A stretch of 64,000 nt of DNA from Podarcis vaucheri. Taxonomy: Eukaryota. Position 1 is the first letter of the stretch. Each line of letters begins with the position of its first letter. The notes under the pieces are model-generated. The model was given only the letters and a program-made list of their open reading frames with translations. It did not search any database and had not been told where the DNA came from. The stretch lies in the NCBI GenBank assembly GCA_965113315.1, contig OZ220365.1. One strand, given 5' to 3'. Position numbers and translations under genes: made by a program. Shown here in pieces: positions 1 to 64,000 of this stretch.

Positions 1-95
1 TTCATGGGGAAGTTGCTCTAGACCCTTGATCATTTCAGGTGCCCTTTCCAGCACCTTTCCCACTTTTTGAGGTGCAGGAACCAGAACGGTACAAA
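1..95 (-). mobile_element. CR1-like LINE fragment
   Basis: Resembles the reverse complement of CR1 ORF2 C-terminal sequence (CCCTTGATCAT..., GAACCAGAAC...). Confidence 0.45.
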
Positions 96-182
96 CTTTT
101 ATTCTCTAATGCTTTTTGCCATCCCATACTATAAAAAGGCCACTCCTGGAACTTCCGACAGCTTCAGGAAGGTTGGGAAGCA

Positions 183-441
183 CGGTATTTTTTGCTCTAC
201 AAGACGCACCAGACCACAAGACGTTCCTAGTTTTTGGAGGAGGTAAACAAGGAAAAAAATATTCTGAATCTCAGAAGCCAGAACAGCAAGAGGGATCGCT
301 GTGCAGTGAAAGCAGCAATCCCTCTTGCTGTTCTGGCTTCTAGGATAGCTGCACAGCCTGCATTCACTCCATAAGACGCACACACATTTCCCCTTACTTT
401 TTAGGAGGGAAAAAGTGAGTCTTATAGAGCAAAAAATACGG
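183..441. mobile_element. Tc1/mariner(pogo)-type MITE, CCGTATTT-TIR family
   Basis: TIR C(C/G)GTATTTTTTGCTCTA...TAGAGCAAAAAATACGG; TA on the right side; homologous to copies at 4738 and 33264. Confidence 0.85.
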
Positions 442-799
442 TAACACTCTTGTAATAATATGTTACTTATATGCTCAGCTTCCCTGAAAACCTCCCCTAC
501 ATACTAAAGGATAAAGTTGGCAAGTTTGCAAGAACTGTAGATAGGGGTCAGGAGGAAGAAGGAAGCACCAGCATTGTTGTGTGTCTCTCATTCTACTTCC
601 CACAAAAGGATTATATAATTCTCCCCAATTCATGCTCTCAAGCTGTGAAAACAGATTCTTCCCATTCTTTGCTTCTTAGGCCCACTTCATGGAGGCTTAC
701 TTTAACAGTATAATGACAAAGTTCACAATCAAATCTAATAGCTGCTCCTACACAGTTCTAAAATACACTTCAAACATTTCTTTTCTTTCAGAAACTTAC

Positions 800-952
800 A
801 GCATCCTCTGTGATATCACTTCTTTTCCCCAGGAGCTTTGTGCTTTTGTCAACAACCAGAAGACCAATGGTTGCTTTTGGTTCCGTCACATTAATCTTGA
901 GAGTGACTTCCTCAGAAGGCCCAGCTCTATTTTTATTCCAATACATATTGAT
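800..952 (-). CDS. CD109: CD109 exon 15 (INMYWNKNRAGPSEEVTLKINVTEP...VVDKSTKLLGKRSDITEDA); gene continues beyond window start
   Basis: 153 nt; matches human IKLYWSKVKAEPSEKVSLRISVTQP...AVDKSV. Confidence 0.95.
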
Positions 953-1938
953 CTGGGGGTGGGGGGAAGCATATTAGTTTACATTATGCAGTAGATAAAG
1001 GAGAATGAACAATTATTTTACTTCAGGTGCTGACTCCTAAATATATATTTTTAAAGAAATGTACCCATGGGAGGGAAGTTTGGGTTACAGCCACAGTGCT
1101 GGAGAGAGAGTGTGAATCCCCTCATTAAAAAACAAAAACAGAACATGGTGTTATCTCCAGTCATGGATCTCTTGATAACCTATCTATTTTGGCCCAAAGA
1201 GGCAGGAGCAATCCTTAGAAGACAGAGAAAGAAGAATGAAGCAAGGTTAAAGGTGGGGAAAGGCCAGAAGAAAAAATAAGTCAAAGTAGCAGATAGAGGA
1301 AACACAACGCAGGATTGAAGAGATAAACAGCACATGACCTAAAAGGGACTGGAGATAGAAAGCTGAGGAGGGGGGCAGGTAAGCAAACTGGGCCAAACAT
1401 CTTCCATTTTTATATCAAACAACTGTAGCAAAGTAAAAATAATCTTTATTTATTTAAATTATTTTAATGTAACTCTGATTTTTAATGCTACTGTTTAACC
1501 ATATATGCCACCCAGAGACTATGCTTATAGGATGGCTTTTAAATTAAATGCAAATATGTAAATAAATGTATGCAGTGTGTAGAATGCATACTCTTTTGCA
1601 CAACATGGACATAAGGCCATGCACTGTGAAGCTGTTTGCACTAGCAGCCAATACATTTAATCCTAAGCATCCTTTGCAGGTAAGTACAGCAAGGTCTATA
1701 AATGGGTTCTAATACAGGAAACCTAGTTTAAAATCTGAAAGATGTTAATGAGCAATTAAGCCGACCAACTAGTGAAACAGTTTGTAAACTATGACTCTAT
1801 GCTAATGCCTGTCAGTACGTGGGCTTCAGTTATATACTATGTTTATTTGACTTTATTTATGCTTCCCTTTTTGTGTATAGTCTCAAAACAAAACAGAACA
1901 CCATTTGTGTGAGAGGAAGTCTATGCACACAAACTTAC

Positions 1939-2115
1939 CTGATTTTTAAAGACGAGTTGAACAGGAATGCAGAGATCATCACTAATTACTTCACCATCAT
2001 CACTCACATAGTAGGCAATTATGCATGCTGTAGGAGCCCAAGAATGCTCTGGTGTTAAAAAGAATTCTGCAACGTTTACTTTACCCGCAGCCACAATTTG
2101 TTCTTTAGATACCAC
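1939..2115 (-). CDS. CD109: CD109 exon 14 (VVSKEQIVAAGK...PVQLVFKNQ)
   Basis: 177 nt; matches human VVSRGQLVAVGK...DDGEIISDVLKIPVQLVFKNK. Confidence 0.97.
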
Positions 2116-3185
2116 CTATATGAGGAGGGGGGAAAGTTAATTGATCTTCCTGTCAGCTGAGTTCCAGCTGAAATTGTAACACATCTCACAATTCAACATC
2201 TGTTATTTATAAAAGCAGCTAAAGTATTGTTGCACGCCAGCCTAATCTCCATGCGGTGCGAGATTCCAAGGGTTCCAGGAGCGCTTATCCAAGGTCTGTG
2301 TTTCCTTTTGGAAATGAGGCACAGTGGAGACTTTCTGTGGTTTCTTTATGGTATATAGTTTATTTACACATATATACAACCTAAGTCTATGACAGAGGAG
2401 TTTGCAGCATAGCCACCCCAAGAGCCTTCTTCCATAGCCACAGTCTTGGATCCAGACAGACATAAAACATGGTGCTCTCAAAACATTGCTCTGCTTCCTG
2501 CTTTACTTCCAGGTCACATAACTCCTAGCTCTAACCCCTCTAAGATCTGGCATTACCAGTTGAGGGAAAGGGGACCCACTGTCTTACTGTCTCACACCAA
2601 GTTCCTCTGATGCTTTGTTATCTTAATGGCCCATTACCCATCCTATTAACTTAACGCAGGAAGCTTAGCTTAGCTTAGCTTAACTCGCTTTCAACACTTG
2701 TTGATTCAAGGGGATTAGAAGCGTTTGGCATACAACCTAAAACACACAGGTCTGACACCCAGTTTTAACACCTTCAAGCCTTAATTAAATTCTAACACCC
2801 ACTGGATCTGGGGATAATAGAGGTCTAGCACCCACAAACTCATAACAGTATAATAACAACTATACAGGTGTCACGTGAATAGTTCTGGCCCCACAGGCAT
2901 AAATGCCTAATAAAAAAATCCATTTTTGTATGCCACACATTGCAGCAAACACAGGTATACCAGCACATTTACATTCAGTGGGAAAGCTACAACCAGTCTC
3001 ACCTCTCTGATTAGCATACCCAAATGATACAAGGACGTACAATTGGCATTTTTAAACACTTGCTCATAGTCCTATCTGGAAATTATAATTTTTGAGTAGC
3101 AAAATCCTCCTTATTGCCTATGCTGTCTTTCCCGTGTTTATGGTAAAATTCAACACAATAAATATAAAATAATTTTTTAAAATAC

Positions 3186-3248
3186 CATATAACTGATCTC
3201 TTTCATCGGCTTGTTGCTTTGAAGATTCAGCTCAAAAGGAGTTCCAAC
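3186..3248 (-). CDS. CD109: CD109 exon 13 (VGTPFELNLQSNKPMKEISYM)
   Basis: 63 nt; matches human VGSPFELVVSGNKRLKELSYM. Confidence 0.95.
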
Positions 3249-3354
3249 CTAGGGGAAAAAATACAACTTGAATGAACATGCTAATTCCCTATCATGATGT
3301 AGTGTATTATTAGTGAATTTTGAAACTCATCGATTATTGAAAAGCAGAAGTTAC

Positions 3355-3456
3355 CTTTACGTCCTGACTTGCTTTTTTAATCTGGAGAAAAGTCATGGTG
3401 GTAGAGTAGAATGTACCATATATGATTATAGAAGTTTCGCTCTCTAGAAATTTGGC
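3355..3456 (-). CDS. CD109: CD109 exon 12 (AKFLESETSIIIYGTFYSTTMTFLQIKKASQDVK)
   Basis: 102 nt, phase 0/0; similar to human AYFLGSKSS...TYIQLKTRDENIK. Confidence 0.92.
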
Positions 3457-4179
3457 CTGTAAAAAAAAAAGGAACGGGTGGGGGGACATTCAACACATTG
3501 TGAGGAAATGTGTTCAATTAATGTTTCACAAATTGTATAATTAGTGCCTCTCCTAATTGAAGAAACATACATAAATAAATGAAGATATCAATCTGCCTTT
3601 AATGGTTAGAATGAAAGAAAAAGAAAAAGCTGCACTCCATCAGAATGCAAAAAGAAGGTAGAGATGGAAAATCCAATAGTTCCTGAAGCAATTTTCTTAA
3701 ATTATCATTTAAATTAGTCTCAAGATAGCATCACAGAACTTTTGATTTTCTTTTTCCACTCAGAAGACGTTTCTGTGCCCAGAGATGAAACATAGCAAAC
3801 ACCCGTGATGAAACAGACAAACGCTCTCTTTCTCCATTGCCAGCTAAATTGGACTGATGCAGTAGAACATCCTGCATCTGCTTAGTCAGTCTACTCTACT
3901 GTCCTAGCCATGGATAGACTGAAGAGTGGCTCCATACTGTCAGAGGAAGAATCTTCTATCTATATCCAGTAAGGAAGCCAATCAGGCTGGCAAAGAAGAA
4001 CAGAGCATCTACTTTGTCAGCTCAATGTTTTGCAAAATGGGTCAGGCTATTTGAGGAGGAACAAAAAGATGAAGGGACGCAGCTAGGAAAAGTACTAGGA
4101 GAGAATTCAGAGGCCTGACAGGCCAAATTAGGCCCCTCCCTAGGTTAGATGATTTCTAACAAGTTGTGGTGAAGCTTCT

Positions 4180-4373
4180 GCTTTAATTTTTCACTAAACC
4201 ACAGTTTCTCATCCCATATGAATTTGAGGAACTGTTGTTTATCTTAACTCTAGGTAGTTAACAACCCAGGATATCAAGCCAAGGTTTCATCCTGGTTTGC
4301 TTTAACTAACTAGAGGTAGAATAATTCCCAGAATTTTGTGATGAGAAATAATAGTTTAGCAAAAACTGAAAGC
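4180..4373. repeat. Degenerate ~190-bp palindrome (old MITE-like)
   Basis: Nested inverted matches: TTTCTCATC/GATGAGAAA, CTCTAG..TAGTTAA/TTAACTA..CTAGAG, CCAGGAT/ATCCTGG. Confidence 0.65.
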
Positions 4374-4737
4374 GAAAAATTTCACTCTCTTCCTCTTATT
4401 CACATATGAGTGGAGAAGAAGCTTAACTATAGTTCATAATAGTTGCCTGAACCACTGGTGGGCACACCTACTATGAAGTCTAAAAGGATAAATTAATACA
4501 CTTGAAATGAATGTCCTCCTGCATCCTGCAGGGTTTGGCCTTTGTGAGTAGAGGTCAATGAGGCAACCTCTCCAGTGAACTGAGGTGTTGGCAGTGCAAC
4601 CAAAAGGTGAACCCTTTGGACCAGAAGTGACAATGTGGGGAGAGCACACTGAGGATGCAGCACTGCTCATCCCAACAGATGATAAAGGCAGGGTAAGAGA
4701 TGCATCAGGGATAGGTCCTGGCATATCAAAATAAATA

Positions 4738-4995
4738 CTGTATTTTTTGCTCTAGAAGACTCACTTTTTCCCTCCTAAAAAGTAAGGGGAAATGTGTGTG
4801 CGTCTTATGGAGCGAATGCAGGCTGCACAGCTATCCCAGAAGCCAGAACAGCAAGAGGGATTGCTGCTTTCACTGCGCAGCAATCCCTCTTGCTGTCCTG
4901 GCTTCTGAGATTCAGAATATTTTTTTCTTGTTTTCCTCCTCCAAAAACTAGGTGTGTCTTGTGGTCTGGTGCATCTTATAGAGCAAAAAATACAG
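4738..4995. mobile_element. Same CCGTATTT-TIR MITE family
   Basis: TIRs plus TA TSD; opposite orientation to the 183 copy. Confidence 0.85.
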
Positions 4996-5347
4996 TAGCT
5001 AAAATAGAGAATAATAATAAATATGCTCAGTTTTCACAAAAAGCCTAGCAGAATAGGTATGTTTTAACTGACTCCCTAAAAATTTCAAGAGGGTAAGCCT
5101 GGAAGAACTCCCCTGGCATGGAGTTTCATAGTACTGATATCACATCTATCTGTCAGATTCGCCACCTTTAATAGGAAAATAATAACATAGGCCTACTAGG
5201 CAGGGCTGTTGTATGGGATATTGAGATGCATCTGAAGCACTTTGAATACTCAGGTAGGCATAAGAACAAGTTTCCATACTAAGATTCTTTTCATCTTCTG
5301 ATTAAGTATTTACATATTTTGACGGGGGAAACACAGAAAAAGCATAC

Positions 5348-5575
5348 CTTAACATGCAGTGTTGTTGTATTAACTTGAACTGGAAACTCAATCTCAATAA
5401 TCCCATTTTCTGGCACGTGGTAGATTAGGTTCTGAGATGCCTCATTTGCCTGTGATTCACCCCCATCACCATATGGGTAGTAAGCAGGATTCCCTATGGA
5501 TGTGGCAGTGATCACAATGTCATTCCTTCGCTCATCAGACGACAGCAGACTGTTGTCAATTTTTGTTACTTTCAG
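5348..5575 (-). CDS. CD109: CD109 exon 11 (LKVTKIDNSLLSSDERRNDIVIT...IEFPVQVNTTTLHVK)
   Basis: Matches human VKVTRADGNQLTLEERRNNVVIT; 228 nt; GT-AG. Confidence 0.95.
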
Positions 5576-5878
5576 CTGAAAATAGTAAAAGGCATGTCCA
5601 TAAATCAAACCCAAACTTTCAAAATCATGATTTACAACAACTAAGATTTATACTCAAATCCTAAATATGGAATGCCAACAGTGCATTTAGTGCTGACAGC
5701 TTGCAACCACCAATAACTAATAGACCAAGAGACTCAAAATAAATTGTATTTAATTTCTTTAAAAGACTGTATCAATATATACAGTATTTTTAAAAACCCA
5801 ACTCTTGTCTCCGTAATACTGCTTTTGCCTTTTTTCTAGAATGATACTGATAATATAAAGAGTAGTAGAATAACTCAC

Positions 5879-5988
5879 CGTAGCTATGAAGTTCAGATTA
5901 GGCTTGAGAACTGCTGGATACTCAGAAAATTCTAATATGTAGTCATGATGCTTTGGAAATACAGTAGCACTTGCATTTTGGGAGATTC
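5879..5988 (-). CDS. CD109: CD109 exon 10 (ISQNASATVFPKHHDYILEFSEYPAVLKPNLNFIAT)
   Basis: Matches human HDYIIEFFDYTTVLKPSLNFTAT; 110 nt. Confidence 0.95.
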
Positions 5989-6300
5989 CTGTTAGAATAT
6001 TTGGAGGGTTTAAAAAAAAAAGTCACATGCATAATCATTCCTTCCTAATAACACTTGCAGAGTCCGTATTTCTCGTGATTCCAACTACTAACAGTTTATA
6101 CTGCTGTGAAAGGCAGCTCCTTTCTCAGCATGTAGCAAGGATTTGCAGGGAGCTGGATATGCAGGGGAAAGTCTCCTCCTACAAGGCAAAAAAGGGGAAG
6201 GGGGCATGCCCTAGGGAGTGACGAGGACTTGATTATGAGCCTCAAAGGCCAAAGGTACCCCATACCTGCCTTAAAGAAAACCCCATATAAAACTGCATAC

Positions 6301-6430
6301 CTGTAAGTGCTTCTGTAACCACAGCTGTAATTTCCACCGGCATCTGGTGATGCGCAGAATAACCCCAATTGTTGTAAGTTATATTTTCCACCTCTAGAAT
6401 GTCGAACGTAAAGTTCACAGATCCATTAAT
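6301..6430 (-). CDS. CD109: CD109 exon 9 (INGSVNFTFD...VEITAVVTEALTG)
   Basis: Matches human INGSANFSF...VEILTTVTESVTG; 130 nt. Confidence 0.95.
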
Positions 6431-7075
6431 CTGAAAACAACAAGAAGAAGAAAAACTAATCAATTTGTTTTATCTTCTGAAAGGAATAAGCAGGCATGGG
6501 GGAGAGAGAACCAGACCATATTTGTATCACTGCATTTCCCTTAAGGGTTAAGGTAGCATTAGCAGAGCACAATTTGGAAATGGAAATGATAAGTAAAACA
6601 AAATATTGTCAAAACATGAACCTGCGGTGGATCTTGGAAACATCAGAAGTTGGGCTGATAGTGAGCCTAAGCAGCACGAACCACCTGCGAAAGGAGGGAA
6701 CTGCAGGCAGATCAACCATACCAGTCACTACTGCCTTCTTACTCCAACAAGCAAGAGTAGGCCATGTGACATGTCCTGACCCCATGAATGTTTCTGGCTC
6801 AGGAGATCTGCTATTACTGCTTACAGATTACCTGCACATTACTCTAACTTTGTCTTTAGCTGACAACTCTAGGGGAGCTGGAACCGGGACATCTCTACAT
6901 GACACACTGCTTTCTTCAGTGGGGGACTACTATGTAATGCCCACTGCACAGATCATTAGAGAATTGCTTAATCATTTCGATGACAGAGTGATAAGCATAA
7001 GCCACAGGGTAGCATAGGTAGGCAGCTGGGTAAAAAAAAGCTAAGGCACTGGATTGCAATTTTAAAGCTTTATTA

Positions 7076-7359
7076 CAGTGGTGCCCCGCAAGACGAATGC
7101 CTCGCAAGACGAAAAACCCGCTAGACGAAAGGGTTTTCCATTTTTCGATGCGCTTCGCAAGACGAATTTCCCTATGGGCTTGCTTCGCAAGACAAAAACG
7201 TCTTGCAAGTCTTGCGCTTTTTTTCGCTCCCCCCCTTTTTCTAAGCCGCTAAACCGCTAATAGCGCTAATCCGCTAATAGGGTTGCTTCACAAGACGAAA
7301 AAACTGCTAGATGAAGAGACTCGCGGAACGGATTATTTTCGTCTTCCGAGGCACCACTG
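7076..7359. mobile_element. Tc1/mariner-type MITE (CAGTGGTGCC TIR; internal GCAAGACGAA repeats)
   Basis: TA TSD and TIRs; homologous to 27560-27974. Confidence 0.85.
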
Positions 7360-7448
7360 TATTTCCACAAAGAAATCATTGAGGTGGCTGAAGAAGTGTT
7401 ATCCGCCCGCCCAACATAAACACATGTCAGGTGCTAACTGCAGCTCAC

Positions 7449-7539
7449 CTCAAATGTCTTAGTGATATTTTTCTTCCTTCCATAGAACTGGGAACAATCA
7501 ACAGTTACTTTTCCCTGCACAGGCTTTCCATATGTGTAC
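7449..7539 (-). CDS. CD109: CD109 exon 8 (YTYGKPVQGKVTVDCSQFYGRKKNITKTFE)
   Basis: YTYGKPV motif; 91 nt; GT-AG; phase consistent. Confidence 0.96.
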
Positions 7540-8260
7540 CTGAAACAGTCAACAAAAAACCCATCATTTCAAAACAAGTTTCTGAAGACAGGTTGAATCA
7601 ATCTCATAAGCCTACAAGTATCCACTTGAATCTGATCATACATACCATGCATGTAATTTTAAATCTGGGGATCATACCCTTTTTGGATCTAGGCATACTG
7701 CAAATCACACCGAATCAGTGAAATTATTGCCCATCACTAATAAAATGCATCTTTTACTTTATTAACGACAGTAAGTACAAGTATCCCTACTATACATACA
7801 GAGACAGAGTGGACATAAGCAACACCTCAGGTTATCTGGAAATTTATTGGAATTTTAACTCGTATGAAATTCACCAGCCATAACAGTGCCACACAAGTGT
7901 TCCTGCAGTTAACACCTTCTTTCTTGAAGCGTCTGCCCTAATAACTTTCTTCAAGTTCACTTGTGGGGTCAATGACATTCTTTAATTGTCATGTTCTGGG
8001 AGCAGGGCTTAAATTACCAGTTTTCTCTTTATAGCCACAGTAATTTCTCATTTTAAAATTATTATTATTAGTTTTGTATTTTAAAATTGTACTCAGAAAA
8101 ATATACTTTTAAAAAATAATGATCAACTGTTATGTCTGCAAAGAAGGAATCAATAATTGAGTTAAATCCCACCTTTGCAAGGTTAGGAACTAGCTAAGGA
8201 CTAACATGGGTGTACAATGCATATAGACCTCAAATGATGTAAGATTCACTTTTTACCTAC

Positions 8261-8345
8261 TTTGCTGTGACAGTACCAGTGAAATTCATGTCTTTCTGAG
8301 AATAAAACAGAGGTGTTGCTAGAAAGACTTCAAACTTTGGTAGCA
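8261..8345 (-). CDS. CD109: CD109 exon 7 (VLPKFEVFLATPLFYSQKDMNFTGTVTAK)
   Basis: EYVLPKFEV TEP motif spans the exon 6/7 junction; 85 nt. Confidence 0.96.
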
Positions 8346-9247
8346 CTAAAAAAGAAGAAGCTATAATTAATTTGATGGCCATAGCTATGTTTTTCAATAC
8401 ATGTTTCAGTAATGTGGTTTTCTCAGTATAATGCAAACAATGTATTTATGTACCTCATCTACACTGAAATCACATATCACTTCAGTTCTATACCATGTTA
8501 ATTGTTATGGCTTCCCCCAAAGTACTTTTAATTTGGTGAGGGTGCTGAAGATTCCCTCAAAATGTACAATCCTCCAAACCAGGAGTGGGAAATCTAAGAA
8601 ACATGGGAAATACTGAGCCACAAAATATGCCCACCCCCACAAAAAAGTCTGGTCTTAAATCAGCTGAAGTTATTGGTTCACACGAGTCATCGGATGGAAG
8701 CAGATGGGAGAGGTCTTTAAAACAAGTGGGCTTACAGGCACTGAACCTCTTCCTCTCCTGAATATTACTTCATCTCAATCCATTGCTCCATACTCTTTAT
8801 TCTCAGCTCACTTCTAGTAATAGAGGTGTAAGGGAGAAACTGTTTGGAGCAAAAGACTGCAGAATCTTAATGTACAGGATAGGAAAGTGTTCAGCACTTC
8901 TTTCCTGCACACTGCTTTTACTGTTAGACACACACATCCTCAGCTACGTATGTGAATGGGGCAGACATGTGAAATACATCCCCATGGCATCAAAAAAATA
9001 TAAAGCATCTTTAGAATAACAAATGAAGTTGAATACTCTGTTCCATGTGGGCAAATATAGGAGGTAAAAGGCTCTCATAATCCAAGTCTCGTGGGCTTCT
9101 GCGATTTGAAGGCTTTTCAATATTATGACTTTTTTAATGTAACGTTCATAATTCTACTGTTGCTACCTTTAACTTTTTGAACCCCTTCTGTCTTCCAAAA
9201 AAAAAAACAACTGCATCCAAGTTTACATGCAAGCAGGAATCACTTAC

Positions 9248-9287
9248 CATATTCCATCACTGTAAATGTCTGATAATGTGTCTGATC
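9248..9287 (-). CDS. CD109: CD109 exon 6 (DQTHYQTFTVMEY)
   Basis: 40 nt; matches human DQTYYQSFQVSEY; GT-AG. Confidence 0.95.
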
Positions 9288-10899
9288 CTATAGAAAAACA
9301 AAATTAATTCTATGAAAGGTATGCGTAACTTGTATGATGTATTGTATCTAAGATAGGACTTTTCCCAAATTAATTCTAGCAAGCAAGCAAATGAATAAAT
9401 AAGGTACATGCTGAACTGCCATTTTCCCAAAGACAACTTTACAATACTTAAATGTACTGTGGCACCTTAAATACTGTTACACACCACCCCAATCTACACA
9501 GTAGTTTCCTATACTTGCACAGCTATTTAATCATTGTTTAAAGAGCATCACACACAATAATGCACACTGCATAATCACACATCTCCACAAGCACATCAGG
9601 AAGTAGGGCAGTGATCAAAAGGGCTGTTCTATATAGTTTCTCAGCACAGCTTCCGAGAGTGTCTGTGGAAAAGCTGAGTCGTTTCCATAGAAACTAACAA
9701 GGCTAAACAGTAACAGGGAGCCAGGCTGGACAGTTTTAAATTCATTCTGCTAGCAAGCACGAACTCAAGAGTTGTAAATAATATCAAATCAACACATTTT
9801 TCTACCCTACTGCATTCCGAGGGGTGAGTGGGGATCACAGCAGAGAGTCAATATGCTCTCAAACAACTTGATTTCTCCTTTCAACTTACACCACTACTAA
9901 GGCCAAATCAGAAAATGAATAATTAAATAATAAAGAAATCTTTAAATAGACTCATTGTTCTTTGGGACCAAGAGCTCAGGTGAAAAGGCAGCAACTAGCC
10001 AACACTAGCCAGCACACCATCTCAAAGTGAAAACTTGCTCTCTCACAAACTGAACTCTCTTACACAACTCAAAAGTTACAACTTCCTCATACAACAACTC
10101 TCATAAGAGAGCCCAATGGTCCATCTGGTCCAGAATCCTGTTCTCAAAGAGGCCAACCAGATACCTGCAAGTAGGACCTGAACCATAACACTGTTTACAG
10201 CGGATAACAGAACATCCCTGTGCTTGTCAATTTGTCCCAAAGTCTACACAAATTCTTTCAAGGCCAACTTCTAATGTACAACATTTCTGTGCTTCCCTTT
10301 TCTTCTGATTTCCACTTCCTCAATCTGCATAGCCCTCCAAAGCAGTTAATATTGAATGCTTCATTCTCATTTGCTTCTTGGCTCATTTCCAGTCACAATT
10401 AATGGTGTCCCAATTTGCTCTCTGTGACTGCATGTGATTGCACTTTCCTCTATTATGTTGCTCAAGTGTCTAAACCAACTCAAGAACTACTAAAAACTGT
10501 CTTTGAACTTCTTTTTTAGAATTTCAGCTTTTAAGAAAATATACTGTACAAATGTTTTGGTAATGAGTTATTAAAAGCTGTATCACATGATTTCTATATA
10601 TCTTTTGAACTGAATGCTGAAGTAATGGAGCACCATAGAATGCCTTCGCCACATCATACTTTTTGCACAGTAATCAGTATCTGAAGACTCAGATCTTTCT
10701 CAGTTGCTGAGCTCATCCAATTTAGACAGTATACATTTCAATTAAACTGCACAACTGTAGACAGATTTAATCTCTAGCAACGATGAACTAACTCCAGTAT
10801 GCAACCTAGCCCCATGAAAATCAATGGGAATTTAATTATTGATTTCACTCAGAGATACATTACATCCCTGTTAAAACAATTCATTATGTTAATACTCAC

Positions 10900-11025
10900 T
10901 TTTACTTGAACTTTTATGGACCAGTCACCCAGGACAGGATATTTGGATATTTTAAACTGCTTGGCAATTTTGCCTAGTTTTCCATTCTGCGACAACCACT
11001 GTTGAATCAAATTGTGTCGAGGATC
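10900..11025 (-). CDS. CD109: CD109 exon 5 (DPRHNLIQQWLSQ...LGDWSIKVQVK)
   Basis: Matches human DPKSNLIQQWLSQ...LGDWSIQVQV; 126 nt; GT-AG. Confidence 0.96.
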
Positions 11026-11428
11026 CTATTTTTTAAAAAAATGTCAAAAGCATGTGTTTAGTAACACTCAGAAGAGAACAGTGGGGAAGGAGAGGGGAAA
11101 TACCATCGTTAATTCTGACAAGCTAAAGTACTTGCCCTGATAGCGCAGTGTTGAATTCCACCCAATAAAAATTAAAAATCATACAGCTTCTAGCACAGCA
11201 CATTACAATTGCTACTACAGGCAGAAAAATCATTAACTTGTTTGCCAAGACTGTTAGCAATTTCCAGGTGACCCATGGGGGAGAAGTTTGGGAACCACTG
11301 ATTTATTCAAAATTAAATCCCTTGCCATTATGTATAAGAATAGTCTTAGTGAAAATACACTGCAAATTGCATAACCATACTCTGAAAGAAAACCCTGCTT
11401 CACCAAATAATGTCAAGTTTATACTTAC

Positions 11429-11659
11429 ATGAATATATATATTCATAGGAGCATTGTACGGCTTGAGGTCAGGATACAGAGTAACAACCCGTATTTTCAC
11501 ATCTTGGCCTGGTTTATACATAGTCTTGTCAGTTTGGATGAATACCGATAAGCTCTTGTGCTCAAATTCAAGGACAGTGTGGTTAGAAAATAGCAGACGA
11601 CCTTCTGAATATCCTTTGACTAGTAAATCATAATCACCCGGAGTACTGCCCAAGGGGAG
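11429..11659 (-). CDS. CD109: CD109 exon 4 (LPLGSTPGDY...SVFIQTDKTMYKPGQDVKIRVV...MNIYIH)
   Basis: A2M/TEP MG2 motif FIQTDKxxYKPGQ; 231 nt; GT-AG. Confidence 0.97.
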
Positions 11660-13518
11660 CTGGGGGTAAAAAACATGATTGCTTTATTTATTTCTAAAAC
11701 AAATACTGGACACACAGAACAGTAAAACAATGAATAATTAGAACTCACAAAACTAAAAAAATTGAAGCTGCAATCCTATGCAACTTACCTAAGAGAAAAC
11801 CCTACTAAAGATATCCAAGTAAATACGAGTAAGATTATGACATAAAATCTACAAATAAGTTACAATGACACTCCCTAAAAGTGTTCTGTCACCTAAATTT
11901 TCATTTATTCTTTCATACTATAATCCCATTTATATGTTCACCCACAGCTCCAAAAACCATGGTTTATGTAGCTATGAATGAATAATGTGGAAGTTCACTC
12001 CTGCCTCATCCCTTTGTTTGCTTGTTGCATGCCAGCTTCAGTGTAAAGATTGTGACTTGCATTAAGCCAAAGTTCCCCATTACAGCTTAACAAGACCATC
12101 TCTACCATTAAGCAGATTGTGGCAGCTGACTGAGGCAGCAGATGTTGGAGGCTGTGACGTGTGGGAGGACAGAGCTATGCATCCTGTACCCCCTAAGTTA
12201 GCCTACTGTAGCAACTATCCCCTCACCAGTGCTAAAAGAAGATTCAGCTGCCATAGATTCGGCTGGCTTCTCTATGTGGAATGGAAAGGTGCCATCTTGT
12301 TCTTTGCTTCAAGCAGTGAAATGTATTGTGCTGGCTAAATGGGACCAGGTTTACTGTCAATCAGTGTTCGAAACTCCCATTGTTCTTGGAGCCTTTTGCA
12401 ACAGGGAATTTCATTAGCGTGCGCAGTTTCTGAGCTCTGGGCGCAGTACTGCACCAAAGATTTCAGATTAAAACTGCAGAGTGGAAGGAAAGGACGACCT
12501 TTTTCTGCCTCCCTACTTCCAGCTCCTCTTTGAAGACTGGAGAAGAGACCCTCTTAAGAATATTGGGGGGGGGGTGCAAGGGAAGGACTAGACCATGTGA
12601 AAAGTGAACATAATATTTTAGCTGCAGTCCATTCATTTTCAGCTTTGTATTCTAGTTATTAAAAAAGTGTACCTAGACATTCAGTTGTTGTGCCCATAAC
12701 CTAGGTTTAAGGTGCCATTTAGATCCCACTTTTCATATCTCAGCATCTAACACTGCTGTCAATATGAGATCCTGGATCATTATCCTGGTTTCTGAGCCTG
12801 CACTATCAGGCAGACAACAATCTGTCCTCTGGCAGAACAGAATCAGGCTGCAGAAGAAAATGGTTCCCCTAGGACATTTGATCTAAATTCCCAACCATGA
12901 TTTGTGTTCTGGAAAGTCTTATTCTCTGAGTTAGTCTGCAAGCACGTTTCAGAGATACATGGCACAAGCAAGCACAGACATGCTTCTAAGGCAGAAGCAG
13001 CAGCCATGCTTACAATTTACAAGAAAAGGGATTGTGCAGAAGAAGAATCATGATTCATCCGCTCCTGTTCATTGGCTCTTAATTATTTTGAGGCAAGTGC
13101 TACATGACAATGTGGTTTGCACCTAAAAATGCATGTTGATATAAATCTGTTTTAAAATCTTATCTACTATTTATGAATTTTAATACTTTTACACCCTCTT
13201 TGTTAGCAAACAAAACCTAGAAGGAATGCTAATCCCGCATTCTTGTTTGTTTCAATTACATCTAGACATGCCAGGAACACTAGTTTCAATGTCTGTTTTA
13301 ACATCATTGTCAGATGATGTTTCCTAAAACAAGATATGAAACGCCTGCATTTCAGTGTATATGATTCACTTGTCAGAAGGAAGCTCTTTGCTCACTAATA
13401 GTGAACTTACACTATATACAAGATTAAAATGAAATAAAGGTAAGTAAATGAAAGAGGCAGCATCCATTCAGGAAATATTTCACATGGAACTCTAGTACTT
13501 GGAGGAAATAATACTTAC

Positions 13519-13547
13519 AGCTGGAAGGACAAGTGTACCAACCGAAT
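13519..13547 (-). CDS. CD109: CD109 exon 3, 29-nt micro-exon (DSVGTLVLPA)
   Basis: cag acceptor, gtaagt donor; phase 1 to 0 bridges exons 2 and 4; matches human GSFKTLTLPS. Confidence 0.9.
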
Positions 13548-15145
13548 CTGCATTTAAAAAAGAAAAGGGGGGATTAATCCACCTCTTGCTTCCTACATGC
13601 CATGTACTGTACCATGTACAGCAAATCCATCCTTACAATGCTTTTGTTGGAATGCAGCATTGCAGCACAAGTCTCTTGCATAATGTGAACCTTCTTCTTG
13701 TATTTCCACAGTGGGACTCCAGTGGTACCTGCAAACACACTTCCTGAGGATGGAGGTTATTTCTGGAGACCTAGGAAGAGGCGTCAACTCCATGTTTTCC
13801 CAGGATCTAAGTCAGCCATCACAAAGCAATGAGGTGGGAGCCACATTCTACCTGCATGAGGAGCCCCACCTCCTAAAGCTTTCTTTAGGCATGACATGTG
13901 TGAGCGGGGTCCATGCAATGACCAGGGAATAACTGCCCTGGCCGTGCTACCCCATGCCGACTACTGCATGAGTACACAATGAGTACAGATATCTGAAAAA
14001 CAACAACTGCACATGACACTGGGGGCTTGTTTTCAGATAGCTGTGCTCAATGCACAGGGTGGGACTAGCCCATCTGTGCAACACGGGAGCAAGGCAAACT
14101 TCAGGGGTCTACTTCCCGATCATCAGATGGAACCCCATCAAGAGTGTAACATGTGATGTGGGCTCTAGTGATCGTTATAGTAATTGCTACCTGGAAGCAC
14201 ACTTCCTGGAGTGGTTTGCTGCAAACCTCAGTAAGGACAGCAACAGGAACACCAGGAAGCTGGGGAGGTGTTTTTAATTCATGCCGACCTCACAGGATCT
14301 CTCTTGTCTGTCCCCACCACCAAAAGGTGAGTAAATAGTTTGTATTGCATTGTTACAATATTCCAAGAGCTGCCTCAGAGATCATTTTATTGAAAGACAC
14401 GGCATAAATATTTATACTAACCATCAGTGTATCAGAATTCAAAGATGTGTTTCTCAGGGCAGAAGCACTGTTACTTTTGTACACTTTAGTCGTCATGAAG
14501 TATGATTCAAATATAAAGTCAAAAAGTGATATACTTCATTTCTGAGACCAGGATATACAGAAAAGCTGTACCCATATCTTATTTCTACTTATGGCAACTC
14601 AAGGCCCTGCTACTCAGGGGAGAGGTGGCAGAATGAATAAATATTCTTCTAGACTTCTAATATAAATCTAGAGGCTGGGGTGCAAGGATTTAGAAAGAAT
14701 TTATTCCTAATTCCCAGTGGCCTCATTCCCATGCACTAATTGAATTCTAATTCCTACAGACCTGTAACAACAGGCTTTTAATGCTTAACTTGTATTGACT
14801 TTGAAATGCTACTCTTAAATTGCCTTCTGTGTATTGTGCAAAGTATCTTCAGCAAATCTGTCAGTGTCGGCAAGAAGAAGTAAGGTCAAAACCAGAGTGC
14901 TCTCATTAGAGATATCAATTATTTAATGGAATGGGAGGCCTGATTGTTATCATGATTTACATCATCATGATTGATATAATTCCATTCTTTCTGCTCTCTC
15001 AATAAACCTACCCCATATTTACCGTGAGGCCATCACCCACAAACCACTCATGGACTGACATTCTTTATCTATTTATTTTAATTGTTTTGTTTATATATTT
15101 ATAAAGTGCACTTTCATTAAAAGTATATGTAACAAGGTGGTGTAC

Positions 15146-16974
15146 TGTCAGGGAAGAGTTAGAGTTAGAAGATTCCAGTTTCCCAGAGGGAGAAAGCATT
15201 CCCCAAGGGGGGGAGGAGAGCAGTGAATTGAAGAAAAGAGAGCAACAGGTAGGGCAGTGTTTCCCAACCACTGTTCCGCGGCACACTAGTGTGCCGCGAG
15301 ATGTTGCCTGGTGTGCCACGGGAAAAATTAAAAAATTCTAAAGATTTTTTTAAAAAAAAGTCAAATTTTCGATTGGGGCGCCGTCACTAGATGACCCCTG
15401 GGGTTCCCTCCCTCCCTCCCGCTCTGCGCCTCCCTCCTCCTCCTCCTCCGGGGAGGCCCTTCCTGGCTCTCGGCCAAGGCTTGGTGGCTGCCACTCACTC
15501 ACTCGCTCGCCCACCCGTCCCTCCATCCCTGCACCCGGCCTCTCCCCCTCCGTCCCCGGCGCGGGGGCTGCCGGGATCCGTAGTCCCCTCGCCCTTGGGC
15601 TCCGCGCCCGCGCGGGGTGCGCAAACTACGTTTCCCAGCGTGGCCTGGCGGGCCGGGCGTTTTGTTTGAAGCGCTCTTCTCCCGGCCATGGAATGAGCGC
15701 CGCGGCGGCGGGCGGGCGGGCAGGGGCTCTTCCGCGCAGACCCCGCGCAGCCTGCCTGCGCCCCCGCGGAGATCGGGCGGCAGGATGGAGCCCGGGGATC
15801 CCCGCGGAGGCGGAGCAGCAGAGGCGGAGGCTGCCCCCCAGGTAGGGCTGCGTCGTGGTTTTTTTTATTTTTGCAATGCTGCATCCGCGCCGGAGGGGAC
15901 ACATCGGACGTGCAAGGCAATGCATGCGTGCAGGCGTTGCATGGAGTGCAGTGCAATGCAATGGTAACGCGGTGCCCTGCATGCATTCAACTTCCACCGG
16001 CGCTCCGGACTTGGCAGGTGAGGGGGTCCCCAGTGGGCGGCAGAGAGAGCCGGGAGGGCGAAGGGGAGCCGGGGGGGAGCAGCGCTGCTCCCCGAACCGA
16101 GCCCGGGGGGAAACTTCGGCGTCGTTGCGCCGGGTGTTGGAAGCGGAGGCTGGCGGAGGCCCCTCACCTGCAAAACCTGGTCGCCTCTCATATATTTCGT
16201 GCATTGCATTCATCGCCCGCTTTCTCCTCCAAGGAGCTCCTGGGGGTGCACGTGGTTCTCCCTGTGTTATCCTCGCAACAACAGCCCTGCGAGGTGGGTC
16301 AGGCGAGTGGCCCAAGGGAGCACCCAGGGATTGTCCTGGCCAGGTGGGGTGATTTGAACCCTGCTCTCTGCCCGGTCTTCGTCCTCATTTAGCCCCCACA
16401 TGTGCATGACTGTGCATGACTGAGGTTTTCCCTCCTCGTCTTGGCTATGGTGTGAGTCTGTCCTGTTAATTAATGGGGTTCTGCCTTTGGAGAAGATGAG
16501 CCAGCCCTCAAGGAGGTGATTATGTAATTTGCTAGCAATTCATGTCCCTCCCGGCGTGACGCTGCGCGCTGACGTCACGGGGCTGTAATGGTGGTGTGCC
16601 TCGAGATTTTTTTCATGAAACAAGTGTGCCTTTGCCCAAAAAAGGTTGGGAAACACTGAGGTAGGGACCGGCTGTTCCCAGGAAAGGCAAGGGTTAAGTT
16701 CTAGCTCAGATTCGGAGGAGGGGAGATACAAGCCAGCTCTAGCCAGGAGGGTAGGAAAAAGAGTGGGGAAAGCGAAGGGAAGGGCGCCTTCGCCATTTTG
16801 AGAGTGGCTGGTCACGGAGAAGCAGAGCTCAGAAGGTAGCTGAAAGAAGTGACTCTGAGGAATAATATTTAAGAACCGTTTATAAGATTGTTTTGTTAAT
16901 ACGCAATAAAAAGTTATAAAAGAACAAGAAGCATTTGTGTGGTGATCTGAAGAGGACAACGGCCAGTCCTGACA
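15146..16974 (+). mobile_element. Solo LTR (~417 bp once the hAT is removed), interrupted by the hAT insertion
   Basis: Ends TGTCAGG...CCTGACA; 5-bp TSD TGTAC at 15141-45 and 16975-79; AATAAA near 16905. Confidence 0.8.
15255..16658. mobile_element. Non-autonomous hAT (Charlie/Buster-like) element with ~1.2 kb GC-rich cargo
   Basis: TIRs CAGTGTTTCCCAACC / GGTTGGGAAACACTG; perfect 8-bp TSD AGGTAGGG. Confidence 0.92.
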
Positions 16975-18812
16975 TGTACAATATAAACACACATTACTTC
17001 AATAATAGCAGGAAAAACATCAATAACGTATCAGTGAAAACAGGCTGGTTAAAAAAAAAAATCACATTCCAAAGCCCTGTCTGAAAAACACACATTTTAA
17101 AATAAACGCCCTACTTATCCCTTTTCTATCCTTAGCAATATAAAAGAAAATGCAAAAGAAAAAGTCTGAAAACTGAAAAATGTTTATATGTGGATAGTGA
17201 GCCACATCAGCAGAACTGAACTTTTGTAATTGCTGCACAATTTCCTCAGTTGTCAATGGCCTATCACAGTCATTTGGAGAGACCATTCAGCCATTTCCTT
17301 CTCTGTTGGCTGTTCTCTTCTCTCTAGGAATCAATTCTATTACTTTAACCCTACCCTTTTCAAGTAGGGTTTATATGCATTTCCTCCTCCGGCTCCCGCC
17401 CTAAGTTGCAGAAGGGAGTGGTAATCTTGATTTGGCAGTGAGGAAGGAAACCTTTTATTCCAACAATCCCAATGAAAATTGCTTCTTTACAACATGTGGA
17501 TGGAGAAACAGGGAATGCCAACTTTCTTATTGCATGTTAGACTTCTGGAAGCAGTGTTGCCTTCCATTTCCAGTTTAAAGTAGAACATCAATGATTGGCT
17601 GCTGCTAAACTGCCCATGTCTGGAAGCACCCACCATCACTGTATTTGTATTTGAAGCCTCCATTTGATATTTGCAATTAATATTGCAAAAAAGATTGCAA
17701 GCATCAAAAAGGTTTGTGGATTATCAGTGGAGTGCACATAATTAAACTAATCAGTGATTAAAAGCCGGGTGGGATTTTCCTTTCCTGTGTCAGGTAAGAT
17801 TAGATCATATCTTTGGCAGCATCAATCTTTAATTATTACATCTGCCTGTAATTTCAAATAAATCAGAAGGGCTGAAATATTGCACAGTTAAATTATGACC
17901 CACAAACTGTTCTAAATGTCGTTTATGTTGGTTTTGTTCTACTGAATTGCGGCTTACTGTTGCCAAGGGAATCAAAATGTTTGGTTCAGCCCCTAAATTA
18001 AAACATACGGCTCCACAAAGAGTTCTTCATATCCGGAGGCAATACTGAGGGCTCTTGTTGCTGTTTTGGGACCTGCCTGCAACAGCAGTTTCCCTTTAAG
18101 CTCCCACCAGTGATGGAAAGCCTTTCCCCCCAGGTACACACTCTGGGAAGTGAGTTGGGAAACCTGGAAAATCCACCTTTGTTAAAACATTTATTACAAA
18201 TGAGGAAAGGAATGCCTTTTTTCCAGCACAGAATACAAGGCGGTATCCTTTCTGGCAAAATGAACAAACACTACAGTCCTTAACCACCGTTGAGTCTCTT
18301 ATGGTGCCACTGGGTTGCCTGGGTGTCCCTGCGAGTAGACAATCTCAAGCTGCTCCTTGGCTCTGTGGGCTGCTGAATCCCCTTGCACCATTCTGCTCCC
18401 ACATCACTGTTTCCTTTCGCCTCTATCCTCCACAGAACGTGATTACAGTCTCCCCTCATCAGGCGAATTTTGCAAAGACACTCTTCTTCCTTACTAGCCC
18501 ATCTCCTTCTTTCTCTCAACTAACTGCCCCAACTGACACTTTCCCAATGTTCTAATTCCTGTGGTGACAGTTGCCAAAACTGCCCAGAGTTACGCTTTTA
18601 CTTTTAAAATACGTCAAAACAGAAACACTAAACAAACATCTCGTTACTAAGGTACACGGATGTACACCTGTCCTCTGCAAATCTATCAATTTCTGTTCTC
18701 ATTTTTCCAGTCTTAAACTCAGTTCTCCAAATTTGCACAACCTGCCATTTTTTATTTTAAAAAATCCTAATGAAAAATCATCAGTATTTCAGTGAAAAGT
18801 CTCATCCTCATC

Positions 18813-20022
18813 TTTTTATTATTTCTACCCCGTCCATCTGGCTGGGTTTTCCCAGCCACTCTGGGCAGCTTACAGCACATAAAAATTGTAAAACATTAGA
18901 CACTAAAAATTTCCTGATACAGATGTCTTCTAAAAGTCAGATAGTTTTTTATTCCCTTGACATCTGATGAGAGGGTGTTCCACAGGGTGGATGCCACTAC
19001 TGAGAAGGCCCTCTGCCTGCTTCCCTGTGACCTCATTTCTCACAGTGAGGGAACCACCAGAAAGCCCTCAGAACTGGCCCTCAGTGTCTGGGCTGAATGG
19101 TGCAGGTGGAGACGCTCCTTCAGGTATACTGGGCCGAGGCCGTTTAGGGCTGGTAAAGGTCAGCACCAACACTTTGAATTGTGCTTGAAAACGCACTGGG
19201 AGTCAATGTAGGTATTTCAGGACTGTTGTCATATGGTCTCGGTGGCCACTCCCAGTCACCAGTTTAGCTGCCACATTCCGGATTAGTTGTAGTTTCTGAG
19301 TCACCTTCAAAGGTAGCATATTGCAGTAGTCCAAGTGGTAGATAACCAGAGCATGCACCACTTTGGCGAGACAGTCTGCGGGCAGGTAGGGTCTCAGCCT
19401 ATGTACCAGATGGGAGTTGGCAGACAGCTGCCCTGGACACAAAATTGACCTGCAACTCCATGGACAGCTGTGAGTTCAAAATGACTCCCAGGCTGTGCAC
19501 CTGGTCCTTCAGGGGCACAATTGCCCCATTCAGGACTAGGGAGTCCCCCACACCTACCCATCCCCTGTCCCCCCAAAACAGTACTTCTGTCTTGTCAGGA
19601 TTCAACCTCAATCCGTTAGCCGCCATCCATCCTCCAACTGCATCCAGACACTCACACAGGATCTTCACCACCTTCACTGGTTCCAATTTAAAGGAGAGGT
19701 AAAGCTGGGTATCATCCGCATACCCAGCCCAAACCCTGATGATCTCTCCCAGCAGCTTCATATAGATGTTAAAAAGCATGGGGGAGAGGACGGAACCCTG
19801 AGGCACCCTACAAGTGAGAGCCATGGGGTCTGAACACACATCCCCCAGCACCTCTTTCTGGACACGGCACAGGAGCAACCACTGTATAACAGGGGCCCCA
19901 GCTTTTACCTCTAGACAGTCCAGATGGTCACGCTGGCCGATGATCTCCAGCAGGCTAGGGACAAAGCTGAAAGCTGTTTCCTAGTTCTACTGGATCTCTC
20001 AATGGCCTTTGACACCATCCAC
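18813..20022 (-). mobile_element. 5'-truncated, degenerate L2-clade LINE with an inverted 5' segment
   Basis: RT motifs VPQGSVLSPMLFNIY, YADDTQLY, LNPDKTEV on minus; LVLLDLSMAFDTI on plus at 19925-20022; AATAA-type tail at 18813. Confidence 0.88.
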
Positions 20023-20169
20023 CTCTCCTCATCAATGCCCCCCCCTTCCTCTGACTACCTGGTGATGGGGTCCTCCCTCATGGCCAAGAGAGCAAAGCAT
20101 TCAAGGGATAGTGCAGGGGTGGGCAAGGTTTACCTTGCCTGGGCCAGTTCACTCCAGCAGAGATCCCTC

Positions 20170-20393
20170 CATAGGCTGGATCACACAAACGCATGCACAC
20201 ATGATTTTCGGTGTCTGTGCATGCACAGATGCGATTTCTGGCACCGCGGAAGCGAGTCGCCGCGCCACGCTGGTTTAGCACAGCGCATGGGGACTTGCCG
20301 AGTGGGTGGCTCAGTTCGGGGGTGGCTTGTGAGCCAGTTAAACGACCCTCGTGGGCCACTTGTGACTCCTGGGCCTTAGGTTGCTGACCCCTG
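20170..20393. mobile_element. Partial hAT MITE (related partial copy at ~42416-42575)
   Basis: Ends GGTTGCTGACCCCTG; shares GCGCTAAACC and GAGTCCCCA-like motifs with the 42416 copy. Confidence 0.6.
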
Positions 20394-23260
20394 GGCTAGT
20401 GCCTGAAGTGGTTCCACTAGGAGATTCTTTCTAAGATCTGTTAAAAGTCATTTCCAATACTAACTAAAAGCTTCCTGTTCAGCCCATTTTAGTGCTTCCC
20501 TTAAATTTCCTTATTAGTCAGCTTTTGTTCTCAGTGATGGTAGGCAATTGTTTTTTCTTCCCCTACCATAGAGAAATAATGCAATAACAGAAAGAAAAGA
20601 GAAGCAAAAATATGGGAAACTATCAGTGCACTAGCCTCTCTCCCTAAAGGGGACAAAACCTAACTAAAGAAAAGCCAATTCTGTACTGACCACGCTCACT
20701 AGGAAAGCCATAAAGCATGTTGGACCTGCCAACAAAAACCTGTGTTCTTAAAGTTGAATGGCAACTCCCACATACACCATCAATGCATTTTAATGTCAAC
20801 TTTTTATATTTCAAAAGTGGTTTGTTATATTTATTCTGTCCAATGTTGTGCTTATCTCTAGTTATTTTCTATCATTCAGGTTCTACAGGGGGGGAAATAA
20901 GCCTTCTCTATCTGTCTCACACATGCAAAAGGCTGCTACATAGGAGCAAAACAGTATCTCAGACCCAAACAGGTGAGTGGCAATAAGAACAATTTACTGT
21001 TCTACATGCAAGAACAGGGATACAGGCTCCTGCTGAACAAAAAATTGATCCCCAGGTCAGTATCAATATCCATGCCAAAATGTTCTTAATCTTCACACAT
21101 AGTTAAACCCGAGTCTGGAATAAGAGTCTCCAGTTTTGTTTAGTCCCAGGCCTTCGCATAAATCTGTCCTCAACTTGATTCTTTAAACACTGTAGAACAA
21201 ACTGCATCATAATCTATCAAAATTAAAATTCAAGTAAAAAATCCTAACATCATCATGCAAAAAGATAAGCAGTCTTAGATTTTTTTTAAAGCAACATTGT
21301 AAGAAGCTAAGAGCTTAAGAACTTGTCAAGCAGGCCAATTTTGAGGCTTTGTTTTTTAAGCTTTAATGAGTAATCTTGATCATCAAGTGAAAAATAATAT
21401 TGTTCCCAAGTGAGTTTTCCCATGTCCTCATTTTTCTACTTAATAACAATGAAATCTTACCGAACATAATCAAAATTTCATCCAAAATGACCCGAAGACA
21501 TGCTTAAGAAAATGTTTATTTTCCCCAGAAACTTTGCTAATAGTTGGCTGCTGAAATACACACACACACACAGACACTTTATTAATCTTTTTCAACTTCC
21601 ATGTCTGGCCTTTGACACCAGAATTGTGTATTGCAGGACCCACCCTATTCATGTGATTGCAATTTGTTTTAACTGTTTTAAAACTGAATTTTAAATTGAA
21701 ACCTGCCCTATGAACTGCTGTTGAAGGGCAGGAATAATAATAGTAATAATGCATATGGAGGCATTAGCACAACCCTTTTTTGTTATTTATTTGTTTAAAA
21801 AATATTTATATGCTGCTTTTTCAAGCAAAGCCCATCCAAAGCAGCTTGCAACCATTAAAACTACAAGTATATAAAACAAAAAAAACCCCAGATTAACATG
21901 ACTTTTAAAATGTATTTTATTCTGAGTTTATTAAAACTAGAATTTTTTACAATCAAAGCCTTTTCACTGCTCTGGGAAAAGTGGAATAAAATTGTTCCCC
22001 CATTCCAGACTGTTAGCAAAATGGTACATTGTGCAAACAAAGTACAGAGAGTCATGACAGTGGGTCAAGGTAGGGTGTTACTGAATTTGTAAGTAGTATT
22101 TGGACTGCCACACAGAAATATCACTCCTATATTTCTTCAGGAGAAATGGTGCTTACATTATCAGGAAACTAAGCATATTCAGCAACACTATTAGATTTTA
22201 TCCTATTCTATCTTAAGTGTTGGGAAGATTAATCCTCTGCTATTGTTTTGTACTATTGGTTCTTCTTTTGATCAACAAGGAAAACGGAATGCAAAGGTTT
22301 ACATTCATCCACTGCATGAAAGTATTTCTGGAGATGTATTAGCTCAGAATTATGCTTCAACTTTTCCAGGACTAACCCTGGAAACTAGCAATATCTGATG
22401 AGTCACTTGGCAAAACAGAGCTTTAAGGGAAACTTAATGGCATGTTTATGTTATAATATAAGATTCATAGACTCTCAAACCCTGTCCTTGCTGTGCTGCT
22501 ATTTAACAGCTTAGCATTCATCAGTGTTTTCTAGCTTGGCATATAAAATTGGCTCCTTTATATTGTTAAGCAAGCAGGACTCAGTTGCTGGCATGGACAT
22601 TTTTCCAGTGTTTATATATGATCACAGCTTGTCTGAGCTTGAAAGCTATTTGCATAGTCTCTATCTGTTTAGTAACTTTTGGCTGGGATTTCTTTCCCCC
22701 CAACTCCCTTACTCTCAGAATCAAGATTTCTCCCTACACTCAATTAAGCAGCAATTATATCACTTCTGAGTCTTTGAAGACGGATGCAAGTCATCACCTT
22801 AACACTTTACTATCACTTTAGAAAAACTTTTAAAATTTAGAGAATCTCTTGCATAACTTTTTTATGCCAATATATTTGCAACAGCAACTCTTCATGGCTG
22901 CTAAACAAAACTGCCTTGCCCTTTTTAAGATCACAAATTATAAGTTTCTCCTACCTCTGGGTACTATCGCATAATTATATTCTTGTTATTTGGCAATGAA
23001 TGTACAACGTTGAGATTTAAGAGGCAAGAGGTGAAAATGTTCCAAAATAAAAACGAATTGAGCCATCAACAATATATATAGCCAAGTGCCAGTTTCACCC
23101 CTTAGGACTGAATTAAAGAGGCTACATCTAGACCTTTTTCATACATTACACAGCAACAGCCCCAGGGTTGCCAGTGAGTGTGCAGTACTCAACACATAGC
23201 TGGGATTGTCTTTGGCTCCAAGCATATTGCAGGATTTCTAAGTGCTTCTTTGTTGCAATA

Positions 23261-23502
23261 CAGTGGTACCTCAGGTTAAGTACTTAATTCGTTCCAGAGG
23301 TCAGTACTTAACCTGAAACTGTTCTTAACCTGAAGCACCACTTTAGCTAATGGGGCCTCCTGCTGCTGCCGCACCGCCGGAGAACGATTTCTGTTCTCAT
23401 CCTGAAGAAAAGTTCTTAACCTGAAGCACTATTTCTGGGTTAGCAGAGTCTGTAACCTGAAGCGTATGTAACCTGAAGCATATGTAACCCAAGGTACCTC
23501 TG
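23261..23502. mobile_element. Tc1/mariner-type MITE (CAGTGGTACCTC TIR; TAACCTGAAG repeats)
   Basis: TA TSD; homologous to copies at 36142 and 40293. Confidence 0.85.
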
Positions 23503-25624
23503 TAATACTTTACATTTCTTGGTGCACACCTAAAATGCATCTTATATGAATGAGATTTTTGTTAAATCCTACTTTCTTATTCATCAGATGAAAAAGATAT
23601 GAACCGTTGCAAGGTTTTTTAAATTTCTGCCAAGTACAATCTTGCCAAGCTGTAGCATCCTTGGCTTTTTCATTTTGAATCTCTATTACAAAGCAGCCAC
23701 CAATAATGTAAGGCTGCCAACCTCTGTCATGAGAACTGTTCTCATAAACTGCACAAGCAGGCCACGCCAGCATAGGCTTGCATTCTGTTGGCCTCGCTAT
23801 GAGAGTAACACTACCAAAGTCTTTCCTTTATGATCCTTGAGACCTAGTAATTGATTCAGTTAAATAGAAGCCCCAAACATGTATTCCTTATCATTAATAA
23901 TAAATTGTCCAGAGCCTGCAGCTTTTACAAAGCATAAACCAAACACTGTCTTGAATTTCAAAGCAAAATATGTCAACCTTTTTATAAAAATAAAAGAAAA
24001 TCACTGAAAATAAAGAAGCCAGGTAGCTCCCAAATGCCCAGCAGCTGTTACTGTTACATGTCAATTTAGACTTTACATTATTAGTATAAACTACAGATTC
24101 TGGTAAAACAACATCTGACGCACACACAGGAAGCGCTCATCATTTCACATACCGTAGTATGTATTCTGTAAAGGTAAGATCTTTTATGTCAGCATTTCAG
24201 ATGTAATATTAGTTTTGAAAGCATGATGAGCAATTCATGTATCTGCAAAAACTTTCATTACCAATGTAAAGTCTGAATGTTCAAAATTAAGTCTTAAGGC
24301 GTTCATTACTGGTAATAGCTCTTGACTTCTGCATATATTTAAAATCAGGTATACATATTAATGTGATTTATTTAAGGATGAGGCATGCACATAGCATTGT
24401 GTTTGCAATGCATTTAAAAGATGATGGTGGTGGTTTTTCAGATTAACACACTAATGTTGTCAAAATTAGCTACCAAGAAAAAAGAGATGACATGAAAGAG
24501 TCAAAAATCTTAGATATGTGCTGCTGAGAAGATTGCTATAAGAGAACCAGAGTGGTACAGGTTAGCAAAAGTGTTTCATGTGAGCCAGAGAAACCTGAGT
24601 CCAAATATCCACTATGTCATGAAACTCAGTAGGTAACTTTGGGCCTGTAATCATGTTGTTTATGTGGTAAAGTTTATGATAATAATGCTATATCATTTCC
24701 AGCAAGGTAAGGGTTAACTGAAAACAAAGTGATTACCAAAGACAGACTAGCAGGCAGCAGACTGTCATTGTAGTCTATTATCATCAAGAAGATGGCTATG
24801 TTTGAGGAGGCTGCTGACTTCATATTCAGAATCAAATGCATCAAAAGGGTGGTCAGTTGTAATTGGTCAGTTAATGGGCATTCTACCTCATCTTATTGGC
24901 TCATAATTATAGACCAATAAGGGGATCAAAAATCACCCAAATGATTATTAATAAAAAGCCTGGTGTAAATAAAAAGCCTGGTTTGATACTGGCCAAGGAG
25001 AGAAGCTCTTGTCAGCTGAAGTAGAATGATTAAGGACTTAGGAAGAGGCTTCATAAGTCTGAAGAGTGCTAGGAATCGCAGCAGAGGTTGCATCTTAAGG
25101 GGAGCTGAAGATCTAGCCTAGCAGCTGATATTATGGGGCAAATTGCTGAAGGAGTTCTGCTAAGAAGGGAACAGGGTCTGTGCCAACGCTGAGCAACAAA
25201 GCTGATTGGTAAGTATCGTGCATAGTTTCGTTTGTGTATGATGAGGTTAGTTGCTTTTTAGATGAGCTAAAATCAAAAGTTTAGCTGAAGATCTAAACGC
25301 TTGTTGGAGAGATACTACAGAGTCTGATATGGAGGAAGAACACAATTCAGTCTCTTTTCTAGAGAAGAAAGGCTTAGTAGTAATGGTTTCTGTCCTTGTG
25401 GTTTTCTCACCCTACACCTACAAGCCAAACCATATTCTACCAGAGAACCAGGGAAATTGAAGCTGTTTGAGGGAGGTGACCAGGAAAACTAAAGAAAAAA
25501 AATCATTGTAAGAAAACCTCTCAGAGGTTTACAAAAAAATAAAAACTTGACTTGCCATTCAGGATGAGAAGGCCTCAGTTCAAAATTATTTAAACAGTTC
25601 ACTTCTAAAGTGAACATGTCATAA

Positions 25625-25822
25625 TTTATTTACTTATTTATTTATTGCACTTACATCCCACCTACTTCTCCAAGGAGTTCAATGTGTTATGCACGGTTCT
25701 CTCCCTCATTTAATCCCCACAACAACCCTGTGAGGTAGCTTAGGTTGAGAGACAGTGACTGGCCCAAAGTCACCCAGTGAGAGTCATGGTCAAGCGGGGA
25801 CTTGAACCCCGGTCTCCCAGGT
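25625..25822 (-). mobile_element. Older CORE-type SINE (related fragment at ~36895-37050)
   Basis: CACAACAACCCTGTGAGGTAG...GACTGGCCCAAAGTCACCCAG...GACTTGAACCC. Confidence 0.7.
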
Positions 25823-27316
25823 GCTATCCACAAGCTATTTTCAGTGTCTTAGGGTGTCTTCTCCTGGCAATCTGTATTTGAGCAATATTGCTTCAGCTTT
25901 CCAAATGAGGGATAACAGCAATGAAAACAATATAGCTCCCTTGTTGCTGAAAACAGTCAAAGAAACTAATAAAAACAGCTGAAATCTAGTCAGTGTGTCT
26001 TTACTAGTTCTGAGATCATATTGAATATATGGGAGGATTCATCCACTGTCCTGTTTAATTATCTTTTTTTCATAGAAGAGCAAGTGAATCAGTGTCATAT
26101 TTCAACATTCACCTAAGGGAAAGTGTGAGCATGGTGCTTCACCAAGACTCAATGACATGACTCTACCCACTCAGGAAAGGGTGGGAAGAGAGAATGTTGC
26201 ACAATAGGATTTATACATGGATGGGCCTCTGAAACATCAGTCTCACATGTTAAATGAAGGTGTCTATTAGGCAAAGAGGGTCACAAGTAAACATGCGAAT
26301 TAATCCTTATTTTTTTACAGTGCAGAAGAAGCTGACTCATACAGAGCCAGACCACTGGTCCATCTACCGATAGGTTAGTTTTTTCTAAACTGACTGGCTG
26401 TCTCTCTCCTTGGAGATACTAGGGGTTGAATGTAAGAACTTCTGCATGCAAAACAGATCACTGAGCTCCAGCTTTCCCTGCCCAATAAAGCTAGGAAATT
26501 AGCATGCACAAGATCTGCTTTATATCTACTTTAAAAACACAGCTCTGCTATAAAGCCAACTTGATATCCAAATATATAGGATATTTCCCAGGAGAAAGTC
26601 CCAAATGGTATGCAGTTGCCTCCTGTGGCCAAATGTGGCTGTGTAGAGAATGCTGCTACTAATACTAATAAGGGCCTTTCTGCATGCTTGGTATTGGTTT
26701 ATTAGGAATGCACAAAATAGTTATTCATTTGTTGTCCACAGCCCCCATGCCCCCTTTCCTCAAGAGTTGTTCTTTCATCACATTTCACCACACCAAGATG
26801 ACAACATTGTGTATCTGGAAAATGTGATACCTTCCCCAACAAAACACATAATTGCAGAATGCTAGGTGACAGTATGAGTGGCACAGACATTGATTTCACA
26901 TTGCAACTAGCAATACATTCACACACACACATTTTTCAGTGCTTTTGAGGCTTAGTGCTCTTCTGCTATGCCATTATCTAGTCTTAAACAACACAAAAGT
27001 GGACATCCGCTTTCCCTTTCAGAAATGCCCACCACTTCGTTAGCTTTATGCTTCTTCTTGCATTTACACACTCCAGCATCAGCATATGTCTCTAACCATG
27101 GGTAGTAATGCCCACTGGACATAACCTAGTGTCCTTCTCAGTAAGCATGCATAGAATTGCACTGTAAGTGCAATTTTCTTCAGGATTTATTGAGAAAAAA
27201 TAGCCTGTAAGACTCACCCTTTCTTGCTTACAAGACATCCTTTCATTCTCTAGAACACACCAATGTGCACTTTTTAAGGGAAACAGCAGCACAGCTATCC
27301 CACTCCATTCTATATA

Positions 27317-27557
27317 CAGTGGTACCTTGGTTTACGAACTTAATCCATTCTGGAAGTCCGTTATTAAACCAAGGCTTGCTTTCCCATAGCAGCGGGGGAA
27401 TCAATTTAAAAATGGAACGCACTCAATAGGAAGCGAAACATGTTCTTATTCCAAGGCAAAGTTCACAAACCAAAACACCTATGGTACGTCTGGGTTTGCA
27501 GCATTCTTAATCCAAATTGTTCATAAACTAAGCTGATCTTAAACCAAGGTACCACTG
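27317..27557. mobile_element. Tc1/mariner-type MITE (CAGTGGTACCTTGGTT TIR)
   Basis: TIRs and TA TSD. Confidence 0.85.
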
Positions 27558-27559
27558 TA

Positions 27560-27974
27560 CAGCGGTACCTCGCAAGACGAATGCCTCACAAGACAAAAAA
27601 CTCGCTAGACGAAAGGTTTTTCTGTTTTCGATTTGCCTCGCAAGACGAATTTCCCTATGGGCTTGCTTCGCAAGACGCAAACGTCTCGCGACTTTGTTTC
27701 CTTTGTCTAAAAACAAAGACATGTTTTGTTTATAAAGTTAATTTATTTTCCCTTCAATTTTTGAACTGCTCTTTACAGTATGTGTGACTTTAAAGAGCAG
27801 TTAATAAACTGTTGTTGTACCAAATTTGGCTTTGTTTGGACTTTTTTTGACCATAGGAACGCATTAATTGAATTTCAATGCATTCCTATGGGATTTCGTG
27901 ATTCGCAAGACGAAAAATTCGCTAGACGACAAAACTTGCGGAACGAATTAATTTCGTCTTGCGGGGCACCACTG
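27560..27974. mobile_element. Tc1/mariner-type MITE (GCAAGACGAA family) abutting the previous MITE
   Basis: CAGCGGTACCTCGCAAGACG...CGTCTTGCGGGGCACCACTG; TA flanks. Confidence 0.85.
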
Positions 27975-29717
27975 TATGTGTTTTTATTTTGTAAACCACT
28001 GTGTGATCTTCAGATGAAAGGTGGTTTGGAAATGAAATGAAATAAATAAATATATGTGGAAGACAGACACTGAAGTGTTGTTGACACAGCGCCAGACTTT
28101 GACTTGAGAGACATGGGGAAAAGGTTTTCCCAACACTACCCCCATGAGCCAATTGGAGGTGCAGAGGACACATGTGGTGGGAGAGGGGAGAAAGTCCTGT
28201 TACACTAATGAAAGTCTTTGCATGAGCTTCCACTGGTAATGCTCAATAACTGAATCCTGCCTATGGGATTGAAATCCTTGCTTAGTTCACTAGTTCCCTT
28301 TGGGCAGTCACTATCCCTCAAGATTGTTATAAGGATAGTAATTTTCTTTCAGAACTGGCTTTTTTCAGGGAGAGAGCCTTTTCTACAATGGCCCAACATC
28401 TCTGGGGCACATTGCTACATTCACTCGTAACAAGTTCCATCACTTCAGATGCTCATGAAAGCCCTAAAGGTTCACTAGCTTTCAAATGAGTTTTCCACAG
28501 CTACTTTATTCTATTAACTTATTTGGTTGCAGTCAGGTACTTTATTTTAGCATTTTAGGGGCTGATATGTTATTGCATTATTACTTTTTATTCTTACTGA
28601 TTTTATTTACATAGCCGTATCATATTGCACTTTTTTATAAGTTGTTTTGAGAGAGGGTTTTTTTAAACCTTAAAGGTGTCCTTTAAAGATTGTGAATATA
28701 AAAATGGGATAACCTGAGCTTTCTGAAGCAATGACAAAACAAAATGTGATAAATATACATCATGCTACTGAAAGAAACTTGGAAAAGAACAGTGCAATAG
28801 GCATGCTATGGCAGCATTTCAGATGTTTTGTGATGTTAACCCAGTGACCTGCAGGGCCCTTAAAAATGCTCCTGAAAAACACAGCAACCATTCCTGGGCT
28901 CCTACCTCAGAATAAACATAGAGCATGTGTGTGCAGACTGCGAACTCAGTTCAGTTCTGGTACTAAAAACTATTTTTGAGGCCCAGAATATGCTCAGAGG
29001 CACCTTGTTCTTCCATTATAATCATGTGTATTTTGCAGCTGGCTCTGACTGATAGTCTGTATAATCCTGAGATTCTAGGGGGGGGAGGGACCAAAGTAGA
29101 TCCAACAAAAATGAAGTCTCCCTACCACATCAGAAAGGTGAATTCTGAATCATTTATGACCAAGCTCCTCAACTCTATTTTCCGCTTCCTTGACAGAATT
29201 GGAAGAGCTCCTACCTGCTCTTTCTCTTAACAGTAAAACAGTACAAACTAAAACAAAACTCTTTTCATGAGTACATAGGTCTCTCCAAAGCAGTGTAAAA
29301 ATGATCTCACTCAGGATTACATTTTAAAAATGAGGTGGCAGAGGGGCAGATTCAGGGGAGAAATGGCAACCACAGTCAAAGGTGAAGCAAACAGAGCACA
29401 TAAATGGTTATACAGTACATTTAAACCACAGTTCAGCAAATAATCTCACATTTAAATCTGTGTAGCTCATCATACTTATTTCCCCCCTGCGGAACTTCTG
29501 CATAAAGCAGATAATATATCTGTTCCGAATTCAGCTCACCAATGATAGTCTTAAATTCCCTTATTAAGGCTAAAATTCTAAACCCACTTGCTGGGAAGCA
29601 AACCCCATTTAACAGAGTGTTTACTTCTGTATAGCCACCCTCGGGGCTTTCTTGCAATCAAAAAGTACAACAGACAGAATATGCATCATTATTTTTAGGC
29701 CAATAAAGTTATCTCAC

Positions 29718-29878
29718 CTCTTTTAAAGACAGCTTCCCCACGTAGTACAGTGTTATTTGCATAGACCACTTCGGCTTTTACTGTAACCTTTTGTGGGCTC
29801 TTTTTCAGCATAGCTACTCCAATAGTCAAATTTGCTCCAGGCCTGATGCTCTTAAGAGCTGCCAACAGGTATGTGGGC
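29718..29878 (-). CDS. CD109: CD109 exon 2 (PTYLLAALKSIRPGANLTIGV...EAVFKR)
   Basis: Similar to human PRFLVTAPGIIRPGGNVTIGV; ttttag acceptor, gtgag donor; 161 nt. Confidence 0.95.
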
Positions 29879-30689
29879 CTAAAAGAAGGGACAAAACAGA
29901 TTACACTCATGGCCTGATACTCCTTTCACTACTCCAACATCAAGGCTGCAACTCAGTGGCAAAGCTTCTCCTTTGCATGTAGATGGTTCCTGATTCAATC
30001 TATGACTTCTCCAGGTAGTGTGTCCCATCTGAAACTCTGTAGATCCTCTGCCAGTCAGTATGGACTATACTGCACTAGGTGGGCCAGTGGTCTGACTCCG
30101 TATGTGCCAGCTTCCTAAATAATCTCTGGCCTGATTCATATGTGGATTCAGCCAAGTTGCAAGGTGGGGGGGGGGAGAATACAAGTCCTAACTGGTGGAA
30201 AATTACTGCTAAATAAAGCTCCGGAAGCCTCATAAGTATAGGAGAAAAAAATACTGTGCTCAAAAAGTATGGGAATATAAGAAAGGGAAAGTATGGTAAT
30301 ATAAGAAACTTTGCCCGCCCACCGGTAAAATAGTGTAATAACCCCCTAATCATCATCATTCTCAGACCTCTGACTCCACATGCATCCTTTCAGTTTTCAT
30401 AGAAAGTGGATTCAGGCAAAGTGATCTTCTGCTCTTGTAGTGACAGGCTAGAATCCTATACTAGCTTACCTGGGAGTAAGCCCCAATGGACCCCATAAGA
30501 ATTGCCCCCGCAATTATGAACTGAGGAGCTGCGGGCAAAATAGGTGGTTTGACCCCCCCCCCCCAAGAAAAAAAAAACCACTACTGAGTGTGCAACTGGG
30601 CTGTGGGTGATCTGCAGTCTGACACTCGGCACTCTTGCAAGATTTGCCTCGGCTCCCGATTCTGAAATCCCCACGAGTGCAAAATCTGG

Positions 30690-31330
30690 CCTTCTGTGCA
30701 GGACAGGGCAGGAGGAGGCGAGCGGGCAGTAACCGTTTCCCTTATTTCTGCAAGCCTTTCCCACCCACCCCGTCCATCTTCTCCCCACCCACTTCCAGTT
30801 CCTACCCAGCAGCTTCGGCCCACGAAGTTGCCCAGAGGAGGCACAAAGTGAGCCCAACGGCGGCGGGCAGCCGAGCGCCCCTGCGAGCCGCGGGAGCGGC
30901 GTCCGGCAACCGCAGCATCCTGCGGCGGGAATGGGCCGCTTTGCCTGAAGATGCCGCTTCGCGCCTCTTTCGCCTTCTCCCTCGTCTTCTCCTCCTCCTT
31001 CCCCGCGCAGCGTTTGCCTATCCTTTCAGCGGCGGCGGCGGCAGGGAGGAGGGCGCCTTGCTCGGGCAGTGAAAGGCGCTCCTTGTGGAAAAGCGGAGGC
31101 GGCAGCTTCTCTCCCCCGAGCGTCTGGCTCCACCCCGCCCGCCCTTCACGCCCACAGGGCATCCCCACCCTCGGCCGCCGCGGGGCAGGAGCAAGGCCGC
31201 GTGCGGGCATCGCCGCCACCCCCCGCGGCAGCTTGTGAGGCGTGGGTCGGTGGGTGGGTAGGGTCTTTTTGTCCGCGAGCTCCCTCGGGCAACGTTGGGG
31301 GGGGGAGGGCTATGAGGGCGACCGTTTCAG
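30690..31330 (-). promoter_or_regulatory. CD109 CpG island / promoter and 5' UTR
   Basis: GC- and CpG-rich block around the CD109 ATG; GC box (CCCCGCCC) near 31133. Confidence 0.75.
30806..30918 (-). CDS. CD109: CD109 coding exon 1 (signal peptide MLRLPDAAPAARRGARLPAAVGLTLCLLWATSWAEAAG)
   Basis: ATG at 30918 in a CpG island; hydrophobic LTLCLLWATSWA core; phase-2 donor GG|gtagg matches the exon 2 acceptor. Confidence 0.85.
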
Positions 31331-33263
31331 ACAGGCCCACCCCCTTGTGAAGCAGGCACTAGAGGGAAGGAGTTGGGCGAAGCTGTGGGTGGGTTGCTCA
31401 GTGGAAAGAAATCCGAGGACGGCCTCAGCTGAGTCACAGGTTGGATAGGCGAGAGAAGGGTGTTTCCCTCGCAGAGGGTGATGTCTGTGGTACAGAATGT
31501 GCCAGGGAAGGTAGAAAGAGAGAAGCGCTGTTCTAAATCTTACCTCAGGCTCTGGATTACATGCCCTGTTAACGGATCCCCTCCATTTTGCCAACCCCCC
31601 TCGGCCAAATTTACACAGTACCCCCCCCTTTTTTTTGCAATGCACCATCACGGCAGCCTAGCCATCAAAACAAGAGTTAGGTTCCATAGCCCATGTCGTA
31701 TTGGGCACACAATGTGCACATGCATCAGTCACAGGTGGGTTGCCCAAATCATCTGCTTACTTTACGCATCATAAAAGTGCCAGCTCATCGCTTTTAATAA
31801 GTTATTAATGCCCTCTCCACAGGGGCTTGCCTGGCCACTGACTTTGGTGTTGTTTAACTGTCAGATGAATACCTTTACTGTATGTATATATATTCCCACA
31901 TCTTTTAACTTTAGGTTGTACCCTTCGAGGCTTGTGTTTTTTATGCTGTATTGTACATTAATTTGTTTTCATTCTCGTTTGCTTTATTTCTAGTTACGTT
32001 TGGGAATTATGTTATAAGGTGCCCTATAAATACTGTTAATAAATAATGTGGAGGCTTACCCACTGTGACTGAAGAGAGAGAATATTTTCAAAATAATGTC
32101 TGGATTACTTTTCTAGTTGCGTGATTTCAGTAGAACTTGTATACCAAAACTGAAACATGTTTCACCTCTCCGGGTATATTTTGTGAGTAACAAATGTTTT
32201 GGGATTTTTAATGCGTATCAGTTAAAATTATTCTGCAGACTGGGAACAACTTCTAGCAGCTTACCTGCTACTTCCAGCTCCTACCAGATGGATAATGGAT
32301 GCCACAGTTCCTTCCGCAATCTTGTATGAGGCATTTATCTAGTGTGAGCCTTGCAACAACCTCTTCTTCGGGCTTTTAAATACATAGATCAGACACTTTT
32401 TAAAGAGGGAGTAGCTGGGGCAACTGACCCAGGGCTCACACATGTAGAGGGGCCGCGTGAAAATTAGCACCGGTGTATTCTTGCCATTTTTACTTCAATT
32501 TTTCAGAATACTAGTAACATGAACTCCATAAACTTAATCTGGAGGGAAGGGTGCCACAAAACAAACTCCACAGTGGGGTGGCATACTGTCCTAGAGCTAT
32601 AACAGCATGAGTAACTGATTGTTATTGCAGGCAGCATGAATAGCAGCTCAGCCCAATCACGATGCCCTCAGGCTCTCTGCTTCCCTCATACACAGATTCT
32701 GATTGCTAGCAGACTCAGAAAAGAAGAAAGACAAACAGTTCAAATTGGGCACACTAAGATAAAGCAGAGGATGATGCATTACAAAGTTATCTCAGTCTGT
32801 TCCCTTTGCTCACAGCATCCAATTGCACAACATAGCCTTTCCAAACTCCCTTCTTACGTTACTGAAACCTTGTTTTAAACTTCCAGTTTTCTCCACTCAG
32901 GTCAATCCCTACGCTCTACTCAAACTTCCATCATTGTTTTAAACCAGCACTTTCCCCCTCACATTGTTATTCCATCCCTGCTTTATTCAAACCACTGCTG
33001 CTGTTTAAAATGGTCACTTCTTTCCACTCAATATCTTTCTGTCTCTGATTTACCCAAGGCCCCTGGGCACATGCAAATGTACTCATGCAGAACCTGTTAT
33101 CAGCTTCTGCTAAAGACATGCAAGTTATGGGTGAAGCTAGCATGAAAACAGGGCTCTTGATTAGTGCATCAATGTTAATTGCATTTTGCAAATGCGTTTT
33201 CAACTTCTGTTCTTCAATAAGGGAGCAGATCGCAAAGCAGCTTCCTATATGCATTACAAAATA

Positions 33264-33532
33264 CCGTATTTTTTGCTCTATAAGACTCACTTTTTCCCTC
33301 CTAAAAAGTAACGGGAAATGTGTGTGCGTCTTATGGAGCGAATGCAGGCTGCATTCTATCCCAGCAGCTATCCCAGAAGCCAGAACAGCAAGAGGGATAG
33401 TTGTGCAGTGAAAGCAGCAATCCTTCTTGCTGTTCTGGCTTCTTAGATTCAGAATATTTTTTTCTTGTTTTCCTCCTCCAAAAACCAGGTGCGTCTTGTG
33501 GTCTGGTGCGTCTTATAGAGCGAAAAATACGG
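33264..33532. mobile_element. Same CCGTATTT-TIR MITE family
   Basis: TA|CCGTATTTTTTGCTCTATAAGAC...GTCTTATAGAGCGAAAAATACGG|TA. Confidence 0.88.
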
Positions 33533-35902
33533 TAGTTGAAAATGTGCACCCCACACCACACGCTCAGTATGAGTAAGCACTACATTGGAAACCTTATGTC
33601 TCGATGTGCATCTACACCCATCCCAATTTATGCATATAATTTCCAGAAGCACAAAGACACTGCATGCAAGAGTCTCCTCCGATGCTCAAGGTATGCTTTC
33701 TGAGTCAGGATGTAGGAATGTGGATATACTCCATGTGTAAACCATATACTCCACTGTATTCCCACTGACTTGCCCCACAATTCTAAATACATTTACTAGG
33801 CAATGAGTTTTATGGATTTCAGTGGAACTTTGTTCCATGTAAATCTGCGTAAGTTGAGAGCCTGGAGCTCAAATCATAAACACATTTCCTGTAAATTTCA
33901 GAAACATTTCAAAATTGAGGTATGAGGTATTATTACTATTACTGTATTTGTTAAATTTGTATAGTGCCCTCTTAGGGTAGTTCACAACAAAATATTACAA
34001 TATAAAAACCACAAAGTACATAATAAAAACAAACACAAACCAATAATCCACCCTCGCACAACACATTTAAAAGGGCAGCTAATGTTAATCAGCCGAAGGA
34101 CTGGAAGAGGAAAGTTTTTGGCTGATGCCCAGAGGTATATAATGAAGGCGTCAGCTGAACCTCCTTCGGGCGAGCATTCCACAAACGGGAAGCCACTGCA
34201 GAAAAGGCCTGTTTTTGTGTTTCCGACCTCTTGTGGAAGAGGCACACAAAGAACTACCGGTACCTCAGAGGATGATCTCAGGGTCTCTGAATTATTGCAG
34301 TTCTGAGCCATTGAAGGAATTAACCTCAGTCTTTTAAGCAAATTTGTCTGGAAGGAAAGGTTGTTGAAATTAGGACTTATATTCAGGTGATATCTTTAGG
34401 ACTTGAATGTTGGATTGCTAATAGTTCAGAAGTCTGTATTTCAAATATTTTCTCTTGGCGCAGGAGATTATTATTATTGTTTATCAAATAGTGCAGACTT
34501 AGTACTGTAATTTAATTTTAATGCCTTTAATTACTTAGCTCCTTTTGTTCTCTTCCGAGAAACCACAGCCCTCTGCTGGAAAGAATCAGACATGCACTAG
34601 GCTCAAGTATCAAGCTGCGGCGATGCATAAATGAAAGTTTGCCACTCAGAGCCACACACAGAACAGTGGAGAAAGATCTGAAATCAGGTCTTCCACAGTC
34701 CCCGGCCCCGCACCCATGGTAAAAGTGGCTGGGATGGGGCCTGAATTAGAATAGCACCATGGCTTTACAGGTCAACCTTTTCCTCCTGGTAAATTTTCTC
34801 AGACTCAATCCTCCTACAGATACAAAACTACTTCAGGTGCTCATATGGTGGCAATTCAGATCAGGAAACCAGCACAAGAGAGAGAGTTGGAGGAATCTCT
34901 CACAGAATCATAGCCTTGATTTGATCCCAGCAAGGGAATCTGTGAAAGATGTGGTCACAGATTTTCCAATGTCACATCTAGTTGAGACAAAAAGCAATTA
35001 TTACTCCATATTTAAATCAAAACATGCAACATGTAATAAATGAAATTTATACCACCACCAGTCAGAAATACATAAGGCAGGGTGAAGCAGCTGCCTGAGG
35101 CAGCTGGTTTGGGCTGTTATGAAAGGGCAACAAATTGAGTAACAACAACAACAACAATTGTATTTGTACTACCAGGGAAGGGTGGTTGGTGGACCATGGA
35201 GATGCCACTAAAAAAATAAAAGAAAGCGTAGATCAAATAAGACTAAAGGGAGCCCACTCTTGGTCTAGAACAGGTACTATAACTTCAAGGCATCCATTCT
35301 ATGTGAAGTTTTGATTAGGCAACCTCTATGTGAATACAATGTCCTAAAGAAATGCAAAAGAGATGGGGAAATGGATGAGGTGATGTTATGTTATGTCATG
35401 TCATGTCATGTCTCCTTTTTCATTTGAGATCTAGGGGCTAGCGGAACAAAAACTGTGATGATGACAAACCCTGAGGCATCTGGCATGGATATAACTCCAG
35501 ACAGCTGGAAACAACATTGTAAGCACATTTTGACTTAGTCAGATTTATCATATGCTTCATTTATTCATTTATTTATTCATTTTGTGTGCTGTTCTGGTGG
35601 ATTCACTCTCAATGACTTTTATGACTTTTGTCTCTTCCTTGATTGGCTAATCAGATTACAGGGGTACCTTGGTTCTTGAACGGCTTGGCTCCCGAACAAA
35701 TCGACTCCTGAACATCACAAACTCCTTCTTTTAAATTCCACATCCCTTAGATATTTTCCTAATCCTCTATCCTGCTGTTGTGTATAGTTGTCTGTAGCAA
35801 TTTATACCAATCTTTGATGCTGTCAGCCCAGAAGTGGTTCTATATGTCGAATGATGTACAAAACAATTTCCAGGGAAGGAGGTATGTTTGTCTCTGTAGC
35901 AA

Positions 35903-36000
35903 AAACAACAAAGAGTCTTGTGGCACCTTAAAGACTAACAAATTTATTATGGCATAAGCTTTTGTGAACTATAGTCTACTTCATCAGATGTATGAAGTTG
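35903..36000. mobile_element. Penelope-like terminal repeat fragment (similar fragments at ~37595-37685 and ~39897-39950)
   Basis: AGAGTCTTGTGGCACCTTAAAGACTAACAAATTTATT...CTTCATCAGATG, recalled as a sauropsid Penelope end. Confidence 0.55.
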
Positions 36001-36141
36001 CAAGTATGTATATATGGTATTATTGTGGGCAGAGGCAGTATTGTAAAAAGTAAGTTCAGAAGGAACTGAAAAGCAGAATTGGTGATAATTACGTATTTAG
36101 CAGTGGCCACTCACAAAAGTAGTTGGGTTGATAATACAGTA

Positions 36142-36370
36142 CAGTGGTACCTCGGGTTACATACGCTTCAGGTTACAGACTCCGCTAACCCAGAAATAGT
36201 ACCTCGGGTTAAAAACTTTGCTTCAGGATGAGAACAGAAATCGCATGGCAGCGGCGCGGCAGCAGCAGCAAGAGGCCCCATTAGCTAAAGTGGTGCTTCG
36301 GGTTAAGAACAGTTTCAGGTTAAGAACGGACCTCCAGAACGAATTAAGTACTTAACCTGAGGTACCACTG
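36142..36370. mobile_element. Same MITE family as 23261 (opposite orientation)
   Basis: CAGTGGTACCTC...GAGGTACCACTG; TA TSD. Confidence 0.88.
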
Positions 36371-38340
36371 TACAGATATTATGTCACTGGTGAGTCAATC
36401 AGCACAAGCAATGATTTCAGTGGGTTGTTCTGATTACCACTGTATAATACCTAAAATATGTTTTGTATTTCATGATAAGTATAGTTGTGCAGGAGCAGCT
36501 TGCCTGGTGAGGTAAAGCCGTAGCAATAGGTTACTGGAAGGGGTGGCATAATGGCAAGAGTTAGGGGCTGCGCAAGACCTAGGTCAGTCACCTGATATCA
36601 CAGTGACATCAGGTGACCTAAAGTAAAAAAAAAATCCATTTGCATCATCAGCTTGAATTCAAGTAAGTCATGTAAAAGATATTTGCATTTAACAGCAAGC
36701 CTTGCTACAAGTAGGACTTGCTGGAAGTGTTGATCCTATCAGCACTTACAGAAAGTTCTCTTTGGACTGGGATCATCAGTACTATGGAGTCCTCCTAATA
36801 AACCATACCTGTGCGGTAGGTTAATTTGAGAGACAGGGAGTGTCCTAAGGTCAGCTCCATCAGCTTCATGGCTGAGCAGGGCTAGTAGTAGTAGTATTTA
36901 TTTATCACATTTATATCCCACCTTTCCTCCAAGGAGCTCAAGGTGGCATACATGGTTTTATTCCTTATTCCTTATTATTCCATATGATTCTCACACCAAC
37001 ACTGTGAGTTAGTTAGTCTGAGCAACTGTGACTGGTCCAAGGCCACACAGTAAATACTAGTATTATTAAAAGATTTTTTTAAATAAATACCATTTTTATT
37101 TATATACTGTCTGTCATTTCAAGAAGAAATATCAAGGCGGTTCACAAACAAAATTGCCAATGGCAAAATTAAAAGAATTAAACCAATTATAAAAACACAG
37201 CTATCTCCAACACACCAGCTCTTACACTATGCTAGCTTTTACTAACAATTTCAAATGTTGCACACATTGTTCTTTCCGTAATGATAATAAGGCCTTTGTG
37301 CATTCCAGCAGAACGGGACATTCTAAACGAATTATCAGGACAGCCATTAGCTGGACTGGGCTACACTCCAGTTCTGCAGAGAACAATGGAGGAAGATATG
37401 AAGAGTCTCTCTCTGTCTCTCCCCCCCTTTCTTTTCCAATCCAAAACTTCCTCTCAAGCCATGGTTGCTGGTGCTGTGGGCGTTCCTTTGTAGAGGGGAA
37501 GGTAGTGAGGCTTTGTGATGCTTTCCATCCTTTGTTGGAAATACCCTATCTGAGCTTTCTGAAAATTGTATTGGCTCCACCAGTGCTATTATGACAAAGA
37601 GTTTTGTTGCATCTTAAGGACTAACACATTTAAGGACTAAGCCTTCAGGGACTACAGTCCACTGCATCAGATGCATGAAGTGTAATTCCAGATTGAAAGG
37701 GATCAACACACATGGTTGAAGTGGGGAATGGAGAGGTCAGAGAATCAAAATTCAAAAAGGACAGGGAGAATTGCATAATACAGAGCTGTAGTGGGGGGGG
37801 GGGGAGCTGGGTTTTTTACCCTGGTTGAAGCCTCCAAAGGGGTGCCATTGAGGCTGTGTGTGTGTGTGTGTGTGTGTGTGCGTGCGCGCATGCATGCCAA
37901 ACTGAGTCTTTGACCAGGGTGAAATAAAGCCTAGTTTTGCCCCTGGATAATAGCAAAATGGTTGCAGTGGCAATTGACAAGGCAGTGTGGGTGACAGTGT
38001 TCAGCTTTTGGGGGGGAACGTCCCCCCAAAATAGTGATTTTAAAGGTTTTGTGCTACTTTTTTCATCATACATCCAGATTTCCCCTGACATTTAGCCAAT
38101 TTTTACACCCAAAAACCAGGACATGTCAGGAATTTCCTGACGTATGGCAAACTGAGATGTGCCATGAAGCCTTGGGGGCTTCTGCTGCTTGAGGTAGCTA
38201 CTTCACACCACTTCATGGGTGGGCTGGCCTTGCCTGAGGCCATTATGGGCAAGCACACTGGTATCTGTTTAACTGTAAGCACACACAATTATTATTTTTT
38301 GATAAATTTATCAATCTACCAGATTTGCACAAAATATCAG

Positions 38341-38377
<37 letters not shown>

Positions 38378-39089
38378 CTGCTCCAAGCCAGGAAAGCAGA
38401 GATCCATGGGTATTTGTTTACATGTGCACAGACAACTTCTGTGATCTACCACACTTAAACAAAAGAGCAGTCCAAAAATTCAAACAAGTGATGCCTCACT
38501 CCAACCTTAGGCAAAGATTTAGAGTTGTTCAAATGAAAGTGCAGGCCTGGCCAGTGTGCAGGCTGAGATGTGGGTCCTTGCCTGCCTTCCCTCAGAACTG
38601 ACAAGTTGTTAGTTCAGGAATCCTCAAGTCAGGAAATCAGCAGCTTAACAGCCTTAACATGTGTAGCATGATAATAAAAAAAAATGGAATTACGTTTTTG
38701 CGTACTTATCACATTTAGCATAAGTTGCATTTTGCTTCCCTCTGACCTCAGTCCTTTCCATTCGACAAAACAAAGGATAGCGGCAAGGAGGGGAGCAGAA
38801 CTTAGGTTTGAGGGATCTACGTTGCTTTTTGGTAAGACCCAGAGATCCAGGAATCTGAGCCAACTACAAACGATATACACTTAAGAAATTCTTAACGCAG
38901 GCATTGGCATCTGAGCTCACCGTCCTTCCACACTCCCAGTCACCTTTACCGCCCGCCCGCTTTCTTCATTTCAGTAGGAAAAATTAGGGAAAAGGTATTT
39001 TACTGCTGCCATTATTAAATGATTGGGGAGTCATAAAACCTTGCTTATCTGCGGCAAGCTAGCCAGAAATAAAGTCCTGATCTTCCGCC

Positions 39090-39900
39090 TGCACATCACG
39101 AGTCAACGCCGGGAGGAATCCAGCGGCGATTTGGCCGACGCCGGAGGGGCTTCCTTCCATTGGTTGCCTTAGGCAGCGGCATCCTCAGCCACCGCCTTTC
39201 CCCCCAGCAACCAATCAGCAGAAAGGCTTCTGCCCGCAGCAAAGATGGCCGAGGAGGAGGGCGGGGGAAGGAAAACAAACTCGTTCCATAGGCGCCGAGC
39301 CGCCGAATCATGATAGCGGCGGCACTTCCGCCCGGCTGCAAGTCACGTGCCTGCTGCTTGCCTTGCCTTTTCTGGCAGCTGACTTTGGTGGGAAGCCGCC
39401 GACAGCCGGGCTGGGTTCGTTTAGGGAGCCCTGGTTTCGCGTTTGCTTTTGCCCTGAAGGGGAGCATGCAGACCCCGGAACCCGAAGAGGCGGAGGAAGA
39501 AGAGGACCGTACCCCGCTCCTGCTGCGAGAAGCCCAGCCCATCGGCAAGGCGGGTGAGAGCAGCGGCAGGAGGGACCGCTTGCCCCCCAGCGCACACCTC
39601 CCGCCCTCTTTTTGTCTCCAGCAGCCAGTTCCTCTCGCTTTGAGGAGCTGTGGGGGGTTGGCGGGAGAGAGACATTTCTGTGGGGGTGCCTCCACCGTCT
39701 CCAGTATCCTGTGGAGAGGTGTCTTAACAGTCCCGGTCCTGTGCAGGTTTGCCAGTAGCTAGCAAACGCAGCATTATCCCCCTTTATTCGGAAGGAAGTC
39801 CTGACTTCCCAGGACTGCCGTCTGTCGCCATGAGTATCACCATCGACGACGGCGACCAGCTTCAGAGGGGTGGTCGGCGACAGCAAACGCGGGGAGAGGT
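39090..39900 (+). promoter_or_regulatory. SLC17A5 CpG-island promoter with two CCAAT boxes, a YY1-like site and a CLEAR-like E-box
   Basis: ATTGG 39159-63; CCAAT 39211-15; AAGATGGC 39242-49; GTCACGTG 39342-49. Confidence 0.75.
39466..39553 (+). CDS. SLC17A5: SLC17A5 (sialin) coding exon 1 (MQTPEPEEAEEEEDRTPLLLREAQPIGKA)
   Basis: Conserved lysosomal dileucine motif DRTPLL; donor G|gtgag, phase 1. Confidence 0.93.
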
Positions 39901-40292
39901 CTTGTGGCAGCGTGAAAGCTAACGGGTTTATTATACTTTCGTGGGCTACGTTGCATTTGGGTGAACAGTTGCCTTCACTTGCCAGCTACACACATGCATA
40001 CGCAGATGTCGAGGGAGAAACCTCAAAGTGTGGGTTCAAGAGTCTATGAAGTGTTAAGGCAATTTACAACCACACAGCAGTACTGTAGTAATAATACATA
40101 TATCTGACGGAGTAGCTCTAGTCACTGTGGGCAGCTTCCACAAAATATAAAAACAATGAAACATCAAGTTGTTTAACAACTTTTTTAAAAAAACAACAAC
40201 AACTACAAATAGTAGCCCAGAGCAGAGATCTTGAAATTACAGACTGATTGTTGTGAATGATTGGGCAGGCTTATCATGTGCAGTATACATTA

Positions 40293-40534
40293 CAGTGGTA
40301 CCTCTAGTTACGTACTTAATTTGGTTACATACTGCTCCTCCCTGAAGCTCCGTTCTTAACCTGAAACTGTTCTTAACCTGAAACACCACTTTAGCTAATG
40401 GGGCCTCCCGCTGCTGCTGCACCGCTGCCATGCGATTTCTGTTCTTATCCTGAAGCAAAGTTCTTAACCCGAGGTATTATTTCTGGGTTAGCAGAGTCTG
40501 TAACCTGAAGCGTATGTAACCTGAGGTACCACTG
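40293..40534. mobile_element. Same MITE family as 23261
   Basis: TIRs and TA TSD. Confidence 0.85.
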
Positions 40535-42933
40535 TAGTTGTCGTGAACTGTTGAGTCCACTGTTTACAATTTGCCCCCTTATTCCTTTTTGTGTGTACCA
40601 AATAAGGATAATGCTTAATGCATCTGATGCGAACATAAGAAGCTGCATTATATCATTTTGCCCAGTATTGTCTTCAAGGTTGTAGGTCTTCTCTTATCTG
40701 CTACTTGAGTTTTTAAGCTGGAGATGCCAGAGATTGAACTCAAGTCCTTCTGCAAGCATAGCTATTGACCCTCCCCTAAATGGGATCTAATCTACAAAAT
40801 TTATGCTCCATTAAATCTGTTACGATGCTGTAATAATTTCTCTCGGTTAAGCACATAACTGCTGCCTGGGGCATGTATGTAAAGTACACTGCCTAGGAAG
40901 TAGTGCAGTTGAAGTCAGTGGGTCTTCATTCTTAAGAAACATGTTTTAAATACAAGCGCTTGCATGTTATAGATTTCCCTTATAGAAGACACGTGCCTGC
41001 ACACGTGAGAAACTTTTCTTTAGGTATTGATGAACAGGATGGTCACACACAAGCATGTTATGACCCTACACATGTGTTTGGTTGTTGCTTCCTTATGTTT
41101 AAACCGTGCAGCAAAGCTCCACTGAATGGTGGTGAAAAAATATTTTTAATAAATAAATGGATTAAGCACCATCCACACATGTGCAATTGTTGCGTGTGAT
41201 GTCTTTCAGCATTGTTTTGTAAATAATGGTGTGGTCCCTGATTAGATAGTGTGCATGCTATCAATGCAGGAATTTTGTGCTCATTGACAGTAGAGCTTGC
41301 AAGACAAAAGGCAGTAAGTCTTGTTTTGTTTTACTAAGTTGTTGCTCTTATCAGAGCATCCTAGAGATCACTAGAAATAGAATGGTTTGGCCAGAAAACA
41401 AAATGTCTTGGCATATCAGTTAAGTGTTGTGTAGGGGCTAGTTTGGGACGCGGGTGGCGCGGTCAGGGGTCCCTTTACCTTATGGACTAGTTGCTATGGA
41501 GGATTGTTTACCTCTTATGCTGTATGACAAAACTGAGGGGAGTTTCAACTGTCAATTGTAATAAGGAATTAAAAGGAAAAAATTTAAAAAAATCAAGGCT
41601 AACACAAGCACCTTGCATGAGCCTAAGATACACTTTAAACTCCAGTGTGTATGTTTATATTGCTATGTGCATCATTTTCAGGTTTAACCATAGTAAATAA
41701 GGAAAAGAGAAGGGTTTGACTATTTGCAGAGCACTTAATTTACTGCAAATTGGAAAGCCAAAATTCTGTAACCCCAAAATGCCAAAATATACAATTTACT
41801 GTGAGTAGGGGGGAAATGCGGCCATGTAAACCATGCAAATACTTGGTCTGATCTATCATATTTTATTTAATTGATGCAAGTTATTCATTATCAGCAGAAG
41901 AAACTAAAATGCTACCATACTAGGTTGAATACTGTGACCCAATTACAAGACAGTGCAATAGCTGAGGTGACAAAGTGGTGTCTCAATGAATATGAGCAAA
42001 TATTTGGTAAGTGAAGAGGAAGAATGCTGCAAGTTGTTTTAGACTGAGGATAGTCCTATACATATCTCCTCAGAAGTAAGCCCCAGTGAACTCAATAGAA
42101 CTTACTTCTGAGTAGACGTGTATCAGATTGTGTTGTTACCCTGGGCACTAAAAGTCCATACTAAGCTCTCTTAATGAATTGGGGGGACGGGACTTTTCCA
42201 ATGATGTAAGCAACCCCTGAAAAGCTAGGACTGGTTTCTGATCCAAAGAAAAGGGGGAGGTAAACGCTTTGCAAAAAAGTTGTATAAACATTTTAACAGG
42301 CACTTCCAAGGGGGGGTGAGGAAGAGAGACCATAAGCTATGCAGATGCAAAGTATTGGGCAAGTCCTTATCTACATGGTTGCATTTCACTACAGGGCCAG
42401 TGTGTTATATCAGAGCAGGGGTTGGCAACTTAAGGGCCTTGGGCCACAAGCGGCCCACGGGAGTCGTTTAACCGGCCCCCGAGCCGCCCACTTGGCGAGT
42501 CCCCACACACTGCGCTAAACCGGCACAGCACGGCATGGGGACTTGCTTTCGCAGCACTGAAAATAACATCTGCACAGTAGTAAAGCAGCAAAATAGTTTG
42601 CAAAAATAATTAAATAATTAAATAATAAAACATCAGATTGTAATAAATGTTCTGTCTTCTATAATCTCTTTTGCATTTTGCTTGAAGAATATAATTAGTG
42701 GAGCTCATTCCCACCTCCTCCAGTGGTGTATTTAGCAAACTGTGTCTGCTTGGTTCCTTCCTACCAGCCCATGGCAGGAACAAAGCACAAACCTTGGTTT
42801 AGCGTTGCATACAAACTGGGGACCTTGGTTTGTTTTGCTCAAACCACTAAGCCAGGAACAAACTACCAAAACATGCAAATACTGCCGTTGTGTCTCTCCT
42901 GCTGGCCCAACTGAGCTCATGACTTATCCAAAC

Positions 42934-43185
42934 TCACCCAGTCCATTCTTTGAGGAGCCAGGATTGGCCCTGGAACCAAGCCGAAAGCTCTGTCCCATAG
43001 ATTAAACTTCCTCTTGGTGTTTATTCATTTCTGACCAGCAGTATTTATCCTGAAAAATCACCCAGTCCATTCTTTGAGGAGCCAGGATTGGCCCTGGAAC
43101 CAAGCCTAAAGCTCTGTCCCATAGATAAACTTCCTCTTGATGTTTATTCATTTCTGACCAGCAGTATTTATCCTGAAAAATCACC
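42934..43185. repeat. Tandem duplication, two ~124-bp units
   Basis: Units start at 42934 and 43058 and differ at about 3 positions. Confidence 0.95.
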
Positions 43186-45791
43186 TGGAACCTTAGCGCA
43201 AGTGCTGTTTGTATAGATCTATTTACATTGATTTGAAGAGAAGGACATGTTCCTAACGATAAAATTTAGAAAACAGTACATGCAGGTACGTGAACTAGCA
43301 TCTTGAGAGACAGTATACATCCAGTTACTAGATGCAAGAGAATGGCCATATCTAGGGCTGCTTTGTTTAATTTATTTATCTGTTTAAAATGTTTGATAAA
43401 CTGAAAATTAATTGGGCAGCAAAATTTAAATATATATTCTTTTCAATACAAATGCATATAAAATCTTGTTAAAAGAGGTATTCTTCCTTTTCTCACACAA
43501 GAGGGCTGGATGCTTCTTACAAGTTGATGCCTACTAGGAAATACATATGCATTCTTTTTTTACAAAAAAAGCCAAGCAAACAATGTTGCTTCAGAAATTC
43601 TGCAAAATTGAGTTGATTGATCATTTAACTAAAACTCGTATGATTTATTGATCAGGTTGCAACGTAGTTCCTAACCTGGCTTCCTGCCTTATTTCTGCGC
43701 TTCCAGAGACATCTGGATGGAAACAGAATGCTGGACTTTGATCCAATCAAACAAGATAGCTCTTAATCCCTTTCAGTCAGCTGCCTTTGTCCATTTCTAC
43801 TTGCCACTAGATGTTCACATTGGAAATCTTAAAATTGGTTTCCTTTTGCAATTGCGTGCACTTGTGGCATAAGTGTTATACAATTGCATAAAATATCCTT
43901 TAAAGAAACAACAACACCTAAACAAGACAGTCTGTTATTAGACAAGGAAACAGCACAGAAGAAAAAATGTAGCAAAGTGATAAGGAAGCTATCCGTATAA
44001 ATAAATAATTAAAAACCATTATTGTAAGGATCTGTGATCCCACCATATGTAGCTCAGTCACAGTGGTGTTCGTTTATCCTTCCATAAAACATGGGTTTAA
44101 AAAGGCAATTAAAAGCAAGATTACAGTCCTGTCCTTTCTGGCAATGGCTGATCATGTTGAAATTTAAGGTTGTGTGTTGCTCCCTGCCCAGCACAGCATT
44201 GTCAGTTTAACTTCCCCATGTTTGATAGGAAGTTGTCAGAGATCATGTCGAAGACCCAAATACTTGTCACAGTGTACATCCAGACGTGTTTGTTTTTTTT
44301 AATGGTGAGAGATTAAAGCAGCACACCTATTCCCACTCCCTCCAAAAACCAAGGTGGTTTTCTCAGCAGCAAGGGATTTCCTATTCTTCTCCCCTACTCT
44401 GCATCTGTACAGCCCTGTTTTCATTTGCTTGGGGGACAGGGAACAAGTAAAAGTTGGTTGAAAGTGGTGTTTTCTAAGTAGTAAACTTGCACTAACAGCT
44501 GAGAAAGGTAAATAAATGAATATGATGCTAAACATTCAATTCAAAAATACTGTGTGTATAGTTAAGTAAGAAATCGAATGGCGATGGCTGAAATACAGAA
44601 TTTGGCATTTAGTGTTTACATGGCAGTGGGGTTAGAGAGAGGCTATTGACTGAGAGCAGTGTGATGTGACGTGAATGGGAATAGGCGGGTTGCTGAGGGA
44701 AGCAGAGCTGCAGAACAGGATATTCCACATCTACCAGGCAGAGGTTGATCTGGAAGAAAGCCAGAAGTGGTTTGTGAAAGCAACAATAGCTTAAGGTGGT
44801 CTTGCAGAAAGGCAGAAGACTAAGGATGTTATTAACACCAGTGAAGGCTCCTTTGCTGTTTAACGTTGGGTACTAGAACAGCAAGATAATAAACTTGCCA
44901 TGCCACGTCTACTGTGCCTCATTTGCAGTAATAAATATTCAGGGCAACTTCCTCAAACTAAAAATGTTGCAGGAGTTTTCCGTTCAGATCATGGGAGCAT
45001 TTCAATGATCCAGCACAACAGTAACTAGGAAATTAGAGGGAAATGTCTTCGAAAACAAGGTTGGTTGTGAAAGAAGTAGCTCCCGGGGATGTTAATGGTA
45101 AGAATTTAATATTGTGCCTTGTGGACCTGAAGTTGTGTTGTGGCGTGTTATATTTTTTAAAAAAGATGTTTGGGGGGGGGGGAGAGAATCACACAATCTT
45201 TTCCATAGTATAATAATCATGCAGCAAAGCAAATATGAGTAATATTTTTTTTATATTTAAAGTGAGATTTTGGTGAACATGTTGTGGTTTATTTGCATTT
45301 CATGACTGAAAAGTATATGCTAAGACATGTGGACATAATACTGGGGTGTGAGTTTTGTTTCCCCTTTAGGGTTGGATTTGGGGGAGTGTGCACTCCTGAG
45401 TAGCTGCCAGAATGCACACTTTGCTTTACATGTTTGTATGTATGTTGTATCCATGAGTGAGCATGTATTGAGTGCACTTCTCCTCTTGTCATTTGCTTGA
45501 GCGTCTTACCCCACTATTTTTCTTCCTTTGTACTAGGGATATGGAAACTGTGGCCCTTTAGATGTTGTTGGCCATGTTGGCTGGGACTAATGGGAGTTGG
45601 AATCTAACAACAGCTGAGAATGGGGCACTGGTAGTCAATCCTCCTCCATATATAGTTTGCTCACCACAATTTATCAAAAAATATGGCATAATTACTTATG
45701 GCACGCCTTCAGGCCATACCTGCAAGCTTTTGGGGGTCAGTCATTTGAGATTCCTTAGCAGAGCTAAGAAACTATTGTGGGTAATGCACCA

Positions 45792-45873
45792 CTAAGTCAT
45801 ACTCAGAGTAGAGCCATAACTTTAGTAATTTATGGTCATTGATTTCAGTGGGTCTACTCTGAGTATGACTTAG
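45792..45873. repeat. Short hairpin / mini-MITE with perfect 21-bp inverted arms
   Basis: CTAAGTCATACTCAGAGTAGA ... TCTACTCTGAGTATGACTTAG. Confidence 0.85.
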
Positions 45874-46938
45874 AGGGATATCGTCTTCTGTTTCTCAGGC
45901 ACATTTTGTCATACCAGATGTGTCCAATAGCTTAGAGTTTCTTGGTAAAGGCTTGAAGTGCCTAATAAGGCTACATAAATAAATCAACCCTGTGATCTTA
46001 TGAAAGATTACATCCCTTTAGCAAACGGTTAAAGTTCATGTTTATTCTAACTGAAATAATTGAACAATACATAAACATACTCTCCTGCTTGTGAATTAAT
46101 AGATAAGCAATGATTATTGTAAATCAGCCTTTACCAAATTTGTGCCCTCCAGTTTTGGGGGGTTGATGGGAGTTAAAGTCTAAAATGGGTGGAGACCCTC
46201 GTGACGTGCAGGCCAGCCTTGGTCCACAAGGCCATTTCCCTGTCAGTGGCTGACATCTCCTGATGGGTGGTGTTCAAATTTGCTGGGGGCTGCTTCATCA
46301 GCACATCCCCTGCAGAGAACACACTGGTGAAGCAGACCCCTGCATAGAGCAAATTGGCCCATCAACTGGTGAGCAGAGTGTTTGATCTTGCTTGGTGCTG
46401 CTTCACCAACACTTACCTGGGGGAAATGCGCTGACCAAGCTGCCGTCCACCCAGGCCAAAATGTTTTCCCATCCCTGGGCTACAGTTTCAGGAGAGCACA
46501 TCCACACCATGGAGTCAATGGATCAATCCTACTTCTCAGTGAACTCTTGAGAATTGTAGTTCTGTGAGAGGGGATAGGAGTCTCGTAACAATTCCCAGCA
46601 CCTTTAACAAATTAGAGTTCCCAGGATTCTTTGGGCCAAACCATAATTGTTACAGTGGCATAAAACAACATACTGTAAATGTATAGTGTGGATGTGACCT
46701 GACAACTCAACATTTTGTGGCTACTGAATATTCTCAGTCCACGCTGTATGGTTTTGGTGGTGTGTCCCCCAATTAGTCCATTGTCTGCATTTTGGCTTAT
46801 GTGAGAATGAGTCTGGGGGCAAAGCCAAGACTTCTGGCCCTTCTGCCTTTGTTTCAGTTAAAGATAGTTGCTAGCCAGAGTTGTGGGGATTTTTTTTTTA
46901 CATTAACACTTTTTAATGTGCATCACTTTTTCTTTTAG

Positions 46939-47135
46939 CGCCAATATGCTGCTCTGCTCGCCTCAGCTTAGCGGTCTGGGCCTTCTTGGGATTCTTTCTC
47001 TTATATGCACTTCGTGTCAATTTAAGTGTTGCCCTGGTGGACATGGTAGAATCAAATACAAGCTTGACCAAAAATACTTCTTCAAATGTGTGCAAAGAAC
47101 ATTCTTCTACCCCAGTTGTTGCTCGTAACACTACG
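46939..47135 (+). CDS. SLC17A5: SLC17A5 exon 2 ([20 protein letters not shown]...[12 protein letters not shown]...ARNTT)
   Basis: CCSAR (human R39 site) and [15 protein letters not shown]; 197 nt; GT-AG. Confidence 0.97.
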
Positions 47136-48254
47136 GTAAGTTTTACCAGATCTACTTTTGATAATGTGAACTGTCTTAAAGGGTATGTCTATTAAATTAT
47201 TTTATCTTCAAGAGCTGGCGGAATGCCAGTATTGATGGGGGTGAATAAAGGGTTGTATCCAACTAAGTTCTACTTAGAGTAAACCAAATGGACAGTGTCC
47301 ACAATGAGCCCACTCTACTAATTTCAAAGAGTATGACGTAACAGTGGGCACAACCTAAATACTCTTGCAGTGTAATCTGAGGCATTTACTCAGAAGTAAA
47401 TCCAGGTGATTTTTAATAGGTCTTACTCCCAGTTAGGTAGGTATAGGATTTCAGCCTTACCTTGGACTAAGCCTCATTTGGTAAGACCCATTGAAATCAT
47501 ACTCCTACGTTCTGAATAAACATGCAAAGGATTATGCAGAACTTTAAATCAGCACCCCCTTGTGAAATTATCCAAGGGATCTTTAAAAGCAGTTATGCTC
47601 AGAGGACTATATCTTATCTCTCAGCATTCTTTTGCATGATCTGTGCCTTCAAATAGCCTTTGAAGTTCTTCCTATCACAGAGATTCTGCTCAGATGATGC
47701 CACTATTTTATCTGCATCACTCAATCTGAACTCTGACTCCTTACAAAGGGTTGGTATACATCTGGAATTTCCCGGAAATTGCTGGGATTTGGCCACTGGA
47801 ATCGGTGTGCGTCTGGGTGGGAATCGCTATAATGTCCAGGAAAATCCAGACATGTGGCAACCCTTGTCAGAAGTGTAGGCTTTGGTGAATTTTCTTGAAA
47901 ATAGCTTAAAAACATATTTGCCCCCCCCCCAAGGCTCAACCTTTGTGTCCAGAATTTCACTTTTCAAAATACGGCTACCCTACTTTACAGTAATTCTTGT
48001 AGGAGTGCGTTTGTTTAAGGCGAGTAACATTCAGTCCTCATCTTCCAACTCTACAGTGCTATGATTCTATGAAATCTCTTTATAGATTTTTGCTGCCTCC
48101 ATTCTGCCTCCAGAATCACACATACACAGCAGAATCACTCCCTTCCTGTGTGGTGTGGTGTGGTGTGGTGTGGTGTGATGTGATGGATGCTACTGTTCTG
48201 AAAATAAAAAGATAACACCCTGGAACCTAGGATAATGCCCTGACAACCCTAGAG

Positions 48255-48774
48255 CAGTGTTTCCCAACCGGTGTTCCGCGGCACACTAGTGTGCCGTGAG
48301 ACACCGGCTGGTGTGCCGTGGGAGGGAGGCGGGCGAGTCGGGCGGCGAGAGGCGGCGGCGGCGAGGATCCGCGTCGAGCCGGGGGCGGCTCCGCGGTGGT
48401 GGTGCCGAGCGGCGGGGCAGCGCGCGCAAAAGGGAGGAGCGCGAGACAGCGGAGGAGGAGGAGGCCGGCATGTCCGGGCAGCAGCAGCAACAGCAGCAGC
48501 AGCAACTCCCGGCGACGGCTCCTCCTCCGCCCGCTATCGCCGCCACCACCACAACAGCCGCCGCCGCCTCAGCTGCTGCCGTCCCTCAGTCCCTCGCTCT
48601 GCTGCCTCCTCCCACCCCGGCAAGGGGAAGGGAAAAAACGTTCACTTTTGTGCGTCCCTCCCGGCGTGACGCTGCGCGCTGACGTCACGGGGCGGGGCTT
48701 TAATGGTGGTGTGCCGCGAGATTTTTTTCCGGTAAACAGGTGTGCCGTTGCCCAAAAACGTTTGGGAAACACTG
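48255..48774. mobile_element. Non-autonomous hAT element of the same family with a different ~330 bp GC-rich cargo
   Basis: TIRs CAGTGTTTCCCAA / TTGGGAAACACTG; perfect 8-bp TSD CCCTAGAG; ~70 bp left and ~120 bp right ends shared with the 15255 element. Confidence 0.92.
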
Positions 48775-49437
48775 CCCTAGAGAACTGCTGTCAGCCAGTA
48801 TAGACGATAATGACCTAGATAGACCAATGGTTTGACTTGTCATAGGGCAGCTTCCAATGTTGTACATAGTACAGGCCAACCTGGACTCTACCACAAGAAT
48901 GTAAATGAGGTAAATTTGGGTGGTGTTTTTTAAAAAAACCTATTGTACAGCCTATAGTTGTTTAAAGTTTGTAAGTCTGTCAAGTGTGGTGGTTCATACA
49001 TTAAATAAAGAAAAGAAGAGGAGAAGGCTTTGAAATCAGTTGATATGTGATTATTTTTTATGACACTGTGACTGGGCTTTGCTTGCTTTAGGAGCCTGGT
49101 TGACAGAATGAAAACAATTAGCAGGATATTAACCAGCTATGTATATTTTAATGTCATTGATCTAAAAAAAAACCCCAACAATGTGGTCACTCTTTGGATG
49201 TACATAGGGAGTTCTTTCCATGCGTCCCATGAAAAATGAGCACGTAGTTCCCCATGTCCATGACGGGCATGTGGAAAATATAGTTTGTAAGCCACTCTGC
49301 AGTTAGCAATGTATGTCACTGATAGGTGTGCAGCGTTGCTGGATGGGAAGCATGCAGTCCTTTGTTGTATCTTCCTGTGATGCAAGTGGCGGGGTGGAAA
49401 CCAGACCTTCATGTCTTTTTCTCTCCCTCCCTTTCAG

Positions 49438-49671
49438 GGGAAAAAGTATCCATGGGATGCAAATACTCAAGGCTGGATCCTTGGTTCCTTCTTCTATGGC
49501 TACATCATTACACAGGTTCCTGGTGGATATCTTGCCCGCCAGTTTGGCGGAAAGAAGCTGTTGGGGTTTGGCATCCTGGGCACTGCCATTTTCACCTTGT
49601 TCACACCTTTGGCAGCAGATTTGGGAGTCGGGTACCTCATAGCTGTCAGAGCTTTGGAAGGCCTGGGTGAG
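49438..49671 (+). CDS. SLC17A5: SLC17A5 exon 3 ([33 protein letters not shown]...RALEGLGE)
   Basis: SLC17/ACS family motifs; 234 nt. Confidence 0.98.
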
Positions 49672-51279
49672 GTAATCTCTCCTTCTCCGCCCCCTTTAAT
49701 TGTTGTTGTTATTGTTGTTAAGAGTTTCAAAACAATTACTTTGTAAGTACATTAACAATCCCCTGTAATGTTGATAAATTACATTAGGTCAGCCTTTTCC
49801 AACTTGGCATCTTCCAGATGCTTCAGGTCTCCAACTCCAGTCAATCCTAGCTCTAGCCGGGCAATGCCCAGATGTGAATGGGCACCAAGGAAGGCACCAA
49901 GTTGGGATCAACAGCTCCACAGGGATCTGGTTGGGGACTTTGCAAATAGGGTGCTGGACTAGATGGGACCTTCGTCTGATCTAGCTGGGTTCTGCTCATG
50001 TTCTTAATAGCACTTTTCTCACTTGGGTTTTCCATTGCTGCCGCTTCAGTTATAGTTCCACTGGCTTCTTGCGTGCTCTTATATTTTTCCCCAGCAGATA
50101 GACATAGATGGGCATGAATCTGAGAATTGAGGGTTCCTTTTCTCCTTCCCAGTTTTCCTTACACCCACCTTACAATGAACATGTCTTCTATGACTTCATT
50201 GTGAGGACGAGCCTATTGTTAAGATCATAGAGCACCACATTAATGGGAAATGGTATATTAAGGGCTACGGGAGGAGCTGATATGAAAGGTATGTCGTTCC
50301 TCTGTGGCTGTGGAACTGATCAAATGGCATCTGCAGAGCTTGAATAGAGGGGAAGGAAGTAGGAAGTTGTGCCAGGATGGGCGGACCTGGCACTTAACTG
50401 AAATTTGTTATGTAAAATGTCTGCTGCATGCTTCCTTAAACAGTTGTGCATAAGCTGGGTTAAAAATAAATAAATCTTTGGGCATTCCAAATTTTGCACC
50501 AAAAACCTGAATCCTGCAACTGTATAAATTATGCAAGTTGAGCAGTTTCCCCTAATTTCTCTGACTATACATAATTTACTCTGCGATTTTTGTTGTTTTT
50601 ATTTCTGCCCCATCATTGTGAGAGGCAAAGAACTTCCTAGGACAGCTTCGTTAAAAAGGGAGGAAATGCGGAAAAGAATATTTTCCGGAAGCTGAATTCT
50701 CCACCCATTGCCACATTCTGTGCTCTTGCAGAATTGCAACATAAATCCAGCCCTTCCCTTAGCTCCCTGGGTTTAATATGATGCTTTAATATGCTTGTGA
50801 CCTCTTTGAAACTTAATTGTTCATGAACATTTTTATTCAAAGTTCACATAGTTTTGATTAGATTTCTGGTTTAATTTAGGGGAGTCTGGTTGTTGTTTCT
50901 TAACCTGGTCTGTCTGCAGAATGAGGTCTCTTCCCTGCCATGCTGCCCGACCTCCTATGCATGTTGGCATTTAATAATCCAAACTGAGGGAAAACCACCA
51001 CTTCAAATTATTTGTGCTGCTGTTTCTATGCAGAAACCAAAAGTTCAGCATAATTGTTATGTCCACAAAGCATATTCAGCTGAAGAATTGAGGCAGGCAA
51101 GGAATTAGTTCTGCTTAATTGCCCAGGAGCTATGTGTGTTTTGTTCAGAAAATAGCTTCGTACTAAGGCAACTGGTACTTTCTCCAGGCTGCGTTGGAGA
51201 TGTTTTATTGAAGTGAATTTTGGCCAAGTCATTTTACTCTTGAAAGATATGTTGTACTACAAACAAATGTGTTTTCCAG

Positions 51280-51367
51280 GGTGTCACCTTTCCTGCCATG
51301 CATGCCATGTGGTCCTGTTGGGCTCCTCCACTGGAACGCAGTAAACTTCTTAGTATTTCATATGCAG
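51280..51367 (+). CDS. SLC17A5: SLC17A5 exon 4 ([29 protein letters not shown])
   Basis: WAPPLERS motif; 88 nt. Confidence 0.98.
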
Positions 51368-51786
51368 GTGAGATGCTTTAAAAAATGCTCAAGGCTAGCC
51401 AATGAAGATGCAGCACTAATCTCTTTTAACTGTGGTATAACGGTTGGGAACAGGCCACAGGATTATGCATTCCATTTCTGCTCCCCACCCCCATACTCCT
51501 GCAGCTACCCATTAAGCATGGTTCATTGATGTGCATGCCTTGCCACTAAACCATGTTTATCCCTAACCTAGGTGTATTCAAAGCCTAGCATTTTCAATCC
51601 TTGAGCAGTCTATGTACTGCTAGGATATATATATCTATATCTCTTTCTATCTATCTATCTATCTATCTATTTAATATATAGATATATATATGGGGGGGGG
51701 ACAGGGTGGCTGGGACAATCCAGCCAGATGGACGGGGTAAAAATAATAAAGTGATTATTATTTTAAAATAAAACTTTAATTTCTAG

Positions 51787-51873
51787 GTGCGCAGCTAGGA
51801 ACTGTTGTGTCTCTTCCATTGTCTGGCTTGATCTGTTTTTATATGAATTGGATTTATGTGTTCTACATATTTG
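51787..51873 (+). CDS. SLC17A5: SLC17A5 exon 5 ([29 protein letters not shown])
   Basis: 87 nt; GT-AG; close match to sialin. Confidence 0.97.
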
Positions 51874-52593
51874 GTAAGTGTTTTCACTGTAAATGCCATT
51901 CAGTTGAGTAAAGATTGTATTTTTTTTAATTATTCATTTTAAAATATGCAAAACAAAATAGTAATGAGCAAACTTTCTCAAACCCCCCTCTTTATACAAC
52001 TAATCAGCAGTATTAAGGTGTGAATTAGGTTACTCACTTTTCTCTCTCTTCCGCCTCCCCTCCATCTTTTTAATAATTATATATAACTTTTAAATATGGT
52101 TCAGGAGAATCCAGTGGTACTCCAATTTGTCATAGGTACAATTAAGATACCACAAATCCTAAGGACAATTAAAAAAAAAAATACAGCTGGAAGATTGTTT
52201 TTCAGTCCTCCGGTGTTATTGTAAAGTTTTTGTGTGTATTTCTAGAACACTTTGTGCCTGATCATTGTAAATAAATGCCTAAAATACTTCCCCAGCTATT
52301 TTGCCTGTCACACCCTGGGGAATGTCATGATCTGATGACATTTTTCTGTTAAGCTTATATATGCATGTGTGTCAAGAAATGTGATCTACAGACTGCCCAC
52401 AAAGAGAATTTCTGTCTATGGGAGAGTTCGTTCGTTTTCAGCAACCCAATTCTCTCGCTTAAATAGTCCCATTGTGCAAAACATCTCTGATTAATTTTGT
52501 TTCGTATCACACCCACGGCCACCTCATCTATGCCTTCTTTAGCTACAGGAAGCTGACAAATCTAGAAGTTTTTATGCATTTGATGTATCCTTA

Positions 52594-52938
52594 GTGGCAC
52601 TGTGGGTTAAACCACAGAGCCTAGGACTTGCTGATCAGAAGGTCAGCGGTTTCAATCCCCGCGACGGGGTGAGCTCCCGTTGCTTGGTCCCTGCTCCTGC
52701 CAACTTAGCAGTTCGAAAGCACGTCAAAATACAAGTAGATAAATAGGTACCGCTCCTGCGGAAAGGTAAACGGCTTTTCCATGCGCTGCTCTGGTTCGCC
52801 AGAAGCGGCTTAGTCATGCTGGCCACATGACCCGGAAGCTGTACGCCGGCTCCCTCGGCCAATAAAGCGAGATGAGCGCCGCAACCCCAGAGTTGGTCAC
52901 GACTGGACCTAATGGTCAGGGATCCCTTTACCTTTACC
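52594..52938 (+). mobile_element. Sauria SINE, near full length
   Basis: tRNA-like head GTGGCACTGTGGGTTAAACC; TAGTCATGCTGGCCACATGACC body; (ACCTTT)n tail. Confidence 0.9.
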
Positions 52939-53454
52939 TAGCAGACAACGGCAATTGGTACACACGGCTTCACATTTAAGTGATCCTCTGGATATGCGCA
53001 CACACATTTGTTATGTTGGAACGATCTCTTTCATTTACCTTTGGAGGCGGGAGTGGCTGGTTATGCCTGTGGGATCCACAAGTAGCTCTGGCTTGAGAGA
53101 CATTTCACGGTGATCTTCGGATGCTCTGTAATAGCAGCTGGCAAGGCACTGTGGGTGGGGCAGCCCTGTTCTCCCAAGTTTCCCAGCACCAAACATCACT
53201 ATAACTTGCCAAGAGGAGAGAGAGGGGTAAAGGAGTGTCAGATTGGTTCTGCCGCCGTGTCCACTGTGTGCTGAGCTGCCCACTGTCTTATCCTCTGCCC
53301 CTCTCCCTCCTGGTAAGGGGCAGTAATGTGAGATATTGGGAAGCCAAGCAAGAGCAACACAGCACCACCCTGGTGGGTTGTAGCGATGCTTGCAAATTTA
53401 AAGTCTCATGGCTGCCATTTCCTTGACCATAAGCGTTGTTGTTTTCACTTTAAG

Positions 53455-53573
53455 GTGCCCTAGGTGTGCTGTGGTTCATCTTCTGGATGTTGATAGTTAG
53501 TGACACACCAGAAACACACAAGAGAATTTCTCATGCAGAAAAGGAATACATCCTCTCCTCCCTTACAGATCAG
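53455..53573 (+). CDS. SLC17A5: SLC17A5 exon 6 ([40 protein letters not shown])
   Basis: 119 nt; VSDTPxxHKRISxxEKEYI motif. Confidence 0.97.
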
Positions 53574-54226
53574 GTGTGTACTTTTTGGTCAAGCCTTTGC
53601 TCATTTCTGTTGACGTACTGGGGTAATATACATCCACTATTGTATTCAAAGGACAAAGAGGTCCTTGAAAAATGCTTTTAAAGCTCAGTAACATTTTGTT
53701 GTTTTATAAGATTTATTATCCGTCCTTCGCCGTAAGGTCCCAAGGCGGGATACATCAATAAAACATGCAATTATAATTAGAACCGTTGCAATTATAAATG
53801 CATAAAACAGATGGAACAGAACTGTATAAAAGAGGTGGTTCCAGCAGACGAAAAAGCCAGCTAAAAAGAACATTTGGGTGAGAAAGGGAACAAGAATGCC
53901 CAGCAGCAGAATCCCTGAAAAGTCACCACTCAGACAAATGTTTTGTCCTCCTAATGTTAAACAAAAGTTCACCCATGCTGTGCACCAACCATGGTTAAGT
54001 GTGGGTATACCTGCATGCAGTAGGTAAGGGACTGAAGGAGGAACATGAATCCCATAGCTTGTTCCTGATCTCCTTAAGCGTCTGCATTAAGGGATCTACC
54101 ATTATGCTTAAGAGTGCAGACTGGCAGGAAGAAGCTCTTTAGAAAAAATCCTCTTTGATGTTTTAAGAAGTGCGATTCAATTTTTTTTAAAAGAACATCT
54201 ATGTGAATTTAATTCCTTCTCTTTAG

Positions 54227-54385
54227 CTTTCTACTCAGAAATCCATCCCTTGGGGAGCCATACTGACGTCACTTCCACTCTGGGCTATTGTCGTAGCACA
54301 CTTTTCTTATAACTGGACTTTCTACACACTCCTTACCCTATTGCCTACTTACATGAAGGAAATTCTGAGGTTTGATGTGCAGGAG
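54227..54385 (+). CDS. SLC17A5: SLC17A5 exon 7 (LSTQKSIPW...[30 protein letters not shown])
   Basis: 159 nt; near-identical to the sialin segment. Confidence 0.98.
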
Positions 54386-55139
54386 GTAAGATACCCTGTG
54401 TTTTCCAGTTACAAAATTTACCCTGAAGTGACCTAGGCTAGATTGTAAACTTGGCTTTCAGTAGGAATTACAAAGACAGTCAGAACCTAAGCACCCAGTG
54501 GGGCGAAGCTACAGGAATAACCTCCTGACCATGCGGTCAGGGCTGCACAGGGTCATTCAATTATAGCACAACTCTACATAGGTCTATTTATTATTTATAC
54601 CCCGCCCATCTAGCTGGGTTTCCCCAGCCACTCTGGGCAGCTTCCAACAGAATATTAAAATACAATAGTCCCATGGAGTCTAATGTGACTTGCTTCTGAG
54701 TAGACATGCATAGGCTTTCTCTGTTAGCCTCTTGGCTGAGTGGAAATGCGATCCCAAATTGCTGGTTCATGGCTTATACCACACACTGGTATTCAGTATG
54801 TGGCCTTGAAGTCAGCTCTGTATGGATATCTGGCAGTGCTGAGAGATTTTAGGAACAAGAATCTCAAATGGCATCTTTGTCACCTGTCACAGGAACACAA
54901 GGCCACGTGTTCGTGTTTTTCCTGGGAAATCCATTCTAGTGAGCGAAGGGGAGGCTTTGGGTATCCAACACTTCCACACACCCCTGCAGCCCATAAATAA
55001 TTCTGTTAATTTAACCAGCAATATTACTTCTGGAAGTGCAGCTCTTAAAACTCTAGCCACTTTTTAGTGAGCATACTGAAATTTGAACGTGCAACTTAAA
55101 AATCAATTTACTATCAGAAGAGAGAGAATTGTCCTTTAT

Positions 55140-55144
<5 letters not shown>

Positions 55145-55216
<72 letters not shown>
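55145..55216. repeat. Compound microsatellite (CT)n(CA)n
   Basis: Direct reading; other SSRs at ~37855 (TG)n, ~38341 (CT)n, ~48148 (TGTGG)n, ~51625 (TA/TCTA)n. Confidence 0.95.
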
Positions 55217-55217
<1 letters not shown>

Positions 55218-56770
55218 TACGGTGCCATTGCTGTTCCGTTTTGCATTTTAAGGTTAACGGCTTAATTAAAAATGTGCTGCCCATTCAAGAGCATTTGCTA
55301 AAATTAGGTTGAAGCAGCTGTGAAGAGCAGCCTATCCAACTCCTTTACCTTGTGCTTCAATTCTAAAGGTTGCTATGTAAATTCCTTCAGAGCAATTGCA
55401 ATTTTTGTTCTGCTGGCTGCACATTTAACAGGCTCTCTGAGACTGAACACCTGTGACAAACAAATGTGCACCAGAGGGTTCTTTTTCCCGGGAGGAAGGA
55501 ATTGAAGCTGTTTCTCTGGCTCCTTGTTCCTTTTCCTCCTGGAACATTCTGCTTCTGTTCTTGGGAGAACCTTCGGATAAGTCGCCCAGTCTGCTGGGTG
55601 CAGCATCAAGCTGGGTTCCTTAACCTTTGGGAGTGGCAGAGTTGCTGACTGGGAGTGCTTCACTTCAAGTCAGAGTCTGAATCCCCTTTGGTGGGTCTGG
55701 GTCTGCTGATTTATAAACATGTCCCCTCAGTGTGTGACACAGATGCTATGCAGAACATCAGTTCTTCTGATTGCCATGGGCTTTCCTACAGTGGATCTTC
55801 AACAGTAATCACACCCTTTGGGTAAAATTTTCCAGAAATTTCAGTTACAGAGTTGGCTGTTGACTCTTCTCTTCATGAACTGCCTAAAGCACGCTAACTT
55901 TTGTCTGCAAGGTGCATAATTAAATGGAGAAATCCCTGAAGTGTGAACCAGCCCTTTAAGCATCTCCTTTTAAATCAGATTGATCTGATACCAGCGCTTT
56001 GCAGTTTACCTCAGTAGAAATAGAATTGGTCTTGATATATATAACAAAGAGAGCCAACTTGGTTCCCCTCCAAATATTGGATGACAGCTCCCATCATCCT
56101 GGACCATTGGCCACACTAGCTGGGGCTGATGGGAGTTGGAGTCTACAAACATCTGTAGGCATAACATTGGCTCTGTCCTTTTGCTTACCTGAAGGGTTTC
56201 TCAGACTCTTTTTTTCCAGAATAAGCCACCTTGCCTGAACATGGCTGTTGCAGTTCCCGCTCACTGTAAAAAGAATCTAAGCCAAGACGGGTGGACTGAC
56301 AAGCAGTTCTAGCTGCCACTCCAGCCTCAAACCAGGCAGATGTCTTCTCCTTTAACTTGGCTGTTAACCTCTGGTGTATCTCTGAAAATAGGTGGAAAGC
56401 TGCTGTTGTTAAACCAGATACTCGTGTCTCATAACTCAGGATTTGTTTCCACTGTAGCTTGCAAGAATTTATCACTTTGCCATATCCTTAGAAAGGAAGT
56501 CAGTTTCCTTTATCATAAAATGTGTGACTTGTCAATTATGTTCACTGGTTATCTTACAGTACAGTATCCATTAAACACTACAACAAAACAGCTGTTTCAG
56601 ACAGTACAAAACAGCCTCTAAATAGCTGTCCCCAACCCCATTTGTACTGCTGAAGACATTTATTATTTTTATTATTCTGTACTTAGGTATTCATCTTGAA
56701 AGTAAATAAATATATGCACAAAAACGGTGTTCCCATCCCATCCTAAATCTGGTTTTCTTTTTCTGTACAG

Positions 56771-56903
56771 AATGGATTTTTATCTGCACTGCCTTATTTT
56801 GGCTGCTGGATTTGTATCATTCTATCTGGTCAATTTGCTGATTATTTGCGGGAAAAGCAAAACATGCCCACCGTATGTGTTCGCAAAACATTTACCCTGA
56901 TAG
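56771..56903 (+). CDS. SLC17A5: SLC17A5 exon 8 ([13 protein letters not shown]...VRKTFTLI)
   Basis: 133 nt; GT-AG. Confidence 0.97.
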
Positions 56904-58238
56904 GTAAGGAAAGAATGTGCTTGTTTTCAATTTGGCTTGTAGTTTAAATGGGGTTTTGTCGAGCTTGTGCAATGTTTTTGCCTGCTTTAATAAGCCCCCT
57001 CCCTCAGTTTTGAATTCTTTCCTGTTGTAAAGAAAGCTGCAATTCTCCTGCCGGATTCTTTCTGGCAGGTGCATTTTATATACGCTTATATTCCCAGTAG
57101 TAACAAGAGCATTCCTGCGCAACCTGTGTTCCATAATACCAAATGCAGCTCCTCAACTCAGCCTTGTATGGTGGCCCACCAAGGACTTTATAAACACTTC
57201 ACTTTTGCTGCTTTTGCTCTCAGTAAATGGTAGGCATCCCTGGCTGGGTATGCAGAGTGGTCAGTCCCTTTCTGGCTGCTGCTCCCAGGATTTTGTGGCT
57301 AGCAGAGCCAAAGAATAACATTGGTGAGATGCTCTTCGTGTGCCCTTGGGCTTTTGGAGAAAACCGGTGCCTGGACACTTCTTCTAACAGCTGAGAGATG
57401 AAACCAGCATTGGACCAGATGTTAATAGCTTTGGACAGAGCCCTTGTTTCTTATCCCTTACTGGTTGGTTGTAGGTTCATAGGAAGGAGCCTTAACTGAG
57501 TGTAATGGAGAGTTAACTGTTATACTGCTGTTCCCGCTATAGGTGGCCCTGTGTCCAAATGAGGCAGTGAGTCATGCTGTTTTTCTTGTTTGCAATGAAG
57601 CTGCTAAGCATCCATTCTGGCTTGGTCTCTTCTCTGAAATAAACCGACACTGAGTCAGCCCTTTGTTACATCATCTAGCTCAGTATTGTCTACACTGATT
57701 GGCAGTGTCTTACCATGTGCTTCTCAGCGCCGCCGCCCCCGCCCCCCGAGATGGCAGGGATCTGAACCTGGGAGAGTTGCTTTTGAAGTAGGCGTTCCAC
57801 TACTGAGCTGTGCCATCTCAATCCATCCTCCATGTTCTCCCCATGTTCTCGCTTGCCCTTTCCATGTGCCAATAACTTCTGAATAAGCTCTCGAAGCAAC
57901 CTGAAATGGCAATTATATAAACTGAAGCTGAGATAACTTCACAAAAAACAATGATTTAAAATGCAGATATTTTAATCAACTGTTCTTCTGCTCTGTTCTT
58001 TCTCCATCTCCAAATGCCCTTCGCTATTTCATCGTAATATAAAACAATAAGTCTTGATCAGAACGGGATATGTTTGATATTTCCCATATTCTTGTGACTT
58101 TTTTATTACCCAGTTGGGTTATTTAATAAGCAACTACAACAGGTTTGTTTGTTTTAATGAACATCTAAAGTACCAATAGCTTCAATTTTGTCATGGATAA
58201 GGTAGCTCAGGCAAAAGAATGCATCTCCAAATTGAATA

Positions 58239-58484
58239 CAGTCATGCCTCAGGTTAAAGTCGCTTCAAGTTAAATCTTTTCAGGTTGCGTCCTGCGGCGA
58301 CCCAGAAGTAACGGAACGGGTTACTTCCGGGTTTCACCGCTCATGCATGTTCAGACGCTCAGAATGACGTCACGTGTATGCGCAGACGCAGCAAATCGCG
58401 ACCCACACAGACGCGAGTTGCGTTCTGCTCATGATGTGAACGGGGCTCCGGAACGGATCCCGTTTGCATCCAGAGGTACCACTG
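58239..58484. mobile_element. Tc1/mariner-type MITE with related TIR and different interior
   Basis: TA|CAGTCATGCCTC...GAGGTACCACTG|TA. Confidence 0.75.
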
Positions 58485-59274
58485 TAGTGATATAGTTTGT
58501 TCACTAGGTGGCAGCACAATGTAGAATAATTACTAGGCCTTTCCTCTCTTTATTTTCAGTTTTTGTAATGATGGTCAGTCCATAAGACAGCAGCACAAAA
58601 GACACAGAGATTAAAACATTTCTTAGCTAGCTTGAAACTAGATTCTGCTTTAAAAGTTCCATGCAAAAGTAGTTGCTTATTTCTCACTTAGGCTGCTTAC
58701 TTTCCACCCGTCTTGTAACATTATAGTAGGCCAGACAAAATAATTTCATAATGTTACTGTGGGACATTTTTCAGTAATGTGGATCTTGGGACAGACTCTA
58801 GGCTCTGAGTGCGACTGCAATGATCTCTTTCCCGGGGATTGAATGCATTCATTCAGTGTGTGTAATATGCTTGAGAGCAGTGCTGCATGTCTTGAACCGA
58901 TCCTGTGTTAATCCCTATGAATGCATGAAGCTGCCTTGTATATTAGTCCATCGAGCCCAGCGTTGTCTGCTCCAGAAGAGTTCTGCTTCCAGAATTCCTT
59001 CTAACTGGAGATGTCAGGCTCTAAACATTCACATGCAGAGCATTTGCTCTTGTCACTGATCAATGGCACTTCTTGTGTCAGTAGGAACTCCTATACCCTT
59101 ACAAGTGTCTTCTTCCACCATTGTGTGCCTTCAACGTTGCACTCTACCAGGGCCACTACCTCTTTTTTCATCTACCCTTACAGCTTCTGAGTTTCCAGGT
59201 GCTCCTGCATCTCTAACCTGTTTGCTTTCCTGTGCCTTGGTGCAACAGGCTCTTTAGACGTGGTTAGGATACAG

Positions 59275-59530
59275 CAATGGTTGACAAACTAAGGCCCGGG
59301 GGCCAGATCCAGCCCAATCGCCTTCTCAATCCGGCCCTTGGACAGTCCGGGCATCAGTGTGTTTTTACATGAGTAGAATGTGCTCTTTTATTTAAAATGC
59401 ATCTCTGGGTTATTTGTGGGGCATAGGAATTCATTCATTCCCCCCCCCCAAAAAAAAATATAGTCTGGCCCCCCACAAGGTCTGAGGGACAGCGGACCAG
59501 CCCACTGCTGAAAAAGTTTGCTGACCCCTG
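59275..59530. mobile_element. hAT MITE related to the 62137 element (opposite orientation)
   Basis: Shared interior (ATGAGTAGAATGTG...TTTAAAATGCATCTCTGGG); right TIR TTTGCTGACCCCTG; TSD not evident. Confidence 0.75.
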
Positions 59531-59701
59531 CTTTAGGCAGTCTTGCCCAGGGATCAGCAAAGGACTGTTGCTTTGTTTATAGATCAAGAGCTGAGAACCA
59601 CCAGTATTATTTTTTAATGAAAAGTCACTGCAATGTTTTACAAAGAATAAACAAAATTTGGGTTCCCATGAAGGTAAGGTTTCTGCTTTGTTTTTATTAA
59701 G

Positions 59702-59849
59702 GAATGATTGGACCTGCCGTATTCCTTGTAGCAGCTGGATTCATAGGCTGCGATTATGAAATGGCTGTTGCATTTGTAACCATATCCACAACACTAGGGG
59801 GTTTTTCTACATCTGGATACAGCATCAACCACCTCGATATTGCACCATC
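59702..59849 (+). CDS. SLC17A5: SLC17A5 exon 9 ([19 protein letters not shown]...INHLDIAPS); exons 10-11 not found in window
   Basis: 148 nt; NHLDIAP motif; phase-2 donor gtaagt. Confidence 0.97.
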
Positions 59850-59878
59850 GTAAGTATTCATGATTGAGTGTGCATTTT

Positions 59879-60078
59879 NNNNNNNNNNNNNNNNNNNNNN
59901 NNNNNNNNNNNNNNNNNNNNNNNNNNNNNNNNNNNNNNNNNNNNNNNNNNNNNNNNNNNNNNNNNNNNNNNNNNNNNNNNNNNNNNNNNNNNNNNNNNNN
60001 NNNNNNNNNNNNNNNNNNNNNNNNNNNNNNNNNNNNNNNNNNNNNNNNNNNNNNNNNNNNNNNNNNNNNNNNNNNNNN
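59879..60078. other. Assembly gap (200 N)
   Basis: Run of exactly 200 N, typical of a fixed-size scaffolding gap. Confidence 0.99.
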
Positions 60079-60160
60079 GCCGCGGGGATTCGAACCGCCG
60101 ACCTTACGATCGGCAAGCCCTAGGCGCTGAGGCTTTTACCCACAGCGCCACCCGCGTCCC
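60079..60160 (-). mobile_element. Sauria SINE 5' end truncated by the assembly gap
   Basis: GGGACGCGGGTGGCGCTGTGGGTAAAA head on the minus strand. Confidence 0.8.
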
Positions 60161-61110
60161 CAGCAGCTGGGTGTACTGGCATTTAAAACTTCGGATTCCC
60201 CACCTTTTTGTGAATCATATTGGAGCTGTATTCCTTTGCTTTTCTTCAGGAAATTCAGCACAGACTTCGATGACTAAGCTACATTCCTGTACCCAGTTTC
60301 CTGGGGATAAGCCCCACTGAATTCAAATGGGACTTACTAATAAACAGTCAAGCACTGGATTGCACTGTGCGGATGAGCTTTCCATAAAGAGAGAGAGAGA
60401 GAGAGTTTTAATGTGCAAGCCCTCAAACGAGTGAGCGACTGACGATCTTTTTGCTGAGTCATGAAACACAGCTATGTAGCTGTCAATTGCTTTGTCTCAA
60501 TATGCACCAAGCAAGAAAGTTACTCTTCTAAGCGGTTCTGTTCCTGGCAGAGGAGACAAAAGAGGGGGATTTAAAATGACTAAGCGCACTCTGCTGAGCT
60601 CTCGTTCATGCCTCTGGAACAATCGAGAGAGAGAGCAATATCCGGGCTGCAGACTAAAGGAAACTTTTTAGTATATCGCCACTGCCCTTCCCTCAGTGCA
60701 GAATGGGTTTTCTATCTTACGGGGTTATAAATGGAATTCTAAACAATTTCAAAGCATTCAGGACATGTAAAACAACCAAGGTGAAAAATATCAACAGAAC
60801 TACTGAGAATCTGACTAAAAATCAAGCTTAACATTTTCTTTATAAAGCAATTATTAAAGCATTTCCTAGCAATTATTATTACCCCCCCCCCAGTATCCTT
60901 AACTGTGATCACTGTTGATATATTTCACTTTCAAAAGTGATATAATCATACACACACACAAATACGGACATTTTAATATAAACCCACATAATAATTTTTT
61001 GCCTATACATTAAATATCCTTTTTCAGCCAAGAACAATTAGACTTTAATGATTTTTAATATTATATTTTACCCAAAAAGCATGTAGGGATTTACTGTGTC
61101 ATCTACAACT

Positions 61111-61444
61111 CTGACCATTAGGTCCAGTTGTGACCGACTCTGGGGTTGCGGTGCTCATCTCGCTTTATTGGCCGAGGGAGCCGGCGTACAGCTTCCGGGT
61201 CATGTGGCCAGCATGACTAAGCCGCTTCTGGCAAACCAGAGCAGCACACAGAAACGCTGTTTACCTTCCCACCAGAGCGGTACCTATTTATCTATTTGCA
61301 CTTTGACATGCTTTCGAACTGCTAGGTTAGCAGGAGCAGGGACCGAGCAACTGGAGCTCGCCCATCACGGGGATTCGAACCACTTACCTTCCGATCGGCA
61401 AATCTTAGGCTCTGTGGTTTAACCCACAGTGCCACCTGTGTCCC
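61111..61444 (-). mobile_element. Sauria SINE
   Basis: Reverse-complement homologue of 52594-52938. Confidence 0.9.
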
Positions 61445-61580
61445 TTCCAATATGCCATAAACAGCTCCAATTCTCAATAAAACTTGTCCCTCTGTCTAGT
61501 CTGCCTTGCTGAGTTAAATTTCTTCAACACCTCAGATTCTAATCACCAAAATTTCCAGTCTAGAGGACTCTTGCTCTTTA

Positions 61581-61834
61581 AGAGCCAGTGTGGTGTAGTG
61601 GTTAAGAGCGGTAGTCATGTAATCTTGGGAACCGGGTTCGCGTCTCCGCTCCTCCACATGCAGCTGCTGGGTGACCTTGGGCCAGTCACACTTCTCTGAA
61701 GTCTCTCAGCCCCACTCACCTCACAGAGTGTTTGTTGTGGGGGAGGAAGGGAAAGGAGAATGTTAGCCGCTTTGAGACTCCTGAAGGGGAGTGAAAGGCG
61801 GGATATCAAATCCAAACTCTTCTTCTTCTTCTTC
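61581..61834 (+). mobile_element. tRNA/CORE SINE (Squam3-like), young copy
   Basis: A/B-box head GTGGTGTAGTGGTTAAG...GGTTCG; CORE GGGTGACCTTGGGCCAGTCAC; (CTT)n tail. Confidence 0.85.
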
Positions 61835-62136
61835 ATGCTCGTGCCAAAAAAAAGTCTAATTCATCTCTATTAGTGATCAGAGTCCATAACTTTCTAACAC
61901 TGACTCAGAAAAGCTCCCAATGTAGTACACAATGTAACATAATAAAACCACCATAAAATACATATTAGTGCAGCCATGGGCAAATTAGAATTGAGTCCCT
62001 GTGCCTTTAGCAGCTGGGTAGACAGGGGAACGTTGTCGAACACATTTTGTGATGCAGGAGCGAGAAAAAGCTCTCTGTGTGCACTGACAATTCTCTCCTC
62101 TTCTTCGCAATCAGAGGAAACAGATATTCTCTATAT

Positions 62137-62465
62137 CAGGGGTCAGCAACCTTTTTCAGCTCTGGGCCGGTCCACCATCTCTCAGACCATGTGGTGGGCC
62201 AGACTATATTTTGGGGGGCAGGGGCGGGGATGAACGAATTCCTATGCCCCACAAATAACCCAGAGATGCATTTTAAATAAAAGGACACATTCTACTCATG
62301 TAAAAACACCAGTCAGGCACCACAAATAACCTAGAGATGCATTTTAAATAAAAGGACACATTCTACTCATATAAAAACACGCTGATTCCCGAACCGTCCG
62401 CAGGCCAGATTGAGAAGGCAGTTGGGCTGCATCTGGCCCATGGACCTTAAGGTTGCCCACCCCTG
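62137..62465. mobile_element. hAT MITE with an internal ~60-bp duplication
   Basis: TIR CAGGGGTCAGCAACCTT / AAGGTTGCCCACCCCTG; 8-bp TSD CTCTATAT. Confidence 0.88.
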
Positions 62466-63569
62466 CTCTATATCATGTTTGTTGCAAGCTAGCCCATCTG
62501 CCTAGCTCTGTTTCTGAGGAAGATGCCTAGAGAGGGGATTTTTGTTTGTTTGTTTCTGGACCTAGAGCAGTGACTTGCTAAGGGGCACAGACTGAGGCTT
62601 GTTGGTGACAAAGAGCTTTCCTTTCCTTAACTTGAACTATTTTTATGTCCCCTTCAGGGGCGGGGGCTGGTAAGGACCCCGTCCTCATACACAACGTTCG
62701 CCATTACAACCTTCGCCGTTACTAGGCCTACAACAGCAAGCCAAATCTCAGAAGTCACAGGCATGTTGACAACTTTTTTTTCAGATGTTGTTCCAGAGGT
62801 TTCTCCTCAGCTTTGTTTGAGATAAGGAAACCCACCAGAGCTTGGTTCTTCCTTTTCAAAGCTCTTACTAAACCATGGAACAGTTGAGGAACCTGCAGCC
62901 TTCCAGATGTTGTTGGACTCCAACCCTTATTAACCACAGCCAACAACAGGGCAAACTGTCAGGTATGATAGGACCACAGGTTAGTTACCCCTGCCCTGGA
63001 ACTGAGATGCAAATAACGAGGTGCAAATAAGAAAATATCTCTTCCTCACCACAAGAACTGCACCCCCTCTCCTCACACTGTTTTCAAAAACAAATTTGGA
63101 TGTCCTCATTATAATCTGAATGCCAATTTTAGATGCAGCGGTGTTTTACCTATCAAATCTGCAACTGAGCCTGTAGTTGCTATTTGAAGTCAAGCATTCA
63201 CAAGTACATTCCCGACAGCATCATAAAAAATATTTGCAAAAATATTTGTGTATTTTTAGGACCTGTAGGCTGTTTCCTTTAACAACACATGTGATGTATT
63301 GCTCATCCTCTGTAACTCTGAAGTGATCACAGAATACGGCTGGATCAACATGAAATTATGAACAGAGAAATTAGGGGGAAGCCAAAGCATAAAGGGCAGT
63401 TGGATAATGGAAGTTCAGATAATGGGAATATTACTATCTCTCTTGACGATACACACTTTAGATGTTATTTATGGTCCTTACAACAGAGGTAGAGAGATTT
63501 CAAATGTGTTGGATCTACTTTGTTTTTTTAGCCGGATCCCAAGACCTCCTACGCAGAAGCAGGTGCAAA

Positions 63570-63868
63570 AGAGCCAGCGTGGTGTAGTGGTTAAGAGCAG
63601 TGGATTTGTAATCTGGTGAACCGGGTTCGCTTCCCCGCTCCTCCACATGCAGCTGCTGGGTGACCTTGGGCCAGTCACACTTCTCTGAAGTCTCTCAGCC
63701 CCACTCACCTCACAGAGTGTTTGTTGTGGGGGAGGAAGGGAAAGGAGAATGTTAGCCACTTTGAGACTCCTTAGGGTAGTGATAAAGCGGGATATCAGTT
63801 CCAAACTTTTCTTCTTCTTCTTCTTCTTCTTCTTCTTCTTCTTCTTCTTCTTCTTCTTCTTCTTCTTC
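63570..63868 (+). mobile_element. tRNA/CORE SINE (Squam3-like) with expanded (CTT)n tail
   Basis: Near-identical to the 61581 copy. Confidence 0.85.
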
Positions 63869-64000
63869 GAAAGACATGCAGGTAGTATTAAAGGACAAGA
63901 TGCCTCTGAGCACATTCTGAATTGAAGGATTTGATTTCGTACCAGACCTGGATTGAGATTGCCATCTTTTCACACAAAAATCCTCTCCTGCTTAGCTTTC

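Follow-up and report, generated by a model that had tools for sequence, protein, structure and literature searches.

Capture of host sequence by transposons with terminal inverted repeats (TIRs) was surveyed in animals by Tan et al. (2021; PMC8277862), who list 370 Pack-TIRs in 100 animal genomes, 4 of them multicopy, with an example of 3 copies; the supplement files of that survey, searched by term, give 0 Pack-TIRs for the one lizard, anoCar2. As described there, multicopy Pack-TIRs are TIR elements, mostly hAT, arranged around host sequence with an element-free parent, and they have distinct target duplications and GC-rich cargo; Pack-hAT-N8_XT, for instance, holds the 5' UTR of CAPSL. The element reported here, from a 64,000-nucleotide stretch of Podarcis vaucheri DNA (the window), is alike in these respects. 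It differs from the animal Pack-TIRs of that survey in that one cargo is present in at least 917 copies and several gene starts have been captured serially. By the tested features, the lizard family is a multicopy Pack-TIR, with a copy number that exceeds those of the few-copy animal cases of PMC8277862 by a factor of hundreds.

In bats, HelibatN3 Helitrons with NUBPL sequence carry a promoter, 5' UTR, first exon and a portion of intron 1 in about a thousand copies (PMC4224331, PMC4778049). On these accounts they resemble the lizard hAT in their 5'-end bias, serial capture and a splice donor able to trap exons, and are unlike it in being rolling-circle elements with another mechanism; of the two, promoter-driven transcripts are demonstrated in bats only. 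Plant Pack-MULE and Pack-TYPE elements (PMC5861414, PMC8903248) are likewise non-autonomous and move by cut and paste; they copy GC-rich parts of genes and combine parts of several genes, and the same two sources record Pack-hATs in maize. The lizard family shares its lean towards promoters with bat Helitrons and rice Pack-MULEs. Pack-MULEs as treated there are plant elements with long Mutator TIRs and 8-11-bp duplications, whereas the lizard element is a vertebrate one that has short TIRs and carries single cargos in very many copies. Buster-family hAT MITEs such as Mar (PMC3517528) share with it short TIRs, an 8-bp duplication of consensus nnnTAnnn and a non-autonomous nature; host promoter cargo is not part of the description of Mar in that source. 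No published account of this hAT family in lacertids was found, and it may sit in Repbase or Dfam with its cargo unrecognised.

We read the element in the window as one of at least 917 non-autonomous hAT copies that carry the promoter, coding exon 1 and part of intron 1 of KRBA1, and at this site as a likely methylated, mostly silent passenger (probability roughly 0.75).

Structure of the element and its source gene

The 1404-bp non-autonomous hAT element, a Pack-hAT with KRBA1 cargo, occupies positions 15255-16658 of the window (plus strand). CAGTGTTTCCCAA is present at both ends as short (13-bp) TIRs; the inverted match runs without a mismatch over about 13-15 bp, and the subterminal parts differ between left and right. 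Paralogous empty sites, which join 15249 to 16658/16659, support the 8-bp target duplication. Helitrons have rolling-circle ends without TIRs or target duplications, whereas this element has both, and long Mutator-type TIRs of the Pack-MULE kind are absent from it. The host repeat that it entered is probably solo-LTR-like, judging by its ends. The surrounding gene, named CD109 through a PDB match (E 1e-20), is encoded by the minus strand, with exon 2 at approximately 29878-29718. The placement of the hAT antisense in CD109 intron 2, proposed in an earlier note made from these letters, held up on the PDB match and the exon candidates, from which the exons were provisionally numbered. Features are as follows.

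13519..13547, minus: candidate for CD109 exon 3 (29 nt), ranked first among 9 that fit the frame
15146..16974, unstranded: host repeat entered by the hAT, about 417 bp without it, with TG...CA ends and a 5-bp duplication, TGTAC
15247-15254 (left) and 16659-16666 (right), unstranded: target site duplication, 8 bp, AGGTAGGG, with TA at positions 4-5
15255..15323, plus: left terminal region, common to all members of the hAT family
15324..15385, plus: spacer that belongs to the element lineage, AT-rich and not KRBA1-derived, also in sister element L073
15386..16400, plus: cargo block 1, taken from KRBA1 (promoter, 5' region, coding exon 1, start of intron 1) and aligned to G000:C33:63263692-63262615 (minus)
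15572..15584, minus: second ACTAYRNNNCCCR motif (M4; ZNF143/THAP11-type), by pattern match
15625..15637, plus: the ACTAYRNNNCCCR motif of the earlier note, the same in the donor
15688..15696, plus: upstream ATG in strong context, encoding M-E-stop, also in the KRBA1 donor
15785..15841, plus: coding part of KRBA1 exon 1, 19 codons, with a phase-0 splice donor at 15841/15842, as in the donor locus and Lacerta agilis KRBA1
16401..16409, plus: 9-nt filler TGTGCATGA, copied from adjacent bases, where KRBA1 intron 1 has lost 1.98 kb
16410..16538, plus: cargo block 2, KRBA1 intron 1, aligned to C33:63260631-63260503
16539-16543, plus: 5-nt filler TTCAT ahead of the right terminal region
16544..16658, plus: right terminal region, common to the hAT family

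In the earlier note, 15325-16543 was said to resemble an intact promoter of a host gene followed by its coding exon 1 and intron 1. That composition is confirmed, with KRBA1 as the source by two-block alignment; the host-derived part is 15386-16538, and the cargo is not intact, having a deletion of about 2 kb in intron 1 relative to the KRBA1 donor. The signals named in that note are all in place: a ZNF143/Staf-like motif, ACTACGTTTCCCAGCGTGG, at 15625; an ATG at 15785 in AGGATGG, followed by 19 codons (MEPGDPRGGGAAEAEAAPQ); a splice donor, CAG/GTAGGG, at 15841/15842, whose phase 0 is borne out by the KRBA1 gene; and abundant CpGs, with an observed/expected ratio of 0.94 in 15501-16000 against 0.35 over the window. 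A minus-strand motif of the same class, at 15572-15584, had been missed, and a further out-of-frame ATG at 15693 is likewise present in the KRBA1 donor. The M4 motif is as defined in PMC5006282. Exactly two ACTAYRNNNCCCR matches occur in the 64 kb; because two or more were also reached in 10 of 100 shuffles, the motif alone is weak, and it is the match in the donor that makes it real.

The host gene with this first exon, which the note had left to be found, is KRBA1. A protein search with a 40-residue in-frame query gave one match among 158 candidates, Lacerta agilis KRBA1 (P0001; E 1.4e-3), which reads from the 19-codon exon through the same junction into the KRAB box. The KRBA1 locus is at G000:C33:63.23-63.26 Mb, where the remaining protein maps to 63.23-63.25 Mb and the cargo aligns 16 kb upstream of it, as blocks 15386-16400 and 16410-16538 with 1.98 kb between them in the donor. 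The motif, ATG and CAG/GTAGGG are also found in the donor, which differs from the copy majority by 23 substitutions over 1042 aligned bases; its intron ends CACAG/ACCTCC at C33:63247597, in phase 0, and the KRAB exon is next. No element ends were found around the donor in 40 kb. The KRBA1 origin of the cargo is, in practice, certain. A junction pattern aimed at the donor returned 8 element copies only, since its anchor included filler bases. At the deletion joint 9 bases of nearby sequence are repeated, and at the right joint 5 bases have been added. Template switching during repair synthesis, the mechanism that we infer, would be expected to leave such marks; gap-filling and fork-switching models for capture are set out in PMC8277862.

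Two older remnants appear to lie within the cargo. Its intron at 16270-16400 resembles what we take to be an old SINE remnant, which in the donor continues across the deletion, and its left edge presumably falls in a LINE-tail-like remnant that is repeated upstream of KRBA1. At 59879-60078 the window has an assembly gap of 200 N.

Copies of the element and other captured gene starts

The number of copies, at least 917, and a lineage with several other captured gene starts had gone unseen in the earlier note. A search of the lizard's own genome with 15560-15900 gave 983 candidates, of which the 40 scored were 97-100% identical. All of 30 loci fetched (29 other full-length copies) align across the entire element and not beyond, and in this first copy set identical 8-bp duplications were seen in 26 of the 28 loci at which the two ends could be matched. 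A 21-base sequence across the joint of the cargo with the right end has 917 exact matches in the genome, and the right end of the hAT family 3387; the reversed control gave 0 in both cases. A second sample consisted of 40 KRBA1-cargo copies in positional order along C1. Both ends were found in 36 of these 40, with an identical 8-bp duplication in 35/36 and TA at its positions 4-5 in 35/36, so that the Buster features, namely short TIRs, an 8-bp duplication and nnnTAnnn, are all present in the lizard family. The copies have distinct target duplications and unrelated flanks and lie far from the parent KRBA1. Across the same 40, the forward motif was intact in 33, the ATG in 37, the splice donor in 37 and the in-frame exon in 31; with these signals mostly intact, activity of copies is possible.

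No autonomous partner with the same ends was found in the 42 loci checked out of 64 matches to the hAT domain PF05699 (150 of 369 candidates scored). A young multicopy transposase, L200-L202, was rejected as the partner on account of its other ends. These three loci (G000:C41:14.27 Mb, C41:13.02 Mb and C42:1.37 Mb) belong to another young hAT family, with 99% identical transposase-bearing copies and a GC-rich 5' part.

The window also holds a sister element.

48255..48774, plus: sister hAT with the same ends and the duplication CCCTAGAG, in which a promoter piece from C29 is joined to a deleted RANBP9 exon 1 (ATG 48470)

It lies sense in an intron of a plus-strand MFS transporter gene (Pfam MFS_1), which we take to be SLC17A5. 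The CpG islands of CD109 (minus) and of this transporter gene, at 30500-31500 and 39000-40000, are head to head and about 8 kb apart. A search with the sister element gave 1197 candidates, and the 40 scored were 99-100% identical; because some 1200 candidates are near-identical, the RANBP9-type element must be very young. Its peptide in the window gave 0 matches in a protein search (2682 candidates), and a longer relative has the full first exon with a donor site and matches RANBP9 (PDB match, E 2e-31); the 520-bp type has lost most of the promoter and the donor site. For the RANBP9 donor locus, a pattern search gave 20 genome matches, of which the 5 examined were all element copies, and the donor was not found among them. 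The first approximately 100 bases of this cargo come from a CpG island at C29:42.80 Mb that has no element ends, and in other copies 950 bases of the same promoter are present; a long reading frame 7 kb from the island presumably belongs to TCF20.

Further gene starts were found within the same ends. One variant has gained, in addition, the start of fumarate hydratase (FH), with promoter, exon 1 and intron, for which 10 genome matches were obtained, 9 of them element copies and 1 the donor, at C34:55.43 Mb and without element ends. Nine such elements of about 2 kb (L118 at G000:C1:35532326-35535351, L119-L124, L126 and L127) stack the C29 promoter and the FH promoter, exon 1 and intron; the pieces were thus stacked serially. 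L084:1053-1220 is a CDK5R2 coding piece in a family member (E 4e-20). CDK5R2 and RANBP9 were named by protein match alone, while KRBA1, FH and the C29 promoter were located in the genome without the element. Three Podarcis muralis proteins, P0002, P0065 and P0066, start with the element-derived frame of L084 ahead of the CDK5R2 piece. They look like gene models built on CDK5R2-bearing copies, a point for annotation, and suggest, from sequence, that the hAT family is also in P. muralis.

Thirty family members taken in order along C1 comprised 10 KRBA1, 6 RANBP9-type, 1 CDK5R2, 11 with other inserts and 2 near-empty, the latter with little besides a 486-bp GC-rich core. Several of the 11 other inserts are GC-rich and then run into a GT donor-like site. 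Cargo is not always a first exon: some inserts are AT-rich intron pieces, and one piece looks like an internal exon. The bias towards promoters is an apparent leaning among the sampled members. A donor pattern for the cargo of L093 gave 0 genome matches.

Other members showed additional structure. L107 and L110 (G000:C1:79.86 Mb and 137.15 Mb) are long composites in which the C29 promoter and part of RANBP9 exon 1 are combined with nested repeats and with a further exon, GT donor included, that may be from a transglutaminase. Further cargos are carried by L075, by L080/L081/L098, by L087/L097, by L082/L093/L096 and by L071/L092, several of them GC-rich over a stretch that runs up to a GT donor-like site; one of these groups has a GCGCATGCGC palindrome, presumably NRF1-like. 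L075 contains a short TTAGGG run, and L082/L096 an internal inverted duplication.

CpG decay and RNA over the copies

The abundance of CpGs had been taken in the earlier note to mean little methylation decay. Transition rates contradict this. They were determined in 39 of the 40 position-sampled copies, L164 being dropped for a nested insertion: 355 of 7528 CpG positions (4.7%) carry transitions, against 85 of 20324 other C/G sites (0.42%). An earlier set of 30, the best matches to this copy, had given 4.1% and 0.63%, and the rates were redone by position. CpG C>T/G>A changes are thus about 8-11 times faster than those at other C/G sites in the copies, this one included (9/192 against 3/513, p = 0.0007), which is not the germ-line protection of an active CpG-island promoter. 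Decay in the promoter part is at least as fast as in the intron (5.5-5.7% against 4.2-4.4%, all 40 copies). In comparison with the copy majority, the KRBA1 donor has transitions at 4/198 CpG sites despite its greater non-CpG distance (14/844); its own CpG ratio is still raised (p = 0.05, differences unpolarised). With non-CpG divergence of the family at 0.9% and CpG transitions fast, the CpG richness of the copies reflects youth, not protection. CpG decay speaks to germ-line methylation only and not to the somatic state.

Of the alternatives to a silent passenger family, the one that survives best is that captured promoters help the element: their CpG-island DNA and factor sites would keep new germ-line copies open or transcribed for a time, such that promoter variants would be mobilised more and outgrow empty ones, and a minority would act as promoters. 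Near-empty members are indeed few (2/30), the two main cargo types make up 16/30, and bat Helitrons with 5' gene parts are also higher in copy number in the account of PMC4224331; a contig break at the donor site in X5, described below, fits as well. Per-copy CpG counts are, however, Poisson-like (mean 9.1, variance 10.3, p = 0.27), and because they fit a Poisson distribution no protected subclass is visible among the 39 copies. The 520-bp RANBP9 type is equally abundant despite its lost promoter and donor site, burst sizes may be chance, and with a GC-rich core, choice of template by sequence likeness or open chromatin gives the same bias without selection. We regard such a benefit as possible but doubtful.

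Raw RNA runs were read to 6-12% each (X23 and X24 to about 12%), and their source animals may be of another species or lack this insertion; X1, X5 and X9 were guessed to be RNA. For the whole family pooled, reads on 15560-15900 (341 bp) numbered 34 in X23, 58 in X24 and four in X21. X23 and X24 cover the whole element at low depth, with the region upstream of the motifs and the intron as deep as exon 1, and no start pile-up was seen in the element in X23, X24 or X21. RNA over the KRBA1-cargo family is accordingly most readily taken as read-through from host transcripts. In X24, reads are skewed to the G allele at 15623 (20/21, against 18/39 copies), and a few loci or KRBA1 itself may dominate them. 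In X5, two contigs overlapping by 30 bases meet precisely at 15841. Such a break suggests branching at a donor site that is used somewhere, with KRBA1 or a copy as source; X1 and X9 contigs run through 15841 without a break.

The proposal that this copy is an active promoter from which a chimeric or antisense transcript starts within intron 2 of CD109 found no support in the RNA examined, where neither a start, a splice nor a private allele was seen, in runs that may lack the insertion. At 15841, the junction at which the earlier note had advised looking for such reads, there was no chimeric joint or loose end in X23, X24 or X21, again from animals that may lack it. This copy has the private bases 15485 T, 15712 G, 15856 T and 15901 A; its base at 15712 was present in 0/9, 0/19 and 0/1 reads (0/29 in total), a weak test for the same reason, and no read carried the window base at 15901, 16157 or 16488, the same proviso holding there. 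Both M4 motifs, the ATG and the splice donor are intact and equal to those of KRBA1, just 9/192 CpG positions have decayed, and bat Helitron copies with the NUBPL promoter do act in this way at few loci, as PMC4778049 relates. The CpG decay of this copy nevertheless equals the family mean, and the nearest same-strand coding acceptor seen, at 46939, is in phase 1 and would leave the transcript out of frame. We consider an active CD109 promoter unlikely.

Origin and meaning of the family

That the KRBA1 promoter itself derives from an old insertion of the element is very improbable: donor and copy are highly identical, as this would predict, but the donor has no ends or duplication and holds 2 kb more, the same exon and upstream frame are in Lacerta agilis KRBA1, and unrelated host genes lie inside the same ends. 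Segmental duplication, retrocopying or an assembly artefact can hardly be entertained, given that every copy is bordered by an 8-bp duplication of its own and set in unrelated flanks, that the intron is present and poly-A absent, and that a share of 0.49-0.69 of the element's words, about half or above, occurs in six DNA-sized runs with six organism labels.

For the family of non-autonomous hAT copies that we favour, capture would occur when repair or replication within a short, GC-rich element switches template to an open CpG-island promoter and then returns, by gap filling or fork switching. The new element would then be multiplied in trans by a transposase, which was not found among the loci checked, presumably over the past few million years. 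The new copies would be methylated in the germ line, and RNA over the family would be mostly read-through from host transcripts.

The finding is the family and not an antisense CD109 promoter, which is unsupported. High-copy promoter capture in vertebrates is known for bat Helitrons, and for TIR transposons the cases in PMC8277862 are few-copy alone; the young hAT lineage of this lizard, in which two gene starts have each reached about a thousand copies and donors can be identified, extends the process to cut-and-paste elements. Hundreds of near-identical copies of a CpG-island promoter in varied chromatin are also a natural experiment on whether sequence alone (CpG density and ZNF143/THAP11-type sites) prevents methylation, and for the germ line the CpG decay answers mostly not. 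More tentatively, this recently active lineage may be a collector of promoters: it would capture CpG-island promoters and first exons serially, the captured promoters would raise its own transposition, and some of its approximately 3000 copies might start transcripts or trap exons and so contribute, much as Pack-MULEs or Helibat elements do, to regulatory variation in lacertids.
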